Below are positions 1-64,000 of a stretch of DNA of 64,000 nt, one piece after another (position 1 is the first letter of the stretch; each line of letters begins with the position of its first letter). A program made the translations under genes and the position numbers. The DNA comes from an uncultured SAR86 cluster bacterium (GTDB lineage Bacteria > Pseudomonadota > Gammaproteobacteria > Magnimaribacterales > AG-339-G14): the NCBI GenBank assembly GCA_902616715.1, contig CACMTR010000002.1, positions 68,951-132,950 on the forward strand. The letters run 5' to 3'. Below the pieces are notes generated by a model, which worked only from the letters and a program-made list of their open reading frames with translations, was not told where the DNA came from and ran no database searches.

Positions 1-956
1 ACTTTTCCAGTAGCGGTTCTTTCCTCTAAAGATTTTATTGCCCTGACAGCCTCGTCTAAAGAATAACTTTTTGTAATTTCGGGTTTAATCTTTCCTTCTG
101 CATGCAGGGCAAATAACTCTTCAAAATTTTTCGTGTTTTCTTCTGGTTCTCTCCCGGTGAAACTTCCCCAAAAAACACCAACAATTGAACAGCCTTTTAG
201 CAGGGCAAGGTTTGTTGGAACCTTTGGAATTCCCGCTGGAAAACCAATGACTAGGACTCTACCATCCCAATTAATACATCTCATGCATTGTAAAAAGATA
301 TCGCCGCCAACAGCGTCATAAATAACATCAGCTCCTAGTCCGTCGGTCATAGCTTTTACTTTTTCTTTTAACTCGCCATCGCCATAATTAATAACCTCGT
401 CAGCACCTAATCTTTTTGCGATATCTAGTTTCTCTTGGTTACTTGCAGCGGCTATAACTCTTGCGCCCATTGCCTTACCAATCTCTATCGCCGTTGTTCC
501 AACTCCACCTCCAGCACCAGTTACCAAGAGTGTTTCGCCTTTCTTAAGCTTACCTCTTTGTTTTAATGCGTAGTAAGTTGTTCCGTAGTTTAGTGGAAAA
601 GCTGCACCATCTTTATAATCCATAGTTTCTGGTAACGTCATTAGTGTGCCGGCAAAAGCTGAAACTTTTTCCGCAATCCCGCCATTTCCGATCATCGCAA
701 TCACACGATCTCCCTCTTTCCATTCAGTGACACCTTCACCTACTTCAGAGATTACTCCAGCAACTTCACCGCCCGGTGAAAAAGGAAAGGGGGGTTGGAA
801 TTGATACTTGCCTTGAATAATTAAAACATCTGGAAAGCTTACACCTGCAGCTTTAACGTCAATAATTACCATACCTGGTTCAGCTCTAGGGTCTTCTATT
901 TCTTCAACTTTGTGGGAATCTACAGGTCCAAATTCTCTACATATAAATGCTTTCAT
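1..956 (-). CDS. NADPH:quinone oxidoreductase / MDR-family oxidoreductase (3' end runs off the window)
   Basis: Not in the ORF track. Read manually from ATG at 956 with SD AAGGAG: MKAFICREFGPVDSHKVEEIEDP...KAAGVSFPDVLIIQGKYQFQPPFPFSPGGEVAG...LVTGAGGGVGTTAI, the typical Qor-like motifs. Confidence 0.9.
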   Translation of the reverse strand, partial: MKAFICREFGPVDSHKVEEIEDPRAEPGMVIIDVKAAGVSFPDVLIIQGKYQFQPPFPFSPGGEVAGVISEVGEGVTEWKEGDRVIAMIGNGGIAEKVSAFAGTLMTLPETMDYKDGAAFPLNYGTTYYALKQRGKLKKGETLLVTGAGGGVGTTAIEIGKAMGARVIAAASNQEKLDIAKRLGADEVINYGDGELKEKVKAMTDGLGADVIYDAVGGDIFLQCMRCINWDGRVLVIGFPAGIPKVPTNLALLKGCSIVGVFWGSFTGREPEENTKNFEELFALHAEGKIKPEITKSYSLDEAVRAIKSLEERTATGK

Positions 957-969
957 ATCTCTCCTTTAT

Positions 970-2523
970 TTAATTTAATGCATTTAAATAGTTTTTTAAA
1001 AAATCTGCAAATGGAATTTCTTTTTCTTTTTCTAGTTCATTAAATTTTTCTATCGAAGCAACAGCCTCTTTTTCTAAATACGATAAGTCTTTATTCAATT
1101 GAGAAAAATATTTTTTATGCTCTTTAAAAATTTCTAAATTGAATTCTGTCCAGTTAATATTGTTCTCCTTGAGAGTTTTTAAAATTTTCCCAGAGGGAGT
1201 TAAATTAGGATCTTCTATTTTTCTTTGTTGAAGCTTAAGTGTTTTACTTAAATTAGCTTTCAATTCTATTGCTTGGTCTGAAATGGAAGCGACGTAGGTA
1301 TTAATTTTTTCTAAAATAGCTTGAGCAGCTTCCTTGATGGGAACCTCTTTGCCTTTCAATAAAATTTTAAGATCGGGGTTTCTCCCGTTTTTAACGACGT
1401 TTTGCCAATTTGTTTGAATCTCTATTATTTCTTCCTTAGAAGCAATATGGCTTTCATCAGCTAAACATGTCATTAGGTAGGCTTCTAAAAAATAACTCGT
1501 TTCTGATGAAAGGCTCAGAGGGTCAAAAGGATCATTGTCCATGCATCTAACCTCGACATACTCTATTCCTTTTTCTCTTAGGACGTTTATTGGCCTTTCG
1601 CCAGAACCAACAATCCTTTTAGGTCTTATCGAGCTGTAGTACTCATTTTCTATCTGAATGATTGAATCGTTAATCTGAATGTATTCTCCATTTCTTTCAG
1701 TCCCAATTTCTTCATATCTAGGATGTTTTTTCTTTAAAGCAAATAGAAGATTTTCAACATATTCATCTAAATTATTATAGGCAATATAGAGATTATCTTG
1801 AGCGTTAGACATATAGCCCAACTCGCTCATTCTAAGGCATGTGGCATATTCTAAATAATCATCTTCGTTATTTAATTCTTTTAAGAAATTTTTCCTTCCT
1901 GCTATAAAAGTTTTTGGAACCACTGGACTTGCTCCAAAAAGATAAAGCAATAACCATGCATTCCTTCTGAAATTTCTTACCAAACTCAAATAGGATTTAT
2001 TTTTAAATTCTTTTAATGAACCAATTTCAGTACCAAGTTGTAAAAAAAATTCATCGGAGAGAGAGAAATTGTAATGGATGCCAGAAACACATTGCATCAT
2101 GCTACCGTACCTCTCGCTCAAACCTTTTCTGTATAAATTTTTAAGACGTCCTGAATTGGTAGAACCGTATTCTGCAATTCTTATTTGATTTTCATCTTTA
2201 ATTGCGCAGGGCACGCTGCTTGGCCAAATTATTTCATCACACTTTAGGTAGACATAACTTAATACATCCTCTAACTGCTCCAGTGAAGCGTCGATAGAGT
2301 TTTGTTTACTCGTTATTAACTCTAATAAAGCTTCAGAAAAATCAGTAGTTATAAATTGATTGGTTAAAGTAGAACCTAATGATTTAGGATGATCCGTTTC
2401 GGAAATAGTCGTGCCCGAAACTCTTAGAGACTCTTTTTCTATGCCTCTGAATGAGTATTTTGAAAAATCGTCAAGGTTGGAGTCTTTTAATAGGTTTAAT
2501 GTCTCTTTAAAAGATTCAGACAT
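970..2523 (-). CDS. gshA: glutamate--cysteine ligase
   Basis: RGIEKESLRV, HPKSLGSTLTNQFITTDFSEALLELIT, IQIENEYYSSIRPKR and GIEYVEVR are GshA motifs. Confidence 0.97.
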   Translation of the reverse strand: MSESFKETLNLLKDSNLDDFSKYSFRGIEKESLRVSGTTISETDHPKSLGSTLTNQFITTDFSEALLELITSKQNSIDASLEQLEDVLSYVYLKCDEIIWPSSVPCAIKDENQIRIAEYGSTNSGRLKNLYRKGLSERYGSMMQCVSGIHYNFSLSDEFFLQLGTEIGSLKEFKNKSYLSLVRNFRRNAWLLLYLFGASPVVPKTFIAGRKNFLKELNNEDDYLEYATCLRMSELGYMSNAQDNLYIAYNNLDEYVENLLFALKKKHPRYEEIGTERNGEYIQINDSIIQIENEYYSSIRPKRIVGSGERPINVLREKGIEYVEVRCMDNDPFDPLSLSSETSYFLEAYLMTCLADESHIASKEEIIEIQTNWQNVVKNGRNPDLKILLKGKEVPIKEAAQAILEKINTYVASISDQAIELKANLSKTLKLQQRKIEDPNLTPSGKILKTLKENNINWTEFNLEIFKEHKKYFSQLNKDLSYLEKEAVASIEKFNELEKEKEIPFADFLKNYLNALN

Positions 2524-2535
2524 GGGTTTAGATCT

Positions 2536-4059
2536 TTATAAGACAGGCCCAGAATTTCTTATTTCGTCTGACACCTCGAACTTAGAGATGTTTTCATTGA
2601 ACTTGGTTGCAAGTTCTTCAGCAGCTTTATTATAAAGATCTGAATTTGACCAAGTTGCTTTTGGATTCAATAAGTTTGTATCTACTCCAGGTAATTCGGT
2701 TGGTATTTCGACATTCATAATATCAAGTTTATCTCTTGAGCTATTTTCAATTTCTCCTGACTGGATTGCTTTGATTATGCTTCGGGTTGTAGGAATTTTA
2801 AATCTTGAACCGACGCCATAAGAACCACCAGTCCAGCCTGAATTTACTATGTAAACTTTGCTTCCAAAGCCTTCGATCCTTTTCATTAATAAATCAGCAT
2901 AAACCTGCGCTTTTCTTGGGAAGAAAGGAGCACCGTAACAATTAGAAAAAGTAGAATCAATATCTGAAGTGGAACCCAATTCAGTAGATCCAACTTTTGC
3001 CGTGTAACCACTCAAGAAGTGATATGCCGCTTGCTCTTTTGAGAGAATAGAAACTGGAGGCATTACACCTGATAAATCACAGGTTAAAAATATAATTGCA
3101 TTTGGCTCGCCCCCATAGTTTTTGGTTAAGTGTTGATCCACATGGCTAAGAGGGTAAACGCAACGCCCATTTTCTGTAAGGGAAGTATCCGAATAATCAG
3201 TCTCCAACGAGTTTGGGTTGAAAACTACATTTTCAATAATTGACCCGTGCTTAATTGCATTCCAAATTACGGGCTCATTTTTTTCTGACAAATCTATTGT
3301 TTTTGCGTAACAACCCCCTTCGATATTAAACACAATTCCATCACCCCAGCCATGTTCGTCGTCTCCTATCAACCATCTGTCAGGATCTGCTGAAAGCGTA
3401 GTTTTGCCAGTGCCTGATAAACCAAAAAATAGTGACACGTCCCCATCAACACCAGCATTAGCCGCACAATGCATAGAGAGGACATCGCTCTCAGGCAGAA
3501 TAAAGTTCATTACACTGAACATAGATTTTTTCATTTCACCAGCATAGGCAATACCTAAGATCAAAATTTGATTCGTTGAAAAATTTAACATAACCGTTCC
3601 ATCCGAATTTGTTCCGTGACGTTTTGGATCACAAACAAAATTAGGAGCACATCTTAAATGCCAGGTGGGTTTATTGATTGGGTTGAATGAACTTGGTCTT
3701 ATGAAAAGGCTTTGACAAAACATATTATGCCAGGCCAATTCATTTTCTACTCTGACAGGTTGGTAATGTTCCTCGCTAGCACCGACGTGAAGATCGGATG
3801 TAAAAACCGTTTTATCCTTAAGGTATTCTTCCGATTCATCCCAAAGTTTTTCAAAAATTTGAGAGTCAATAGGTTGATTGTCCTGACCCCAATTTACTAC
3901 GTCACGAGTTTTATCATCGCTGACAATAAATTTATCTGCTGGACTTCTTCCGGTTCTTTTTCCAGTTGTAACTACTAGCGCCCCGTTTTTTACAATGGTT
4001 CCTTCGCCGTTTTTTAAAGCGATTTCAAGCAGAGAATCTGATGGTAAATTATGATTCAT
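2536..4059 (-). CDS. pckA: phosphoenolpyruvate carboxykinase (ATP)
   Basis: [31 protein letters not shown] (P-loop), LIGDDEHGW and NIEGGCYAK. Confidence 0.98.
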
Positions 4060-4073
4060 ATGTCTCCCAAAAT

Positions 4074-4113
4074 TTAGGGCCGGACCAGCCCCAAAAGGTT
4101 CCTTATTATGCCA
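4074..4113 (-). promoter_or_regulatory. pckA extended -10 (TGGCATAAT) and 5'-UTR hairpin
   Basis: Minus strand TG-G-CATAAT at 4113-4105, then the hairpin UUGGGGCU-GGUCC-GGCCCUAA just upstream of the SD GGGAG. Confidence 0.45.
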
Positions 4114-4172
4114 AATTTAAATGTTATATCATACTCATAAATAGTAATATTTCCCTTCATAGGAGTTTGTGA

Positions 4173-5111
4173 ATGAACGAAGATTTAACTTTCAAAAAAG
4201 GTCAGTTTGGGTATATAGAATATAAATCTTCTAATCCTTTCGAGTTTCATCAAATCATAAAAGATTATAAAAATTCACCGCCTCAAGACGCAAAGGGTTG
4301 GCTGTTATTTCCAGAAAAATTTTCTGGCAAGTTGTCTTGCATGGTTTGTGTGCATCACAGTGGCGGCTGGGGCGGCGCTCAATACCAGATGATGATTCAG
4401 CTTCTCGAAGCAGGGTATGCAGTTTTCCAAGTTGATAGTTTCGATGCAAGAGGAGTGACAAGTACTACAGAGGATCAGTTGTCTGTGACCTATGCAATGT
4501 TAATGGCCGATGCTTATGAGGCATTGAAGTTTTTATCCAGACATCCCGATATAGATAAGAAAAAAATTGGAATTTGCGGATGGAGCCTGGGGGGTGCAGC
4601 GTCTCTATATTCTGCTTGGTTACCACTAGCTGAAAAATTAGCACCAGATGGGGAGAGATTTGCATTGCATTTGAATTACTACCCTTTAGCAATTTATTGG
4701 CCAGAAGAAATGCGCTGGTCTGATTCACCGATTCTAAATTTATTGGGGGGCAAGGACGATTACACTCCTTTCTCACTTGTCCAAAGACTAACTGAAGGGA
4801 TTAAAGATAAAGGAGGTGATTGTAGATATATACTTTACGAAGAAGGACTTCATGGATTTGATTCTGTAATGCCGAAAACTTTTTGGCCTGATTCCATCGT
4901 TCCAAATACCGAAAAATTTGCAAGAATTGACAAGGAAGGCGATATCACTTACGAAACTGACGACGGTGAAATTTTACCGGGCAACACAATGGAGGATAGA
5001 ATCGTTTTATTCGAAAAAATTGCGGCTCTGGGAGCCTGGACTGGCGGAAACTGGGACATTAGAAAAGCAGCCAAAAAAGATGCGTTTGAGTTTATAGACA
5101 AATTCTTATAG
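4173..5111 (+). CDS. dienelactone hydrolase-family alpha/beta hydrolase
   Basis: HHSGG oxyanion region, GWSLGG nucleophile elbow, GGKDD and HGFD catalytic Asp/His. Confidence 0.85.
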   Translation: MNEDLTFKKGQFGYIEYKSSNPFEFHQIIKDYKNSPPQDAKGWLLFPEKFSGKLSCMVCVHHSGGWGGAQYQMMIQLLEAGYAVFQVDSFDARGVTSTTEDQLSVTYAMLMADAYEALKFLSRHPDIDKKKIGICGWSLGGAASLYSAWLPLAEKLAPDGERFALHLNYYPLAIYWPEEMRWSDSPILNLLGGKDDYTPFSLVQRLTEGIKDKGGDCRYILYEEGLHGFDSVMPKTFWPDSIVPNTEKFARIDKEGDITYETDDGEILPGNTMEDRIVLFEKIAALGAWTGGNWDIRKAAKKDAFEFIDKFL

Positions 5112-5498
5112 TTAGAAGATGAATTCTCTTCTTGAGTAACGCCAGTAAGCTATTAAGAAGACAATTAGTTCATTTATAAAAATCAATGCTGAAGTTCCAT
5201 AAAAACTGCCGTCTAAGCCAAAGCTTAACAATCTGCCAATTAAAAAACTTCCCATCAAAATCGCAAAAGTTAAATAAACTTTTTTTCTTAAATTTACATT
5301 AAAAATACTCATCAGTGACATCAAGCCCAAGATAGTAAAGAAAGCATATAACGCTCGAGTTTCGTTCAAATAAAGATTTGATTCAGAATAAGATGTTACT
5401 CCGAGCATTCCCGCAATAATGTCAGGAAAAAACAGACCGAGGACACCAAAACCAAACCATTCCAATCCAAACAATGTAAGAAAAATTTTGTCTAACAT
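5112..5498 (-). CDS. small integral membrane protein (DUF4345-like)
   Basis: Four hydrophobic segments, with NETRALY and GRLLSFGLDG motifs. Confidence 0.7.
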   Translation of the reverse strand: MLDKIFLTLFGLEWFGFGVLGLFFPDIIAGMLGVTSYSESNLYLNETRALYAFFTILGLMSLMSIFNVNLRKKVYLTFAILMGSFLIGRLLSFGLDGSFYGTSALIFINELIVFLIAYWRYSRREFIF

Positions 5499-5572
5499 AT
5501 TCCTTAAAATTTAATTAAATATAGTATAAGTTAAATACTTTCTAGAAAAAAAATTTAATTTAAAGCTAATAA

Positions 5573-6433
5573 ATGAATCAAAAGCTTACTCTTTATCATG
5601 CCCATTGGTCATTATGTAGTCAAATGGTCAGAGTAGCTTTATATGAAAAGGGATTGCAATTTAAAAGTGAGAGAATAAAGCTTTGCGATCACAGCGACGA
5701 GGCTGGAAATCTAGCTGACGATTTTCTTAAAAATATAAATCCCACTGCTGTTGTCCCAGTTTTGAAACTTAATGATGAGATTATTCGTGACAGTGCTTAT
5801 ATTATTGAAAGAATTGATAACCTAGAGGGTGATAACGAGATAAATCTTTGGCCTCAAGATCCTCTTAAAAGAAGAGAGCTGAAAAAATGGGTAGAAGATA
5901 CCACTATCACTGAAGGCGTGGGAATGGGAAAAAGTTTGGGGACTATGGTTCCATTGTTTTCTACTGGTTTAATAGAGGATCTCATTAAAAATTTAAAATT
6001 TAGTTCAATCTTGAGGATAATTTTTAAACATCCAAGAAGAGATAGGAAAATTGCTTTTTTAATGATGTATTTTTTTTCTTTAAAACAACGAATCGGGCCT
6101 ATTGTTTACAATAGATTTACTAGAGAAATAATTGCGCTTGAAAAAAATTTAATAGATAAGAATTTTTTATTAGGTGAATTTAGTCACGCCGATATTAATT
6201 TGATGTGTTGTTTTAACAGATTAACGGAAATGAAAATGGAAAGCCTCTTGGAGATGAAAGAATTACCAAATGTTGCCGAATACTGGCAAAACTTAAAGGC
6301 TAGAACTAGCTATCAGAAAGGAATTCTTGATTATCCTGATCACGAGGAAATGTTAGAAAAAATTTTTAATTCTGGACCAAATCCACACTTAGAGGTCATT
6401 CAGAATAAAATAATTGAGAAATTAAGTTCTTAA
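5573..6433 (+). CDS. glutathione S-transferase family protein
   Basis: SLCSQMVRVAL, INPTAVVPVL, DSAYI and FLLGEFSHADI. Confidence 0.9.
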   Translation: MNQKLTLYHAHWSLCSQMVRVALYEKGLQFKSERIKLCDHSDEAGNLADDFLKNINPTAVVPVLKLNDEIIRDSAYIIERIDNLEGDNEINLWPQDPLKRRELKKWVEDTTITEGVGMGKSLGTMVPLFSTGLIEDLIKNLKFSSILRIIFKHPRRDRKIAFLMMYFFSLKQRIGPIVYNRFTREIIALEKNLIDKNFLLGEFSHADINLMCCFNRLTEMKMESLLEMKELPNVAEYWQNLKARTSYQKGILDYPDHEEMLEKIFNSGPNPHLEVIQNKIIEKLSS

Positions 6434-6465
6434 CTTTTAAATTCGAAAATTTGTAACTTCCGTAC

Positions 6466-6494
6466 TTGATTGTCCAGTTTTTTGGGAGGATACT
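6466..6494 (+). promoter_or_regulatory. putative sigma70 promoter
   Basis: TTGATT-N17-GATACT upstream of the lipoprotein gene. Confidence 0.4.
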
Positions 6495-6529
6495 TAATGT
6501 TCATTTTAATTTTAACGGAGAGTACAAAA

Positions 6530-7339
6530 ATGAAAAATAAGTTATACATTTTAACTTTGATCACAACTCTAACCATTTTTTCTGCATGCAGTTCTGAGCC
6601 AGAAATGACTTATGCAGATCTTGGATCCGAAGAATATCCCCAAAAATTTTATATGGAATATGTTCCATGCACTTATGGCGAAAATTGGTCAGTAGAAAAT
6701 TTTAATAGCGATATGCTTCCCGAGTGGCAAGACTTGTTGGTCGAAACTAATTCAACCTTAGTAGCAGCTTACGGAATTACTTTCGAAGGCGATAAACCAG
6801 AAGATGCACCTGGCGATGGTTTTTGGCAACTGGTATGGAATTCTAAAGCTGATGCAGAGGCAGGTTGGGAAACCTGGGAAGGTTATGATAAAACAGCTGA
6901 GTGGGCAGAATCCACTGCTGACATTCTGGCTTGTGGTTCGAAAGCGGATACTTTCTCTTTTGATGCATACATAAGAAGAGATAGAGATGCTTTAGGAACT
7001 TTTGATTTGTCTTCTTTTTCTTCAGATTATCAACAATGTTCATATAACGAAGGACAAGGAGCAGATGAATTAATCGCGGTTATCGATCAATTTGAGGCTT
7101 GGATAGAAGCTGACCAAAACTCGTTAGGCGCGCCTTACACTTATGCAGTTTTGGCACCTGATTATGAGACAGAAGAATTAGATTTTTTCTGGGGTAATTT
7201 TCATCAGTCTGCCGAATTAAGAGATGCAGGCAACGCAAACTTTTTAGCTACTGGCATGGACGTTCAAAACGCATTTGATGAAGTAGTTAGTTGTGAAACA
7301 CCTGTAAATTACAATTCAGGCGAAATACCTTTAACTTAA
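6530..7339 (+). CDS. acidic lipoprotein of unknown function with two internally repeated Cys-bracketed domains
   Basis: Start moved to ATG 6530 (SD GGAG; MKNKLY...FSAC lipobox). The two halves are similar: EYVPC...FWQLVWNS...ILAC and DYQQC...FFWGNFHQS...VVSC. Confidence 0.8.
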   Translation: MKNKLYILTLITTLTIFSACSSEPEMTYADLGSEEYPQKFYMEYVPCTYGENWSVENFNSDMLPEWQDLLVETNSTLVAAYGITFEGDKPEDAPGDGFWQLVWNSKADAEAGWETWEGYDKTAEWAESTADILACGSKADTFSFDAYIRRDRDALGTFDLSSFSSDYQQCSYNEGQGADELIAVIDQFEAWIEADQNSLGAPYTYAVLAPDYETEELDFFWGNFHQSAELRDAGNANFLATGMDVQNAFDEVVSCETPVNYNSGEIPLT

Positions 7340-7347
7340 AGCTTTTT

Positions 7348-7376
7348 AAAAAGGCTGCTTCGGCAGCCTTTTTTTT
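7348..7376. terminator. bidirectional rho-independent terminator
   Basis: AAAAAGGCTGC-TTCG-GCAGCCTTTTTTTT between convergent genes. Confidence 0.93.
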
Positions 7377-8319
7377 AGAAAATTCCAAGGACTCTTTCAA
7401 TTAACCAAAAACTGCCCATTCCACCAATAGCATAAGATGATAGTTTGGTTACGGAAAAATTTAGCTTTACCTTTTGGAGCAGCCAAATAATTATTAAAAA
7501 AATTGGAATCATTATTAGCTGCCCTATTTCGATGCCAATATTGAAGAAAAGCAAAGAAAGTAATAATTGTTCATTAGCAATTCCAATTTCACTCAATGCT
7601 CCTGCAAAACCAAAACCATGAAGTAAGCCAAATGCAAAGGCCATAATCCATGGAGTACGATTTTTCTCTTTATCCTCGCTTATTTCTAGAGCTAAATAAA
7701 TAATAGTTAGAGCAATCAATGCTTCAATAGTAATAGACGGTAAGCTCACAATCTCAAATACAGATAAACCTAATGTAATACTGTGAGCTAAAGTGAAAGC
7801 GGTGATGGTTTTTATTAAATTTTGCCAACCAAAAACAATAAATAGTAATCCAAAGACAAAGAGAAGATGATCAGGCCCGCCGATTAAATGCTCAATTCCC
7901 AAGGCAAAATAACCTGTTGGAAAAACTTGCGCCTCTTTTGGAATGGTTAATTTGGAGTCTTTTAAGCTAACCAAGCCCTCAAATCTTTCTCCATTTAAAA
8001 ATTTAATAGTAACTAAGGCATCATTTAAAATTGACAATCCATTAATAAAAATACTTTTCCCTTTAATTGAATTAGTACATTGCATGGATATTTTTTCAGT
8101 CAAATATTTACTTTCTTGAAAAGCTTCGATTGAATTGGATTCGCAATCTTTCGGCAAAGATAAACTCACAGGCCCCAAATTTCGAATGGGATACATCCAA
8201 GTTACATCGTACTTGAAATCTTCTTTCTCATTGATAACAAGATGTGCTGGATTAAATTCATGACCATTAATTGCTGAAGATAAGAATAAAAGGATCAAAC
8301 AAAAATAAAATTTATTCAC
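7375..8319 (-). CDS. HupE/UreJ-family membrane protein (putative Ni/Co metal permease)
   Basis: Signal peptide followed by HE, then GIEHLIGGPDHLLF, FTLAHSITL, FGLLHGFGFA and FNIGIEIGQ. Confidence 0.9.
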   Translation of the reverse strand: MNKFYFCLILLFLSSAINGHEFNPAHLVINEKEDFKYDVTWMYPIRNLGPVSLSLPKDCESNSIEAFQESKYLTEKISMQCTNSIKGKSIFINGLSILNDALVTIKFLNGERFEGLVSLKDSKLTIPKEAQVFPTGYFALGIEHLIGGPDHLLFVFGLLFIVFGWQNLIKTITAFTLAHSITLGLSVFEIVSLPSITIEALIALTIIYLALEISEDKEKNRTPWIMAFAFGLLHGFGFAGALSEIGIANEQLLLSLLFFNIGIEIGQLIMIPIFLIIIWLLQKVKLNFSVTKLSSYAIGGMGSFWLIERVLGIF

Positions 8320-9121
8320 TGTAAGTTTGTCTTAAGTTTCGGCTAATAATAACTTCATAATCCTCTTTCAATTCGTCAAGATAGTTTGATAGAGCCGAAT
8401 CCTTTCTTGCTAACTCTAGATCTACCAATACTCTTGGTTTGATTTCCTCAAGTTCGGGTATTCTTGCGTCTTGAAATCCTACTAATTTTATTAAGTGACT
8501 TCCGTAGGTCGATTCAACGGGTTTAGACCATTCATTTAGTTTAAGTTTTTCAAACTCTAATGAAAAATCTATCCCAAAATCTTTTCTCAATTCTTTAGAG
8601 CTTTTATTTGTAAAATTTTTACCTAGAAAAAAAACGTCTCCTTTAATTTCTTGAGACTTATCTAAAAGAGCTTTAGCGTTTTGTGCTCTAGTCGAACCTT
8701 CATCCTCTTTAGAGAAATAAATATGAGTGAAATCGTACTGTGCGGGGATTAAATATTTATCAAGATTGCTTTTATAAAATTCTGAAATCTCTAAATCCGT
8801 GAGTTTGGTTCCTTTCGATTCTTGTTTCAAAAACATCAACTTCTGAGCTAAACGTCTTTTAATGATTTGGTCGTTAGCGTCCAATCCTAATCTTAGTGCT
8901 TCTCGATAAAGAATTTCTTCCTCTATTAAATTATCTATGATCGCTTTTGCTTCATCAGGATTTGGGTTTCGACCTACTTGCAATGCCCAAGAGTTCATGA
9001 GGCTATAAATTTCCTCTTCGGTTACATAAATTAATTTGTCGTCTTTAAATTTGGAAAATGTTAAATCCAAACCAAGAATTAAAACTCCAATAACAAGAAA
9101 AATAGCTATTTTGCGAAGCAT
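8312..9121 (-). CDS. PpiC/parvulin-type peptidyl-prolyl isomerase (membrane anchored)
   Basis: EEEILYREALRLGLD, IIKRRLAQK, FTHIYF and WSKPVESTYGSHL. Confidence 0.85.
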   Translation of the reverse strand: MLRKIAIFLVIGVLILGLDLTFSKFKDDKLIYVTEEEIYSLMNSWALQVGRNPNPDEAKAIIDNLIEEEILYREALRLGLDANDQIIKRRLAQKLMFLKQESKGTKLTDLEISEFYKSNLDKYLIPAQYDFTHIYFSKEDEGSTRAQNAKALLDKSQEIKGDVFFLGKNFTNKSSKELRKDFGIDFSLEFEKLKLNEWSKPVESTYGSHLIKLVGFQDARIPELEEIKPRVLVDLELARKDSALSNYLDELKEDYEVIISRNLRQTYSE

Positions 9122-9134
9122 TCTTTAAAAAGAA

Positions 9135-11180
9135 CTAAAGCCTTTCTGCGTTTATTCTTATGGGGGGAGGATTCTCGGCATTATTTGGGGTGTACCAGAT
9201 AGGAGAACTCCAAGCTCTATCTTGAATTGTATCGTGAAGGTCTTCTCTAGGTTTAAAACCTGCACGAATCGCATCCCACGTTGACCATCTACATGTAGGA
9301 TTTTCTAAAACTCTTATGTAATAAAAAGAACTATCGTCTTTATTAAAATCGGGATCGGTCCAAATCGCTTTTAATTCTGCTGACCCAACGTTTTGAGAAA
9401 CAGCACAGGTTTCGATATCAACTCGAGCACCGTTGTCTGGACATCGGTTTGTTTCTGGATCTACTTGAAGTCCATCAGAACAGGCAACATCGTAAACTTT
9501 TTCTGTTGGACTGGAGTCAGCTCGGCTGATTGATCCTTTGATGATTTGTACTCTTTGCAATGGGGCACCATTAACGTCTCTTTGAGCCCAGACAAGAAAG
9601 CTTGGAGCTTTATCTGTTTCTTCTGCAAAGATGTCACCACCCATTGGCACTCCTGTCTCATAAGCTGACTTAATTATATTTTCGTCACTGAAAGTGAGCT
9701 CGTCCAGATCAAATCCACCAAAAAATCTAACTACGATTCTTGGACCTGAAGTAGCAAATGTTTCTTTTCTTCTGAAGGCATTAAAAATTGATTCTCTAGT
9801 ATTTTCTTCAGCCCAAGCACCAGCCAACCCAGACGCGCCCCAGTTTTCCAAGCCACCAATGACATAGTCTCCTTGGTCAAATTCTTTAAATGAAACACCG
9901 CCTCTGTTAGGAACAACATCTCTATCTTCCTCCGATACCGGTACAGAGCCTCTAGCGCGGGGATCCGCATCAACCAGTCCTATTTTAGACCAATAATTTT
10001 CTTCTCTAAGCCCAGCACCAAGCACATGGGTGTCGCTAGCACCGATCAGGCCAAATTTATAAGGATTTCCAGTACCAAATTGATAAGACATTAACCCTCT
10101 AATATATGCGTCTCTGACATAGCCACCCGCAGGAAAGCTAAAAGCTGGAGGTATGCTTCCTATTCTTGCCTCCATAATTTCAAAATCAGCCCATTCGTCA
10201 TTTGGCGATAATAATGGATGAGTATCTGAAGTACCTTTGACCTGTGTCATTTCTACTATAGGTTCATTTCGCATCCTCAGAGCAGCATATTCTTTAGATA
10301 AAGGCTCCCCAAAAAAAGTTTCCATTTCGAACATTTGTCCGTTAGAGCCATTGCTGTTGTGAGGAAAGGCAATACTATCAATGCCTTGTTCTCTAATTTT
10401 ATCCATCCAAGTCCAGAGATCTTCTGGATTAATTGAATCAATCCTCGTGTAAGGTCTCTTTGGCGCATTAGAAGATTTGAACATCACATTTCTATGTAAA
10501 TTTTCATTTGCTACATCAGTAGAAGTCGTAAACTCATAACCGATGAATGTAGTGAAATTTCCTGGATCGTAAGCGTCATTGGCTGCTTTTACCACATCAG
10601 CCCAAGCCGATAAATGCACGTCGTGATCATAAATTTTTAAGCCTCTTGCTAGGTTATTAGTAAGGACAGCCTGCCAAAGTTCTGGATCAAAATAAGATCT
10701 AGGATTGAGAAAAAAGTTTTGAAGAGTTTGAGCAAAAGTATTTAGTCTTGTGGCTCCGTTTTCAAGTGTTAAATTTTCTGGAGCATTCATATTATGGAAT
10801 ACTTCAGCACCTGGAGCATTTGAGATTTCAGTAGATGTATCCGCATAAGCTTCCATCATTCCCATAAAAAAACCATGATCTGAAACCATATAAAAATCTA
10901 ATGGTTCAACCAATTTCATGTCAAAACCTGCAGGATGTTTTACCGTTTCGCCTCTAGCATATCTATAAGCATCAGATGGTGAACCAGTCGTCCCAAAAAG
11001 ATAAGCATCGAAGGAATGTTTTGTGTGAACATGAGTATCGCCAAAATAGGCATTTCTCAACTCATTATAATCTGCGTTTGGATCTTTAACTTTATCAATA
11101 GGAGTTTGAACTATATCCAACGATTCATCAGAACAACTGATAAGTAAAATGACCGAAAATAATAAAATTAGTTTTTTCAA
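9135..11180 (-). CDS. DUF3604-family lipoprotein (PHP-like putative metallohydrolase)
   Basis: Lipobox LISC; FGDTHVHT..SFDA, SDH, NLHRNV, PHNSNGSNG, SDTH, ENPTCRWST and DRAWSSPIWY. Confidence 0.88.
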   Translation of the reverse strand: MKKLILLFSVILLISCSDESLDIVQTPIDKVKDPNADYNELRNAYFGDTHVHTKHSFDAYLFGTTGSPSDAYRYARGETVKHPAGFDMKLVEPLDFYMVSDHGFFMGMMEAYADTSTEISNAPGAEVFHNMNAPENLTLENGATRLNTFAQTLQNFFLNPRSYFDPELWQAVLTNNLARGLKIYDHDVHLSAWADVVKAANDAYDPGNFTTFIGYEFTTSTDVANENLHRNVMFKSSNAPKRPYTRIDSINPEDLWTWMDKIREQGIDSIAFPHNSNGSNGQMFEMETFFGEPLSKEYAALRMRNEPIVEMTQVKGTSDTHPLLSPNDEWADFEIMEARIGSIPPAFSFPAGGYVRDAYIRGLMSYQFGTGNPYKFGLIGASDTHVLGAGLREENYWSKIGLVDADPRARGSVPVSEEDRDVVPNRGGVSFKEFDQGDYVIGGLENWGASGLAGAWAEENTRESIFNAFRRKETFATSGPRIVVRFFGGFDLDELTFSDENIIKSAYETGVPMGGDIFAEETDKAPSFLVWAQRDVNGAPLQRVQIIKGSISRADSSPTEKVYDVACSDGLQVDPETNRCPDNGARVDIETCAVSQNVGSAELKAIWTDPDFNKDDSSFYYIRVLENPTCRWSTWDAIRAGFKPREDLHDTIQDRAWSSPIWYTPNNAENPPPIRINAERL

Positions 11181-11220
11181 TTCATCCCTCGCAAAATATC
11201 GATAAATACTGTCACAAGGC

Positions 11221-12228
11221 TTAACCTATATCAATTGAAATTTTCCCAAAATGTTTGTTATCAATTTGATGCTGAAACGCAGCCGCTAAATTTTCAAGAT
11301 CAAAACTATCGCTTATCACTGGTTTAATTTCATTTTTTTCTAAATATTCAATCATTGCAATCTGCGAGTCTTGGTTTGCCATGGCGATACCACTCAATCG
11401 GATTTGTTTTAGAAAAATTCTTGGCAAAATAATTTCACTTACCGAAGGACCACTCAGAACTCCTATCAAAGCAATGTGACCCGCAAGTTTTGTACAACGC
11501 ACGGACTCACTGAAAGTTCCAGCCCCACCAACTTCTACGACGTGATCCACTCCTCCGTTGTTGGTTAATTTTAAAACTTCTTTACCCCATTCTGGGTGTG
11601 TTTTGTAATTGACTAAATGATCAGCGCCTAATTGCTTTAGCTTTTCAAGTTTTTCATCGCTAGAGGATGTCGCTATTACAGTTGCTCCAAAGGTTTTTGC
11701 GAGTTGAAGAGCAAATACAGATACACCTCCGGTGCCTTGCACCAGAACCGTTTCTCCTGATTTTAGATTTCCTTCATCAACTAGAGCACGCCAGGCAGTC
11801 AGGCCCGCGCAAGGCAATGTCGCCGCTTCTTTTAAACTAAGGTTATTAGGAATTTTGGTAATCGCAGTTTCTGGAATTGAGATGTATTCAGTTGCGTAAC
11901 CATCTTGATTATCGCCAATAAAACTTAGCAATTCATATTTTGGCGGTCCACTGACCCAATTTGGAAAACACATGCTCATTACTTCATCACCTGATTGCCA
12001 TTTGGTCACTTCTTCACCTATTTCAATAATTTCACCAGCTGAGTCTGAGAGAGGGACTCTTTTGTCTTCCGTAGGAATTAAGCCGAGCGCAACCATTAGA
12101 TCATGATAATTCAAGCTACTAGCAGTAACTTTTAACAAAACGTCTTTAGCACCTGGCTTTGGATTTTCAGTTTCAGTAATTTTTAAATTTTCTAAACCTC
12201 CAGGTTTAGATAGTTGAATTTGTCTCAT
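11221..12228 (-). CDS. NAD(P)-dependent alcohol dehydrogenase-like MDR oxidoreductase
   Basis: SSLNYHD, VPLSDSAG, AATLPCAGLTAW, QGTGGVS and HFGKI. Confidence 0.92.
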   Translation of the reverse strand: MRQIQLSKPGGLENLKITETENPKPGAKDVLLKVTASSLNYHDLMVALGLIPTEDKRVPLSDSAGEIIEIGEEVTKWQSGDEVMSMCFPNWVSGPPKYELLSFIGDNQDGYATEYISIPETAITKIPNNLSLKEAATLPCAGLTAWRALVDEGNLKSGETVLVQGTGGVSVFALQLAKTFGATVIATSSSDEKLEKLKQLGADHLVNYKTHPEWGKEVLKLTNNGGVDHVVEVGGAGTFSESVRCTKLAGHIALIGVLSGPSVSEIILPRIFLKQIRLSGIAMANQDSQIAMIEYLEKNEIKPVISDSFDLENLAAAFQHQIDNKHFGKISIDIG

Positions 12229-12554
12229 TTTTCTCTCCCTTAATAAAAAAATATCTTATCAGTTAATTAGAACTCATATAAATTTCTAAAAAAGCATAAA
12301 AAAAGCTATTTTTAATAACTTTTTGTAAATACTTTATGAAAAAAGTTAAATCTAAGCAAAATTTTAAAATTTAGACTAGCTTGAAATCCTTTTCTGAGTA
12401 TACTTTCAGCGGCATAGTGCAGAAATGGTAATAAAAAGAGCTTTTTTGATAACTTTTAGATCAATTATGTATTTTTTACACAGTTTTTCTCTAAAAGTAG
12501 GTAAAGCTCTCTTAAATTATAATGTGCACAAGTTTAATAAACGGAGTTTTTTAA

Positions 12555-12656
12555 ATGAACTATACAAAAGCACTGTTGGGCACGTTAGGTTATGTTATCT
12601 GTCTCTCTACAGTTGTATATGTAGGTAGCTTAGGAATATTAACCTTCGCCTCCTGA
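12555..12656 (+). CDS. 33-aa single-pass hydrophobic small protein
   Basis: MNYTKALLGTLGYVICLSTVVYVGSLGILTFAS; TATAAT at 12518-12523, SD GGAG at 12543-12546, and a terminator downstream. Confidence 0.65.
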   Translation: MNYTKALLGTLGYVICLSTVVYVGSLGILTFAS

Positions 12657-12693
12657 CGTTAAAGGAGTAACAAACAAGTTTCTTCTCCCCCAC

Positions 12694-12726
12694 GTTGCCC
12701 CGGTTTTAACTGGGGCAACTTTTTTT
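12694..12726 (+). terminator. rho-independent terminator
   Basis: GTTGCCCCGGTT-TT-AACTGGGGCAAC followed by T7. Confidence 0.88.
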
Positions 12727-12793
12727 GAAGGAAAGTCGCCCCAGTCTTTCTGAGCCATATTCTTTTTTTTTATTTATCTGTAGAATTCAAAGA

Positions 12794-12916
12794 ATGAAAG
12801 ATAAAAAAGAATGTTTGAGCTGTAAAAAAGAGCTTCCTTTTTATTTTTTTGATAAAGACCGTTATGGATTAATGGGTTTGAAAAAAATCTGTCGTAATTG
12901 TGTAAGCAAAACTTAA
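12794..12916 (+). CDS. 40-aa CxxC...CxxC zinc-ribbon microprotein
   Basis: MKDKKECLSCKKELPFYFFDKDRYGLMGLKKICRNCVSKT; TAGAAT lies 7 nt before the ATG; stop overlaps the selO stop. Confidence 0.55.
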   Translation: MKDKKECLSCKKELPFYFFDKDRYGLMGLKKICRNCVSKT

Positions 12917-14328
12917 GACGAACAGGAAATTTCCAAATTTTTCCCCCACTCAGGCGACTCCTTGGCGTAATCGTCAAGACCTTTATGTTCTAGAAAAGGA
13001 TTTTTCAGAATTTCTAATAGTTTGTTAACTTCTGAAAAATCTCCTTTTTCAGCTTTCTCGATAGCTTGTTGAGCCAGGTAATTTCTGAGAATAAATTTTG
13101 GATTATTTGCTTTAACTATTTCTTCGTGTTGATCCTTAGATATTTCCTCTAATTCAAACCTTGCTCTTAATTTTTCTTGGCAGTTAAATTTTTTATCTCC
13201 AAAAATAAAATCATTCAAATTCCTGAAAAAATTTGTGTAATCGAGTTTTTCTTCCTTCAAAAAATTTAAAGTCTCTTCGATCAATTCAAAATCTTTTGGA
13301 TCTTTTTTTAAGAGTCCAAGTTTCCTTCTAAAGAGATCAATGAAATGAGTGTAAAAATAAGACTGATAATTTTCTAAAGATTTTTTAAGCTTTGCTTCAC
13401 TTATTAATGGAGTCAACGCTGACGCGAGTGCCTGACAATTCCAAAGCCCAATATTGGGTTGGTTGTTAAAAGAATATCGACCTTGATAATCTGAATGATT
13501 GCAAATGTAATCGGGTTGATAATTTTCTAAGAAGCCAAAAGGCCCAAAATCAAAAGTCTCTCCTAAAATAGACATATTGTCTGTATTCATTACGCCATGT
13601 GCAAAGCCGACGCTTTGCCAAGCAGCAATGAGCTCTGCTGTTTTTTTTACTACCGCTTCAAAAAATAATTCATTTTTATTTTCTAGCTCAACGTATTCAG
13701 GAAAGTATTCTTCGATGACATGATCAACCAATTCGGGTAAGAGGTTTTTTTTATCGTTGTGACACAAATATTCAAAGTTTCCAAAACGAATATGAGTACT
13801 TGCCGTTCTAACGATCATTGCCCCAGGTTCAGTAGTTTCTCTAAACACTGGTTCTTCGCCAGTGAATATAATCAAGGATCTTGACGAAGGAATCTTTAGG
13901 CCATGCATTGCTTCGCCACATAGGTACTCTCTAATAGAAGACCTAAGGACGGCTCTTCCATCGCCAAATCTCGAATAAGGCGTTTTGCCTGCACCTTTTA
14001 TATGAAGGTCTTTGAGACCTTCAGCAGTTTTTATTTGACCAAACAAGATTCCACGCCCGTCTCCTAATTGAGGTACCCAGTTTCCAAACTGATGTCCTGC
14101 ATAAGCCATTGCTAAAGGCTCAGAGTTAGGCACAGAAACTTCGCCATTAAAAATTTTTATTAAATCCTTTGGGTCGATAGTTTCTAGTCCTAGTTCTTTG
14201 GCATGATCGTAATTAAAACTTACCAATTTAGCTTTGGGTAAGGGGCTCCATCCTTGTTTGGTATAAAAGTCCTCGGATAAAGTTCCAAAAGAATTTTTAA
14301 AATTTATGTTCTCTAATTTTTCCATCAA
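12913..14328 (-). CDS. selO: protein adenylyltransferase SelO (YdiU family)
   Basis: YAGHQFG, QLGDGRG, KGAGKTPYSRFGDGRAVLRSSIRE, HGVMNTDNMS and C-terminal CSS. Confidence 0.96.
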   Translation of the reverse strand: MMEKLENINFKNSFGTLSEDFYTKQGWSPLPKAKLVSFNYDHAKELGLETIDPKDLIKIFNGEVSVPNSEPLAMAYAGHQFGNWVPQLGDGRGILFGQIKTAEGLKDLHIKGAGKTPYSRFGDGRAVLRSSIREYLCGEAMHGLKIPSSRSLIIFTGEEPVFRETTEPGAMIVRTASTHIRFGNFEYLCHNDKKNLLPELVDHVIEEYFPEYVELENKNELFFEAVVKKTAELIAAWQSVGFAHGVMNTDNMSILGETFDFGPFGFLENYQPDYICNHSDYQGRYSFNNQPNIGLWNCQALASALTPLISEAKLKKSLENYQSYFYTHFIDLFRRKLGLLKKDPKDFELIEETLNFLKEEKLDYTNFFRNLNDFIFGDKKFNCQEKLRARFELEEISKDQHEEIVKANNPKFILRNYLAQQAIEKAEKGDFSEVNKLLEILKNPFLEHKGLDDYAKESPEWGKNLEISCSS

Positions 14329-14790
14329 TTAATTATTTCTTCTCCAAATCCAAGGTGCAATAGGATTATTTTGTTTCCAAAGTCCTAAGTTTTTTAATCG
14401 AGCTCCATTTTGAAAACTATAGATTGTTTTATTTATTACGTACCTATCATAAACCCAAGCACATCCTTGTTTAATCATTTCATAATTTAGATTTTTGTCA
14501 TCTGTTAACAACCAACCTAGAGAACGACCGTAGTTATCTTGTCCATCAGATTTAAATCTTAAACTAGAGTTTTCACGAATCAACTCAGATAGACATTTTT
14601 TTGAATTTGTTCCATAAGGTTGATCCATTTCAGGTGCATCGATTTCAGAGAGTCTAATTTTTATTTCAGTCCCTCGTGATTCAGCCGATACAGTATCTCC
14701 ATCGATAATTCTTAAAATTTTTATTTCTTCTTCTGCAGAAAGCAGCAGCATAGAAAAAAAAATGGGAAAAATAATTAAAAATTTGTTCAC
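14329..14790 (-). CDS. thermonuclease (SNase) family secreted nuclease
   Basis: IIDGDTV, IRLSEIDAPE, DNYGRSL, GCAWVY and GLW...PWIWR. Confidence 0.92.
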   Translation of the reverse strand: MNKFLIIFPIFFSMLLLSAEEEIKILRIIDGDTVSAESRGTEIKIRLSEIDAPEMDQPYGTNSKKCLSELIRENSSLRFKSDGQDNYGRSLGWLLTDDKNLNYEMIKQGCAWVYDRYVINKTIYSFQNGARLKNLGLWKQNNPIAPWIWRRNN

Positions 14791-14877
14791 AAAATCTTCG
14801 AATAATTGTCGTTTTATTTTTCTTATTTTAGTGGATAATAATTATCCGTTTTTAATTTTTTCTAGGAGAGAACAAAA

Positions 14878-15564
14878 ATGAAAAAAACACTTTTAATTTT
14901 AACTTCATTTCTGGCAAGTTTTGTATTTGCAGCTCCAGCGATGAACGTTTTTACAATAAACACAGCAGATCCTATGGGATACATGGATTGGGCTAGAGCG
15001 AGTGCTCCAATTACCAGCCCACCATCGAACACAGCAAGCGCAGGCGTTTGCTTGCCAAGCGGTGGCTCTGAGGAATTTGGCGACATGTATTTTTACAGTT
15101 TGTATGACAGTCATGCTGATTCACTTAGCGGGACTTATTACGATCCCGAAATTGTAGCTGAAATTGCAAAAATAGCTGATAAAAGAACTGTCTCTACGAT
15201 AGATCATTATTCAGCATTAACACCAGTTGTTGCAGATGTTGAGGTAGGCATGACGTACGCCAATTACAACATTAATGTTTATACCAGCACTCCGCAAAGA
15301 TACATTCAAGAACTTGCGACCTATCAAGAAATTGCTCAGGTGAATGGTTTTGAAGATGTAACTTTGGGTGCATTTCAAATAAATACTGGCGATTACACTG
15401 GTCAACTTATGGTGGTTATTCAAGCACCGACTTCAGTTAGATTAGGTGAGTTTCTTGATGCAAGAGACCAAGACTGGAACATGGCTGCTGGTGCAAAATT
15501 TCCAAAGTTAAGAAAACTTAAAAGAGGCTTCATGATGACTTGTGAAGTTGTCTACGTAAGATAA
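14878..15564 (+). CDS. secreted protein of unknown function
   Basis: Strong SD AGGAG, Sec signal peptide (VFA), two similar halves. Confidence 0.8.
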   Translation: MKKTLLILTSFLASFVFAAPAMNVFTINTADPMGYMDWARASAPITSPPSNTASAGVCLPSGGSEEFGDMYFYSLYDSHADSLSGTYYDPEIVAEIAKIADKRTVSTIDHYSALTPVVADVEVGMTYANYNINVYTSTPQRYIQELATYQEIAQVNGFEDVTLGAFQINTGDYTGQLMVVIQAPTSVRLGEFLDARDQDWNMAAGAKFPKLRKLKRGFMMTCEVVYVR

Positions 15565-15578
15565 TTTAAGGAGAAAAT

Positions 15579-16283
15579 ATGAAAAAAATATTACTAACAT
15601 TGTTAATCTCAAACGGACTTGTCTTCGCTGATGATCACGGCATGGAAAAGGACACTTACTACGCTTTCTTTGGAATCGCTGCGAATAATCCTCCTGCGGT
15701 TGTTGCGGCCATGGATAAATTCAATGCGTCAGACTGCGGGCAAGCAAGTCCTTCTTCGGTGGCGTTAATGGGTGAGGCATTCAATGGCAATGAGCCTTCA
15801 ACGCATACTTTTGTCGTTACTTATGAAGGCGCTGAAGAAATAGATGAAACGCTATCGATCATAAATGCCTGTCCTGAATACGCTGAGTTTCTAACTGAAA
15901 TGGCGGCAGTATCAGTTCCTACTGAGCAAATTTTAAACAAAGTTGTTTATGAGGTTGGTGACTGGACTCAAGAGAGAGCCTTTGCAGTTTTTGAAATGAA
16001 CGTTAGAAACGAAGCATCTTATTTAGAAGCTTACAAAAAGTTCACTGACGCTTCTGTAGCTAGTGGACTTCTTACAGGTGCTTTTGGAATACAAAGAGCA
16101 ATTGCGAGTTCAGAATACACGCACTTTGCATTTATTGGTGCAGAGAATATGACTGAGCTCATGGGTTTCATGGACTCTTTAGATATGGATAATCCAGATT
16201 TCGCAGAATTTCAAAATTCCGTTCGAAGAAATAGATCTATTGTCAGAAGAGGTATAGTCGTACCTATCAAAGGTTGGGACTAA
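15579..16283 (+). CDS. secreted protein of unknown function, probable paralog of the upstream gene
   Basis: SD AAGGAG, signal peptide ending VFA-DDH, same two-domain pattern and similar length. Confidence 0.8.
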   Translation: MKKILLTLLISNGLVFADDHGMEKDTYYAFFGIAANNPPAVVAAMDKFNASDCGQASPSSVALMGEAFNGNEPSTHTFVVTYEGAEEIDETLSIINACPEYAEFLTEMAAVSVPTEQILNKVVYEVGDWTQERAFAVFEMNVRNEASYLEAYKKFTDASVASGLLTGAFGIQRAIASSEYTHFAFIGAENMTELMGFMDSLDMDNPDFAEFQNSVRRNRSIVRRGIVVPIKGWD

Positions 16284-16295
16284 GAAAACTTAATG

Positions 16296-16325
16296 AAAAA
16301 AAGGGAGCCAGTGGCTCCCTTTTTT
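16296..16325. terminator. bidirectional rho-independent terminator
   Basis: AAAAAAAGGGAGCCA-G-TGGCTCCCTTTTTT between convergent genes. Confidence 0.9.
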
Positions 16326-17211
16326 ATTCGTCTTTAAGTTCTTCAGTTCCCTTGTTGAGCTCTCTACCTAGGACATTTATGCGTGTTTGCAAGGCAGTTA
16401 CTTCTTTTACAGAAGCGTCTAATCTTTTTAAAACTCCGTCTGTGCTTTTATCAAAACTATCAAATTGAGATTTAATTCTTCGCACAACTTCGGCTACTTT
16501 TGCTGCAGTTTCATTTAACTGTAAATAGTGATGCCCTATTCTAATGGTGTCTAAAAAAGCAGCTAACGTATTAGGTCCTTGAATTAATACTTTTTTTTCT
16601 GACAAGCAGTCCTGTCTTAAGTTTTCAATTTCATCGACAAGATCAATTAGTTTTTCAGAAGCAATATAAAGCACAGCATAGTTCGTAGTTGAATTTTGAC
16701 GCAGGTATTTGCTTGCAATATCATCGGCATCTCTAAATATTGCCGTCCTCAAGTCTCTCAAAACGTTGGCTCTTAAATTCGCTTGGCCGGCTTCTTGGTA
16801 TTGTTTGTACTGACCTGCGTAAAATTTCGAGTCGATTGGGATGGTAATTCCGTCTGCAGTTTTTACAGCGCAATCGACCCTGTCCTGATTTTCTGGGTTG
16901 ATGTTCTCTTGGAATGCGTAACTACCATCGGGCAATATTTCTTTCACGATGGATTCTAAACTCCATTCGCCTAGTCGTCCCGTCGTAACATTTCCACCTA
17001 AGAACCGATTTAATTCGTTAATTGGTGTTGTAACAGATGCAAGTTGGTTTTCAATATCGTTGAGATCTTTTGAAACCGAATCAATTTTATTTTCGAGTAT
17101 TTCAGTTTGTCCTGAATCTTTTTGATCTTGATCTCTTAGACGAAGAAAAATAAAAATCACCACTCCAAGCGTAAATAAAGATAAAACAAGAGTTAGTATA
17201 GAAAAGTCCAT
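16324..17211 (-). CDS. rmuC: DNA recombination protein RmuC family
   Basis: N-terminal TM and coiled coil; GRLGEWSLE, RVDC, IPIDSKF, IASKY and GPNTL. Confidence 0.85.
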   Translation of the reverse strand: MDFSILTLVLSLFTLGVVIFIFLRLRDQDQKDSGQTEILENKIDSVSKDLNDIENQLASVTTPINELNRFLGGNVTTGRLGEWSLESIVKEILPDGSYAFQENINPENQDRVDCAVKTADGITIPIDSKFYAGQYKQYQEAGQANLRANVLRDLRTAIFRDADDIASKYLRQNSTTNYAVLYIASEKLIDLVDEIENLRQDCLSEKKVLIQGPNTLAAFLDTIRIGHHYLQLNETAAKVAEVVRRIKSQFDSFDKSTDGVLKRLDASVKEVTALQTRINVLGRELNKGTEELKDE

Positions 17212-17723
17212 TAATTTTTTACTTTAAAGACTAAAGACGACATCAATAAAATCTGTATGCAAGCTATCAAAACCCAACCAGGTATTGAGATTCCTAAAAG
17301 ACTCCAAACCACTTCGGCACAATTTCCATCGCCAATGAAGAGCATTCGCAAAGCGTCTTCAAAATATGAAAATTTTATTAAGTAGGCCAAGTCAGGCCCA
17401 CAAGTGGGAATTTGATCGGCGGGGAGCGATTGTAAGTATAGATGTCGCGTGGCTGAGGCCGCTCCTCCTAGTGTGATAAAAGTTATGAAACCAAAATACC
17501 AGTTCAAACCTTGGTTATGAACTATTGCAATTAATGCCAAAAGAGCCACTAACGCGATGGCTATTCTTTGAACGATACACATTGGACAAGGTTCTAAACC
17601 TAATTGGTATTCCATGAAGAAAGCAAAAGCGATCAGATATACACAGGCTGAAAATATTGAACCAAGAATTCTTCTGCGCGTACCAAAGAAAAAAAATGCA
17701 ATCTGGGTTAGAACTTTTGGCAT
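17211..17723 (-). CDS. dsbB: disulfide bond formation protein DsbB
   Basis: LEPCPMCIVQR, PTCG, GNCAEVVW and SIPGW. Start moved to ATG 17723 because a TATAAT lies inside the longer ORF call. Confidence 0.92.
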   Translation of the reverse strand: MPKVLTQIAFFFFGTRRRILGSIFSACVYLIAFAFFMEYQLGLEPCPMCIVQRIAIALVALLALIAIVHNQGLNWYFGFITFITLGGAASATRHLYLQSLPADQIPTCGPDLAYLIKFSYFEDALRMLFIGDGNCAEVVWSLLGISIPGWVLIACIQILLMSSLVFKVKN

Positions 17724-17774
17724 AGGTCTAATAAACTTAATTAAATTATAACGAATCACCTCTTAAATGTATTG

Positions 17775-20516
17775 ATGGCAAAACCCGAAAGCATTACTGA
17801 CAACGACTCAGTTATTTTAGTGGATGGTTCATCTTATATTTATCGCGCTTATCATGCGTTGCCGCCATTAACCACCTCGTCTGGCCAACCAACTGGCGCA
17901 GTGCGCGGAGTGACCACCATGGTGATGCGAATTTTAGAAGATCATCCTAATAGTCCAGTCGGAATGATCTTTGACGCCAAGGGCGAGACTTTCCGAAATG
18001 AAATGTACAGTGAATATAAGGCCAATAGACCGCCGATGCCAGATGATTTAAGACCTCAAATTCAACCGATTCATGACATTTGCCGCGCTTTAGGATTGAA
18101 GCTTTTTATAGTCGATGGGGTAGAGGCAGATGACGTAATTGGCACCCTGGCAACTGAAGCTGAAAGCAAAGGCATCAAAACTGTTGTTTCAACAGGCGAT
18201 AAAGACTTAGCCCAACTGGTGACTAAAAACATCACCTTGGTGAATACAATGACCAATGAATTGCTTGATGAAGATCGAGTGATGAAAAAGTTTGGTGTTA
18301 GACCTGATCAAATTATCGATTACTTAGCTTTGGTTGGCGACACTTCGGATAACATCCCAGGCGTTAATAAAGTGGGCCCAAAAACTGCTGTGAATTGGTT
18401 AAGCAAATATGACTCAGTAGAAAAGATTATTGAATCCGCAGATGAAATTACAGGCAAGGTCGGCGAATATCTAAGAGAAGGCATTGAGCAACTTAAATTA
18501 TCCAAGCAATTAACTACCATTAAAAAAGACGTCGCATTGGACTTTGGTATTGAAGATCTTCAAGTTGAGCCAAGAGACGAGGCTAAAATTTTTGAATTAT
18601 TTACCGAATTAGAATTTAAAACACTCATTAAAAGTAAAGTTGATAAATCGACCCCAAAGGCAAAACCAACAGAGCTTCCAGAAGCTTTAAAAAAAGAAAC
18701 TCCCAAACTAAAAGACATCAATGCGAGCTATCAATGCATCTTAAAAGAATCAGAACTTGATGCTTTGATTGAAAAGTTGGGTAAAGCTAAATTGATTGCG
18801 CTCGACACAGAAACCGATGGCCTAGATTTCACGACTGCAGAATTAGTTGGTATTTCACTTTCTGCTAAAGAAGGCGAAGGAGCCTATATTCCCATCAGTC
18901 ACGATTATGCTGAGGCACCTAAACAATTAAAAAAAGAATTGGTATTAAAAAAACTAAAGCCGTTGTTAGAGAAAGTACCGATTGTCGGGCAACACATAAA
19001 ATTCGACCGAAACGTTCTCGCTCAACATGGCTTGGAACTCAATAATATTGGGAGCGATAGCATGCTGATGTCTTATGTTTTGGATTCAACTGCAACGCGT
19101 CACAACTTGGACGCCATGGCTAAATTTTATTTGAATTACGAAGCCACTAGCTACGAAGAAGTTGCTGGCAAGGGAGTGAAGCAAATCACTTTTAATAACG
19201 TTGATTTAGAAACCGCTACTCATTACGCTGCGGAAGATGCAGACATAACTTTGAGATGCCACAACGTTTTGCAAGAAAAATTGAGTAAAACCAAGTCTCT
19301 TGAAAAAGTTTTAGCGGATATTGACCTGCCTTTGATTCCGGTGTTATCAGACGTTGAACAAAACGGAGCTTTAGTCAACGCAGATGAGTTGAAAATCCAG
19401 TCCAATAATCTTGGTCAGCGCATTAGTGGCCTTGAAGAAAAAGCTTTTAAAGAAGCGGGAAAAGAATTTAATTTAGCTTCCACCAAGGATTTAAGGGCCA
19501 TCTTTTTTGACGAAATGGATCTGCCGGTCATCAAGAAAACTCCTGGCGGGCAGCCATCGACTGATGAATCGGTCTTACAAGACTTGGCAAGAGATTATGA
19601 ACTGCCAAAAATATTATTGGAGCACAGAACTCTGGCTAAACTCAAAAGTACTTATACAGACTCGCTGCCAGAACAAATTTCACCGGTGACTGGTAGAGTG
19701 CATACCTCTTATCACCAAGCGGTCACAACTACTGGAAGATTATCTTCCGCAGATCCAAATTTACAAAATATCCCAATTAAAACAGAAGAAGGCCGCATGA
19801 TTCGTACAGCCTTTGTGGCACCCAAAGGATATAAATTGCTAGCAATTGATTATTCCCAAATTGAATTAAGAATCATGGCACATCTCTCAGGCGACAAAAA
19901 TATGATTTCAGCTTTTGAAAATGGGGAAGACATTCACTCTGCCACTGCGGCTGAAGTTTTTGCTGCACCTGGAAAAGAAGCCAGTGATGAGGATAGACGA
20001 AGCGCTAAGGCTATCAATTTTGGGCTGATCTATGGCATGTCAGCTTTTGGCTTAGGCAAAGCGCTTGGATTGCCTAGAACGGTAGCGCAAGATTACATTG
20101 ACTCGTATTTTGCTAAATATCCTGGAGTCAAACTTTACATGGAACAAACCAAAGAACGGGCGCGTGAGAAAGGCTTTGTAGAAACAATTTTTGGCAGACG
20201 TTTGTATTTGCCAGGAATATATAGTGGACGCACACGTCAAGGTGCGGAGAGGGCAGCGATTAATGCGCCAATGCAAGGCACGGCAGCCGATATCATGAAA
20301 CTCGCAATGATTTCCATACATGAGTGGGTACAAAAGGAAAAAGTTGATGCCAAAATGATCCTGCAAGTGCATGACGAGGTAATTTTAGAAGTCCCAGAAA
20401 AGGAAGTGGCTTCGGTGGAAGGCGAAGTTTCAAAACTGATGCAAAATGCAGCTTCTTTAAAAGTGCCACTAGAAGTGGAAAGCGGAATTGCCAATAATTG
20501 GGGCGAAGCTCATTAA
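17775..20516 (+). CDS. polA: DNA polymerase I
   Basis: 5'-3' exonuclease (VDGSSYIYRAYHA, EADDVIGT), 3'-5' exonuclease (ALDTET, YAAEDAD) and polymerase motifs (DYSQIELR, KAINFGLIYG, QVHDE). Confidence 0.99.
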   Translation: MAKPESITDNDSVILVDGSSYIYRAYHALPPLTTSSGQPTGAVRGVTTMVMRILEDHPNSPVGMIFDAKGETFRNEMYSEYKANRPPMPDDLRPQIQPIHDICRALGLKLFIVDGVEADDVIGTLATEAESKGIKTVVSTGDKDLAQLVTKNITLVNTMTNELLDEDRVMKKFGVRPDQIIDYLALVGDTSDNIPGVNKVGPKTAVNWLSKYDSVEKIIESADEITGKVGEYLREGIEQLKLSKQLTTIKKDVALDFGIEDLQVEPRDEAKIFELFTELEFKTLIKSKVDKSTPKAKPTELPEALKKETPKLKDINASYQCILKESELDALIEKLGKAKLIALDTETDGLDFTTAELVGISLSAKEGEGAYIPISHDYAEAPKQLKKELVLKKLKPLLEKVPIVGQHIKFDRNVLAQHGLELNNIGSDSMLMSYVLDSTATRHNLDAMAKFYLNYEATSYEEVAGKGVKQITFNNVDLETATHYAAEDADITLRCHNVLQEKLSKTKSLEKVLADIDLPLIPVLSDVEQNGALVNADELKIQSNNLGQRISGLEEKAFKEAGKEFNLASTKDLRAIFFDEMDLPVIKKTPGGQPSTDESVLQDLARDYELPKILLEHRTLAKLKSTYTDSLPEQISPVTGRVHTSYHQAVTTTGRLSSADPNLQNIPIKTEEGRMIRTAFVAPKGYKLLAIDYSQIELRIMAHLSGDKNMISAFENGEDIHSATAAEVFAAPGKEASDEDRRSAKAINFGLIYGMSAFGLGKALGLPRTVAQDYIDSYFAKYPGVKLYMEQTKERAREKGFVETIFGRRLYLPGIYSGRTRQGAERAAINAPMQGTAADIMKLAMISIHEWVQKEKVDAKMILQVHDEVILEVPEKEVASVEGEVSKLMQNAASLKVPLEVESGIANNWGEAH

Positions 20517-20521
20517 CTTTT

Positions 20522-20548
20522 GAACTTTTTTAAAACTCTCTAGTCTAA
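20522..20548 (+). promoter_or_regulatory. sigmaE/AlgU-type promoter
   Basis: GAACTT-N16-TCTAA immediately after the polA stop codon. Confidence 0.75.
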
Positions 20549-20552
20549 AAAG

Positions 20553-20626
20553 CATTCTCCTAAGAAATAAGGAAACTCTCTCCTTAAGCCCATTGATCTC
20601 CCCTTTTTAAATCAATGGGCGCTTAG
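20553..20626 (+). ncRNA. putative ErsA/Spot 42-position small RNA
   Basis: Lies downstream of polA behind a sigmaE-type promoter; CU-rich motifs and the hairpin TAAGCCCATTGAT-loop-ATCAATGGGCGCTTA. Ends are approximate. Confidence 0.6.
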
Positions 20627-20759
20627 AAGAATCTTTATCTAACAATCTAAGTTCCAGGACTAACTCCACATATTCATCCCATCTTGTGTCTAGTGCTCGA
20701 CAAGTATGTTTGGCGAACACAAACTCTCTGGCTTCTTTTAGGGTTTTAATTTCTTTCAT
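20607..20759 (-). CDS. 50-aa hypothetical ORF or gene remnant
   Basis: MKEIKTLKEAREFVFAKHTCRALDTRWDEYVELVLELRLLDKDSSKRPLI; starts 8 nt after the MORN gene stop; no clear SD. Confidence 0.3.
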   Translation of the reverse strand: MKEIKTLKEAREFVFAKHTCRALDTRWDEYVELVLELRLLDKDSSKRPLI

Positions 20760-20767
20760 ATATTTTA

Positions 20768-21553
20768 TTAGTCATAGGGATTGATAATTTGAGGGCATTC
20801 ATTGGTTTCAATCTTTGTTTTTGAAATATTCATTGTACTATTTGGGAAAATCAAAGGAGTGTTCTTAGTTGTTATTTTTGTTTTAGGTGTGCATGGTTCA
20901 TTCAGAGCTTTAATGACAGCGCCTTGAATAAAACCTTGAACAATAGCCCCAAAAATATCGGTAATAAATGAGTCATCTTGCTTCTTTTTCGAAATAACTT
21001 TTGAACTTAGTTTATTCGATGGATTATCATCTCTAAGGGGAAACCCGTATTGCCATTGTCCGGAATATTTATCCCCATCCTTATACCACCTCGTGCCATA
21101 CCCATCAGGTAAATTATTTTTCCACTCCCCGTCATAAGTTCCCCAATGGTCAGTTAAAATACCCTCCCCATGTTTCTTGTCATTCTGCCAATCGCCAATA
21201 TATTTTTCTTTGGATGAAGTTGTTTCATAAATTCCTTTGCCGTGTCTTTTATTATTTTTCCAATCACCAATGTAAGAATGCCCAGCTGAGACAAAATGCC
21301 CTCTTCCATGAAAAGTTTTATTATCTTTCCATTCTCCTACATAAAACCCTTCTTTATCTAAGCTAACATATTTTTCACCATAACAATTTTTCCAAATTTT
21401 AATGTCTTCACATTTAGGCAGTAATGAAAATATACCTTCTTCAACTCCTTTGACCTTCAACATATTTTTTGGTTTAGGAGAGAATGCATAAGAATAAGAT
21501 TCAGCAAAAGAGCTCCCAACAAACAAAGCCAGAATTAGGAGTAGGTTTTTCAC
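20768..21553 (-). CDS. secreted MORN-repeat protein
   Basis: Signal peptide (SFA), then tandem Y.G.W.....HG.G repeats (YVGEWKD, YIGDWKN, YIGDWQN, YDGEWKN, YSGQWQY). Confidence 0.9.
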   Translation of the reverse strand: MKNLLLILALFVGSSFAESYSYAFSPKPKNMLKVKGVEEGIFSLLPKCEDIKIWKNCYGEKYVSLDKEGFYVGEWKDNKTFHGRGHFVSAGHSYIGDWKNNKRHGKGIYETTSSKEKYIGDWQNDKKHGEGILTDHWGTYDGEWKNNLPDGYGTRWYKDGDKYSGQWQYGFPLRDDNPSNKLSSKVISKKKQDDSFITDIFGAIVQGFIQGAVIKALNEPCTPKTKITTKNTPLIFPNSTMNISKTKIETNECPQIINPYD

Positions 21554-21966
21554 TCTTCTACCTTATCAAATTCAGAATCGGGTTCAAGGATTGCTAGCTT
21601 TTGGAAGAATTGTTCTTTTAATTCTTTAACGCTTGTCGGATTCCCATAATCAATAAATGCAATCTTACTAAGGATTTCTATTAACTCATTTTTTGTCTCA
21701 CCAATTACGCATGGGAATTGATAATTTTTGTCTTGAATGTTTTTTGGGAGTTCATTGCGGTGTAGTACTTTTACATCGTAATGATTCTTTAGTTCTTTGA
21801 TAAATGTTAACCATTCAAATCTCACAAAGAATTTATTATGAGAAATGTCACATAGCTCGCACGCACTAGTTTTATTTAATAGATTTTTATTAATCCAATA
21901 TTTAATTTCGTTCCATAGACCGCCGTCAGCATCGTAAATAAAATAAATTTTTTTAAGTTGTGTCAT
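21550..21966 (-). CDS. conserved hypothetical protein with CxxCxxxH motif
   Basis: YDADGG...ACELCDISH...HRNE; directly downstream of engB. Confidence 0.7.
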   Translation of the reverse strand: MTQLKKIYFIYDADGGLWNEIKYWINKNLLNKTSACELCDISHNKFFVRFEWLTFIKELKNHYDVKVLHRNELPKNIQDKNYQFPCVIGETKNELIEILSKIAFIDYGNPTSVKELKEQFFQKLAILEPDSEFDKVEE

Positions 21967-22572
21967 TCAGTGATTTAATTTTATTTCCATCCAATCCAGA
22001 ATTTTTTTCGAAAGCTCTTTAGCCCCAGAAGCTGTTTTTGCGGACAACAACATAGGGCTATCTAACAATAAATTATGAGTAGTTTTTTCTACACATTTCA
22101 TAAGCTCTTGAGACGCTTTATTCTTTGAGAGCTTATCTGATTTATTCAAAAGAATTTGCATAGGTAAATTGTATTGTTCGCACCAAGCAATGAAATTTAG
22201 GTCACTTTCTTGCAGCGGATGTCTGACGTCCATAATTAAAATAATACCTCTGAGGCTTTTACGGGAGGCCATGTATTTAGTGATTTGTTGACCCCATTCT
22301 TTTTGCATTTTTTTTGAGGCTTTGGCATAGCCATAACCCGGAAGGTCCACTAATTTTTTTGAAGAATCTTCATTGACGTAAAAAAAGTTGATGGATTGAG
22401 TTCGACCGGGTGTGTTGGAAGTTTTTGCTAATTTTTTTTGATTCGCAAGCATGTTTAAAACGCTCGATTTGCCTGAATTGGAGCGACCACAAATAGCTAG
22501 CTCAACGCCCTCATCGTCAGGAAAAAATTGCTCTGTAGGACAGGACCTATCAAAGTTAATCTTTAAGAACAT
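21967..22572 (-). CDS. engB: ribosome biogenesis GTP-binding protein EngB/YihA
   Basis: GRSNSGKSS, TPGRTQ, DLPGYGYA and NKSDKL. Confidence 0.96.
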   Translation of the reverse strand: MFLKINFDRSCPTEQFFPDDEGVELAICGRSNSGKSSVLNMLANQKKLAKTSNTPGRTQSINFFYVNEDSSKKLVDLPGYGYAKASKKMQKEWGQQITKYMASRKSLRGIILIMDVRHPLQESDLNFIAWCEQYNLPMQILLNKSDKLSKNKASQELMKCVEKTTHNLLLDSPMLLSAKTASGAKELSKKILDWMEIKLNH

Positions 22573-22656
22573 GGTTTTTCAGACATATTGTTATAAAGGA
22601 AAATTTACCTTCAATAGTATATAATTCTGCTCACTTAGCCCACAAAAGAATAAATA

Positions 22657-23295
22657 ATGTATAAAAATTTCTTTTTAATAAGCCTTATATTGTTGTCATC
22701 TAGCTTTGTTCACTCAGCTAGTGATGAAGTAGAGGTTAAAGCCGTCAAACGGGGCGATCCTATGGCAGGTTCTGAGCTGGTTGCTACTTGCACTGGTTGT
22801 CACGGTGCGGATGGAAATAGTGTTGTGGGTCAGTGGCCAACACTTGCTGGGCAAAGAGAAAGTTATACTTTAGCTCAGTTAATTCATGTGCAAAAAGGTG
22901 AACGCATGATCGAATCCATGATGGGCTTGCTTGATAATTATTCTGAAGAACAATTAAGAGATATTGCAGCATACTATGCCGCGCAAGACACCAAAGTTGG
23001 TCAAGCCGATAGTACTAACTTTGAATTGGGTCAAAGAATTTATCGAGCAGGAAATTTGTCAGGAGGAGTACCTGCATGCACAGGTTGTCATGGACCACAA
23101 GGAAAAGGAGTGGAGTCAGCTGGTTATCCTAAATTGAGCGGTCAGAAAGCTGAATACGTGGTCACTAGCTTAGTGGCATATAAAAATGGGGAGCGAGTGC
23201 ATAGTAGCAATGCAAAGATTATGCAAGGAATTGCTGTCCGGTTAACGACCGAAGAGATCAGAGCGGTGGCAAACTATGTTTCAGGATTGTATTAA
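22657..23295 (+). CDS. cytochrome c4 (diheme)
   Basis: Signal peptide and two CTGCH heme motifs; conserved position between engB and dsbA. Confidence 0.93.
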   Translation: MYKNFFLISLILLSSSFVHSASDEVEVKAVKRGDPMAGSELVATCTGCHGADGNSVVGQWPTLAGQRESYTLAQLIHVQKGERMIESMMGLLDNYSEEQLRDIAAYYAAQDTKVGQADSTNFELGQRIYRAGNLSGGVPACTGCHGPQGKGVESAGYPKLSGQKAEYVVTSLVAYKNGERVHSSNAKIMQGIAVRLTTEEIRAVANYVSGLY

Positions 23296-23899
23296 AACTC
23301 TTCTTTTAACTTTATTTTTAGGTTTTTTTAGTACTTTTACTTTTTCAAAAGACTATCAAGAAGGCAGACATTATCAGTTAATTGAGCCAATCCCCACAAG
23401 AAATCCGAAAAAAATAGAAGTTATTGAATTTTTTTGGTTTGGTTGTGGTCATTGTTTTAGCCTCGAGCAATTGATTGCAGACTGGAAAGGCGACATTGAT
23501 GAGAAAGTAGATTTTTTCAGATTGCCGGTAGTTTGGAATGCGCAAACCAAAACTCATGCTAAATTATTTTTTGCTACCGAAACTTTAAACGTGCCAGAAG
23601 CCATCGAAGGAATTTTTGGCGCGATTCACTTTAACCGCAAAATGATGCTCTCAGATAAAGAAGTAGTGCCTTTTTTTCAAGGCTACGGAGTGGAAGAAGA
23701 TCAATATCTTGCGGCTGTAAATTCTTTTGGTTTGAAAAATAATTTACGAAAAGCTGAGTTATTTGCCTTTAAATACGGTATAAAGGGCGTCCCTGCATTT
23801 ATTGTGAATGGAAAATACAAGGTTTCAGCCACAAGAGAACTTGGTACTGATGAACTTTTAAATGTTGTGGATTTTTTAATTAAAAAAGAACAAAGTTGA
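23276..23899 (+). CDS. dsbA: thiol:disulfide interchange protein DsbA
   Basis: EFFWFGCGHC active site and GVPAFIVNGKY cis-Pro loop. Confidence 0.93.
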   Translation: MFQDCIKTLLLTLFLGFFSTFTFSKDYQEGRHYQLIEPIPTRNPKKIEVIEFFWFGCGHCFSLEQLIADWKGDIDEKVDFFRLPVVWNAQTKTHAKLFFATETLNVPEAIEGIFGAIHFNRKMMLSDKEVVPFFQGYGVEEDQYLAAVNSFGLKNNLRKAELFAFKYGIKGVPAFIVNGKYKVSATRELGTDELLNVVDFLIKKEQS

Positions 23900-23900
23900 A

Positions 23901-24725
23901 ATGACTAATTACAGATCCAACTTATTTATACCAGGCCACACTCTAGATCGTCTTGAGCGTGCTCAAAACAGTAATGCCGATGCAATCATTGTTGATCTCG
24001 AAGACGGTTGTCCAGAAGCCGAAAAATTAGTGGCAAGAGAGACTCTGATCAGCTTGCTTAAAGAAAAAGCATTCACAAAACCACTATTCGTCCGAGTAAA
24101 TGATGCGATGGAAGCTCTTGGCAGAGCAGACATTGATTCTATCTCTCCTTATCAAGATCAAATAGAAGCAATTATTCTCCCTAAAACTCAAAGCTTTGAT
24201 TTTCTGGCAACGCTCGCCCCGATGATAGACTTTAAAAACAAATTAGTTCCCCTAATAGAAACATCAAGAGCCATTGAAACCGTTACTCAAATTGCTGCTT
24301 TTAAAGATGTTGTGGGTTTGTTTTTTGGTGCCGCAGATGCTTCAGCGAGTTTAGGATGCAAGTTAGCTTGGGAGCCATTATTGTATGCAAGACATAGAGT
24401 TGTTTTAGCCGCTTCAATGTTTAACCTTTTTACAATCGACGCACCATATTTTTACATAGATAAAATGGCTGGTTTGAAAGAAGAAGCCGAAGCGGTAAAA
24501 AATTTAGGGTTTACCGGTAAGGCCGCTATTCACCCCGACCAAATAGATTACATAAACGAGGCTTTTTCACCATCTCCTGAAGAAAAAGCCGAAGCGAAAA
24601 AAGTATTAGAGGAGTATCAAAAATCAGGCGGCGGGGCTATAAAAGTTGATGGGCAAATGATTGATGAGCCAATTGCAGAAGCTATGAGATTAAAAATTAC
24701 TCTTGGAGAAGAAGAGAAGGGTTAA
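23901..24725 (+). CDS. CitE/HpcH-family CoA-ester lyase (citramalyl-CoA lyase-like)
   Basis: RSNLFIPG, IVDLEDG, VRVN, LIET, FGAADAS, WEPLLYAR and GKAAIHPDQ. Confidence 0.88.
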   Translation: MTNYRSNLFIPGHTLDRLERAQNSNADAIIVDLEDGCPEAEKLVARETLISLLKEKAFTKPLFVRVNDAMEALGRADIDSISPYQDQIEAIILPKTQSFDFLATLAPMIDFKNKLVPLIETSRAIETVTQIAAFKDVVGLFFGAADASASLGCKLAWEPLLYARHRVVLAASMFNLFTIDAPYFYIDKMAGLKEEAEAVKNLGFTGKAAIHPDQIDYINEAFSPSPEEKAEAKKVLEEYQKSGGGAIKVDGQMIDEPIAEAMRLKITLGEEEKG

Positions 24726-24727
24726 AA

Positions 24728-25243
24728 ATGACTGGCTCAAAAGATCTTGGAGAGGGAAGATTCAGGGAATCTTACGGTCGATATTTTGAAGATTTTGAAG
24801 TTGGCCATATTTACGAACACAGACCTGGTCGAACCATAACTCAAGCCGACAATACTTGGTTCACTTTGCTGACAATGAATACCCACCCTTTGCATTTCGA
24901 CGAAGAGTATGGAAAAGCAACTGAGTTTGGCAAAACTTTAGTTAACAGCACATTTACTGTAGCCACCATGGTCGGTATGAGCGTTAGTGACGTTAGTCAG
25001 AAAGCAATCGCAAATCTAGGTTGGACAGATATCGTGCTGCCAAAACCTTTATTTGTTGGGGACACCCTGTATGCGGAATCAGAGGTTGTAGAGAAAAGAC
25101 TGTCCGAATCTAGAGAAAACTGCGGAATTGTTACGGTTAAAACAATTGGTAAAAACCAAAACGATGAAGTAGTAGCATCTTATTTAAGATCAGCCTTAAT
25201 CCCCACTCGCGGACATGCTGTTGACGATAAGATAAATTATTAA
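24728..25243 (+). CDS. MaoC-family (R)-specific enoyl-CoA hydratase (RipB/itaconyl-CoA hydratase-like)
   Basis: GRYFEDFEVG..YEHRPGRTIT..DN.WFTLLTMNTHPLHFD. Confidence 0.88.
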   Translation: MTGSKDLGEGRFRESYGRYFEDFEVGHIYEHRPGRTITQADNTWFTLLTMNTHPLHFDEEYGKATEFGKTLVNSTFTVATMVGMSVSDVSQKAIANLGWTDIVLPKPLFVGDTLYAESEVVEKRLSESRENCGIVTVKTIGKNQNDEVVASYLRSALIPTRGHAVDDKINY

Positions 25244-25246
25244 TTT

Positions 25247-26437
25247 ATGTCGGCACCACTAGAAAACATCAAAGTTCTAGATTTAACTCACATGTTGGCT
25301 GGACCTTATGCCAGCATGCTAATTGCAGATCTTGGCGCTGAGGTTGTAAAAGTTGAACCACCAGGCAAAGGCGAAATCACTAGAGCCCTCTATAAAGATC
25401 ACCCTGATTATTCCCTTGATGGTGTAAGTCCTTATCATATTACTTTGGCGAGAAATAAAAAAAGCCTTACTTTGGATTTGAAACAAGAAAAGGGCAAACA
25501 ATTATTTTATGAGCTCGTAAAAAAATTTGATGTCGTTTTGGATAACTTCAGTTCTGGAGTCACAGAAAGATTAGGAATAGATTTTCCTACTTTGAAAAAA
25601 TACAATCCAAAAATTATTACTTGTTCTATTAGTGGTTTTGGGAAAGGTGAGGCAGATAGACCTGCTTATGATCAAATCCTTCAGGCTTATGGCGGCGGGA
25701 TGTCTATTACCGGAGAGGACGAAAATCATCCAGTTCGAGCTGGTATTCCCATCGCCGATTTATCATCGGGCATGTTCAGTATTATTGGAATCCTTAGTGC
25801 TTTGCAAAAAAGAGATAAAGACGGTGTTGGCGATCATGTTGATATTTCAATGTTAGATTGCCAAGTGAGCCTTCTAACCTATATGGCCACAATGAATACA
25901 ATTTCAGGAATAGAACCTAAACCGATAGGAAACCAACATTTCCTTCACGTTCCCTATAATTCCTATAAAACTGCTGATGGATTTATTATTATTTCGGTGG
26001 TGCATGAAGATTTTTGGCCTAATTTATTAGAGGCCCTAGATCTAGAGGAATTTCGCGGCGAGGAATATAAAACTGTTCAAGGACGTCTTGCTGATAGAAA
26101 AAATATAGACAAAGTTATCTCTGAAAAATTAGAACATAAACCAAGCTCTCACTGGCTCGACTTACTAGCAAAACATCGTGTTCCTTCTGGACCTATTAAT
26201 TCAGTGAGGGATGCTTTAGAAGATCCGCTTGTAAAGAAAAGAAATATGATTGTCGACTTGGAACAACCATCTGGCTCAACAGCGAAAATGCCTGGTAACC
26301 CAATTAAACTTGAGAGTTATGAAGAGAATTATTCTCCGGCGCCTGAGTTGGGCGAACATACAGCGGAAGTATTAGAAAAATATCTTAAAATTAGCTCTGA
26401 GGAACTTGATTCTTTAAAATCAGATAAGATTATTTAA
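25247..26437 (+). CDS. family III (CaiB/BaiF) CoA-transferase
   Basis: KVLDLTHMLAGPY, LGAEVVKVEPP, RNKKSL.LDLK, CSISGFG and PIADL. Confidence 0.93.
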   Translation: MSAPLENIKVLDLTHMLAGPYASMLIADLGAEVVKVEPPGKGEITRALYKDHPDYSLDGVSPYHITLARNKKSLTLDLKQEKGKQLFYELVKKFDVVLDNFSSGVTERLGIDFPTLKKYNPKIITCSISGFGKGEADRPAYDQILQAYGGGMSITGEDENHPVRAGIPIADLSSGMFSIIGILSALQKRDKDGVGDHVDISMLDCQVSLLTYMATMNTISGIEPKPIGNQHFLHVPYNSYKTADGFIIISVVHEDFWPNLLEALDLEEFRGEEYKTVQGRLADRKNIDKVISEKLEHKPSSHWLDLLAKHRVPSGPINSVRDALEDPLVKKRNMIVDLEQPSGSTAKMPGNPIKLESYEENYSPAPELGEHTAEVLEKYLKISSEELDSLKSDKII

Positions 26438-26526
26438 TTTCTTAAGAATCCAAAAAAACTCCCTTTAAATTTTATCCAATTTGTTTTACTGTAAATCAGT
26501 AAGAAACACTAAATGAGGAGAGTTTT

Positions 26527-27600
26527 ATGAGTGAACAAATGAATGTAGATCACGAAAAGGTTATGGCGCTTTTTGGAAACGTCTTTAATGATGTTGCAGG
26601 CGCAGTTGCCATAATGATGTCTTATATTGGTGATCAGACTGGGGTATACCAAGCAATGGATAAGCTTGGCCCCGCAAAAGCTTCGGCTATTGCCAAAGAA
26701 GCTAAAGTAGATGAGCGCTATCTTCAAGAATGGCTAGCTTCAAATGCTGCGAGAGGTTACGTAACTTTTGATCCAGAAACCGAAGAATTCAGTTTAACTC
26801 CTGAGCAGGCATGTGTTTTTGCCCGTGAAAGCGAACCTACTTGTATTCAAGGTTTAATCCAAGGAGTTGTAGGACAATTCGCTAAAGAAGACGTCGCACT
26901 TGATGTATTTAAAACGGGTCGGGGTCGTCCATGGGGTGAACATCATGATTGTTGCTTTTGTGGAACTGAGAGATTTTTCAGACCAGCATATGCTGGACAT
27001 TTATTAGACGAATGGATTCCTGCGTTAGAAGGTGTTGAAGAAAAATTAAAAATGGGAGCAAAAATTGCTGATATTGGTTGCGGCCTTGGAACCTCTTCTA
27101 TATTGATGGCAGAACAATATCCTAATTCAACAATTCATGCGTTTGATTTTCATGGCCCATCGATAGAAGAAGCAAAAAAAAGAGCTGAAGAAAAAGGATT
27201 ATCAAACTTGGAGTTTTTTGTTTCCGATGCTGCGGCCATACCAAAAAATGATTACGACTTGGCATGTATTTTTGATGCTTGGCATGACATGGGTGATCCA
27301 GTAGGAATTGCTTCCAGCATCAAGAACACCCTAGCAAAGGACGGAACATTTATGGTGGTCGAACCTATGGCACTAGATGGGTTAGCGAATAATATTGCTA
27401 ATAATCCAGCTTCAGGAATGATGTATGGATTTGGAACATTAGTCTGTGTGCCAGCTTCGAAAGCACAACCTGTAGGTTTAGGTTTAGGACCTCAAGCGGG
27501 ACCAAATAAACTTATGGAACTTCTTGGCGAAGCAGGTTTTGGAAGGGTAGGTTTAGCTGCAAGTACGACCAATAACTTAGTTTTACAAGCTCGCGCTTGA
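26527..27600 (+). CDS. class I SAM-dependent methyltransferase with N-terminal wHTH
   Basis: DERYLQEWL N-terminal domain, ADIGCGLG motif I and FDAWHDMGDP. Confidence 0.9.
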   Translation: MSEQMNVDHEKVMALFGNVFNDVAGAVAIMMSYIGDQTGVYQAMDKLGPAKASAIAKEAKVDERYLQEWLASNAARGYVTFDPETEEFSLTPEQACVFARESEPTCIQGLIQGVVGQFAKEDVALDVFKTGRGRPWGEHHDCCFCGTERFFRPAYAGHLLDEWIPALEGVEEKLKMGAKIADIGCGLGTSSILMAEQYPNSTIHAFDFHGPSIEEAKKRAEEKGLSNLEFFVSDAAAIPKNDYDLACIFDAWHDMGDPVGIASSIKNTLAKDGTFMVVEPMALDGLANNIANNPASGMMYGFGTLVCVPASKAQPVGLGLGPQAGPNKLMELLGEAGFGRVGLAASTTNNLVLQARA

Positions 27601-27698
27601 AATTAAAAATAGTTTTGCATAACTAAATATCCTTTGTATCTAAGCCATCCGAAAAGTTTTTATTTCAGATGGTTTTAGATATACTCGTTTCACAATTT

Positions 27699-28310
27699 AT
27701 GACGTACTTTAAATATTTTTCGATTTTATTTTTCTTTAGTTTGGGAATTTTTTCCAATAATATCGATATGAGAGACGAAGCCATTGAAGCGAGAATAACG
27801 CCATTAGGCAATGCTTGCATGCAAGGCGATGATTGTGGAATTTCGACCTCAGGTCCTGGATATAAAGTTTCTCTAATTAAGACATCTTCCCCTTCAGAGC
27901 CCGCCGCTAGTGGATCTGAAAATGAGCACATTGTTAAAATGTTAAATGCCGGAGCCGATGGAGTCATGGTCTTTGAACCAGCGGCACTTAAAATCAAAAA
28001 AGGCGATACTGTCGTCTTTAAATCAGTTGATCCTGGTCATAATACAGTCTCAGCGCCAAACCTGATTCCTTCTGGTGCGACACCTTGGGAAAGTATTCAA
28101 GGTCAAGACTTTTCTATTACCTTTGATACCGAAGGTGTGTACGTTTACCAATGCACTCCGCATTTAGTAATGGCAATGATCGGCTTAATTCAAGTGGGCG
28201 AGGCGACGAATCTTTCGGAAATCAAGTCTAACTTAGGCCCTTTTCAAGGTTTAATAGCCTTAAATCAAGATAGATTAGATAAATACTTTTCGCAATTAGA
28301 GAGTTTATAA
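27699..28310 (+). CDS. pseudoazurin (type 1 blue copper protein) with a cytochrome c5-like N-terminal extension
   Basis: HIVKMLN...MVFEPA...GDTVVF...GHN...YQCTPHLVMAM supplies the His/Cys/His/Met ligands; N-terminal AIEARITPLGNACMQGDDC. Start is 27699 or 27669. Confidence 0.88.
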   Translation: MTYFKYFSILFFFSLGIFSNNIDMRDEAIEARITPLGNACMQGDDCGISTSGPGYKVSLIKTSSPSEPAASGSENEHIVKMLNAGADGVMVFEPAALKIKKGDTVVFKSVDPGHNTVSAPNLIPSGATPWESIQGQDFSITFDTEGVYVYQCTPHLVMAMIGLIQVGEATNLSEIKSNLGPFQGLIALNQDRLDKYFSQLESL

Positions 28311-29003
28311 TTCTATAAATTCAGATTCTAATTCCTTCCAACTTTTAAGTTCAGGTACCTTCAACCGATCCTTGTGTTCCCAATCTTTCTTTAACGCATT
28401 CATCCACATGGCTTGAAAGCCAGCGCTTAACGCACCTTCAACATCATTTACAGGATGATCACCGATATGACAAATTTCTTCTGGAGCTACTCCAGCTAAT
28501 TTAGCGGCTTCGTCAAAAATTTTCTTACCTGGCTTACTTTCATTCACCATCTCCGCATTTACATAAAAATCAAATAAGTGATCTATCTTTAAGGTTTTGA
28601 TGTCAGCATTACCGTTTGTAATAACACCTAAGATATATTTATTTTTTAAAGCCTCTAAAGTTTCAAGAACATCATCAAAGTAAACAACCTTATGTCTTTC
28701 ATCTAGAAAGATTTTGAAAGATTCTTTTGATAAAGATTTAGCTTCTTCAGAGGCAACTCTATTTTCAACTAGCAATTCGTAGATAACTTTTTGCCTCAAT
28801 TCGGAAAGACGGTTTGCAAGTCCAGGTTCTTGGCTTACTAACTCTTTCCATTTTTTTCTTTCTTCCGAAGAAAATAAAATTCCCTGCATCTGTGGATGTT
28901 TTTCAATCAAATAATCATTTGAGCTCTTATGAGCATGCATGATCACGTCAAAAAGTGGCCATAGAGTATCATCCAAATCAAAGGTTATAGCTTTTACTTT
29001 CAT
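28305..29003 (-). CDS. HAD-superfamily hydrolase (YigB-like)
   Basis: FDLDDTLW, ITNGN, KP and HIGDH...DV; located downstream of xerC. Confidence 0.92.
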   Translation of the reverse strand: MKVKAITFDLDDTLWPLFDVIMHAHKSSNDYLIEKHPQMQGILFSSEERKKWKELVSQEPGLANRLSELRQKVIYELLVENRVASEEAKSLSKESFKIFLDERHKVVYFDDVLETLEALKNKYILGVITNGNADIKTLKIDHLFDFYVNAEMVNESKPGKKIFDEAAKLAGVAPEEICHIGDHPVNDVEGALSAGFQAMWMNALKKDWEHKDRLKVPELKSWKELESEFIEL

Positions 29004-29007
29004 TTTT

Positions 29008-29892
29008 TTAATCTCCTTTAGCGTGAGGATGGCTATTATCGTATACCTTGGCCAAGTGTTGAAAATCTAATTTAGTGTAAATTTGAGTTGTCGATAAATT
29101 AGCGTGTCCAAGCAACTCTTGAACGGCGCGTAAATCTCCACTCGATTCCAATATGTGTGACGCAAAAGAGTGTCTCAACATATGAGGATTCACAAATGGC
29201 AAACCCATTTTAGAGCTCATCTTCTTCAGAATATTTTGTACTGATCTTGCGCTAATTCTGCTTCCTGACTTATTTATAAAAACAGCCTGTTCAGAGTTTT
29301 CTAATTTTTTTTCTCTATGGTCATACCAATCCTTTAAAGCTTTGATAGCAAGCGCACCTATAGGAACTTCTCTTTCTTTTTTTCCTTTTCCTAAAACTCT
29401 GCAGATTCTATTTTCTAAAGAAATGTCTGAGGTATTTAATTGGCACAATTCAGACAGTCTTAGGCCTGATGAGTATAAGAGTTCTGCAATGGCTTTGTCT
29501 CTGAAATCACCCCAGGAACTGGGTTTAAAATCTAAAAGTCTATTAACCATGTCAGTGTCCATTGCCTTAGGTAGAAGCGAATTAAGTTTGGGAGCATTTA
29601 TTCCAGAAGTTGGATTGTTGCTAGCATAACCTTCATTATTTAAAAATTTATAAAAACTTCTTAGCGATGAAAGTAGCCTAGCAAGGCTTCTTGGACTCAC
29701 ATCAGCTCTCCTGATGCCGCTGATAAAATCCCTAATGTCATGTTGACTAAGGTTGGACCAATTTTCAAAATCTTTTTGTTGTTTAAATTTTTCAAATTTT
29801 TTTAAATCTGCAGAATAATTTTTAACGGTATGCTCGGAATAGTTTCTTACTTGCTCTAAATAATTTAAGAAAAGTTTGATCTCTTTATTCAT
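29008..29892 (-). CDS. xerC: tyrosine recombinase XerC
   Basis: GLRLSE, GKGKKER, PHMLRHSFASH.LESSGDLRAVQELLGHA.LSTTQIYT.LDFQHL; located in the dapF operon. Confidence 0.95.
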   Translation of the reverse strand: MNKEIKLFLNYLEQVRNYSEHTVKNYSADLKKFEKFKQQKDFENWSNLSQHDIRDFISGIRRADVSPRSLARLLSSLRSFYKFLNNEGYASNNPTSGINAPKLNSLLPKAMDTDMVNRLLDFKPSSWGDFRDKAIAELLYSSGLRLSELCQLNTSDISLENRICRVLGKGKKEREVPIGALAIKALKDWYDHREKKLENSEQAVFINKSGSRISARSVQNILKKMSSKMGLPFVNPHMLRHSFASHILESSGDLRAVQELLGHANLSTTQIYTKLDFQHLAKVYDNSHPHAKGD

Positions 29893-30571
29893 CAGTTGAT
29901 GGCAGAATTTTGTCTATTTGATTACTAAAAACTGAGATTACGAATTCTAAAAAAAGCGTTTCACTATCTTTTGGAAACTTTCCTGTCTGGCTGCTGCCTA
30001 AGGCTAAAGTTCCTGCTAGTTTATTCGACTTTAATTTACAAATTGCACCTTCAACCACATTAGCTTTTGCTCCAAATATCAATGCTGAGTTCTCTTCAGT
30101 CAAGCCACCAAGAGCGATCTCATTTGCTTTGAAAAGTTCAGCAAAGACCGATGTTGCAATCTCAGGTGTAATTATTTTTTCAGAGCCTAAATTGAAAGAA
30201 TTTTCAGGTGCAAAAAAATAAATTTTACAAATTTCTGTTTTTAATTCTTCATGGAAAAAAGACTCAATCATATTAGCTAAATCATTAAGGTTCGTTTGTG
30301 AAATAATTTTTAAAACCAGTTTTTGTATTTTTAAAAAAAGGTTTTGATTGTGCTCAGCATTTTCAAGAAACTCGCTCAATTTATTACTAACAACAAGATT
30401 TTTTTCTTTGATGATTTCTACTTGTTTCTCAATCAACGAGGTTGCATCACCTGAGGCGTGTTTAATCTCTAAAATTTCTAATATGTCAGGGTGGTTAATA
30501 AAGAAATCTGGATTTGCTTCTAAATACTCTAGAACTTCTGAATCGGATATTTTTTTTTTGAAGATACTCAC
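29885..30571 (-). CDS. DUF484 (YigA) family protein
   Basis: V..YL..NPDFF, SLIEKQV and LALGS....F....TLFL; lies between dapF and xerC. Confidence 0.88.
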   Translation of the reverse strand: MSIFKKKISDSEVLEYLEANPDFFINHPDILEILEIKHASGDATSLIEKQVEIIKEKNLVVSNKLSEFLENAEHNQNLFLKIQKLVLKIISQTNLNDLANMIESFFHEELKTEICKIYFFAPENSFNLGSEKIITPEIATSVFAELFKANEIALGGLTEENSALIFGAKANVVEGAICKLKSNKLAGTLALGSSQTGKFPKDSETLFLEFVISVFSNQIDKILPSTDE

Positions 30572-31383
30572 GGATTTATTTTAATACCTTTTTCTATGTA
30601 TTTGGCTTCACCGATTAAGTTAAACCATTCTTCATCAAGGTTAACCTCAACTTTTAGCTTTCCTTTTTTGAAGTTTACTAAAACGGATGATTGCAAAAGA
30701 TTATTTTTTACGCCGCTTAGAACCGCCGCGCAGGCTCCACTTCCACAAGCCAAAGTCTCGCCAACTCCGCGTTCCACAACTCTTAAATTAATTTCTTTTT
30801 CGTTGAGAATCTTTACAAAGCCTACATTTACACCATTTTTATAGATATTACTTTCTTGCAAAGTTAAACCCATTTCAGGTATTTGATCGGATAAGCTGTC
30901 TTGAAAAATTACGGCATGTGGATTGCCCACGGAAACGGGATAAAATTTTATATCTGTGCCTTCAAAATTAAATTGTAATTCTTGACTGTCAGCAATAGCA
31001 CAACTTGATTTAGTGAATTTAAAACTACTCATTTTTACAGCAAATTCATTTTCCTGCAGTCGTGTAATCTGGGCAAGATTGTCTTCAATTTGCAAAATAA
31101 AAGTATTTGAAAATACTAAACTTTCATCAAAAGCATATAGTGCTAATGCGCGGATACCGTTCACACAATTTTCAGCCAGGCTTCCATCTACATTGTAAAT
31201 TTTAAGTTTTAGGTGAGCATGTTTCTGAGTCGGTGGTTCGAGAAATAATAATTGATCAAAAGAGAATTCTTCTGCACAGGTTTTTAAAAGTTTTAATTCT
31301 TCCTCGGAGTCAATTTTTTGTGAGATTGCATCAATTAAAATAAACTCGTTTCCCAGAGCTTCCATGGCCTGAACAACTACCAC
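30568..31383 (-). CDS. dapF: diaminopimelate epimerase
   Basis: LGNEF, YNVDGS.AENCVNG, VGNPH and ERGVGETLACGSGAC. Confidence 0.93.
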   Translation of the reverse strand: MVVVQAMEALGNEFILIDAISQKIDSEEELKLLKTCAEEFSFDQLLFLEPPTQKHAHLKLKIYNVDGSLAENCVNGIRALALYAFDESLVFSNTFILQIEDNLAQITRLQENEFAVKMSSFKFTKSSCAIADSQELQFNFEGTDIKFYPVSVGNPHAVIFQDSLSDQIPEMGLTLQESNIYKNGVNVGFVKILNEKEINLRVVERGVGETLACGSGACAAVLSGVKNNLLQSSVLVNFKKGKLKVEVNLDEEWFNLIGEAKYIEKGIKINP

Positions 31384-32604
31384 TCAAACTTCCTCTAGTC
31401 TTATTAAGTCTTCAAATGATTCTGCTTTTCTAATTACTTTAAATTTATCCTTAGAAACTAGAATTTCAGCTGGTTTTGGTCTCGAATTATAATTTGAGCC
31501 CATGCTTGAGCCGTATGCTCCAGTTGAATAAATGATGAGTTGATCTCCTGTTTTAGCATTTAATGAGTGGCCAACTCCAAAACTATCAGCAGTTTCGCAA
31601 ACTGGGCCAACTACCTCATATTCTTTCACTTCGACATCGTTGACTTGAACAGTTTCAATTGCGTGTCTTGCGCCATAAAGGGCCGGTCGCATCAAATCAT
31701 TCATGCCTACGTCGACCACTAGGAAATCTCTTTGACCATTTGTTTTTTCCGTAATGACGCTAGTTATTACTGCTCCTGATTGCGCAACGATTGAGCGCCC
31801 TGGCTCCATTAACAAATCGTATTCAGTGATCGATGATTTTAAGTCTTTGACCAATTGAGCAGGATCATATTGTTGCTCTAATTGATAATCTATTGCTAAG
31901 CCTCCACCAACGTCTAGGTGATCTATCTTATGACCCAAGTCCTTTAATTGTGCTGCTAACGCTTTTAGTTTTTCTGCTAACTCAATAAATAAATTTGCAT
32001 CGGTAATTTGGGAGCCAATATGTGCAGAAATTCCAACAAGATTAATTTCTTCAGCTGAGTAAGTTTTAGCTATCTCCAAGGCTTCCAATTCGGAGATACC
32101 AAATTTACAGTCTGATTTTCCTGTTTCAATATATGGGTGCGTGTTGGCAGCCATATCTGGATTAATTCTTAAGGAGATTCTTGGCTTGTTTGGTAAATCT
32201 TTCAATAACTCAATTTCATGATGAGACTCAATATTGATCGAATAAATTTCTTGCTCAGCAGCGTACGTTAAATCTGCCTTAGATTTCCCTACACCGGAAA
32301 ATACAATCTTATTTGCTGTAGCTCCTGCCTTAAGAGCTCTTTTTAATTCTCCAACTGACACTACATCAAAACCCATACCCATTTGAGCAAGAATTTTTAA
32401 TAGGTTGATATTGCTATTTGCTTTAACTGAGTAACAAATGAGGTCAGAATCACTAGCATTTTTAAGATAAGAAGTTGCAGCTGCTTCTATACTAGCCTGA
32501 GAATAAATATAGAAAGGGGTCTGAACTTCTTTACAAATTTCCGTTAGCGCAAGATCTTCAATGCACAAGCTTTCTGAATTATTAGAAAAGAAATCAGGAC
32601 GCAT
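31384..32604 (-). CDS. lysA: diaminopimelate decarboxylase
   Basis: YSVKAN (PLP lysine), HIGSQ, DVGGG, EPGR, GPVCETAD and GAYG. Confidence 0.96.
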   Translation of the reverse strand: MRPDFFSNNSESLCIEDLALTEICKEVQTPFYIYSQASIEAAATSYLKNASDSDLICYSVKANSNINLLKILAQMGMGFDVVSVGELKRALKAGATANKIVFSGVGKSKADLTYAAEQEIYSINIESHHEIELLKDLPNKPRISLRINPDMAANTHPYIETGKSDCKFGISELEALEIAKTYSAEEINLVGISAHIGSQITDANLFIELAEKLKALAAQLKDLGHKIDHLDVGGGLAIDYQLEQQYDPAQLVKDLKSSITEYDLLMEPGRSIVAQSGAVITSVITEKTNGQRDFLVVDVGMNDLMRPALYGARHAIETVQVNDVEVKEYEVVGPVCETADSFGVGHSLNAKTGDQLIIYSTGAYGSSMGSNYNSRPKPAEILVSKDKFKVIRKAESFEDLIRLEEV

Positions 32605-32707
32605 ATTCAGTTTCGTTATCGGTTGGCAAGGTCAAAGGTCCTTTGATACCACATGCAGTAAAATTTATGGCTAATAAACACATTAAGACTAAAAAAACCT
32701 TTTTCAT
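32594..32707 (-). CDS. lptM: small lipoprotein LptM (YifL/LppL family)
   Basis: Not in the ORF track. MKKVFLVLMCLLAINFTACGIKGPLTLP...; lipobox plus CGxKGPL motif, upstream of lysA as in other gammaproteobacteria. Confidence 0.88.
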   Translation of the reverse strand: MKKVFLVLMCLLAINFTACGIKGPLTLPTDNETEYAS

Positions 32708-32784
32708 TTCCTCATTATACTGCACTAATGTTAAAGAATTTTAGACAGAAAAAACTGAGATCGGTTTTCGAGTAAATAAAAAAA

Positions 32785-33879
32785 TTAATAATACACTTCT
32801 GATGCGTATTTTTTTTCGAAAGGAATTATCGCTTCAAAATCTCCAGTTTTAACTTTCTTCACCCATTCTGGATCGGAAAGTAAGGCTCTACCGATGGCAA
32901 CCATGTCAAACTCATCGCTTTCCATTCTTTCGATTAAGTCATCTATTGATTGCGATTCCACGGCGTCATCACCAGCATACATTCCAATGAAATCTGATTT
33001 CAAACCAACACTGCCCACAGTAATAGTCGGTAGACCCGATAATTTTTTTGTCCAGCCGGCTAGGTTGAGATTTGAGCCTTCGAATTCTGGCTCCCAATAT
33101 CTTCTGTTACTCGCGTGAAACATATCGATGCCAGCATCTACTAAAGGCATTAAAAAGGTCTTTAGGTCGTCTTCGGTGTAAGCCAGCTTGGCCTCAAAGT
33201 CTTGTTGCTTCCACTGAGAAAATCTTATGGCTATGGGGAAATCTGCGCCAACTTTAGCTCTAGCTCGTTTCACAATTTCACAAGCAAATGCAGTACGTTT
33301 ATCAATCGAACCTCCAAAGCCATCTGCTCTCTGATTAGTACCTTCCCAAAAGAAGTTATCAATCAAATAACCATGCGCTCCATGCAATTCCACTCCGTCA
33401 AAACCAAGATCTTTAATTTTTAAAATATCGCCGACAAAACATTCGATCAACATCTCTACGTCTTCAGCAGTCATTTCATGCGCTGCTTTCTTATCTGCAT
33501 TGACTAACCCCGATGGAGTATATCCAGGCACTTCTGGGTCTGGTGCCATGCCTGGTTTACGAAATGCGCCGACGTGCCAAAGCTGAGGAAAGATTTTCGA
33601 GCCCTCGCTGTGAACGGCGTCAACCACCTGCTTCCAACCTTCATCTGCTTTGTCTCTAAAACCTGGGACATCTGGATAACCGCTGGAAGAAGGATGACTT
33701 ACTTCAACTCCTTCTGTAATTATTAGACCAACTTCACCCGCTGCTCGACGTTGATAATAATCTCTTACATTTTCTCCTGGAACACCGTCTGGTGATCGGC
33801 TTCGTGTCATTGGTGCCATCGCAAAACGATTCGGGATAGTGAGTTTGTTGACTGTGATGGGTTTGAAGAATACGTCCAT
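32785..33879 (-). CDS. NADH:flavin oxidoreductase (Old Yellow Enzyme family)
   Basis: NRFAMAPMTR, PQLWHVG, DGVELHGAHGYL, RFSQWK and GRALL. Confidence 0.93.
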   Translation of the reverse strand: MDVFFKPITVNKLTIPNRFAMAPMTRSRSPDGVPGENVRDYYQRRAAGEVGLIITEGVEVSHPSSSGYPDVPGFRDKADEGWKQVVDAVHSEGSKIFPQLWHVGAFRKPGMAPDPEVPGYTPSGLVNADKKAAHEMTAEDVEMLIECFVGDILKIKDLGFDGVELHGAHGYLIDNFFWEGTNQRADGFGGSIDKRTAFACEIVKRARAKVGADFPIAIRFSQWKQQDFEAKLAYTEDDLKTFLMPLVDAGIDMFHASNRRYWEPEFEGSNLNLAGWTKKLSGLPTITVGSVGLKSDFIGMYAGDDAVESQSIDDLIERMESDEFDMVAIGRALLSDPEWVKKVKTGDFEAIIPFEKKYASEVYY

Positions 33880-33883
33880 AATT

Positions 33884-35269
33884 TTATATTTTTAAATCCA
33901 TTTTAGCTTTAATGATTTGTTTTTTCACCTGTGAAGGAGCTGTGCCACCTACACTCGTCTTAGCTGAAATTGATGTCATTGGATCTAAGTATTTATAGAC
34001 ATCTTTTTCAATTTTTTTAGATAGTTTTTTTAATTCCGTTAATGATAACTCTGCTAATAAGGCATCTTTTTTTTCAGCCAACTGTACTGCTTTTCCTGTT
34101 ATCGCATGGGCTTCTCTAAACGGTAAACCTTTAAGTACTAAATACTCAGCAAAATCAGTTGCACAAATATGACCATCAAAAACATCATTCAACATTTCGT
34201 CGATGTTAAATTTTGCTCCAGCCACCATGGCAGAAGTTATATCGATCGCACTTAAAACATAATCAATCGAAGCAAAGAGCGGGGCCTTATCTTCTTGATT
34301 GTCTCGGTTATAGGCCAGCGGTTGATTTTTTAATAAGCTCAAAAGTGAAACTAAGTTGCCAATAGTCTTGGCAGCTCCGCCGCGGACAAGTTCCGCCATG
34401 TCCGGATTTCTTTTCTGCGGCATGATTGAAGATCCGGTACAAAGTTCCTCTGGCAATTCCAAATAATTAAATTGTGATGAGGACCAAATAATAAATTCCT
34501 CTGAAATTCTGGACAAATGAATTGATGCGAGGCTGATGTTAAACATCATTTCCGCAATGAAATCCCTGTCACTCACTGCGTCGATTGAGTTTTGAGTCAC
34601 CTCTTTGAAACCAAGATTTTTGGCCATTTTTTTTCGATTGAGTTTGAATCGATTGCCCGCAAGCGCTCCAGAACCCAAAGGCAAAACGCTTAGGTTGTTA
34701 TCTGAGTTTTCAAAACGATTGAGATCTCTTTTGAACATTTCATAGTAAGCCATTAAATGGTGACCTAAAGAAATCGGCTGAGCTATCTGTAGATGAGTGA
34801 AACCAGGCATTAAAGTTTCAGTTTCAGGCTCAGCTTTTTGGACCAACGATTTAAGTAGCTCCTTAAGAGAGATTTTAATCTCCTCAGATTTTTTTAACAT
34901 GTACAGTTTTAAATCAGTGACAACTTGATCGTTTCTAGACCTTCCGGTGTGTAGTTTTTTTGCTACCTCTCCAATATTTTTTTCTAGAGCAGCTTCGATG
35001 TTCATGTGTACATCTTCTAAAGCCTTGTTCCAGTTAAATTTTTTTGAGTCAATTTGCTTTTGAATCTGGTTGAGTCCAATTTTTATTTTTTTAAATTCAG
35101 ATGGCTTTAAAACTTTTGCTTTTGCTAGAGCTTCAGCATAAGCAATTGAACCTGCAATATCCTCGCGGTAAAAAGTCTTATCGATTTCAATTGAATGCGA
35201 AAATTCTAAAGCATTTTTAGCTGTTTCTTGTTTGAATCGGCCGCCCCAACTACGATTTTTCTTTACCAT
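33884..35269 (-). CDS. argH: argininosuccinate lyase
   Basis: WGGRF, EDVHMNIE, HTGRSRNDQV, PGFTHLQ and TGSSIMPQKRNPD. Confidence 0.97.
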   Translation of the reverse strand: MVKKNRSWGGRFKQETAKNALEFSHSIEIDKTFYREDIAGSIAYAEALAKAKVLKPSEFKKIKIGLNQIQKQIDSKKFNWNKALEDVHMNIEAALEKNIGEVAKKLHTGRSRNDQVVTDLKLYMLKKSEEIKISLKELLKSLVQKAEPETETLMPGFTHLQIAQPISLGHHLMAYYEMFKRDLNRFENSDNNLSVLPLGSGALAGNRFKLNRKKMAKNLGFKEVTQNSIDAVSDRDFIAEMMFNISLASIHLSRISEEFIIWSSSQFNYLELPEELCTGSSIMPQKRNPDMAELVRGGAAKTIGNLVSLLSLLKNQPLAYNRDNQEDKAPLFASIDYVLSAIDITSAMVAGAKFNIDEMLNDVFDGHICATDFAEYLVLKGLPFREAHAITGKAVQLAEKKDALLAELSLTELKKLSKKIEKDVYKYLDPMTSISAKTSVGGTAPSQVKKQIIKAKMDLKI

Positions 35270-36645
35270 TAATACTTATAGGATTTTGGTTTATAGGGCC
35301 CCTCGACTTCTACATTTATATAATCGGCCTGATCTTTAGTCAATTTAGTAACAACGCCGCCAAAACCTTCTACCATGTATTGAGCAACTTCTTCATCCAA
35401 TTCCATTGGCAGAACTTCAACTGTTAGTAGTTCTTTCTTTTTCTCTTCGTCGTTAAGCGTTGCAAAAGCTTGTTTGTAAAGAAACATTTGAGCCAAGACT
35501 TGATTCGCAAACGAACCATCCATGATCCGAGACGGATGACCTGTAGCATTACCCAGATTGACTAAACGTCCTTCAGCTAACAAAACAATATAATTATGAG
35601 GATCGGTTTTAGTTTTTGAGACTTTGTGCACTTGTGGTTTGATTTCTTCCCAATGCCAATTGTCGCGCAGGTGTTGAGTATCAATTTCGTTATCGAAGTG
35701 ACCTATATTACACACCATCGTTCCTGACTTAAGATTTTCTAAAATAAATCGATCACAGACATTCACATTGCCTGTTGCAGTAACTATGACATCAGTATCT
35801 GCAAGAAGATTTTTGTTAATACATTCATCTTTATTGGTGTTAACTCCATCTATATAAGGAGAGACTACTTCATATCCGTCCATGCAAGCTTGCATTGCAC
35901 AGATAGGGTCCACTTCTGAGATTCTTACAACCATGCCTTCTTGTCTTAAACTCATTGCAGAGCCTTTGCCAACGTCTCCGTAACCAAAGACTAACGCTTT
36001 TCTTCCAGCCAGGAGCATATCTGTTCCTCGTTTTATGGCGTCATTGAGACTATGACGGCAGCCGTACTTATTGTCATTTTTTGATTTTGTAACTGAGTCG
36101 TTAACGTTAATTGCTGGAACTTTCAATTCTCCTTTTTCTAACATTTCCCAAAGTCGATGGACTCCGGTGGTGGTTTCTTCAGAAATTCCATGAATGTTAT
36201 TGAGCATGTCGGGATACTTTTCGTGAACCATTGCTGTCAGATCACCTCCATCATCTAGAATCATATTCGCGTCCCAGGGAGCACCGTCTTTCAGAATTGT
36301 TTGCTCAATACACCAATCGAATTCTTCCTCGTTCATTCCTTTCCAGGCAAAGACAGGAATTTCAGCGGCCGCCATAGCAGCTGCAGCATGATCTTGAGTC
36401 GAAAAAATATTGCAAGAGGACCATCGGACTAAAGCTCCTAATTTAACGAGCGTTTCAATCAACACTGCCGTTTGAATAGTCATATGTATGCAGCCCATTA
36501 TCTTGGCGCCTGCTAAAGGCTTGCTGTCACCGTATTTTTCTCTCAGCTTCATTAACGCTGGCATTTCTGCTTCAGCTAACGCAATTTCTTTTCTTCCGAA
36601 ATCAGCTAAGCTAATATCTGCTACTTTGTAATCTTCAAATTTCAT
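35269..36645 (-). CDS. ahcY: adenosylhomocysteinase
   Basis: [35 protein letters not shown] and [14 protein letters not shown]. Confidence 0.98.
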
Positions 36646-36648
36646 TTT

Positions 36649-37806
36649 TTATCTTTTTATTTTGTCAGCTTTGTTAGTATTTTCCCAAGAAAATTCTTTA
36701 TCTTCTCTTCCAAAATGACCATATGCTGCAGTTTTCTGATAAATAGGTTTTTTTAAATCTAGCATTTGGATTAATTCTTTCGGTTTAAGTTCAAAGTTAT
36801 CAGCTACGATTTTAGCTATCTCAGTCTCAGGTATAGAATTGGTACCAAAGGTATTAATGCTAATTGAGGTTGGTTCAGCAATTCCAATTGCGTAAGAAAC
36901 TTGAATTTCACATTTTTCAGCTAAGCCAGCTGAGACAATATTTTTTGCTACATATCTTCCTGCGTAGGCGGCAGATCGATCAACTTTTGATGGATCTTTT
37001 CCAGAGAAGGCGCCCCCGCCATGTCTCGCCATGCCTCCATAAGTATCAACAATAATCTTACGTCCAGTCAGTCCACAATCTCCCACAGGCCCACCGATTA
37101 CAAACCTACCAGTCGGATTGATATAAATTTTGGTTTCAGGCGATAGCCAATTGGCTGGAATTACTTTGTTGATAATTTCCTCTCTTACTCCCTCTTCGAG
37201 GTCCGAAAAACTTACATCTTCGTCATGTTGAGTTGATAGAACAATTGCAGAAAGGTGTGAAGGTTTTCCAAAGTCATCGTAAACAAAACTCAATTGGCTT
37301 TTTGCATCGGGCCTTAACCAAGGCAAAATTTTATTTTTTCTAACCTCTGCTTGTTTTTTTACTAACAAGTGTGAATAAGTGATGGGAGCTGGCATGAGTA
37401 CGTCGGTTTCGCTGGTAGCGTAACCAAACATTAAGCCCTGATCTCCAGCGCCTTGATCGGTATCGGTTCCGGTACCCTCATTAACTCCTTGAGCGATGTC
37501 ATTTGATTGTACGCCAATCGCATTGACAATCTCTACACTGGATCCGTTGAAGCCTACGTCGTCATTATCGTACCCAACTTCGTTTATTACTGAACGTACA
37601 ACTTTTTCCAGATCAGGAGTTGCATTTGAAGAAATTTCTCCAGCAATAACTACCAAATCCGTTTTCACTAAAGTCTCACAAGCCACTCTAGATTCAGGAT
37701 CGTCCATTAAAAAAGCGTCAAGAATAGCATCGGATATTTGGTCTGCAAGTTTGTCGGGATGACCCTCAGACACTGATTCAGATGTGAAAGTTTTGTACTC
37801 GGACAT
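36649..37806 (-). CDS. metK: S-adenosylmethionine synthetase
   Basis: [33 protein letters not shown] and GGGAFSGKD. Confidence 0.99.
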
Positions 37807-37875
37807 AAAATTAAAAACGAGAAAGAATTCTACTATGATATTCTCTTTTTTTAATAGAAAATATCATTTTGATTC

Positions 37876-39855
37876 ATGTCCAATAAAGTAAATTTAGCAG
37901 ATGCCGTAAGGGCACTTTCGATGGATGCCGTTCAGGCTGCTAAGTGTGGTCATCCTGGCATGCCTATGGGAATGGCAGAAATTGCTCTCGTTCTATGGAC
38001 AAAACATTTAAAACATAATCCAAAAAACCCAGAATGGTTTAATCGAGATCGATTTGTACTCTCTAATGGTCATGGATCTATGTTGCTTTACTCATTGTTA
38101 CATCTAACCGGCTATGATTTACCATTAGAAGAACTTAAAAATTTTCGAAAACTTGGATCTAAAACACCAGGACATCCGGAATGTGACGTCACGCCTGGAG
38201 TTGAAACAACTACCGGCCCGTTAGGTCAGGGTCTTGCTAATGCAGTTGGTATGGCTTTGGCAGAAAAAATTCTTGCGCATAAATTCAATAAGCCAAATTT
38301 AGAGTTAATAAATCATTACACGTATGTCTTTTGTGGAGACGGCGATTTAATGGAAGGAATTTCACATGAAGCCTGTTCTTATGCGGGCACGCATAAACTC
38401 GAAAAATTAATAGTTCTTTATGACGACAACGATATAAGTATCGACGGAGAAGTTGCTGGATGGTTTACCGACGACACTGCGAAAAGATTTGAAAGCTACG
38501 GCTGGCATGTAATTCCTAAGGTCGACGGCCACAATGAACAAGAAATTGATAAAGCCATCACTGCAGCAAAAAAATCAAATCAACCAACATTGATTTGCTG
38601 TAAAACAGTTATTGGAAAAGGCTCTCCAAATAAAGCAGGTACGTCCGGTGTTCATGGATCTGCATTAGGTGACGAAGAAGTACTTTTGACAAGAAAAAAT
38701 ATTAATTGGAATTTTGAGGCATTTGAAATTCCTGAAGAAGCTTACGCTGGATGGAATCAAGAAGCTGCTGGGAAGGAGAGAGAAAGTTCCTGGGAAGAAA
38801 TACTCAAGGATTATCAAGAAAAGTGTCCTGAAGAATTTCTTGTGTTTGATCGTATGGTAAAAGGTGAATTGCCTGCAGAATTTGATTTAGTAATAGAAAA
38901 ATTAATAAAAAGCTTCGAAGAAGATGAAACAAACTATGCAAGTAGGAAATGCTCAGGTTTGTGTTTAGATGCTTTAGGCCCTGTTTTGCCAGAATTAATA
39001 GGAGGGTCGGCAGATCTGTCTCCTTCAAATAATACTGAGTGGAAAGGTTCTACTGTATTAACTCCAGAAACAGGTGGAAATTATTTGAATTATGGAGTGA
39101 GAGAATTCGGAATGTCGGCAATTATGAATGGCATGTATCTGCATGGCGGTATAAGACCCTATGGAGGAACTTTTTTAACCTTTTTGGATTATGCAAGAAA
39201 TGCTTTGAGAATGTCAGCATTGATGAAACTTCCAGTAATCTACATCTACACACACGACTCGATAGGGGTTGGAGAAGATGGGCCGACTCATCAACCGGTG
39301 GAACATATAAGCATGCTTCGAGCAACTCCTGGAGTATTTACTTGGAGACCGTGCGATGGTGTTGAAACCGCTTTTGCTTGGCAACACGCTTTGAAATCAA
39401 AAGAAAAGCCTCATGCTTTAGTTTTGTCGCGTCAAAATCTTCCCCCTCAAACAAGAAATGACTTAGGCGATATTTCTAAAGGTGGTTACGTGCTAAAAGA
39501 AGCTGAACAAGAGGATTTAACTATTATTGCCAGTGGATCTGAAGTAGGTTTAGCTATAGATGCAGCGGAAATTTTAAAAGAAGATAGTCTATCTATAAAA
39601 GTCGTATCAATCCCTTGTACAGAATTATTTGACTTACAAAGTGATGATTACAAATATAAAGTTTTGGGAGATGGTGCCAAATTAGTTATTGAAGCAGCTC
39701 AGCCAGATTTTTGGCATAAATATTTAAATCAAGGCGACAAAGTCTTAGGAATGAATTCTTATGGCGAATCAGCACCTTTAGAAGATTTGTTAGAACACTT
39801 TGGTTTTACAGTACCAAACGTGGTGACTTTATCTAAACAACTTATTGGCAAATGA
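37876..39855 (+). CDS. tkt: transketolase
   Basis: GHPGMPMG, TTGPLGQG, GDGDLMEG TPP motif and GEDGPTHQPVE. Confidence 0.98.
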   Translation: MSNKVNLADAVRALSMDAVQAAKCGHPGMPMGMAEIALVLWTKHLKHNPKNPEWFNRDRFVLSNGHGSMLLYSLLHLTGYDLPLEELKNFRKLGSKTPGHPECDVTPGVETTTGPLGQGLANAVGMALAEKILAHKFNKPNLELINHYTYVFCGDGDLMEGISHEACSYAGTHKLEKLIVLYDDNDISIDGEVAGWFTDDTAKRFESYGWHVIPKVDGHNEQEIDKAITAAKKSNQPTLICCKTVIGKGSPNKAGTSGVHGSALGDEEVLLTRKNINWNFEAFEIPEEAYAGWNQEAAGKERESSWEEILKDYQEKCPEEFLVFDRMVKGELPAEFDLVIEKLIKSFEEDETNYASRKCSGLCLDALGPVLPELIGGSADLSPSNNTEWKGSTVLTPETGGNYLNYGVREFGMSAIMNGMYLHGGIRPYGGTFLTFLDYARNALRMSALMKLPVIYIYTHDSIGVGEDGPTHQPVEHISMLRATPGVFTWRPCDGVETAFAWQHALKSKEKPHALVLSRQNLPPQTRNDLGDISKGGYVLKEAEQEDLTIIASGSEVGLAIDAAEILKEDSLSIKVVSIPCTELFDLQSDDYKYKVLGDGAKLVIEAAQPDFWHKYLNQGDKVLGMNSYGESAPLEDLLEHFGFTVPNVVTLSKQLIGK

Positions 39856-41009
39856 GCTTTGAAAGCAGTTTTATTGCATCAAAAAGTTTTGAAGACAAAG
39901 CAGTTGTATTGAGAGTTGATTACAACGTTCCTATAGAAAAAGGTGTGTTGTTAGATGATGAGCGATTGTTGAGATCCATCCCCACGATTGAATATATATT
40001 AAAACAAACTGATAATTTAAAAATTCTTACTCACTTAGGAAGGCCTTCCGAGCAAGATTCCATTACAGAAGAATTTTCACTTGCTCCAGTAGCTAAAAGG
40101 TTGGGGGAACTTTTACAAAAAGAAGTAAAGTTAGTTGATTCTATCGATGAGTTAAAATCCAGTAACTCTTTAGCTATGTTGGAAAATGTTAGAGCTTTTA
40201 TTGGAGAAAAAAATAATGACGACGAACTTTCAGAAAAATTAGGCGAGTTAGGAGATATTTTTGTAATGGATGCTTTTGGAACGGCGCATCGAAAGCAAGC
40301 TTCAACATATGGAATCGTTAATTTTGTTGAAGAAGCGTGTTTTGGATTGTTGATAGAACAAGAAATGAAAGCACTTGAAAAAATTGTTCTTTCGCCTGAT
40401 AAGCCGTTATTGGGAATCATTGGCGGCTCTAAAATATCAACAAAAATTAATGTAATAGAATCGTTAACAAATCATTGCGATTGGTTGATAGTCGGAGGCG
40501 CATTAGCAAATACTTGTTATGCAGCTCAGGGTAAAAACATTGGGAAATCTTTATTCGAACCAAGTTACCTTGATGTTGCGAAAAAAATTATTGAACACCC
40601 ACAAATTGTTATCCCTACTTTTGTTGTCGTGAGTAACGGCTCCAATGTTTCCGAGAAAAGTATCAACGACCTATCAAGTGAAGATGTAATTTTTGATGTC
40701 GGCCAACAATCCGTAGAGGCTTTTAGCCAATATATAGAAGATGCAAACACAATTGTTTGGAATGGTCCGCTTGGAAAATTTGAAGACGACAGATTTTCTA
40801 AAGGCACAGAAGGTATAGCCAAAAAAATTGCCGAAGCTAATGCAATGTCAATCATTGGAGGAGGGGAAACTTTGGCAGCTTTTTCTAAGATTCAGATGAT
40901 GGACTCAGTAGATTATGCCTCCACGGGAGGGGGTGCTTTTCTAGAGTATATTGAACTAGGCTCATTACCGAGTTTAGAATTAATTAATAAGAAAAATTTA
41001 GGGGGATAG
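39852..41009 (+). CDS. pgk: phosphoglycerate kinase
   Basis: RVDYNVP, HLGRP, DAFGTAHR, WNGPLG and STGGGA. Confidence 0.97.
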   Translation: MSFESSFIASKSFEDKAVVLRVDYNVPIEKGVLLDDERLLRSIPTIEYILKQTDNLKILTHLGRPSEQDSITEEFSLAPVAKRLGELLQKEVKLVDSIDELKSSNSLAMLENVRAFIGEKNNDDELSEKLGELGDIFVMDAFGTAHRKQASTYGIVNFVEEACFGLLIEQEMKALEKIVLSPDKPLLGIIGGSKISTKINVIESLTNHCDWLIVGGALANTCYAAQGKNIGKSLFEPSYLDVAKKIIEHPQIVIPTFVVVSNGSNVSEKSINDLSSEDVIFDVGQQSVEAFSQYIEDANTIVWNGPLGKFEDDRFSKGTEGIAKKIAEANAMSIIGGGETLAAFSKIQMMDSVDYASTGGGAFLEYIELGSLPSLELINKKNLGG

Positions 41010-41011
41010 AG

Positions 41012-42022
41012 ATGACATTTTCAAATATCGAAGACATTGCAAATTACCTCGTAGCTGATGGTAAAGGATTTTTAGCTGCAGACGAAAGTACGCCGACCAT
41101 TGGTAAAAGGTTTGACGCAATCAATACTGAATCAACCGAAACTTCTAGACGTGATTATCGGGAACTATTATTTCGTGCCTCAGGTATGAATGAAAATATT
41201 AGTGGTGTGATTTTATTCGATGAGACTTTGAGACAAGCGTCTGCAGACAGCACTGCATTGAAAGATATAATTTTGAAAACCGGAGCACTTCCAGGAATTA
41301 AAGTTGATAAAGGCGTCTCACCAATAAATGAATCTGAGGAGGTTCTAACTGGAGGCCTAGATGGCCTCGAAGAACGTTGCGCAGAATATGAGAGTCTAGG
41401 AGCCAAGTTTACTAAGTGGCGCGCTGTTATCAAAATTGGTGAAAATATGCCAACTGATGAATGCATTGAGGCCAATACACAAGCACTCGCCGATTACGCA
41501 AAAATAGTTCAGAACAACAAGATGGTACCGATCGTTGAACCTGAGGTTTTGATGGACGGCGAGCACTCAGCAAATACTTGCTATGACGCAACTTCAAGAT
41601 GTTTAAATTCTTTATTTTCTAACTTAGAGAATAAAGGAGTAAATATTAAAGGAACTATCCTAAAACCTAACATGGTACTGGCAGGACAAGATGCGCCTTC
41701 TCAACTGAGTCCTGAAGAAGTAGCTGAACTTACAATGAAATGTTTATTAGAAAATGTTCCAGCAGAGTTGCCTGGAATTGCTTTTTTATCTGGTGGTCAG
41801 TCCGATATAGATGCCACTGCAAATTTAGACGCATTAAATAAAAAAGGCGGGAATCCTTGGAAGCTTACTTTTTCATATGGCAGAGCTTTACAACAAGCTG
41901 CTTTAAAATCCTGGCTTGGGCAAAGCGAAAATACATTAAGCGCGCAGGAGGCTTTTTCACATCGCGCAAAAATGAATAGACTTGCTGCTTTGGGACAGTG
42001 GACCAAAGATCTAGAAAGGTAA
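41012..42022 (+). CDS. fructose-bisphosphate aldolase class I (eukaryote-like, Schiff-base)
   Basis: GKGFLAADES, GIKVDKG, KWRAV, PIVEPE, ILKPNMV and FSYGRALQ. Confidence 0.96.
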   Translation: MTFSNIEDIANYLVADGKGFLAADESTPTIGKRFDAINTESTETSRRDYRELLFRASGMNENISGVILFDETLRQASADSTALKDIILKTGALPGIKVDKGVSPINESEEVLTGGLDGLEERCAEYESLGAKFTKWRAVIKIGENMPTDECIEANTQALADYAKIVQNNKMVPIVEPEVLMDGEHSANTCYDATSRCLNSLFSNLENKGVNIKGTILKPNMVLAGQDAPSQLSPEEVAELTMKCLLENVPAELPGIAFLSGGQSDIDATANLDALNKKGGNPWKLTFSYGRALQQAALKSWLGQSENTLSAQEAFSHRAKMNRLAALGQWTKDLER

Positions 42023-42253
42023 AAAACCTCTTATAGTATTTATTAAAGGTAAAATTCTCTGTAGAAATCCAGAAACATTGATTCCTAATCTTGGAAGCAA
42101 CCAAATGCTAAACCCTATGATTGCGGCAACAATAATAATCGCAATTAAATAACTAAAAATTTTTGGTCTGTTCTGATTTTTATTGGTAAGAAGTTTTCCA
42201 ATAATTAAGAAGGTAATTAAAACAAAAGCAGCAATTAATATGATTCTTAACAT
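42011..42253 (-). CDS. small membrane protein
   Basis: Two TM segments; last gene of the ubiE-tat run. Confidence 0.6.
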   Translation of the reverse strand: MLRIILIAAFVLITFLIIGKLLTNKNQNRPKIFSYLIAIIIVAAIIGFSIWLLPRLGINVSGFLQRILPLINTIRGFLPF

Positions 42254-42255
42254 TG

Positions 42256-42675
42256 TTAAAATGTGGTCAAAAGGCTAAGTAAAAAACATCCCGATACTGC
42301 AGATGTAAGATTTCTTCTAAGTTTTAGGTAAGTTTCATCACTCATAAATTTATTCGCCCGTTTTTCAAAAATATAGAATAAAGGAAAACTTATTGCAAAA
42401 ATTATCAAAGCTATTTTTAAAAAAAAATAGCCAATAATTATTGTAAAAAACCCAACTAATGAAAATAAGATTCCTACAGCTAAATTTTTTCTACTTGAAA
42501 TATTCCAACCCCAGCTCATGCCTGCAAGAAAAGACATAATTATTGCGCCGTAAACAATCAATAAAAAGTAAGCTTGTTTTGTATAGACTTCGCCAAAGAC
42601 CCAAGGAAAAATAGAAAGGATTCCAAAAGGAATGAATCCCAGATACCCTAGCAACATTCTTAAATTGTTGTTCAT
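42256..42675 (-). CDS. DUF3429-like membrane protein
   Basis: LGYLGFIPF, YGAIIMSFLAG..W and YLKLR..LT. Confidence 0.8.
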   Translation of the reverse strand: MNNNLRMLLGYLGFIPFGILSIFPWVFGEVYTKQAYFLLIVYGAIIMSFLAGMSWGWNISSRKNLAVGILFSLVGFFTIIIGYFFLKIALIIFAISFPLFYIFEKRANKFMSDETYLKLRRNLTSAVSGCFLLSLLTTF

Positions 42676-43385
42676 TTTTTTATGAACCTTGATAAAAATA
42701 AGCCTAATTCGAATAGAAGCCAGGTTGGAATGGCTAGTAAAGTTTGGCTAATCACATCGGGTGGAGTGAGTAACATCCCAATTACAAAACAACCCACAAT
42801 TACATATGGTCTAGCTTTCGATAAGCTTTCTCGAGAAGATAATCCTCCCCAAATCAATGCCAAAATCAAAATTGGCATTTCAAAAGCAAATCCAAAAGCT
42901 AATAAAAGCGTGATAATAAAATCCAGATATTGTGCGATATCTGTCATCACAGCCACTTCTGAAGGAGCAGATTGAATAAAGAAAGAAAAAATTAAGGGGA
43001 AAACTAAAAAGAAGGCAAATGCCATGCCAGAGTAAAATAAAATAATACTAAAAGCGCTTAGTGAAACTGATAATAGTCTTTCGTTTCGATATAGTCCTGG
43101 CGAAATAAAGTTCCAAAGTTCTACAATGAGATAGGGAATTGCTAAAAACAACGCTGCGTAAAAACTTAATTTTAAAGGGGTTAAAAAAGGAGAGGCCACC
43201 CCTGTAGCGATCATCGACGAATTTTCAGGAAGAAATTTCATCAAGGGCTCTGCAACAAAAAGATAGATAGTTTCTTGAAAGAAGGTCAGAGCGATAAAGC
43301 AAAGCGCTAAGACACACATAGCTCTCAATAGCATATTTCTTAGTAAGCCTAGCTGGAAGATGATTGAGCTTTTGCCTTCAGTCAT
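42672..43385 (-). CDS. tatC: twin-arginine translocase subunit TatC
   Basis: WNFISPGLY.NER, GFAFEMP and LTPPDVISQ. Start moved to ATG 43385. Confidence 0.95.
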   Translation of the reverse strand: MTEGKSSIIFQLGLLRNMLLRAMCVLALCFIALTFFQETIYLFVAEPLMKFLPENSSMIATGVASPFLTPLKLSFYAALFLAIPYLIVELWNFISPGLYRNERLLSVSLSAFSIILFYSGMAFAFFLVFPLIFSFFIQSAPSEVAVMTDIAQYLDFIITLLLAFGFAFEMPILILALIWGGLSSRESLSKARPYVIVGCFVIGMLLTPPDVISQTLLAIPTWLLFELGLFLSRFIKK

Positions 43386-43569
43386 CTTCTTTTTTTTGGT
43401 TTTCAAATCCTTCAGAATAAAGTTCTTGCTTTAGTTTTCTAAAGCCGCTTTTAAGCTTAAGAAAAATTTCTTCGACTGAAGTTATGAATGCAGGAAGTCT
43501 TGATGGTCCTAAAATGACTAGGGAAATAAAGCAGATTATTAAAATCTCAAAGAAACCGATATCAAACAT
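43378..43569 (-). CDS. tatB: twin-arginine translocase subunit TatB (short)
   Basis: MFDIGFFE...LVILGP.RLP. Confidence 0.9.
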   Translation of the reverse strand: MFDIGFFEILIICFISLVILGPSRLPAFITSVEEIFLKLKSGFRKLKQELYSEGFENQKKEDD

Positions 43570-43749
43570 TTATTGAGGATCGTCTTCTTTTTTTTCCTCT
43601 ACAGGCTCTTCTTTGACAGCTTTTCTAAAATTTTTAAAAGCAGAGCCTAAATCACCACCCATATTTCTAAATCTTCTTGTTCCAAAAATAAGGATTATTA
43701 TTGCTAGTATGATTAAAAGTTGCCAAATACTTATTCCACCAAAACCCAT
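43570..43749 (-). CDS. tatA: twin-arginine translocase subunit TatA
   Basis: Not in the ORF track. [45 protein letters not shown]... (59 aa). Confidence 0.95.
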
Positions 43750-43751
43750 TT

Positions 43752-44078
43752 TTACCTCTTAGATTTTTCTTCTAAACCTGAAACACCTTCTCTTTTCTCT
43801 AATTCCTCCAAAATTTTAGAGGGATCAATATCTTTGTATGCTAATAATACCATGACGTGAAACAACAGGTCTGCAGCTTCGTGAATAATTGAATCCTTAT
43901 TCACAACATCTGTCTCTGCAGACTCAATCAATTCTTCAGATTCCTCTCTTATTTTTGCAATTATTTTTTCTACTCCTTCAGTAAAAAGTTGTGATGTATA
44001 AGAATTAGAATTTGGAGAACTTTTTCTTTCTTTTAAAAGTAAGGACAGCCTATTTATTATGCTAGTTGAATCACTCAT
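43752..44078 (-). CDS. hisE: phosphoribosyl-ATP pyrophosphatase
   Basis: SYTSQLF..G...I..K..EE.EE and HEAADLLFH. Confidence 0.93.
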
Positions 44079-45622
44079 AGTGTTAATGATATCGATATTA
44101 CCGAAATAATTATTACTGCAGAAGTTATTAATAAATAATTCATAGAGGTTTTTTGGGTATTTATTTCCTTTCTTAGACTTTTAACTTCATCATTAAATTC
44201 ATCTAAATTAGAAATATTTTCAAATATAGCTTCCAATTTTTCAGGAAGTTCATATGCTTTTTCAAACAAATTAGGCACGTCATCTTTAATTTTTTTAAAT
44301 AAATTTGCCGGATTGTATTTTTTATTAATCCACTGCTGAATGAATGGTTTCGCTGTACTCCATAAATCTAAATCAGGGTAAATCTGTCGGCCTAGGCCTT
44401 CTATGTTTAGAAGAGTTTTGTGAAGCAAAAGTAATGAGGCTGGAAGCGACAAATTATAAATTCTAGTCTCTTCAAAAAGATACAAAAGCATTTCCCCAAA
44501 TTTTATTTCGCTGAAAGGCTTTTCAAAAATTGGATCTAGAGCAGTTCTGATGGTTACTTCAAGCTCAATGGGTCTTGTTGTTTGGTCTACCCAACCAGCA
44601 GAAATCATAGTTTTTGCTACTCCTGAATAATTTTTACTGAACATGTCTGCAAGCATTTTTCCTATTAGCAACTGCTCTTTCTCACTCAAGCTACCGCAAA
44701 TTGCGTAATCCACGGCAACGTAGGATGGAGATTTAGGATCGGAAGCATTTACAAAAATATTTCCTGGATGCATATCCGCATGAAAAAAATTGTCTTCAAA
44801 TAATTGCTTAAAAAAAATACTAACTCCACGCTCTGCAAGCAACTTTAAATCTACTTCTTTTTTTATTAATGTTTCTATGTCAGTTACAGGAATGCCTTCA
44901 ATTTTTTCTAAAGTAAGAGTTTTAAGACCCGAAAATTCTGTGTATGTTTTTGGTACGTACAACAGCTCATTATTTTCGAAAAAATTAGCAGTTTGGATAG
45001 TATTGCCAGCCTCTTTTTTTAGATCTACTTCTGAATTTATAACCAATTCATACTCATCGATCATTTCTTTTAATTTCAATCTCTTTGCGTCAGATTTAAA
45101 TTTGTTGGCAAAATAGCCAATAGCTTTTAACAATGCTAGATCTTTTTTTATCTTTTTTTCTAGGTCTGGACGCACCACTTTTACTACGACTTTTTCTCCA
45201 GTCTTGAGTTTCGCTTCATGAACTTGAGCAATTGAGGCCGCAGCAAGAGGTTTCTCATTGAATTCAACGAAAATTTCGTTTATTGGCTTTCCCAGGTCCA
45301 GCTCAATTATTTCTTTAGCAACTTTTGTTTCAAAAGGTTCTAAATCGTTTTGAAATTTTTTTAAAGCGCTTACTATTTCTTCATCTAAAAGATCAGGTCT
45401 CGTCGATAATATTTGTCCGAATTTTATAAACACTGGACCAGCTTTCTCTAAAGCATCTGCAAGCCTTTCTCCAGAAGATCTATTTTTTTTAGAAAACTTA
45501 AAAGGATTTAATAAAAATAAGAAAAAAAGCCATTTAGGTAGTGCCTCTTTAGGAAAAATTTCATTTAAGCGATAGCTAAAAAATAAGTAAGTAATTTTTA
45601 AAAAACGAAAGAGTGCTGTCAT
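44075..45622 (-). CDS. ubiB: ubiquinone biosynthesis regulatory kinase UbiB
   Basis: GPVFIKFGQILSTRPD, AAASIAQVH, VKV and FFHADMHPGN. Confidence 0.95.
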   Translation of the reverse strand: MTALFRFLKITYLFFSYRLNEIFPKEALPKWLFFLFLLNPFKFSKKNRSSGERLADALEKAGPVFIKFGQILSTRPDLLDEEIVSALKKFQNDLEPFETKVAKEIIELDLGKPINEIFVEFNEKPLAAASIAQVHEAKLKTGEKVVVKVVRPDLEKKIKKDLALLKAIGYFANKFKSDAKRLKLKEMIDEYELVINSEVDLKKEAGNTIQTANFFENNELLYVPKTYTEFSGLKTLTLEKIEGIPVTDIETLIKKEVDLKLLAERGVSIFFKQLFEDNFFHADMHPGNIFVNASDPKSPSYVAVDYAICGSLSEKEQLLIGKMLADMFSKNYSGVAKTMISAGWVDQTTRPIELEVTIRTALDPIFEKPFSEIKFGEMLLYLFEETRIYNLSLPASLLLLHKTLLNIEGLGRQIYPDLDLWSTAKPFIQQWINKKYNPANLFKKIKDDVPNLFEKAYELPEKLEAIFENISNLDEFNDEVKSLRKEINTQKTSMNYLLITSAVIIISVISISLTL

Positions 45623-46374
45623 ATGATTTTTTCACCAAAGTGTAATGCAACAATTCCACCAGTCATATTTTGGTATTCAGCATTTTTAAATCCTGCTTTA
45701 TTCATCATTTTTAAAAATTCATCTTGTTTTGGATGCATTCTTATAGATTCGGCCAAATATTCGTAACTTTTGCTATCTCCAGCAATCCATTGCCCAAGTT
45801 TCGGTAATAGATTAAAAGAGTAAAGGTCATATAATTCTGAAAGCCAATTGTATTCAGGATTAGAAAATTCTAAAACCAATAATCTTCCACCAGGCTTCAA
45901 ACATCTATAAAACTCATTTAAAGCTTGATCTTTATTAGTAACATTTCTTATCCCAAAGGCTATAGAAATACAATCAAATTTCTCATCTTCGAAAGGTAAC
46001 GTTTCTGCATCTGCCACAAGATTTAAAACGTTGTTACATCCTGAATCTATAATTCTGTCTCTACCAACCTTGAGCATCTTCTCGTTTATATCTGAGAGAA
46101 ATACAGTGCCTGATTCACCTACTAGATCTGAAAACAAGATGGCAAGATCTCCAGTTCCACCAGCGACATCTAAAACGGAATTTCCTGATTTTAAGTTACT
46201 CATCTGAATAGTAGCCTTTTTCCATAATCTATGAACTCCTAACGACATAAGATCGTTCATAAGATCATATTTATTTGATACCGAATCAAAAACTTCTTTA
46301 ACCAAATCGGGTTTTTCTTTAGAGTTAACTTTTTTGTAACCAAAATGAGTTTCGTTTTTATTCTCTTTCGTCAT
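45619..46374 (-). CDS. ubiE: ubiquinone/menaquinone C-methyltransferase
   Basis: THFG, YDLMNDLMS.G.HRLWK, LDVAGGTGD and YLAESIRMHP. Confidence 0.97.
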   Translation of the reverse strand: MTKENKNETHFGYKKVNSKEKPDLVKEVFDSVSNKYDLMNDLMSLGVHRLWKKATIQMSNLKSGNSVLDVAGGTGDLAILFSDLVGESGTVFLSDINEKMLKVGRDRIIDSGCNNVLNLVADAETLPFEDEKFDCISIAFGIRNVTNKDQALNEFYRCLKPGGRLLVLEFSNPEYNWLSELYDLYSFNLLPKLGQWIAGDSKSYEYLAESIRMHPKQDEFLKMMNKAGFKNAEYQNMTGGIVALHFGEKII

Positions 46375-46411
46375 AAATTCTCTTATTTTGTTACTATTGT
46401 AGAGTAATCGT

Positions 46412-46957
46412 ATGGAAAAAAAATTAATCTGGTTAGATTTAGAAATGACAGGGTTGGACCCTAGCGCTGAACGGATTATTGAGATCTTTACAGCAGTTAC
46501 TAATGAAGATCTTACTGAAATTATTGATGGACCAAATTTAGTAGTTTCTCAACCTCAAGAGTATATAGACGCTATGGATGATTGGAATCAAACTCATCAC
46601 GGAGACTCTGGGTTAATTGAAGACGTGCTTAACAGTAATATTTCTCAAGAAGAAGCGGAGCAAGAAACTTTGAGATTTTTAAGGGAACATGTGAAAAAAA
46701 ATTCATCTCCACTTTGTGGTAATACAGTATGGCACGATAGAAAGTTTTTAACTTTATATATGCCAGAATTGGAGGATTATTTTCATTATAGATGTATAGA
46801 TGTTAGTTCAGTTAAAGAGCTGACGAAGAGGTGGAGACCAGAGATCTCAATTCAGCATACTAATAAAACTGCTGCGCATAGAGCACAGGCGGATGTTTAC
46901 GAATCTATAAATGAATTGAGATTTTATAGAGACACTATTTTTGCTAAATCAGGTTAA
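46412..46957 (+). CDS. orn: oligoribonuclease
   Basis: [23 protein letters not shown] and HRA..D..ES. Confidence 0.97.
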
Positions 46958-46962
46958 ATGAA

Positions 46963-48285
46963 ATGAGAAAAGTCTTTATTAAAACTCATGGCTGCCAGAT
47001 GAATGAGTATGATTCTGAAAAAATGCTAGACCTTTTGTCAGCGGAGGAGCAATTCATGTCAACTGATAATCCTGAAGACGCTGATTTACTTGTACTCAAT
47101 ACTTGTTCTATTAGAGAAAAGGCCCAAGAAAAGGTTTTTCATCAAATTGGTAGGTGGAAAAAACTTAAAGATAAAAATCCTCAACTAAAAATTGCAATTG
47201 GCGGTTGCGTAGCAAGCCAAGAGGGGAAAAAGATTACGCAAAGAGCACCAGCAGTTGACATTGTCTTTGGGCCTCAGACTCTTCATAGGCTTCCAAATAT
47301 GTATAAAGATGCAAGCCAAACCTCAAATAGACAACTTGATGTAAGTTTCCCAAAAATAGAAAAATTTGATTATCTGCCTCAATCTAATACTGATGAAGTC
47401 ACAGCTTTTGTATCGATCGCAGAGGGCTGCAATAAATATTGTTCTTTTTGCGTAGTGCCGCATACAAGGGGACATGAAGTCAGTCGTCCAGTAGAAGATA
47501 TTTTATTGGAAATCAATTCACTAGCGAATAGAGGAGTAAGGGAAATAAATCTTCTTGGACAAAATGTAAATAATTTTAAGGGTACATATCGGGATAAAAA
47601 AACTTCTTTGGCTTTTTTAATTGAAAAAACTTCGGAAATTGATGGAATTGATAGAATCAGATATACCACTAGTCATCCTTATGAATTTAAGGACGATTTA
47701 GTCGAGCTTTACAAACACATTCCAGAATTAGTAAGTCATGTTCATTTACCTGTTCAAAGTGGATCAGATAGAATTTTAAAATTAATGAGACGAAGATACA
47801 CTGCATCGGATTATTTAGACCTGATTGCTCGAATTAAAGCTAACAGACCAAACATAAGTTTTTCGTCAGATTTTATTGTTGGATTTCCTGGAGAAACAGA
47901 TAAAGATTTTCAAGATACAATGGATTTGGTTGAAAAAGTTGGGTTTGATGAGTCTTTTAGCTTTGTTTATAGTCCAAGGCCCAATACTCCGGCTGCTGAA
48001 ATGGAAGATAACATTACTCTGGAAATTAAAAAAGAAAGATTGACTATTCTTCAACACAAGTTGAATGAACTTTCATCTAAAATATCTAGAAAAATGGTAG
48101 GTACAATAGAAAATTGCTTAGTACTCGGAGTTTCTAAAAAAAATCCTGGGGAGCTTCAGGCGAGAACAGAAAACAACAGAGTTGTTAATTTTGCTTCAAG
48201 TCATGACAAAATAGGTAAATTCGTAAATATAAAGATTGTTGATCAGTTGACTAATTCATTAAGAGGTAAGTTAGAAAGATTCTAA
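46963..48285 (+). CDS. miaB: tRNA 2-methylthio-N6-dimethylallyladenosine synthase
   Basis: [18 protein letters not shown], radical [11 protein letters not shown] and C-terminal TRAM domain. Confidence 0.97.
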
Positions 48286-48288
48286 TAT

Positions 48289-49260
48289 ATGCCAAAGCTT
48301 AAATTTAAATTACCTGAAATCGAGACTCAAAATCTCTCTCTAATTTGCGGGCCTGTGAACGCAAATATTGAACAAATAGAAAGCTCTCTATCAATTAAAA
48401 TTAAGAGTAGGGGAAATAGTTTTTCAATTTCTGGTGAAAAAAATAATGTTGTAAAAGCAAGAATGATTCTGGAAGACCTCGCCGCTCTTGCCCAAACTAG
48501 TGAATCAGTTTCACCTGACGAAGTCCATTTTTCAATTTGTAGAGCGCTAAATGGGACCACATCAGATGTCGATGGAACAATTTTTGAACTTGAAAAAGAA
48601 AAAGATTTAACGATTCAAACTCCTAAGTTATATGTCACTCCAAGAAATAAATCACAAAAAAACTTTGTTCAAGCAATTATGGACCATGATATATCTTTCG
48701 GGATTGGCCCTGCTGGGACGGGTAAGACTTACATCGCAGTTGCAGCAGCAGTTAATATGTTTGTTGAAGAAAAGGTTAATAAAATTATCCTGACTAGACC
48801 GGCTGTGGAAGCTGGAGAACATTTAGGTTTTTTACCGGGCGATCTTTCTCAAAAAGTAGATCCTTATCTTCGTCCCCTTTATGATGCTTTGTTTGACATG
48901 ATGGGCCCAGAAAAAGTTGGTAGATTGATAGAAAATGGAAAAATAGAGGTCGCACCTCTCGCGTATATGAGAGGAAGAACTTTAAATGATGCCTTTTTAA
49001 TTTTAGACGAAGCTCAAAATTGTACTCCCGCTCAAATGAAAATGTTTCTTACAAGAATTGGCTTTGGTTCAACGGCAGTCGTTACCGGGGATATTACTCA
49101 AACAGACCTTCCTAAAGGCACGCCTTCAGGTTTATCTGATGCTGTTAAAATCTTAGACGGTCAAAAGGATATTGCCTTCCATTATTTTCACGCGGACGAC
49201 GTTGTAAGACATAATTTAGTACAAAAAATTATTGAAGCATACGAACGAAAAAAGGATTGA
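48289..49260 (+). CDS. ybeZ: PhoH-like ATPase (YbeZ)
   Basis: GPAGTGKT, RPAVEAGE.LGFLPG and MRGRT...ILDEAQN. Confidence 0.95.
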   Translation: MPKLKFKLPEIETQNLSLICGPVNANIEQIESSLSIKIKSRGNSFSISGEKNNVVKARMILEDLAALAQTSESVSPDEVHFSICRALNGTTSDVDGTIFELEKEKDLTIQTPKLYVTPRNKSQKNFVQAIMDHDISFGIGPAGTGKTYIAVAAAVNMFVEEKVNKIILTRPAVEAGEHLGFLPGDLSQKVDPYLRPLYDALFDMMGPEKVGRLIENGKIEVAPLAYMRGRTLNDAFLILDEAQNCTPAQMKMFLTRIGFGSTAVVTGDITQTDLPKGTPSGLSDAVKILDGQKDIAFHYFHADDVVRHNLVQKIIEAYERKKD

Positions 49261-49721
49261 TGCATCTTAGTCTAAATAATTTTAAATCATCAAAATTTAT
49301 CAAATTATCAAAATCAGAAATCTTGGATGTTGTTATAGAAGTATTGAAAACTGTTGAATATAAATTTACAAAAAATCATCAATTAAACTTAAGTTTTGTT
49401 AGTTCTGAGGAGATGCAATTATTAAATAAAACTTATAGAAATAAAGATAAACCCACTAATGTTTTATCTTTTGAATTGCCTGAAAATTTTCCAGTAGGTG
49501 ATGAAAAAACTTTAATCGGTGAAATTGCTTTATGCGAAGAGATAATTTATGAGGAATCAAAAAAATATAAAAAAATCTTTGAAAATAGATTAAAACATAT
49601 GATAATCCACGGCCTTCTTCACTTAATAGGATTTGATCACATTAAAAAAGAAGAAGAAAATAAGATGGAAAGTATTGAAAAGAAAATTATGAAAAGTATA
49701 TCCGCAGGAGATCCTTATTAG
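49257..49721 (+). CDS. ybeY: rRNA maturation endoribonuclease YbeY
   Basis: [14 protein letters not shown] and [11 protein letters not shown]. Confidence 0.95.
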
Positions 49722-49722
49722 G

Positions 49723-50610
49723 ATGAAAGAAGAACCTCCAAGTACTGAGGCTCAGTTGCATCAAAAACTGGGCATCTTCAAAAGAATTAGAAACAATTTA
49801 AGAGAGATTTATAGAAAAATTTCCTTTAAGCCTGTGAATCAGAACGAGTTAGCATCTGTTTTAAAAGAGGCTGAAGAAAATAACATCATTGACAAAGATG
49901 TGCTTGAGATGATGGAGGAAACCATTGAGTTTGCATCGATACCAGTAAGAGATGTAATGGTTCCAAGATCACAGATGATTTCTTTAAATGAATCCGATAG
50001 TACTGATCAATTAATTAATAAGGTTGTTAAATCCTCCCACTCTAGGTTTCCAGTTTTTAATGAGGACGAGTCCAAAATTATTGGAATATTACTTGCTAAA
50101 GATTTATTGAAATTTGCCCCAGGGCTCATAAATGAAGGTTTCAATATTGACGAGTTTGAAATACAGGAAATAGTAAGGCCTGTTAACCACATACCTGAAA
50201 GTAAAAAAATAAATGTCTTATTAGATGAATTTAAATCTAATAGAAGTCACATGGCGCTTGTTGTAGATGAATTTGGAGAAGTCAGTGGATTGGTTACTAT
50301 TGAAGACGTATTAGAAGAGATAGTCGGAGAAATAGAAGATGAGACAGATATTGGAGAAAAAACAAAAATTATTCAAAAATCTGAATCAGAATATTCTGTT
50401 CAAGCAATTACAGAAATTGAAGAATTTAATAAAAGTTTTTCTACTAATTTTTCCGATGAGGATTTTGATACTATTGGAGGCATTGTCACGAACAAATTTG
50501 GAAGATTTCCTAAAACTGGAGAGTCAATAAAAATCGACAATATAAAATTCAGCATTCTTTCTTCAAACAAAAGACAAATTAAAAAACTTAAAGTAGAAAT
50601 TAAAAACTAA
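49723..50610 (+). CDS. corC: CBS/CorC-HlyC domain Mg/Co efflux protein
   Basis: MVPRSQM, HSRFPV, VVDEFG and [16 protein letters not shown]. Confidence 0.93.
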
Positions 50611-51518
50611 TTAATTTGAATATTTTTGTGTTTTATTAACTCTTCTGAAAATAATTTCACCAAGCCTTTAAGTTCTCTTTCTCCAGCATAATTTTGTCTA
50701 GATATTAAAGCAATCTCTCTATGAGGACCTTTTTCATCTAGTCTTATTTTTGATAACTCTGGATTGTCAGCAATAAGCTTAGTTACTGCCATTTCTGGAA
50801 CAAGCGTGGTTCCTATTCCTCCTTTTACCAACTCAATCGAAGTGCTTAAAGTAGATGCGTTGAAAGTAATTTTTGAAGTATTCTTTATTTTGCAAGCATT
50901 CAAAATATGGTCTTTTAAACAATTTCCTTCTTCGAGCATTATTAATTCCGATAAATCTAGGTCTTTCGCCTTAATTGAATGTTTATCTGATCTAGGATCT
51001 TCTTTTTTCGTAATCCAAAAAAAATTTTCGTTCCAAAACTTATTTACTCTGTAACCAGAGGTTTCAAATGGTAATGCCATAATTGCCATTTCTATTTCTC
51101 CAGAAGATATCTTTTTTAAAAGTACATCGGTTTGAGCCTCAACAATATTTAAATTTAAGTTTGGATAATCCTTCTTTATTCTTGGCAAAAGTATCGGAAG
51201 AAGGAAGGGTCCAATGGTCGGTATAATTCCTAAAGATATTGAATTTGAAAAAGGCTCTGAATTAAGTTCACTTAACTTACTTATGTTCTCAATTTCATTT
51301 TTAATATTTTTAGCTTTCTCTATTATTGATTGGCCTAGGTTTGTAACAATAACTTTTTTATTATCACGTTCAAAAATTTTAAGTCCAAGCTGACTTTCCA
51401 TTTCTGTTATTGCATTACTTAACGTGGAAGGGGAGACAAAACATTTTTCTGCCGCTTTTTTGAAATGCAGAGTTTCAGCTACAGCAATTGCGTAATTAAT
51501 CTGTTTTATTGAAATCAT
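50607..51518 (-). CDS. oxyR: hydrogen peroxide-sensing LysR regulator OxyR
   Basis: LysR HTH, IPTIGP and [14 protein letters not shown] (C-x8-C redox pair); divergent from katG. Confidence 0.9.
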
Positions 51519-51523
51519 TTATG

Positions 51524-51538
51524 TTCGATTTTATCGAA
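51524..51538. promoter_or_regulatory. LysR-type (OxyR) operator palindrome
   Basis: TTCGA-TTTTA-TCGAA (T-N11-A core) in the oxyR/katG intergenic region. Confidence 0.55.
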
Positions 51539-51586
51539 TTATAAGTTAGAAAAATATATATTTAACAATATATGAAATAAAGGTAA

Positions 51587-53761
<2,175 letters not shown>

Positions 53762-53775
53762 GCTTTCATAACTCG

Positions 53776-53821
53776 GAGGTATTATTTCTAAATTACTTAG
53801 GTAAATAGAATATAATACCTC
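53776..53821. repeat. 46-bp imperfect inverted repeat between katG and coaD
   Basis: GAGGTATTAT-TTCTA...TAGAA-T-ATAATACCTC; overlaps the coaD TATAAT. Confidence 0.7.
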
Positions 53822-53822
53822 A

Positions 53823-54302
53823 ATGAGTCAAAAAGCTATTTATCCTGGTACTTTTGATCCAATCACCAAAGGACATGTCGATTTAATTGAAAGGGCTTGC
53901 GAATTATTTGATTCAGTTGTTATAGCCATTGCAGCTAGCGAAGCTAAAAATCCTTTATTTACTCTTGAAGAGAGAATTGAAATTGCAAAGAAAATATTTT
54001 CTGATAACAAAAAAATTGAAGTAATTGGCTTTTCAGGTCTATTGGTTGATTTAGCAAAAAACAATGATGCAAAAATTTTGATCAGAGGGTTAAGGGTTGT
54101 CGCCGATTTTGAATATGAATTTCAATTAGCCAATATGAATCGCGCAATGATGCCTGAATTAGAAAGTGTGTTTTTAACGCCTAAAGAAAAGTATTCCTAT
54201 ATTTCATCTACTCTTGTAAAAGAAATCTGCAAAATGGGCGGGGATGTTTCTGAATTTGTTCACCCAATTTCATTAGAAGCGTTAAAAAGTAAACTTTCTT
54301 AA
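53823..54302 (+). CDS. coaD: phosphopantetheine adenylyltransferase
   Basis: [21 protein letters not shown] and ISS..VKE. Confidence 0.97.
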
Positions 54303-55114
54303 TTTTGACAAACAGGGCAGTACACAGTTTGCCTGTTTGCTTGTTTGATTAATTTCAACTTGGCTCCGCAAGTTAAACAGGGAAGATTGCCACGATCATA
54401 AACTCTTAGCTCTTTCTTAAAGTAACCAGGCGCTTCAGATGCGTTGGTGTAGTCTTTGAGTGTGGTTCCACCAGCTTCTATTGCCTCAGTCAAAGTCTGC
54501 CTTATGGCTCGAGACAGATCTTCGCAGTTGGTTTTTGAGAGTCTTCGTGATTGTTTCCTTGGGCGTATTCCAGCTAAAAAAAGCGCTTCATTAGCATAAA
54601 TATTCCCTACGCCAGTGACAACATTTGCATCCATGATTAAATTTTTTATCGGACGTGTTTTTTTTCTTGTGACTGAAAATAGGTATTCTCCGTTAAAGCT
54701 GTTACCAAGTGGTTCGGGTCCTAAATTTTTAAGTAATTTATGTTGATCAGGTTTAGTATCAATTTTTATTAAGGCACCAAACTTTCTAATGTCTGTATAT
54801 CTTAAGGTCCAACCATCAGTAAAATTGATATCCCAATGTTCATGTTTTTTTGGCTCAGTAGGTTTATTGAAAACTCTAAGTTTTCCTGACATACCTAAAT
54901 GAATTAATAGATGCCCTTTTGAAAGATTTAAAATAATGTATTTTCCTCTGCGTTCTGCAGAACATACCTTTTTGTTTTTAAGAAATTTTTTAAGGTTTTT
55001 ATTTATTGGCCACCTTAGTTTCTCAGTTCGAGGCTCAAAAGAATTTATTTGCTTATTTAGAATTTTTTTTGAAATTCCACGCAGAGTCGTTTCTACTTCG
55101 GGAAGTTCAGGCAT
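54299..55114 (-). CDS. mutM: formamidopyrimidine-DNA glycosylase
   Basis: [24 protein letters not shown] and a C-terminal C4 zinc finger. Confidence 0.97.
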
Positions 55115-55115
55115 A

Positions 55116-56456
55116 TTAATCTGTCATAAAATTACTGATGTCATAAATATCAGCAGGAGATAAGATGCCAGCAGATAATTTGAGATTAAGTTCCGCAATA
55201 ATAAAATCATATTTAGAAGAATTAAAATCTCTCTGAGCTGAGAAAAAATTTCTTTCTGCATTAAGCAAATCTACGATATTTCTTGTATCAGATTCATACC
55301 CAAATTGAGTAGCTCGCAAAGCTGATTGGGAAGATTTTAATGCTTGTTCACGAGCTTTAACATTCGCTAGGTTTGTGAGTACAGATGAATAAGAAGATTT
55401 GATTTGTTGTTTAATTTTTCTTTCCATTAATATTTCTTCTTGTTGGGCTTTTTCAAAATTTGCATAAGCTTCCCTTCTTTCTGAACTTATAAGCCCACCA
55501 GCCATTAAAGGCCAGGAAAATTGAAGGCTGTATTTTCTATCTTCAATATAATTTTCTTCAAAACTAAAATTCCCACCAGCGAAGGAAGGTTGTCTACTAT
55601 TGTTTCTAGTCACATTAGCGACAAGGTCAACATCTGGGAAATGATCAGAAAGCTTACTTTGCGCATTTCTCTTAGAGGCTCTGGTAGCAAGTTTTGCAGC
55701 TTTCAAAGAAAAATTATTAGTTAAGCCCATACCTACCCATTGTTCTTGAGACTTAGGGTTAGGCGAGCTAACTGGATACGTTTCATTTAAATCAGCTAAA
55801 TCTGGCGCTTCTCCAATAATTGCAATTAATGCTTCACGAGCAAACTCCAATTGACCTTGACTAGCAATCCTTGAAACTTGGGATAGGTCATAAAATGCTT
55901 GTGCCTCTTGAAAATTTGTAACAGAGGAAACTCCCTCTTCAAAAAGTCTTTTTGCTATGTCTCTTTGCCTCTTGATTGCACTTTCTTCTGCTTGAGCTAC
56001 TTCCAAATTTTTTATCGCTTTTAATAAGTTGAAATATGTTATCGAAACCCTAGTTATTGTTTCTTGTTGAGCAAAAGCAAATTTGGCTTTAGCAATTTCG
56101 CTCATCGCTTTTCCTTGGCTGAATTGGAACCATCTATCAACCCTAAAGATGGGTTGAATTAAATCCGCAGAATATCCATAAGTATTATTTCCAGTACCAT
56201 CAAAAAAGGTGGATTGAGAACCTCGAAGAACTTCTGATTCATTCCAACTAGTAATGCCTCTAGTGGTCAGGCTTGGCAAGAGACCTGCTATTCCCTTAGC
56301 TTTAGCTTCTTTTTCAGCACGATAAGTTGCTTCTGCTATTTTTAATTCGGGATCTTTATCTAATGCTAATTCATAAATCTCGGCAAGAGATAATGATTGC
56401 CCACTTACAAAAATCGAAAGGAAGAATGAAAAAATAAGAAAATTTAATTTGAACAC
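55116..56456 (-). CDS. tolC: TolC-family outer membrane channel
   Basis: Signal peptide, two OEP repeats, R.IVDLLNAE; divergent from thiC. Start moved to GTG 56456. Confidence 0.9.
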   Translation of the reverse strand: MFKLNFLIFSFFLSIFVSGQSLSLAEIYELALDKDPELKIAEATYRAEKEAKAKGIAGLLPSLTTRGITSWNESEVLRGSQSTFFDGTGNNTYGYSADLIQPIFRVDRWFQFSQGKAMSEIAKAKFAFAQQETITRVSITYFNLLKAIKNLEVAQAEESAIKRQRDIAKRLFEEGVSSVTNFQEAQAFYDLSQVSRIASQGQLEFAREALIAIIGEAPDLADLNETYPVSSPNPKSQEQWVGMGLTNNFSLKAAKLATRASKRNAQSKLSDHFPDVDLVANVTRNNSRQPSFAGGNFSFEENYIEDRKYSLQFSWPLMAGGLISSERREAYANFEKAQQEEILMERKIKQQIKSSYSSVLTNLANVKAREQALKSSQSALRATQFGYESDTRNIVDLLNAERNFFSAQRDFNSSKYDFIIAELNLKLSAGILSPADIYDISNFMTD

Positions 56457-56513
56457 ATAAGAATTATATATCATTTAAAGTTGACACTGTAAACATTATA
56501 CAAATGATTATAA

Positions 56514-58277
<1,764 letters not shown>

Positions 58278-58361
58278 AGCTCAGGAAAAAGCCATGGAAC
58301 AAAAAGCACAGGAATTCAGAGATTCCGGAAGCAAAATTTATAATGAAATTTAGGAGAGAAC

Positions 58362-58838
58362 ATGATTAAAGTGGGAGAGCAATTACCCTCAGCAAAGCTA
58401 TTTAAGCTTGGAGAAAAAGGAGTAGATACCATTGACAGTACTGAGTATCTCGCTGATAAAAAGGTAGCCATAGTTTCTGTACCGAGTGCATTTTCGTCAA
58501 CATGTTCAATTCAACTCCCTGGTTATATTGAAAAAGCTGAAGAAATTATTTCAAAAGGTATAGATGAAATTGTTTGCTTAGCAGTGAATAATGCTTTTGT
58601 AATGAAAGCGTGGGAAAAGCACCTTGAGGCATCCGACAAAGTAACTTTTCTATCTGATGGAAATGGTGAGTTTTCCAAAGCTATGGGCCTTTTGGCAGAC
58701 GCTTCAATGATTGGTTTTGGAGAAATTTCAGCAAGGTACGCTGCTGTTGCGAATAATAATGTCTTAGAGGCAGTTTTTGTGGAATCGGGAACCGCTCTTG
58801 AAGTAAGTACAGCAGAAAATTTACTAAATAATCTTTAA
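58362..58838 (+). CDS. peroxiredoxin (Prx5-like/redoxin)
   Basis: PSAFSSTCS (PxxxSxxC), VNNAFVMKAW, DGNGEF and SARYA. Confidence 0.9.
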   Translation: MIKVGEQLPSAKLFKLGEKGVDTIDSTEYLADKKVAIVSVPSAFSSTCSIQLPGYIEKAEEIISKGIDEIVCLAVNNAFVMKAWEKHLEASDKVTFLSDGNGEFSKAMGLLADASMIGFGEISARYAAVANNNVLEAVFVESGTALEVSTAENLLNNL

Positions 58839-58840
58839 TT

Positions 58841-60736
58841 TTGGCCAACTCAAAATATACCGCTGAGTCAATTGAGGTCTTATCGGGATTAGAGCCCGTA
58901 AGGAAAAGACCTGGTATGTATACCGATACCTCAAGTCCAAATCACCTTGTCATGGAAGTTGTAGACAACAGTGTTGATGAAGCAATTGCAGGATACGCAA
59001 AAGAAATTTCTGTTTCTCTGCATAAGGATAATTCCATCTCTGTCGAAGATGATGGAAGGGGAATGCCAGTTGATTTGCATCCAGAGGAAAAAGTACCGGG
59101 CGTTGAATTAATATTTTCTAGATTACACGCAGGAGCCAAGTTCTCTAATAAGGAGTATGTTTTTTCAGGAGGTTTGCATGGAGTGGGAGTCTCAGTAGTA
59201 AATGCTCTTTCAAGTTATCTAAAAGCAGAAATCAAGAGAGATGGCTCTAAGTTTGCTATTGAATTTACTGACAGCTTGAAAAAAAAAGATCTAAAAAAAG
59301 TTGATTCGGTAGGGCAAAGAAATACGGGAACAAAAGTTGTCTTTAAACCAGATTCAAGTTTTTTTGATACTGAAAAAATTTCATCAAAAAACCTTTCTAA
59401 CGCTTTAAGAGCTAAAGCAGTCCTTTGTCCTGGACTCACCATAAAATATAAAGACGAAATTTCTAAAACTAGAGAAGAATGGTGTTACGTAGACGGCTTG
59501 GGAGATTATCTGGTAAATGAACTAGGCGAAGGTCTTTATATTCCTGAAAAACCAATTGTTGGGGAGCACATTGATAAAGATTCAGCTCTTTCATGGGCAC
59601 TAGTATGGGAGCGAGGTGAAAAAGAAAAAATTTCAGAAAGTTATGTAAATCTTATTCCAACTCCTCAAGGTGGGACCCATGTAAATGGAATGAAAAGCGG
59701 AATGACCGAGGCGCTAAAAGAATTTTGTGACTATAGAAAACTAATACCAAGAGGGGTCAAATTATCATCCGATGATGTATGGAAAAATTGTAATTTTGTT
59801 TTATCGGCTAAACTTACAGATCCTCAGTTTAGTGGCCAAACAAAGGAAAAATTGTCTTCAAAAGATTTTCAAAATGTAGCATCGTCAATTTCTAAAGATA
59901 GTCTTGCAATATGGTTGAATCAACATACTGAAGCGGCTGAAGAAATAGCTTTTATAGCTATTGAAAATGCTCAGGCAAGAGTGAAAGCTAGTCAAAAAGT
60001 TGAAAGAAAGAAGATCACAAAAGGAATAACGTTACCTGGAAAGTTATCAGATTGTGTTTCAGGAGAAATCTCAGAGACAGAATTATTTTTGGTTGAAGGA
60101 GAATCAGCAGGAGGATCAGCTAAACAGGCAAGAAATAGACAATTTCAAGCTGTAATGTCGCTTAAAGGAAAAATTTTAAATACTTGGGAAGTTGACACAG
60201 ATGCTGTTACACAATCACAAGAAGTGAAAGACATCGCTATGGCTTTAGGCTTGGAACCAGGTTGCAGGACTTTGGAAAATTTAAGGTACGGAAAAATATG
60301 TATTTTGGCCGATGCTGATACTGATGGCGCACATATTGCTACACTTATTTGCGCACTATTCTTAAAACATTTCAGGCCTCTGGTTGAAGCTGGGCATGTG
60401 TTTATAGCTCAACCTCCTTTATTTAGGATAGATCAAGGAAAAGAAGTGTTTTATGCCCTAGATGAAGATGAAAAAGAAAAGATAGTAAAGCAACTAAATT
60501 CAAAAAATAAGCAAAAGAAAATTGAGATTCAAAGATTTAAAGGTTTAGGAGAAATGAATCCAAGTCAGTTAAGAGAGACGACAATGGAGTTAGATGGAAG
60601 AAGGCTTCTAAAACTAACTTTAGAAAAAGGCAACACCTCTACTTCGTTAATGGATATGTTGTTGTCTAAAAAACGTGCAGGCGATAGAAAAAACTGGTTA
60701 GAAACAAAAGGAGACCTTGCTAGCTTAAATGAGTAA
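58841..60736 (+). CDS. parE: DNA topoisomerase IV subunit B
   Basis: [44 protein letters not shown] and RFKGLGEM. Confidence 0.97.
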
Positions 60737-62957
60737 AGAAGAAAGCTTGCCAATTGGCGGTTATGCTGAAAAAGCATACTTAGAATATTCTATGTATGTA
60801 ATATTGGACAGAGCCTTACCTTTTGTCGGAGACGGCCTTAAACCAGTTCAAAGAAGAATTGTATATGCAATGTCCGAGCTAGGTTTAAAGTCTTCAGCTA
60901 AATTTAAAAAAAGCGCAAGAACGGTAGGAGATGTAATTGGAAAATTCCATCCTCATGGTGACGGCGCCGCATATGAGGCGATGGTGTTGATGGCTCAAGA
61001 ATTCTCAACAAGATATCCACTTATTGAGGGTCAAGGAAATTTTGGATCTTTGGATGATCCAAAAAGTTTTGCAGCCATGCGATACACCGAATGCAGACTT
61101 TCATCTTATTCACAAAATCTTTTAACTGAAATTTCTCAAGGCACGGTAGATTGGATGCCCAACTTTGATGGCACCCTGATTGAGCCAAAATTTTTACCAT
61201 CTAGATTGCCTAATGTTTTACTTAATGGAGCTTCTGGAATAGCTGTGGGAATGGCTACAGATATTCCTCCTCACAACTTAAAAGAAGTTGTCCAAGCAAC
61301 TATCGGCCTTTTAGATTCCCCTAAACTTTCAATCAAAGATTTGATGAGTTTTATACCAAGCCCTGATTTTCCTACAAAGGCTGAAATCATTTCCTCAAAA
61401 GAAGAGCTTGAAGAAATTTATACATCAGGAAGAGGCTCTATTAAATTAAGAGCTACTTATGAGATTGAAAATGGCGAAATAGTTATAAATTCGCTTCCTT
61501 ACCAAATTTCTTCATCAAAAATACTTGAGCAAATAGCTTCACAAATTGATTCAAAAAAAATTACTATGATTGAAGATTTAAGAGACGAAAGTGATGAAAC
61601 AAACCCAGTAAGAATTATCATTTCACCACGTTCTAATAGAATCGATAAAAATGCCTTAATGAGCCATTTGTTTGCGACGACAGAGTTGCAAAAAAATGTT
61701 CGTGTCAATCTTAATGCCATTGGTCTTAATGGAAAACCAAGAGTTTTTGACCTCAAGGGAATTTTAAAAGAATGGATAAAGTTTAGAACCGAGACGGTTA
61801 AAAGAAGACTTCAACATCGACTAGATTGGGTAAATGACCGATTACATATTTTAGATGGTCTATTAAAAGCGTATTTAAATCTTGACGAAGTGATAAAAAT
61901 TATCAGAACACATGACGAGCCAAAAAAGGCCTTAATGAAAAAATTTAAGCTTTCTGAGATACAGGCAAATGCAATTTTAGATATACGTCTAAGACAGTTA
62001 GCAAAGCTAGAAGAGGAAGCGATATTGTCAGAAAAAAAAGATCTATCTTCAGAGGCAAAAGAAATTGAAAAAATTCTAGGCTCTTCAAGTAGATTAAAAA
62101 CATTGTTAAAAAAAGAGCTTAAAGAGGATTTAGAAGAATACGGTGACGCTAGAAATAGTGATCTAGTAGAAGCGGAAGAAGCTAAGGCTTTCGATGAGAA
62201 AGATTTAATTTCAAATGACCCTATGACTGTAGTGTTATCCAAGAGAGGGTGGATTAGAGCTGCCAAAGGCCATGAGATAGATCCTGAAAGCCTGCAATAT
62301 CGAGAGGGAGATGACTTTCTTTCTTCAGTTACCGCACGTAATAGTCAAAATGCGGTAATAATCGATAGTTTTGGAAAAGCTTTTACTTTGCCTATTCATA
62401 AACTTCCTTCGGCTCGAGGACAAGGAGATCCGGTTTCTAGTAGCATTAACTCCCAATCTGGTTCTACATTCGCGGGGGTTGTTGCAGGAACAGAAGAAGA
62501 ATATTGTTTATTGGCTGCAAATAGTGGATATGGTTTTATTGCAAAAATAACAGACCTTCAAACAAAAAATAAATCTGGAAAAGCGGCTTTGAATACAAAA
62601 GGAGCAATTCCTCTTGGGCCTGAAAAATTTACTTCATTAGAAAATTCTTATATCGCTTCTATCACTCAAGAAGGAAAAATGCTTTTAATTGATTCCAAAG
62701 ATTTACCAATTCTTTCAAAAGGAAAGGGAAATAAAATTATCAATATTGATAAAAAGAAATTTGAATCGAGAGAAAATAAACTGGTCTTTATTAAAACACT
62801 TCAAAAAGGATCTGATCTTAAAATATATAGTGGCAAGCAAAGCTATACTGTCAAAGCTAAAGATTTAGAAAATTTTGTTGGAACAAGAGGTAGAAAGGGA
62901 AACTTTTTGCCAAAGGGATATAGAAGAGTAGAAAAATTGGAAGTCATTACCGAGTAA
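60729..62957 (+). CDS. parC: DNA topoisomerase IV subunit A
   Basis: [38 protein letters not shown] and AAMRYTE. Confidence 0.97.
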
Positions 62958-62962
62958 AAAAT

Positions 62963-64000
62963 TTATTCATTACTAACATTAGGTATTAATTGTTGGTTCA
63001 GTCTTTTCTTCTCCTTTATTTCTTCGATTGCTGCGTTAATTTCAAGGAATCTCTCTGGAGTAGCTGGATGAGTCGATGTATGACTCTGATTTATACTTCC
63101 AGGATGTTCTACAGCCATGTCACGCCAAAAATCAGCAACATTGTCTATTGAATATCCGGCTCTTTCCATATAATAGATTCCAACATAATCTGCTTCAGCC
63201 TCAAACTCTTGAGAATACATTCTCGCTCCTGCTTGACCAAATACACCTTGAGTATTTACACCATAATATGCAGCAGCTAAGTCAACTATTGTGCCAAGAA
63301 GGGAATTTGTTCTTAATTTTGAAATATGATCCATAATATTATGGCCAAGCTCATGCGCTATCACGAGTCCTAACTGTTCATCTTCTTCAGCAAATCTAAT
63401 CATACCTGTTGTTATGCCAATTTGACTTCCATTTGCAAAAGCATTCACTGAATCATTTTGAACAAGTAAGATTGGATAATTGCAAATTAGATCAGGATCA
63501 AACGTAGCAACTCTTTCTTCGCCTTGTCTTTTATAAACTACTTTTAAAGAATCTGATTTAACCCTAAGCTTTTCAAGCTCTTTATGAAATTTTTCTTTAT
63601 CTTCAGTAGCTTTAATATTATTGATCGATACAATTTCATCATTACTTCTAAGTCCGCTCTTAAAAGCCGAAGAGCTTGGGATAACATAAGTTAATAAAAG
63701 CCTATCATCGATTTCGTAAACTTCTTTCTCAACCTCTGAATATTTATCTGAAGCTACGTAAGCATTAAACATCACCCCAAGTGAGTTAATTGTGTTTTCA
63801 CATAACTCTGAAGAATTTTTTAAGAATTGGATAACCCACTTTTTGAAGTCTTTCATACCTAGCTTTAATTTTTTGAAGCGATAATTTTTTCTGAAGTCTT
63901 GTTTCTGCATCAAGTGCTTCGCTATCAATACTTATTCTTTGTGTTGAAGGGCCAGCACAAGAGCTTATCAAAGCAAAAATAAGAAGGAGTGTTATAAATC
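62963..64000 (-). CDS. M48-family metallopeptidase lipoprotein with PDZ-like domain (5' end off window; frameshift at 63816-63821)
   Basis: NAFA, IAHELGH, YSQEFEAEADY and STHP. The true N-terminus (FITLLLIFALISSCAGP...) is in another frame. Confidence 0.85.

Follow-up and report, generated by a model that had tools for sequence, protein, structure and literature searches.

A pseudoazurin with a cytochrome c5-type tail in a SAR86 cluster bacterium, a candidate tethered copper shuttle

Architecture of the fusion gene

What does a copper protein do with the N-terminus of a haem protein? The question is raised by one gene on the plus strand (27699..28310) of the window, the whole 64,000-nucleotide stretch of SAR86 cluster DNA analysed here. 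The ORF list, the translation and an alignment of homologues define it as a tail–linker–pseudoazurin fusion of 203 amino acids plus a stop codon. A longer reading frame (27669..28310, +) would give 213 amino acids from an alternative upstream ATG at 27669; the in-frame ATG at 27699, which yields the 203-residue form, matches the homologue starts in the alignment. An earlier note on this DNA had described a signal peptide, a tail, a Ser/Pro-rich linker and a full pseudoazurin domain with no CxxCH, and the translation together with TIGR02375 and PF00127 bears this out. Residues 1-22 (27699..27764, +) form a signal-peptide-like hydrophobic N-terminus with a putative cleavage site, and they align with the hydrophobic N-termini of homologues, which stop directly ahead of DMRE.

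The pseudoazurin (type 1 copper) head spans residues 79-203 (27933..28307, +), as delimited by family models, solved pseudoazurins and an AlphaFold2 model. NCBIfam TIGR02375 'pseudoazurin' scores 124.7 bits over residues 81-200 (cut-off 109.85), and Pfam PF00127 covers residues 80-166 (E 1.9e-17) with no other family at E<=10. Four residues with C-x2-H-x4-M spacing, H114 (28038-28040), C152 (28152-28154), H155 (28161-28163) and M160 (28176-28178), all on the plus strand, are invariant in 20/20 aligned homologues; we take them to be the copper ligands after the solved pseudoazurins. The latter match the head at E 1e-37. In the AlphaFold2 model the head is a beta-sandwich with strands within residues 76-166, followed by helices at 172-178 and 180-202, and its block-mean pLDDT is mostly 73-94 with one lower block of 68. 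By profile score, ligand spacing and the beta-sandwich with its C-terminal helical extension, the fusion belongs to the pseudoazurins, and like 1BQK, 1ADW and 1PAZ it has the full domain, all four ligands and that extension; the head is presumably loaded with copper. It is not a cytochrome c5, because it has no CxxCH and no cytochrome family is found in it by Pfam at E<=10, PF13442 being absent; nor is it among the nine CxxCH ORFs of the genome in a six-frame reading.

Solved pseudoazurins align from residue 2-3 at profile position 81-82, so that about 57 residues between the signal peptide and the domain are extra. This agrees with the earlier statement that pseudoazurins normally begin after the signal peptide and that the N-terminal segment is an addition: unlike the classical proteins, whose domain follows the signal peptide directly, the fusion has 57 extra c5-derived residues. 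They comprise a putative docking tail of the c5 type (residues 23-47, DMRDEAIEARITPLGNACMQGDDCG; 27765..27839, +), delimited by a PDB match, an HMM and a tail-only profile, and a flexible linker of 31 residues (48-78; 27840..27932, +), recognised by its composition and in the AlphaFold2 model. The linker is rich in Ser, Pro, Gly, Thr and Ala (together 58%) and opens with a conserved, lineage-specific SGPGYKV stretch. Across residues 33-72 the model has pLDDT <50, and tail and linker are predicted to be disordered when alone, with a confident head. The whole protein holds only three cysteines, C152 of the copper site and the Cys-x5-Cys pair C40 and C46 of the tail, which probably form a disulfide. 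The protein joins two unrelated parts, the c5-type tail with its linker and a pseudoazurin, into a chimera whose copper site is intact.

The gene is represented in seawater RNA, where a near-identical sequence occurs in 20 libraries and RNA contigs cover the coding sequence in 4/4 libraries aligned (for example 27703-28436, with 2 differences). Gaps between contigs near 27650-27700 in several runs are no sign of a transcript start, because contigs do not show ends. In a scan of 27400-28600, two promoter-like sites were found against 3.2 expected, and no terminators.

Kinship of the N-terminal tail

The earlier note had likened the N-terminal segment to that of cytochrome c5 and called it a docking segment. 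Searched alone against 177,635 PDB sequences, the 40-residue tail region (P0122) returned a single match at E<=10, residues 21-44 of Pseudomonas aeruginosa cytochrome c5 (8smr_L), and this match is marginal (E 0.037, 17.4 bits). A mixed profile of two fusion tails and three cytochrome tails reaches the same chain at E 2.9e-10, and 18/19 of its further matches are c-type cytochromes matched directly after the signal peptide. Among 301 gammaproteobacterial genomes, the tail finds its best matches beyond its own genus in small proteins with a CxxCH motif (E 2.3e-4 and 0.0072), again directly after the signal peptide. Conversely, an HMM built from 20 cytochrome tails finds the fusion as the sole match among the genome's 14,647 ORFs (E 2.4e-5), a test that is partly circular because those tails were gathered with a query-containing profile. 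A tail-only profile (A7) has one match in the genome, C2:96718-96795, at E 5.0e-14. A fusion-only profile (A1) reaches about 4e-13 against c5 proteins within the same family (read at loci L071 and L073), and these in turn align with 8smr_L along almost the entire protein, including the tail (E 3.3e-18 and 5.7e-29). Taken together, these sequence comparisons show that the N-terminal segment and the tail at the start of cytochrome c5 are homologous.

The role of that tail is documented in P. aeruginosa. In the bc1-c4-c5-cbb3 supercomplex (8SMR/8SNH; Di Trani et al. 2023, PMC10556555), cytochromes c4 and c1 hold the c5 tail clamped between them: 16 N-terminal residues of c5 touch both proteins, and the linker and head are mobile, the head being observed beside c4 or beside CcoP. 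The fusion shares with this c5 a signal peptide, a tail that is some 25 residues long and follows the pattern [D/E]xAIxxR[I/L]xP[V/L]GxxCxxGxxC, a flexible linker and then a redox head. It differs in its head, a cupredoxin without CxxCH or PF13442, and in its linker, which is Ser/Pro-rich with the conserved SGPGYKV that is missing in the Pseudomonas protein.

An unlikely alternative reading has to be set against docking, namely that the protein is an ordinary soluble pseudoazurin whose N-terminal extra is a spacer or pro-piece without specific docking, perhaps removed after export. The predicted disorder of tail and linker would fit such a piece, as would the solved c5-type proteins in the PDB, which are head-only chains of 76-83 residues and leave open that tails are cleaved off in some settings. 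Against it stand the binding of the homologous tail in 8SMR and the conservation of the fusion tail: M24, R25, A28, I29, R32, C40, G47 and G52-V57 are invariant in 20/20 aligned homologues, so far as the alignment tells the same degree of conservation as at the copper site. Further evidence on both sides comes from the distribution of the tail among related genomes.

One carrier slot across the order

Our survey for tail-bearing carriers took in 101 genomes from the order to which the window belongs, each at least 85% complete, and counted as c5 haem carriers those in which c5 aligned over both tail and head. A copper head sits on the tail in 50/101 genomes, while 40 have a haem head of the c5 type and 10 one that resembles c552/c554; the single genome in which no carrier was found is a fragmented assembly. 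The three head classes never overlap, with two tail-bearing carriers in 0/101 genomes, and the 85 genomes that a tail-only profile matches all have a single match to it. Copper-headed and haem-headed states are both present within 6 genera. Kin are not independent, and these tallies reflect a handful of evolutionary events.

The spacer reading gains something from plain tail-less pseudoazurins, which give 43 matches in the order, but a mere spacer would hardly be single-copy in 85/85 genomes, nor turn up at one locus with three kinds of head. The gene order c4-dsbA-carrier is indeed seen for all three heads (fusion at loci L093, L096, L097 and L100; c5 at L087 and L088; c552-like at L095, L098 and L099), and the fusion family has both marks of c5, the tail–linker layout and the gene slot downstream of c4-dsbA. 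In the window itself, 3.7 kb and four other genes separate dsbA from the fusion. The tail also covaries with c4: both occur in 83 genomes, neither c4 nor a recognisable tail in 15, c4 only in 1 and the tail only in 2. The 15 genomes with neither belong to two separate lineages, and the divergence of the tail in both of these c4-less lineages again argues against a spacer. Docking nevertheless cannot depend on c4 as the sole anchor, because genomes without c4 in genus g280 (3/3 genomes) and genus g2 (12/15) still have a carrier with an N-terminal extension.

These counts change the picture drawn in the earlier note in several respects. Its proposal that the haem domain was swapped for a copper domain holds in that heads alternate on one tail and in one slot, but the exchange is not one-for-one: 15/50 fusion genomes retain a tail-less c5 gene immediately downstream, so the copper head is not in every case a replacement for haem. 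The remaining 35/50 are without any c5-type gene. Heme c5 and copper are also not the only two alternatives, since the c552/c554-like head is a third on the same tail, and the fusion is not rare, being found in 50/101 surveyed genomes and in several other marine gammaproteobacterial groups. The note would have taken a fusion that is common and independent of c5 loss as evidence against its idea, and only half of this holds: common it is, but it never shares a genome with tail-bearing c5 (both in 0/101). A canonical c5, whose presence the note had proposed to check, was not found in the window's genus, where the carrier is the copper form only. Overall, the earlier interpretation is partly supported.

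Outside the order, similar fusions are found in Porticoccaceae/SAR92, OM182, K189A and Woeseiaceae records. Plain homologues that start right after the signal peptide occur in Marinobacter, Microbulbifer, Alcanivorax and within the order itself. An origin of the fusion inside the window's genus was rejected, because three of the order's four families (f1, f233 and f234) and other orders share it. A MAFFT alignment of DNA from a tail-c5 locus with two fusion-plus-c5 loci of the same genus, in which the 5' part was misplaced, led us to reject a recent clean insertion or deletion because the shared c5 head shows many differences. Public annotation calls these proteins simply 'pseudoazurin', and we found no description of the fusion in the literature searched, which covered sources other than subscription journals; the fusion gene is apparently common, yet undescribed.

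A possible tethered copper shuttle and its partners

The genome encodes the partners that docking would call for. A dihaem cytochrome c4, which would presumably dock the tail and supply the electrons, lies at 22657..23295 (+), with two CxxCH motifs and two PF00034 domains; in the PDB it best matches the c4 of P. aeruginosa (6q2u, present in 8SMR/8SNH as well) at E 1.1e-50, residues 33-212 against 2-181. It is followed by a DsbA-like thiol:disulfide oxidoreductase (23276..23899, +), recognised by NCBIfam DsbA models at E 2.8e-18 with a score short of their cut-off. Cytochrome c1 has 8smr_J as its sole PDB match (E 5.4e-53), and the bc1 operon was read at locus L101. Orthologues of the tail-clamping c4 and c1 of the P. 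aeruginosa supercomplex are hence both present, as expected of the bc1-c4 assembly partners in 8SMR. The terminal oxidase found has one COX1 and an adjoining CoxB with a cytochrome c domain, a caa3-type enzyme unlike the cbb3 oxidase of that supercomplex.

We think it probable, from the combined analysis, that the fusion acts as a tethered copper shuttle, running between bc1-c4 and the oxidase, in which the c5 tail and linker are joined to a pseudoazurin head that takes the place of the haem head. The tail (residues 23-47) would plug into the bc1-c4 assembly of its host, the linker of about 30 residues would allow the copper head to move, and the head would accept electrons from c4 (or c1) and pass them on to the caa3-type oxidase, the only terminal oxidase found, through its cytochrome c domain. 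The docking and the electron path are proposed by analogy with the P. aeruginosa supercomplex. On this evidence, abundant small marine bacteria appear to run the last leg of respiration through a tethered copper carrier and not a haem carrier. The tethered shuttle would extend the 2023 structural finding of a haem carrier held by its tail on bc1-c4 to a copper carrier, with the tail behaving as an exchangeable module, and it would offer a testable picture of the respiratory chain for hard-to-grow, small-genome marine gammaproteobacteria.

Pseudoazurins are electron donors in the denitrifiers Achromobacter and Paracoccus, and with that established role in view the copper head could instead serve a copper nitrite reductase, N2O reductase or cytochrome c peroxidase rather than the terminal oxidase. 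We consider this very improbable. The gene occupies the c5 slot of a respiratory c4 cluster, and neither NirK (TIGR02376), CCP (PF03150) nor cbb3 (FixO) was found in the genome (85.7% complete); FixO and NirK were likewise not found in three genomes of the window's genus (97, 93 and 88% complete). No nitrite reductase accompanies the fusion in these genomes as searched, and the public name hints at a denitrification that appears to be missing from these genomes.

Copper and haem carriers interchange for the same job in other systems, such as plastocyanin and cytochrome c6 or pseudoazurin and cytochrome c550; an interchange of the plastocyanin/c6 type involves two separate genes and a regulated switch within one cell. 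In the order surveyed either a copper or a haem carrier is likewise in use, but there the alternative heads sit on a common tail at a single chromosomal slot, and each genome is committed to one of them.

Economy of iron, in that each carrier would spare its host one haem iron in surface waters poor in iron, is a possible though somewhat doubtful selective reason for the change of head and would ride on the tethered shuttle. It would suit the record titles in which the fusion appears, those of oligotrophic marine Porticoccaceae/SAR92/HTCC2207, OM182 and K189A, the 35 fusion genomes that have no c5-type gene, and the switching of heads inside 6 genera, which fits a trait under local selection. 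Pulling the other way, a c5 head gene persists in 15 fusion genomes, plain pseudoazurins stand beside haem-headed carriers (including in all 10 genomes with the c552/c554-like head), and, with haem still required in c4, c1 and the oxidase, the saving is small. A broader proposal, quite doubtful when its parts are taken jointly, is that the tail of c5 works as a transferable plug that fits one socket on bc1-c4, and that marine gammaproteobacteria exchange c5, c552/c554-like and pseudoazurin heads on it, one per genome, with the copper form, dominant in several oligotrophic lineages that rank among the ocean's most abundant, as an adaptation to iron scarcity. If this were true, part of ocean respiration would depend on copper supply. 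The head on the tail, whether copper, c5 or c552-like, provides a genomic marker that could be mapped against ocean iron and copper.

The tethering itself has parallels. In lipid-anchored cupredoxins the redox head is held by a lipid anchor, and like them the fusion would keep its head near its partners by an anchor and a flexible linker. Cytochrome cy of Rhodobacter, a membrane-tethered carrier (PMC7876108), has the same general plan. Unlike these, which use a lipid anchor or a TM helix, the fusion has a short peptide as its anchor, with a protein as its likely socket by homology. Both kinds of anchor also occur in combination with the tail: Porticoccaceae records carry a lipobox together with the tail, and a TM helix together with the tail is seen in L188 and P0140.

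Architecture of the fusion and origin of its tail

The fusion gene occupies an open frame at window 27669-28310 on the forward strand (213 aa). The ATG at 27699, the start used in the earlier note, agrees with homologues and gives a protein of 203 aa (27699-28310, +). The translation begins with a signal-like hydrophobic N-terminus (residues 1-22), followed by a tail segment, DMRDEAIEARITPLGNACMQGDDCG (residues 23-47), a linker in which Ser, Pro, Gly, Thr and Ala make up 58% of residues (48-78), and, from profile matches, a complete pseudoazurin (79-203). PF00127 is the sole Pfam family in the protein (residues 80-166, E 1.9e-17), which scores 124.7 bits against NCBIfam TIGR02375 'pseudoazurin' (cut-off 109.85), and CxxCH is absent from the whole translation; the earlier note had read this layout correctly, as an extra N-terminal segment, a linker and a full pseudoazurin with no CxxCH. 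Residue 2-3 of solved pseudoazurins (best E 1e-37) corresponds to profile position 81-82, which leaves about 57 additional residues between signal peptide and domain. The copper ligands H114, C152, H155 and M160 are invariant in all 20 aligned homologues, as are M24, R25, A28, I29, R32, C40 and G47 of the tail and the stretch G52-V57. An AlphaFold2 model built on a 20-sequence alignment predicts the pseudoazurin head confidently (block means mostly 73-94, one block 68). Its strands fall within residues 76-166 and its helices at 172-202, and residues 18-23 and 33-72 are at pLDDT <50. The model thus portrays a folded head attached through a flexible tether. Of the sampled words of window 27600-28400, 61-84% are present in 20 seawater RNA libraries (20 study codes), which may include DNA. 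Contigs from four of four runs aligned to the window, which show neither levels nor ends, span the fusion CDS with few differences (for example, 27703-28436, 2 differences). One metagenomic homologue, P0010, combines a tail and first half typical of one genus with a C-terminal third typical of the window's genus, through either recombination or a chimeric assembly.

Five lines of sequence evidence agree that the fusion tail is the tail of cytochrome c5. Searched alone against 301 gammaproteobacterial genomes, the 40-residue tail region (P0122) has its best matches outside the window's genus at E 2.3e-4 and 0.0072. Both of them, like a weaker third match (E 0.27), prove to be small proteins with CxxCH, in which the matched segment comes right behind the signal peptide, with a linker rich in Ala and then a haem domain of c5 type after it. 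A mixed profile (A2) of two fusion tails and three cytochrome tails matches 24 of 300 genomes (E ≤ 0.01), and 18 of the 19 new matches inspected are mono- or dihaem c-type cytochromes with the same layout, the other being a junk frame. An HMM of 20 cytochrome tails only, the cytochromes having been gathered with a query-containing profile, was run without filters on all 14,647 ORFs (six frames, ≥30 aa) from the window's genome and returned the fusion ORF as its one significant match (E 2.4e-5; next best 5.4). Two tests are free of such circularity. Among 177,635 distinct PDB sequences, P0122 finds a single match at E ≤ 10, residues 21-44 of 'Cytochrome C5' (E 0.037; chain 8smr_L of 8SMR, the Pseudomonas aeruginosa bc1-c4-c5-cbb3 supercomplex). 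A profile of fusions only (A1) matches seven genomes of a sister genus (2.7e-13 to 8.4e-13), where the matches inspected (L071, L073) are cytochromes c5 whose haem head is preceded by the same lineage-specific tail (ADMREDAILKRIQHLGSVCTSADCGLKTSGPGWKV...). For c5 proteins from the order, the alignment to 8smr_L takes in almost the full length, tail included (E 5.7e-29 and 3.3e-18). The c5-like N-terminus reported in the earlier note stands up to alignment. The accompanying proposal, that the c5 docking tail was kept with a copper head in the haem's place, is well supported and can be tied to a solved complex.

One tail with three alternative heads

The window's genome (1.16 Mb, 33% G+C, 85.7% complete) belongs to an order with genomes of 0.7-1.8 Mb. 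We surveyed carrier heads in the same 101 genomes of this order, each at least 85% complete, with four profile scorings. None of the conclusions depends on G141, a genome flagged as unpublished. A1 (E ≤ 1e-20) gives a full-length fusion match in 50 genomes, beginning at column 19 or earlier in 49 of them and at column 58 in G368; 43 further matches, which cover only columns 73-82 onward, are plain tail-less pseudoazurins. A tail-plus-c5 profile (A5, E ≤ 1e-12) matches tail and c5 head in 40 genomes, the head only in 15 and the tail end only in nine. By coordinates, each head-only match lies directly downstream of a fusion on the same strand, and where inspected (L064-L066, L068-L070, L076, L093) it is an independent gene that encodes a signal peptide of its own. 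This tail-less c5 begins …LLFVSCSEEN, a possible lipobox, in genus g273 (L068, L070, L076), and its equivalent in genus g271 has an ordinary signal peptide. The nine tail-end-only genomes, together with G304 (L095, by eye), carry the same family-specific tail on another haem head (FNGKKYDESVIERIHLNVNICVEGQECG...), whose best PDB relatives are cytochromes c554, c552 and the C-terminal half of c4 (E 4.9e-13, 1e-11 and 3.5e-8), not c5. Such a c552/c554-like head on a c5-type tail occupies the c4-dsbA slot at L099:2731-3126 (G324), L098 and L095 in genera g279 and g277; as far as could be seen, we found no description of this combination.

The three head classes do not overlap and account for 50 + 40 + 10 = 100 genomes; a carrier was not found in one of the 101, the fragmented G383 (170 contigs). 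A 26-column tail-only profile from all three head classes (A7, E ≤ 0.001) matches 85 of the 101 genomes, exactly once in each. The tail sequence tracks lineage, not head, as in the c5 of one genus (FNGKKYDESVIERIHLQVNVCLEGQQCGE) and the fusion of its sister genus (FNGKKYDEAVIERLALTVNLCLEGQDCGSS). Six genera hold both states (fusion : haem form), namely g271 (6:3), g278 (3:2), g279 (2:9), g282 (2:2), g284 (4:5) and g286 (1:1), and the fusion is present with the c5-type gene absent in 4/4 genomes of the window's genus and 6/6 of a sister genus. The copper head is thus one of three that alternate on a tail present in single copy. The fusion is no rarity; it is common in its order and is also found in other marine groups.

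Putative docking partners and electron acceptor

The cryo-EM report on the P. aeruginosa supercomplex describes 16 N-terminal c5 residues that touch both cytochrome c4 and cytochrome c1; the other 102, linker and haem head, are mobile and appear in sub-classes above c4 or beside CcoP, and the authors conclude there that the tail stays anchored while the head shuttles electrons (Di Trani et al. 2023, PMC10556555). Both proteins that clamp the tail have orthologues in the window's genome: a dihaem c4 (window 22657-23295; best PDB match, over its full length, P. aeruginosa c4, also in 8SMR, E 1.1e-50) and a c1 in a petABC operon on a separate contig (L101; sole PDB match at E ≤ 1e-10 the c1 chain 8smr_J, E 5.4e-53). 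Cytochrome c1 is short in the window's family, at 219 aa in the window's genome (L101:3306-3965) and about 220-282 aa in family open frames, which are longer where an extra upstream frame is counted in. In families f233 and f234, the c1 match breaks in two around residue 161, in frames of 265-313 aa (comparison L111-L125), pointing to an insert some tens of residues long. This insert may be the counterpart of the P. aeruginosa c1 beta-hairpin, described in the same source as touching cbb3 (PMC10556555).

We cross-tabulated c4 (profile A3, E ≤ 1e-20) with a recognisable tail in the same 101 genomes: 83 have both, 15 neither, one c4 only (the fragmented G383) and two the tail only (G327 and G335; c4 is present in their congeners). 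Two separate lineages make up the 15 genomes with neither, 12/15 of genus g2 and 3/3 of genus g280. The three g2 genomes with c4 are the three with the canonical tail, and the g280 locus reads polA-engB-dsbA-fusion with the c4 gene missing (inspected in L227 and L228). This co-occurrence is what a c4-binding tail predicts, as an indirect test comprising two evolutionary contrasts, not 101 data points. In both c4-less lineages the carrier retains an N-terminal extension that has drifted beyond the tail profile; since the extension survives without c4, c1 or something else must matter too.

The order c4, dsbA, carrier was found for all three heads in the loci inspected. Within the window's family, dsbA and the carrier lie about 4-6 kb apart with other genes in between, whether the genome has a fusion or a c5; in the window the interval comprises RipC/RipB-like genes together with a CoA-transferase and a methyltransferase. 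Three of these genes (window 23901-26437) resemble an itaconate-degradation set, all below curated cut-offs (RipC-like lyase 217.6 bits, RipB-like hydratase 215 bits, family III CoA-transferase). Between polA and engB, a 261-aa ORF (window 20768-21553, -) has a signal-like start and repeated YxGxWxxxxxHGxG units, which we take to be MORN-like.

The window's genome encodes one haem-copper oxidase subunit I, which adjoins a CoxB with a C-terminal CxxCH domain (PF13442 match), indicating a caa3-type oxidase. Searches of this genome (85.7% complete) gave no FixO (cbb3), copper nitrite reductase or cytochrome c peroxidase, and three genomes of the genus (97, 93 and 88% complete) likewise gave no FixO or NirK. 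The only c-type cytochromes findable in the window's genome are c1, c4 and the CoxB domain, leaving the fusion as the sole candidate mobile carrier from bc1-c4 to the oxidase in the genus. From homology, gene content and co-occurrence, we infer that the fusion would act as a tethered copper shuttle from bc1-c4 to the caa3 oxidase. The iron-sparing role that the earlier note proposed for the copper head is a plausible hypothesis.

Distribution and descent of the fusion

A word-indexed protein search with the fusion returned 1,459 clusters at E ≤ 0.001; among the 120 matches listed, most are about 205 aa, with query coverage of 88-100%, mostly 95-99%. A scan of one genome per species gave 79 loci. 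Fusions also occur in records titled Porticoccaceae, Porticoccus, SAR92 cluster, HTCC2207, OM182 clade, K189A clade, Woeseiaceae and Cellvibrionales, and a Methylophaga record holds a tail-linker-pseudoazurin protein with a membrane anchor. Marinobacter, Microbulbifer, Alcanivorax and other records contain plain pseudoazurins beginning right after the signal peptide. We found no paper describing the fusion in the literature searched. Many Porticoccaceae fusions have a lipobox (…AGCG) ahead of a c5-like VAERIAPVG, and these Porticoccaceae/SAR92-type proteins may be held by both lipid and tail. Those with a lipoprotein-like signal include L139, L143-L145, L151, L154-L156, L159, L160, L163 and L165.

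A phylogeny was computed for 82 pseudoazurin heads (61 from fusions, 21 plain), labelled from junction sequences independently of the tree. Left out were L187, L188 and L189 (length), frames with X, N-truncated frames, identical duplicates and eight Marinobacter-type plain rows failing the copper-site pattern (L195-L199, L201, L203, L204). The tree needs two changes of state, and one branch has 58 fusions to one side of it. The other three fusion rows, those from the window's genus (window 27933-28307; L002, L132), stand apart on a long branch of 1.15 changes per column, reflecting either fast evolution or a second head replacement. All fusions are joined in 0/200 bootstrap trees, and a single fusion clade is not rejected by the AU test (p 0.45 with a quick tree, 0.32 with a careful tree). 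The junction KVxLSEGxEHxVKMLN, common to fusions across orders, points to common descent; a single origin of the fusion is possible but not shown.

In a 50%-identity library, 956 clusters match (E ≤ 1e-10). The best 150 of these include 97 N-complete proteins with a single domain and no more than 280 aa. In 25 of the 97, at least 45 residues stand ahead of the domain; eight of those 25 match the cytochrome-only tail HMM (E < 0.01). The same best 150 also include the very long P0124 (1452 aa), P0127 (1353 aa), P0134 (3670 aa) and P0145 (2938 aa), which carry 8-12 separate pseudoazurin-like stretches.
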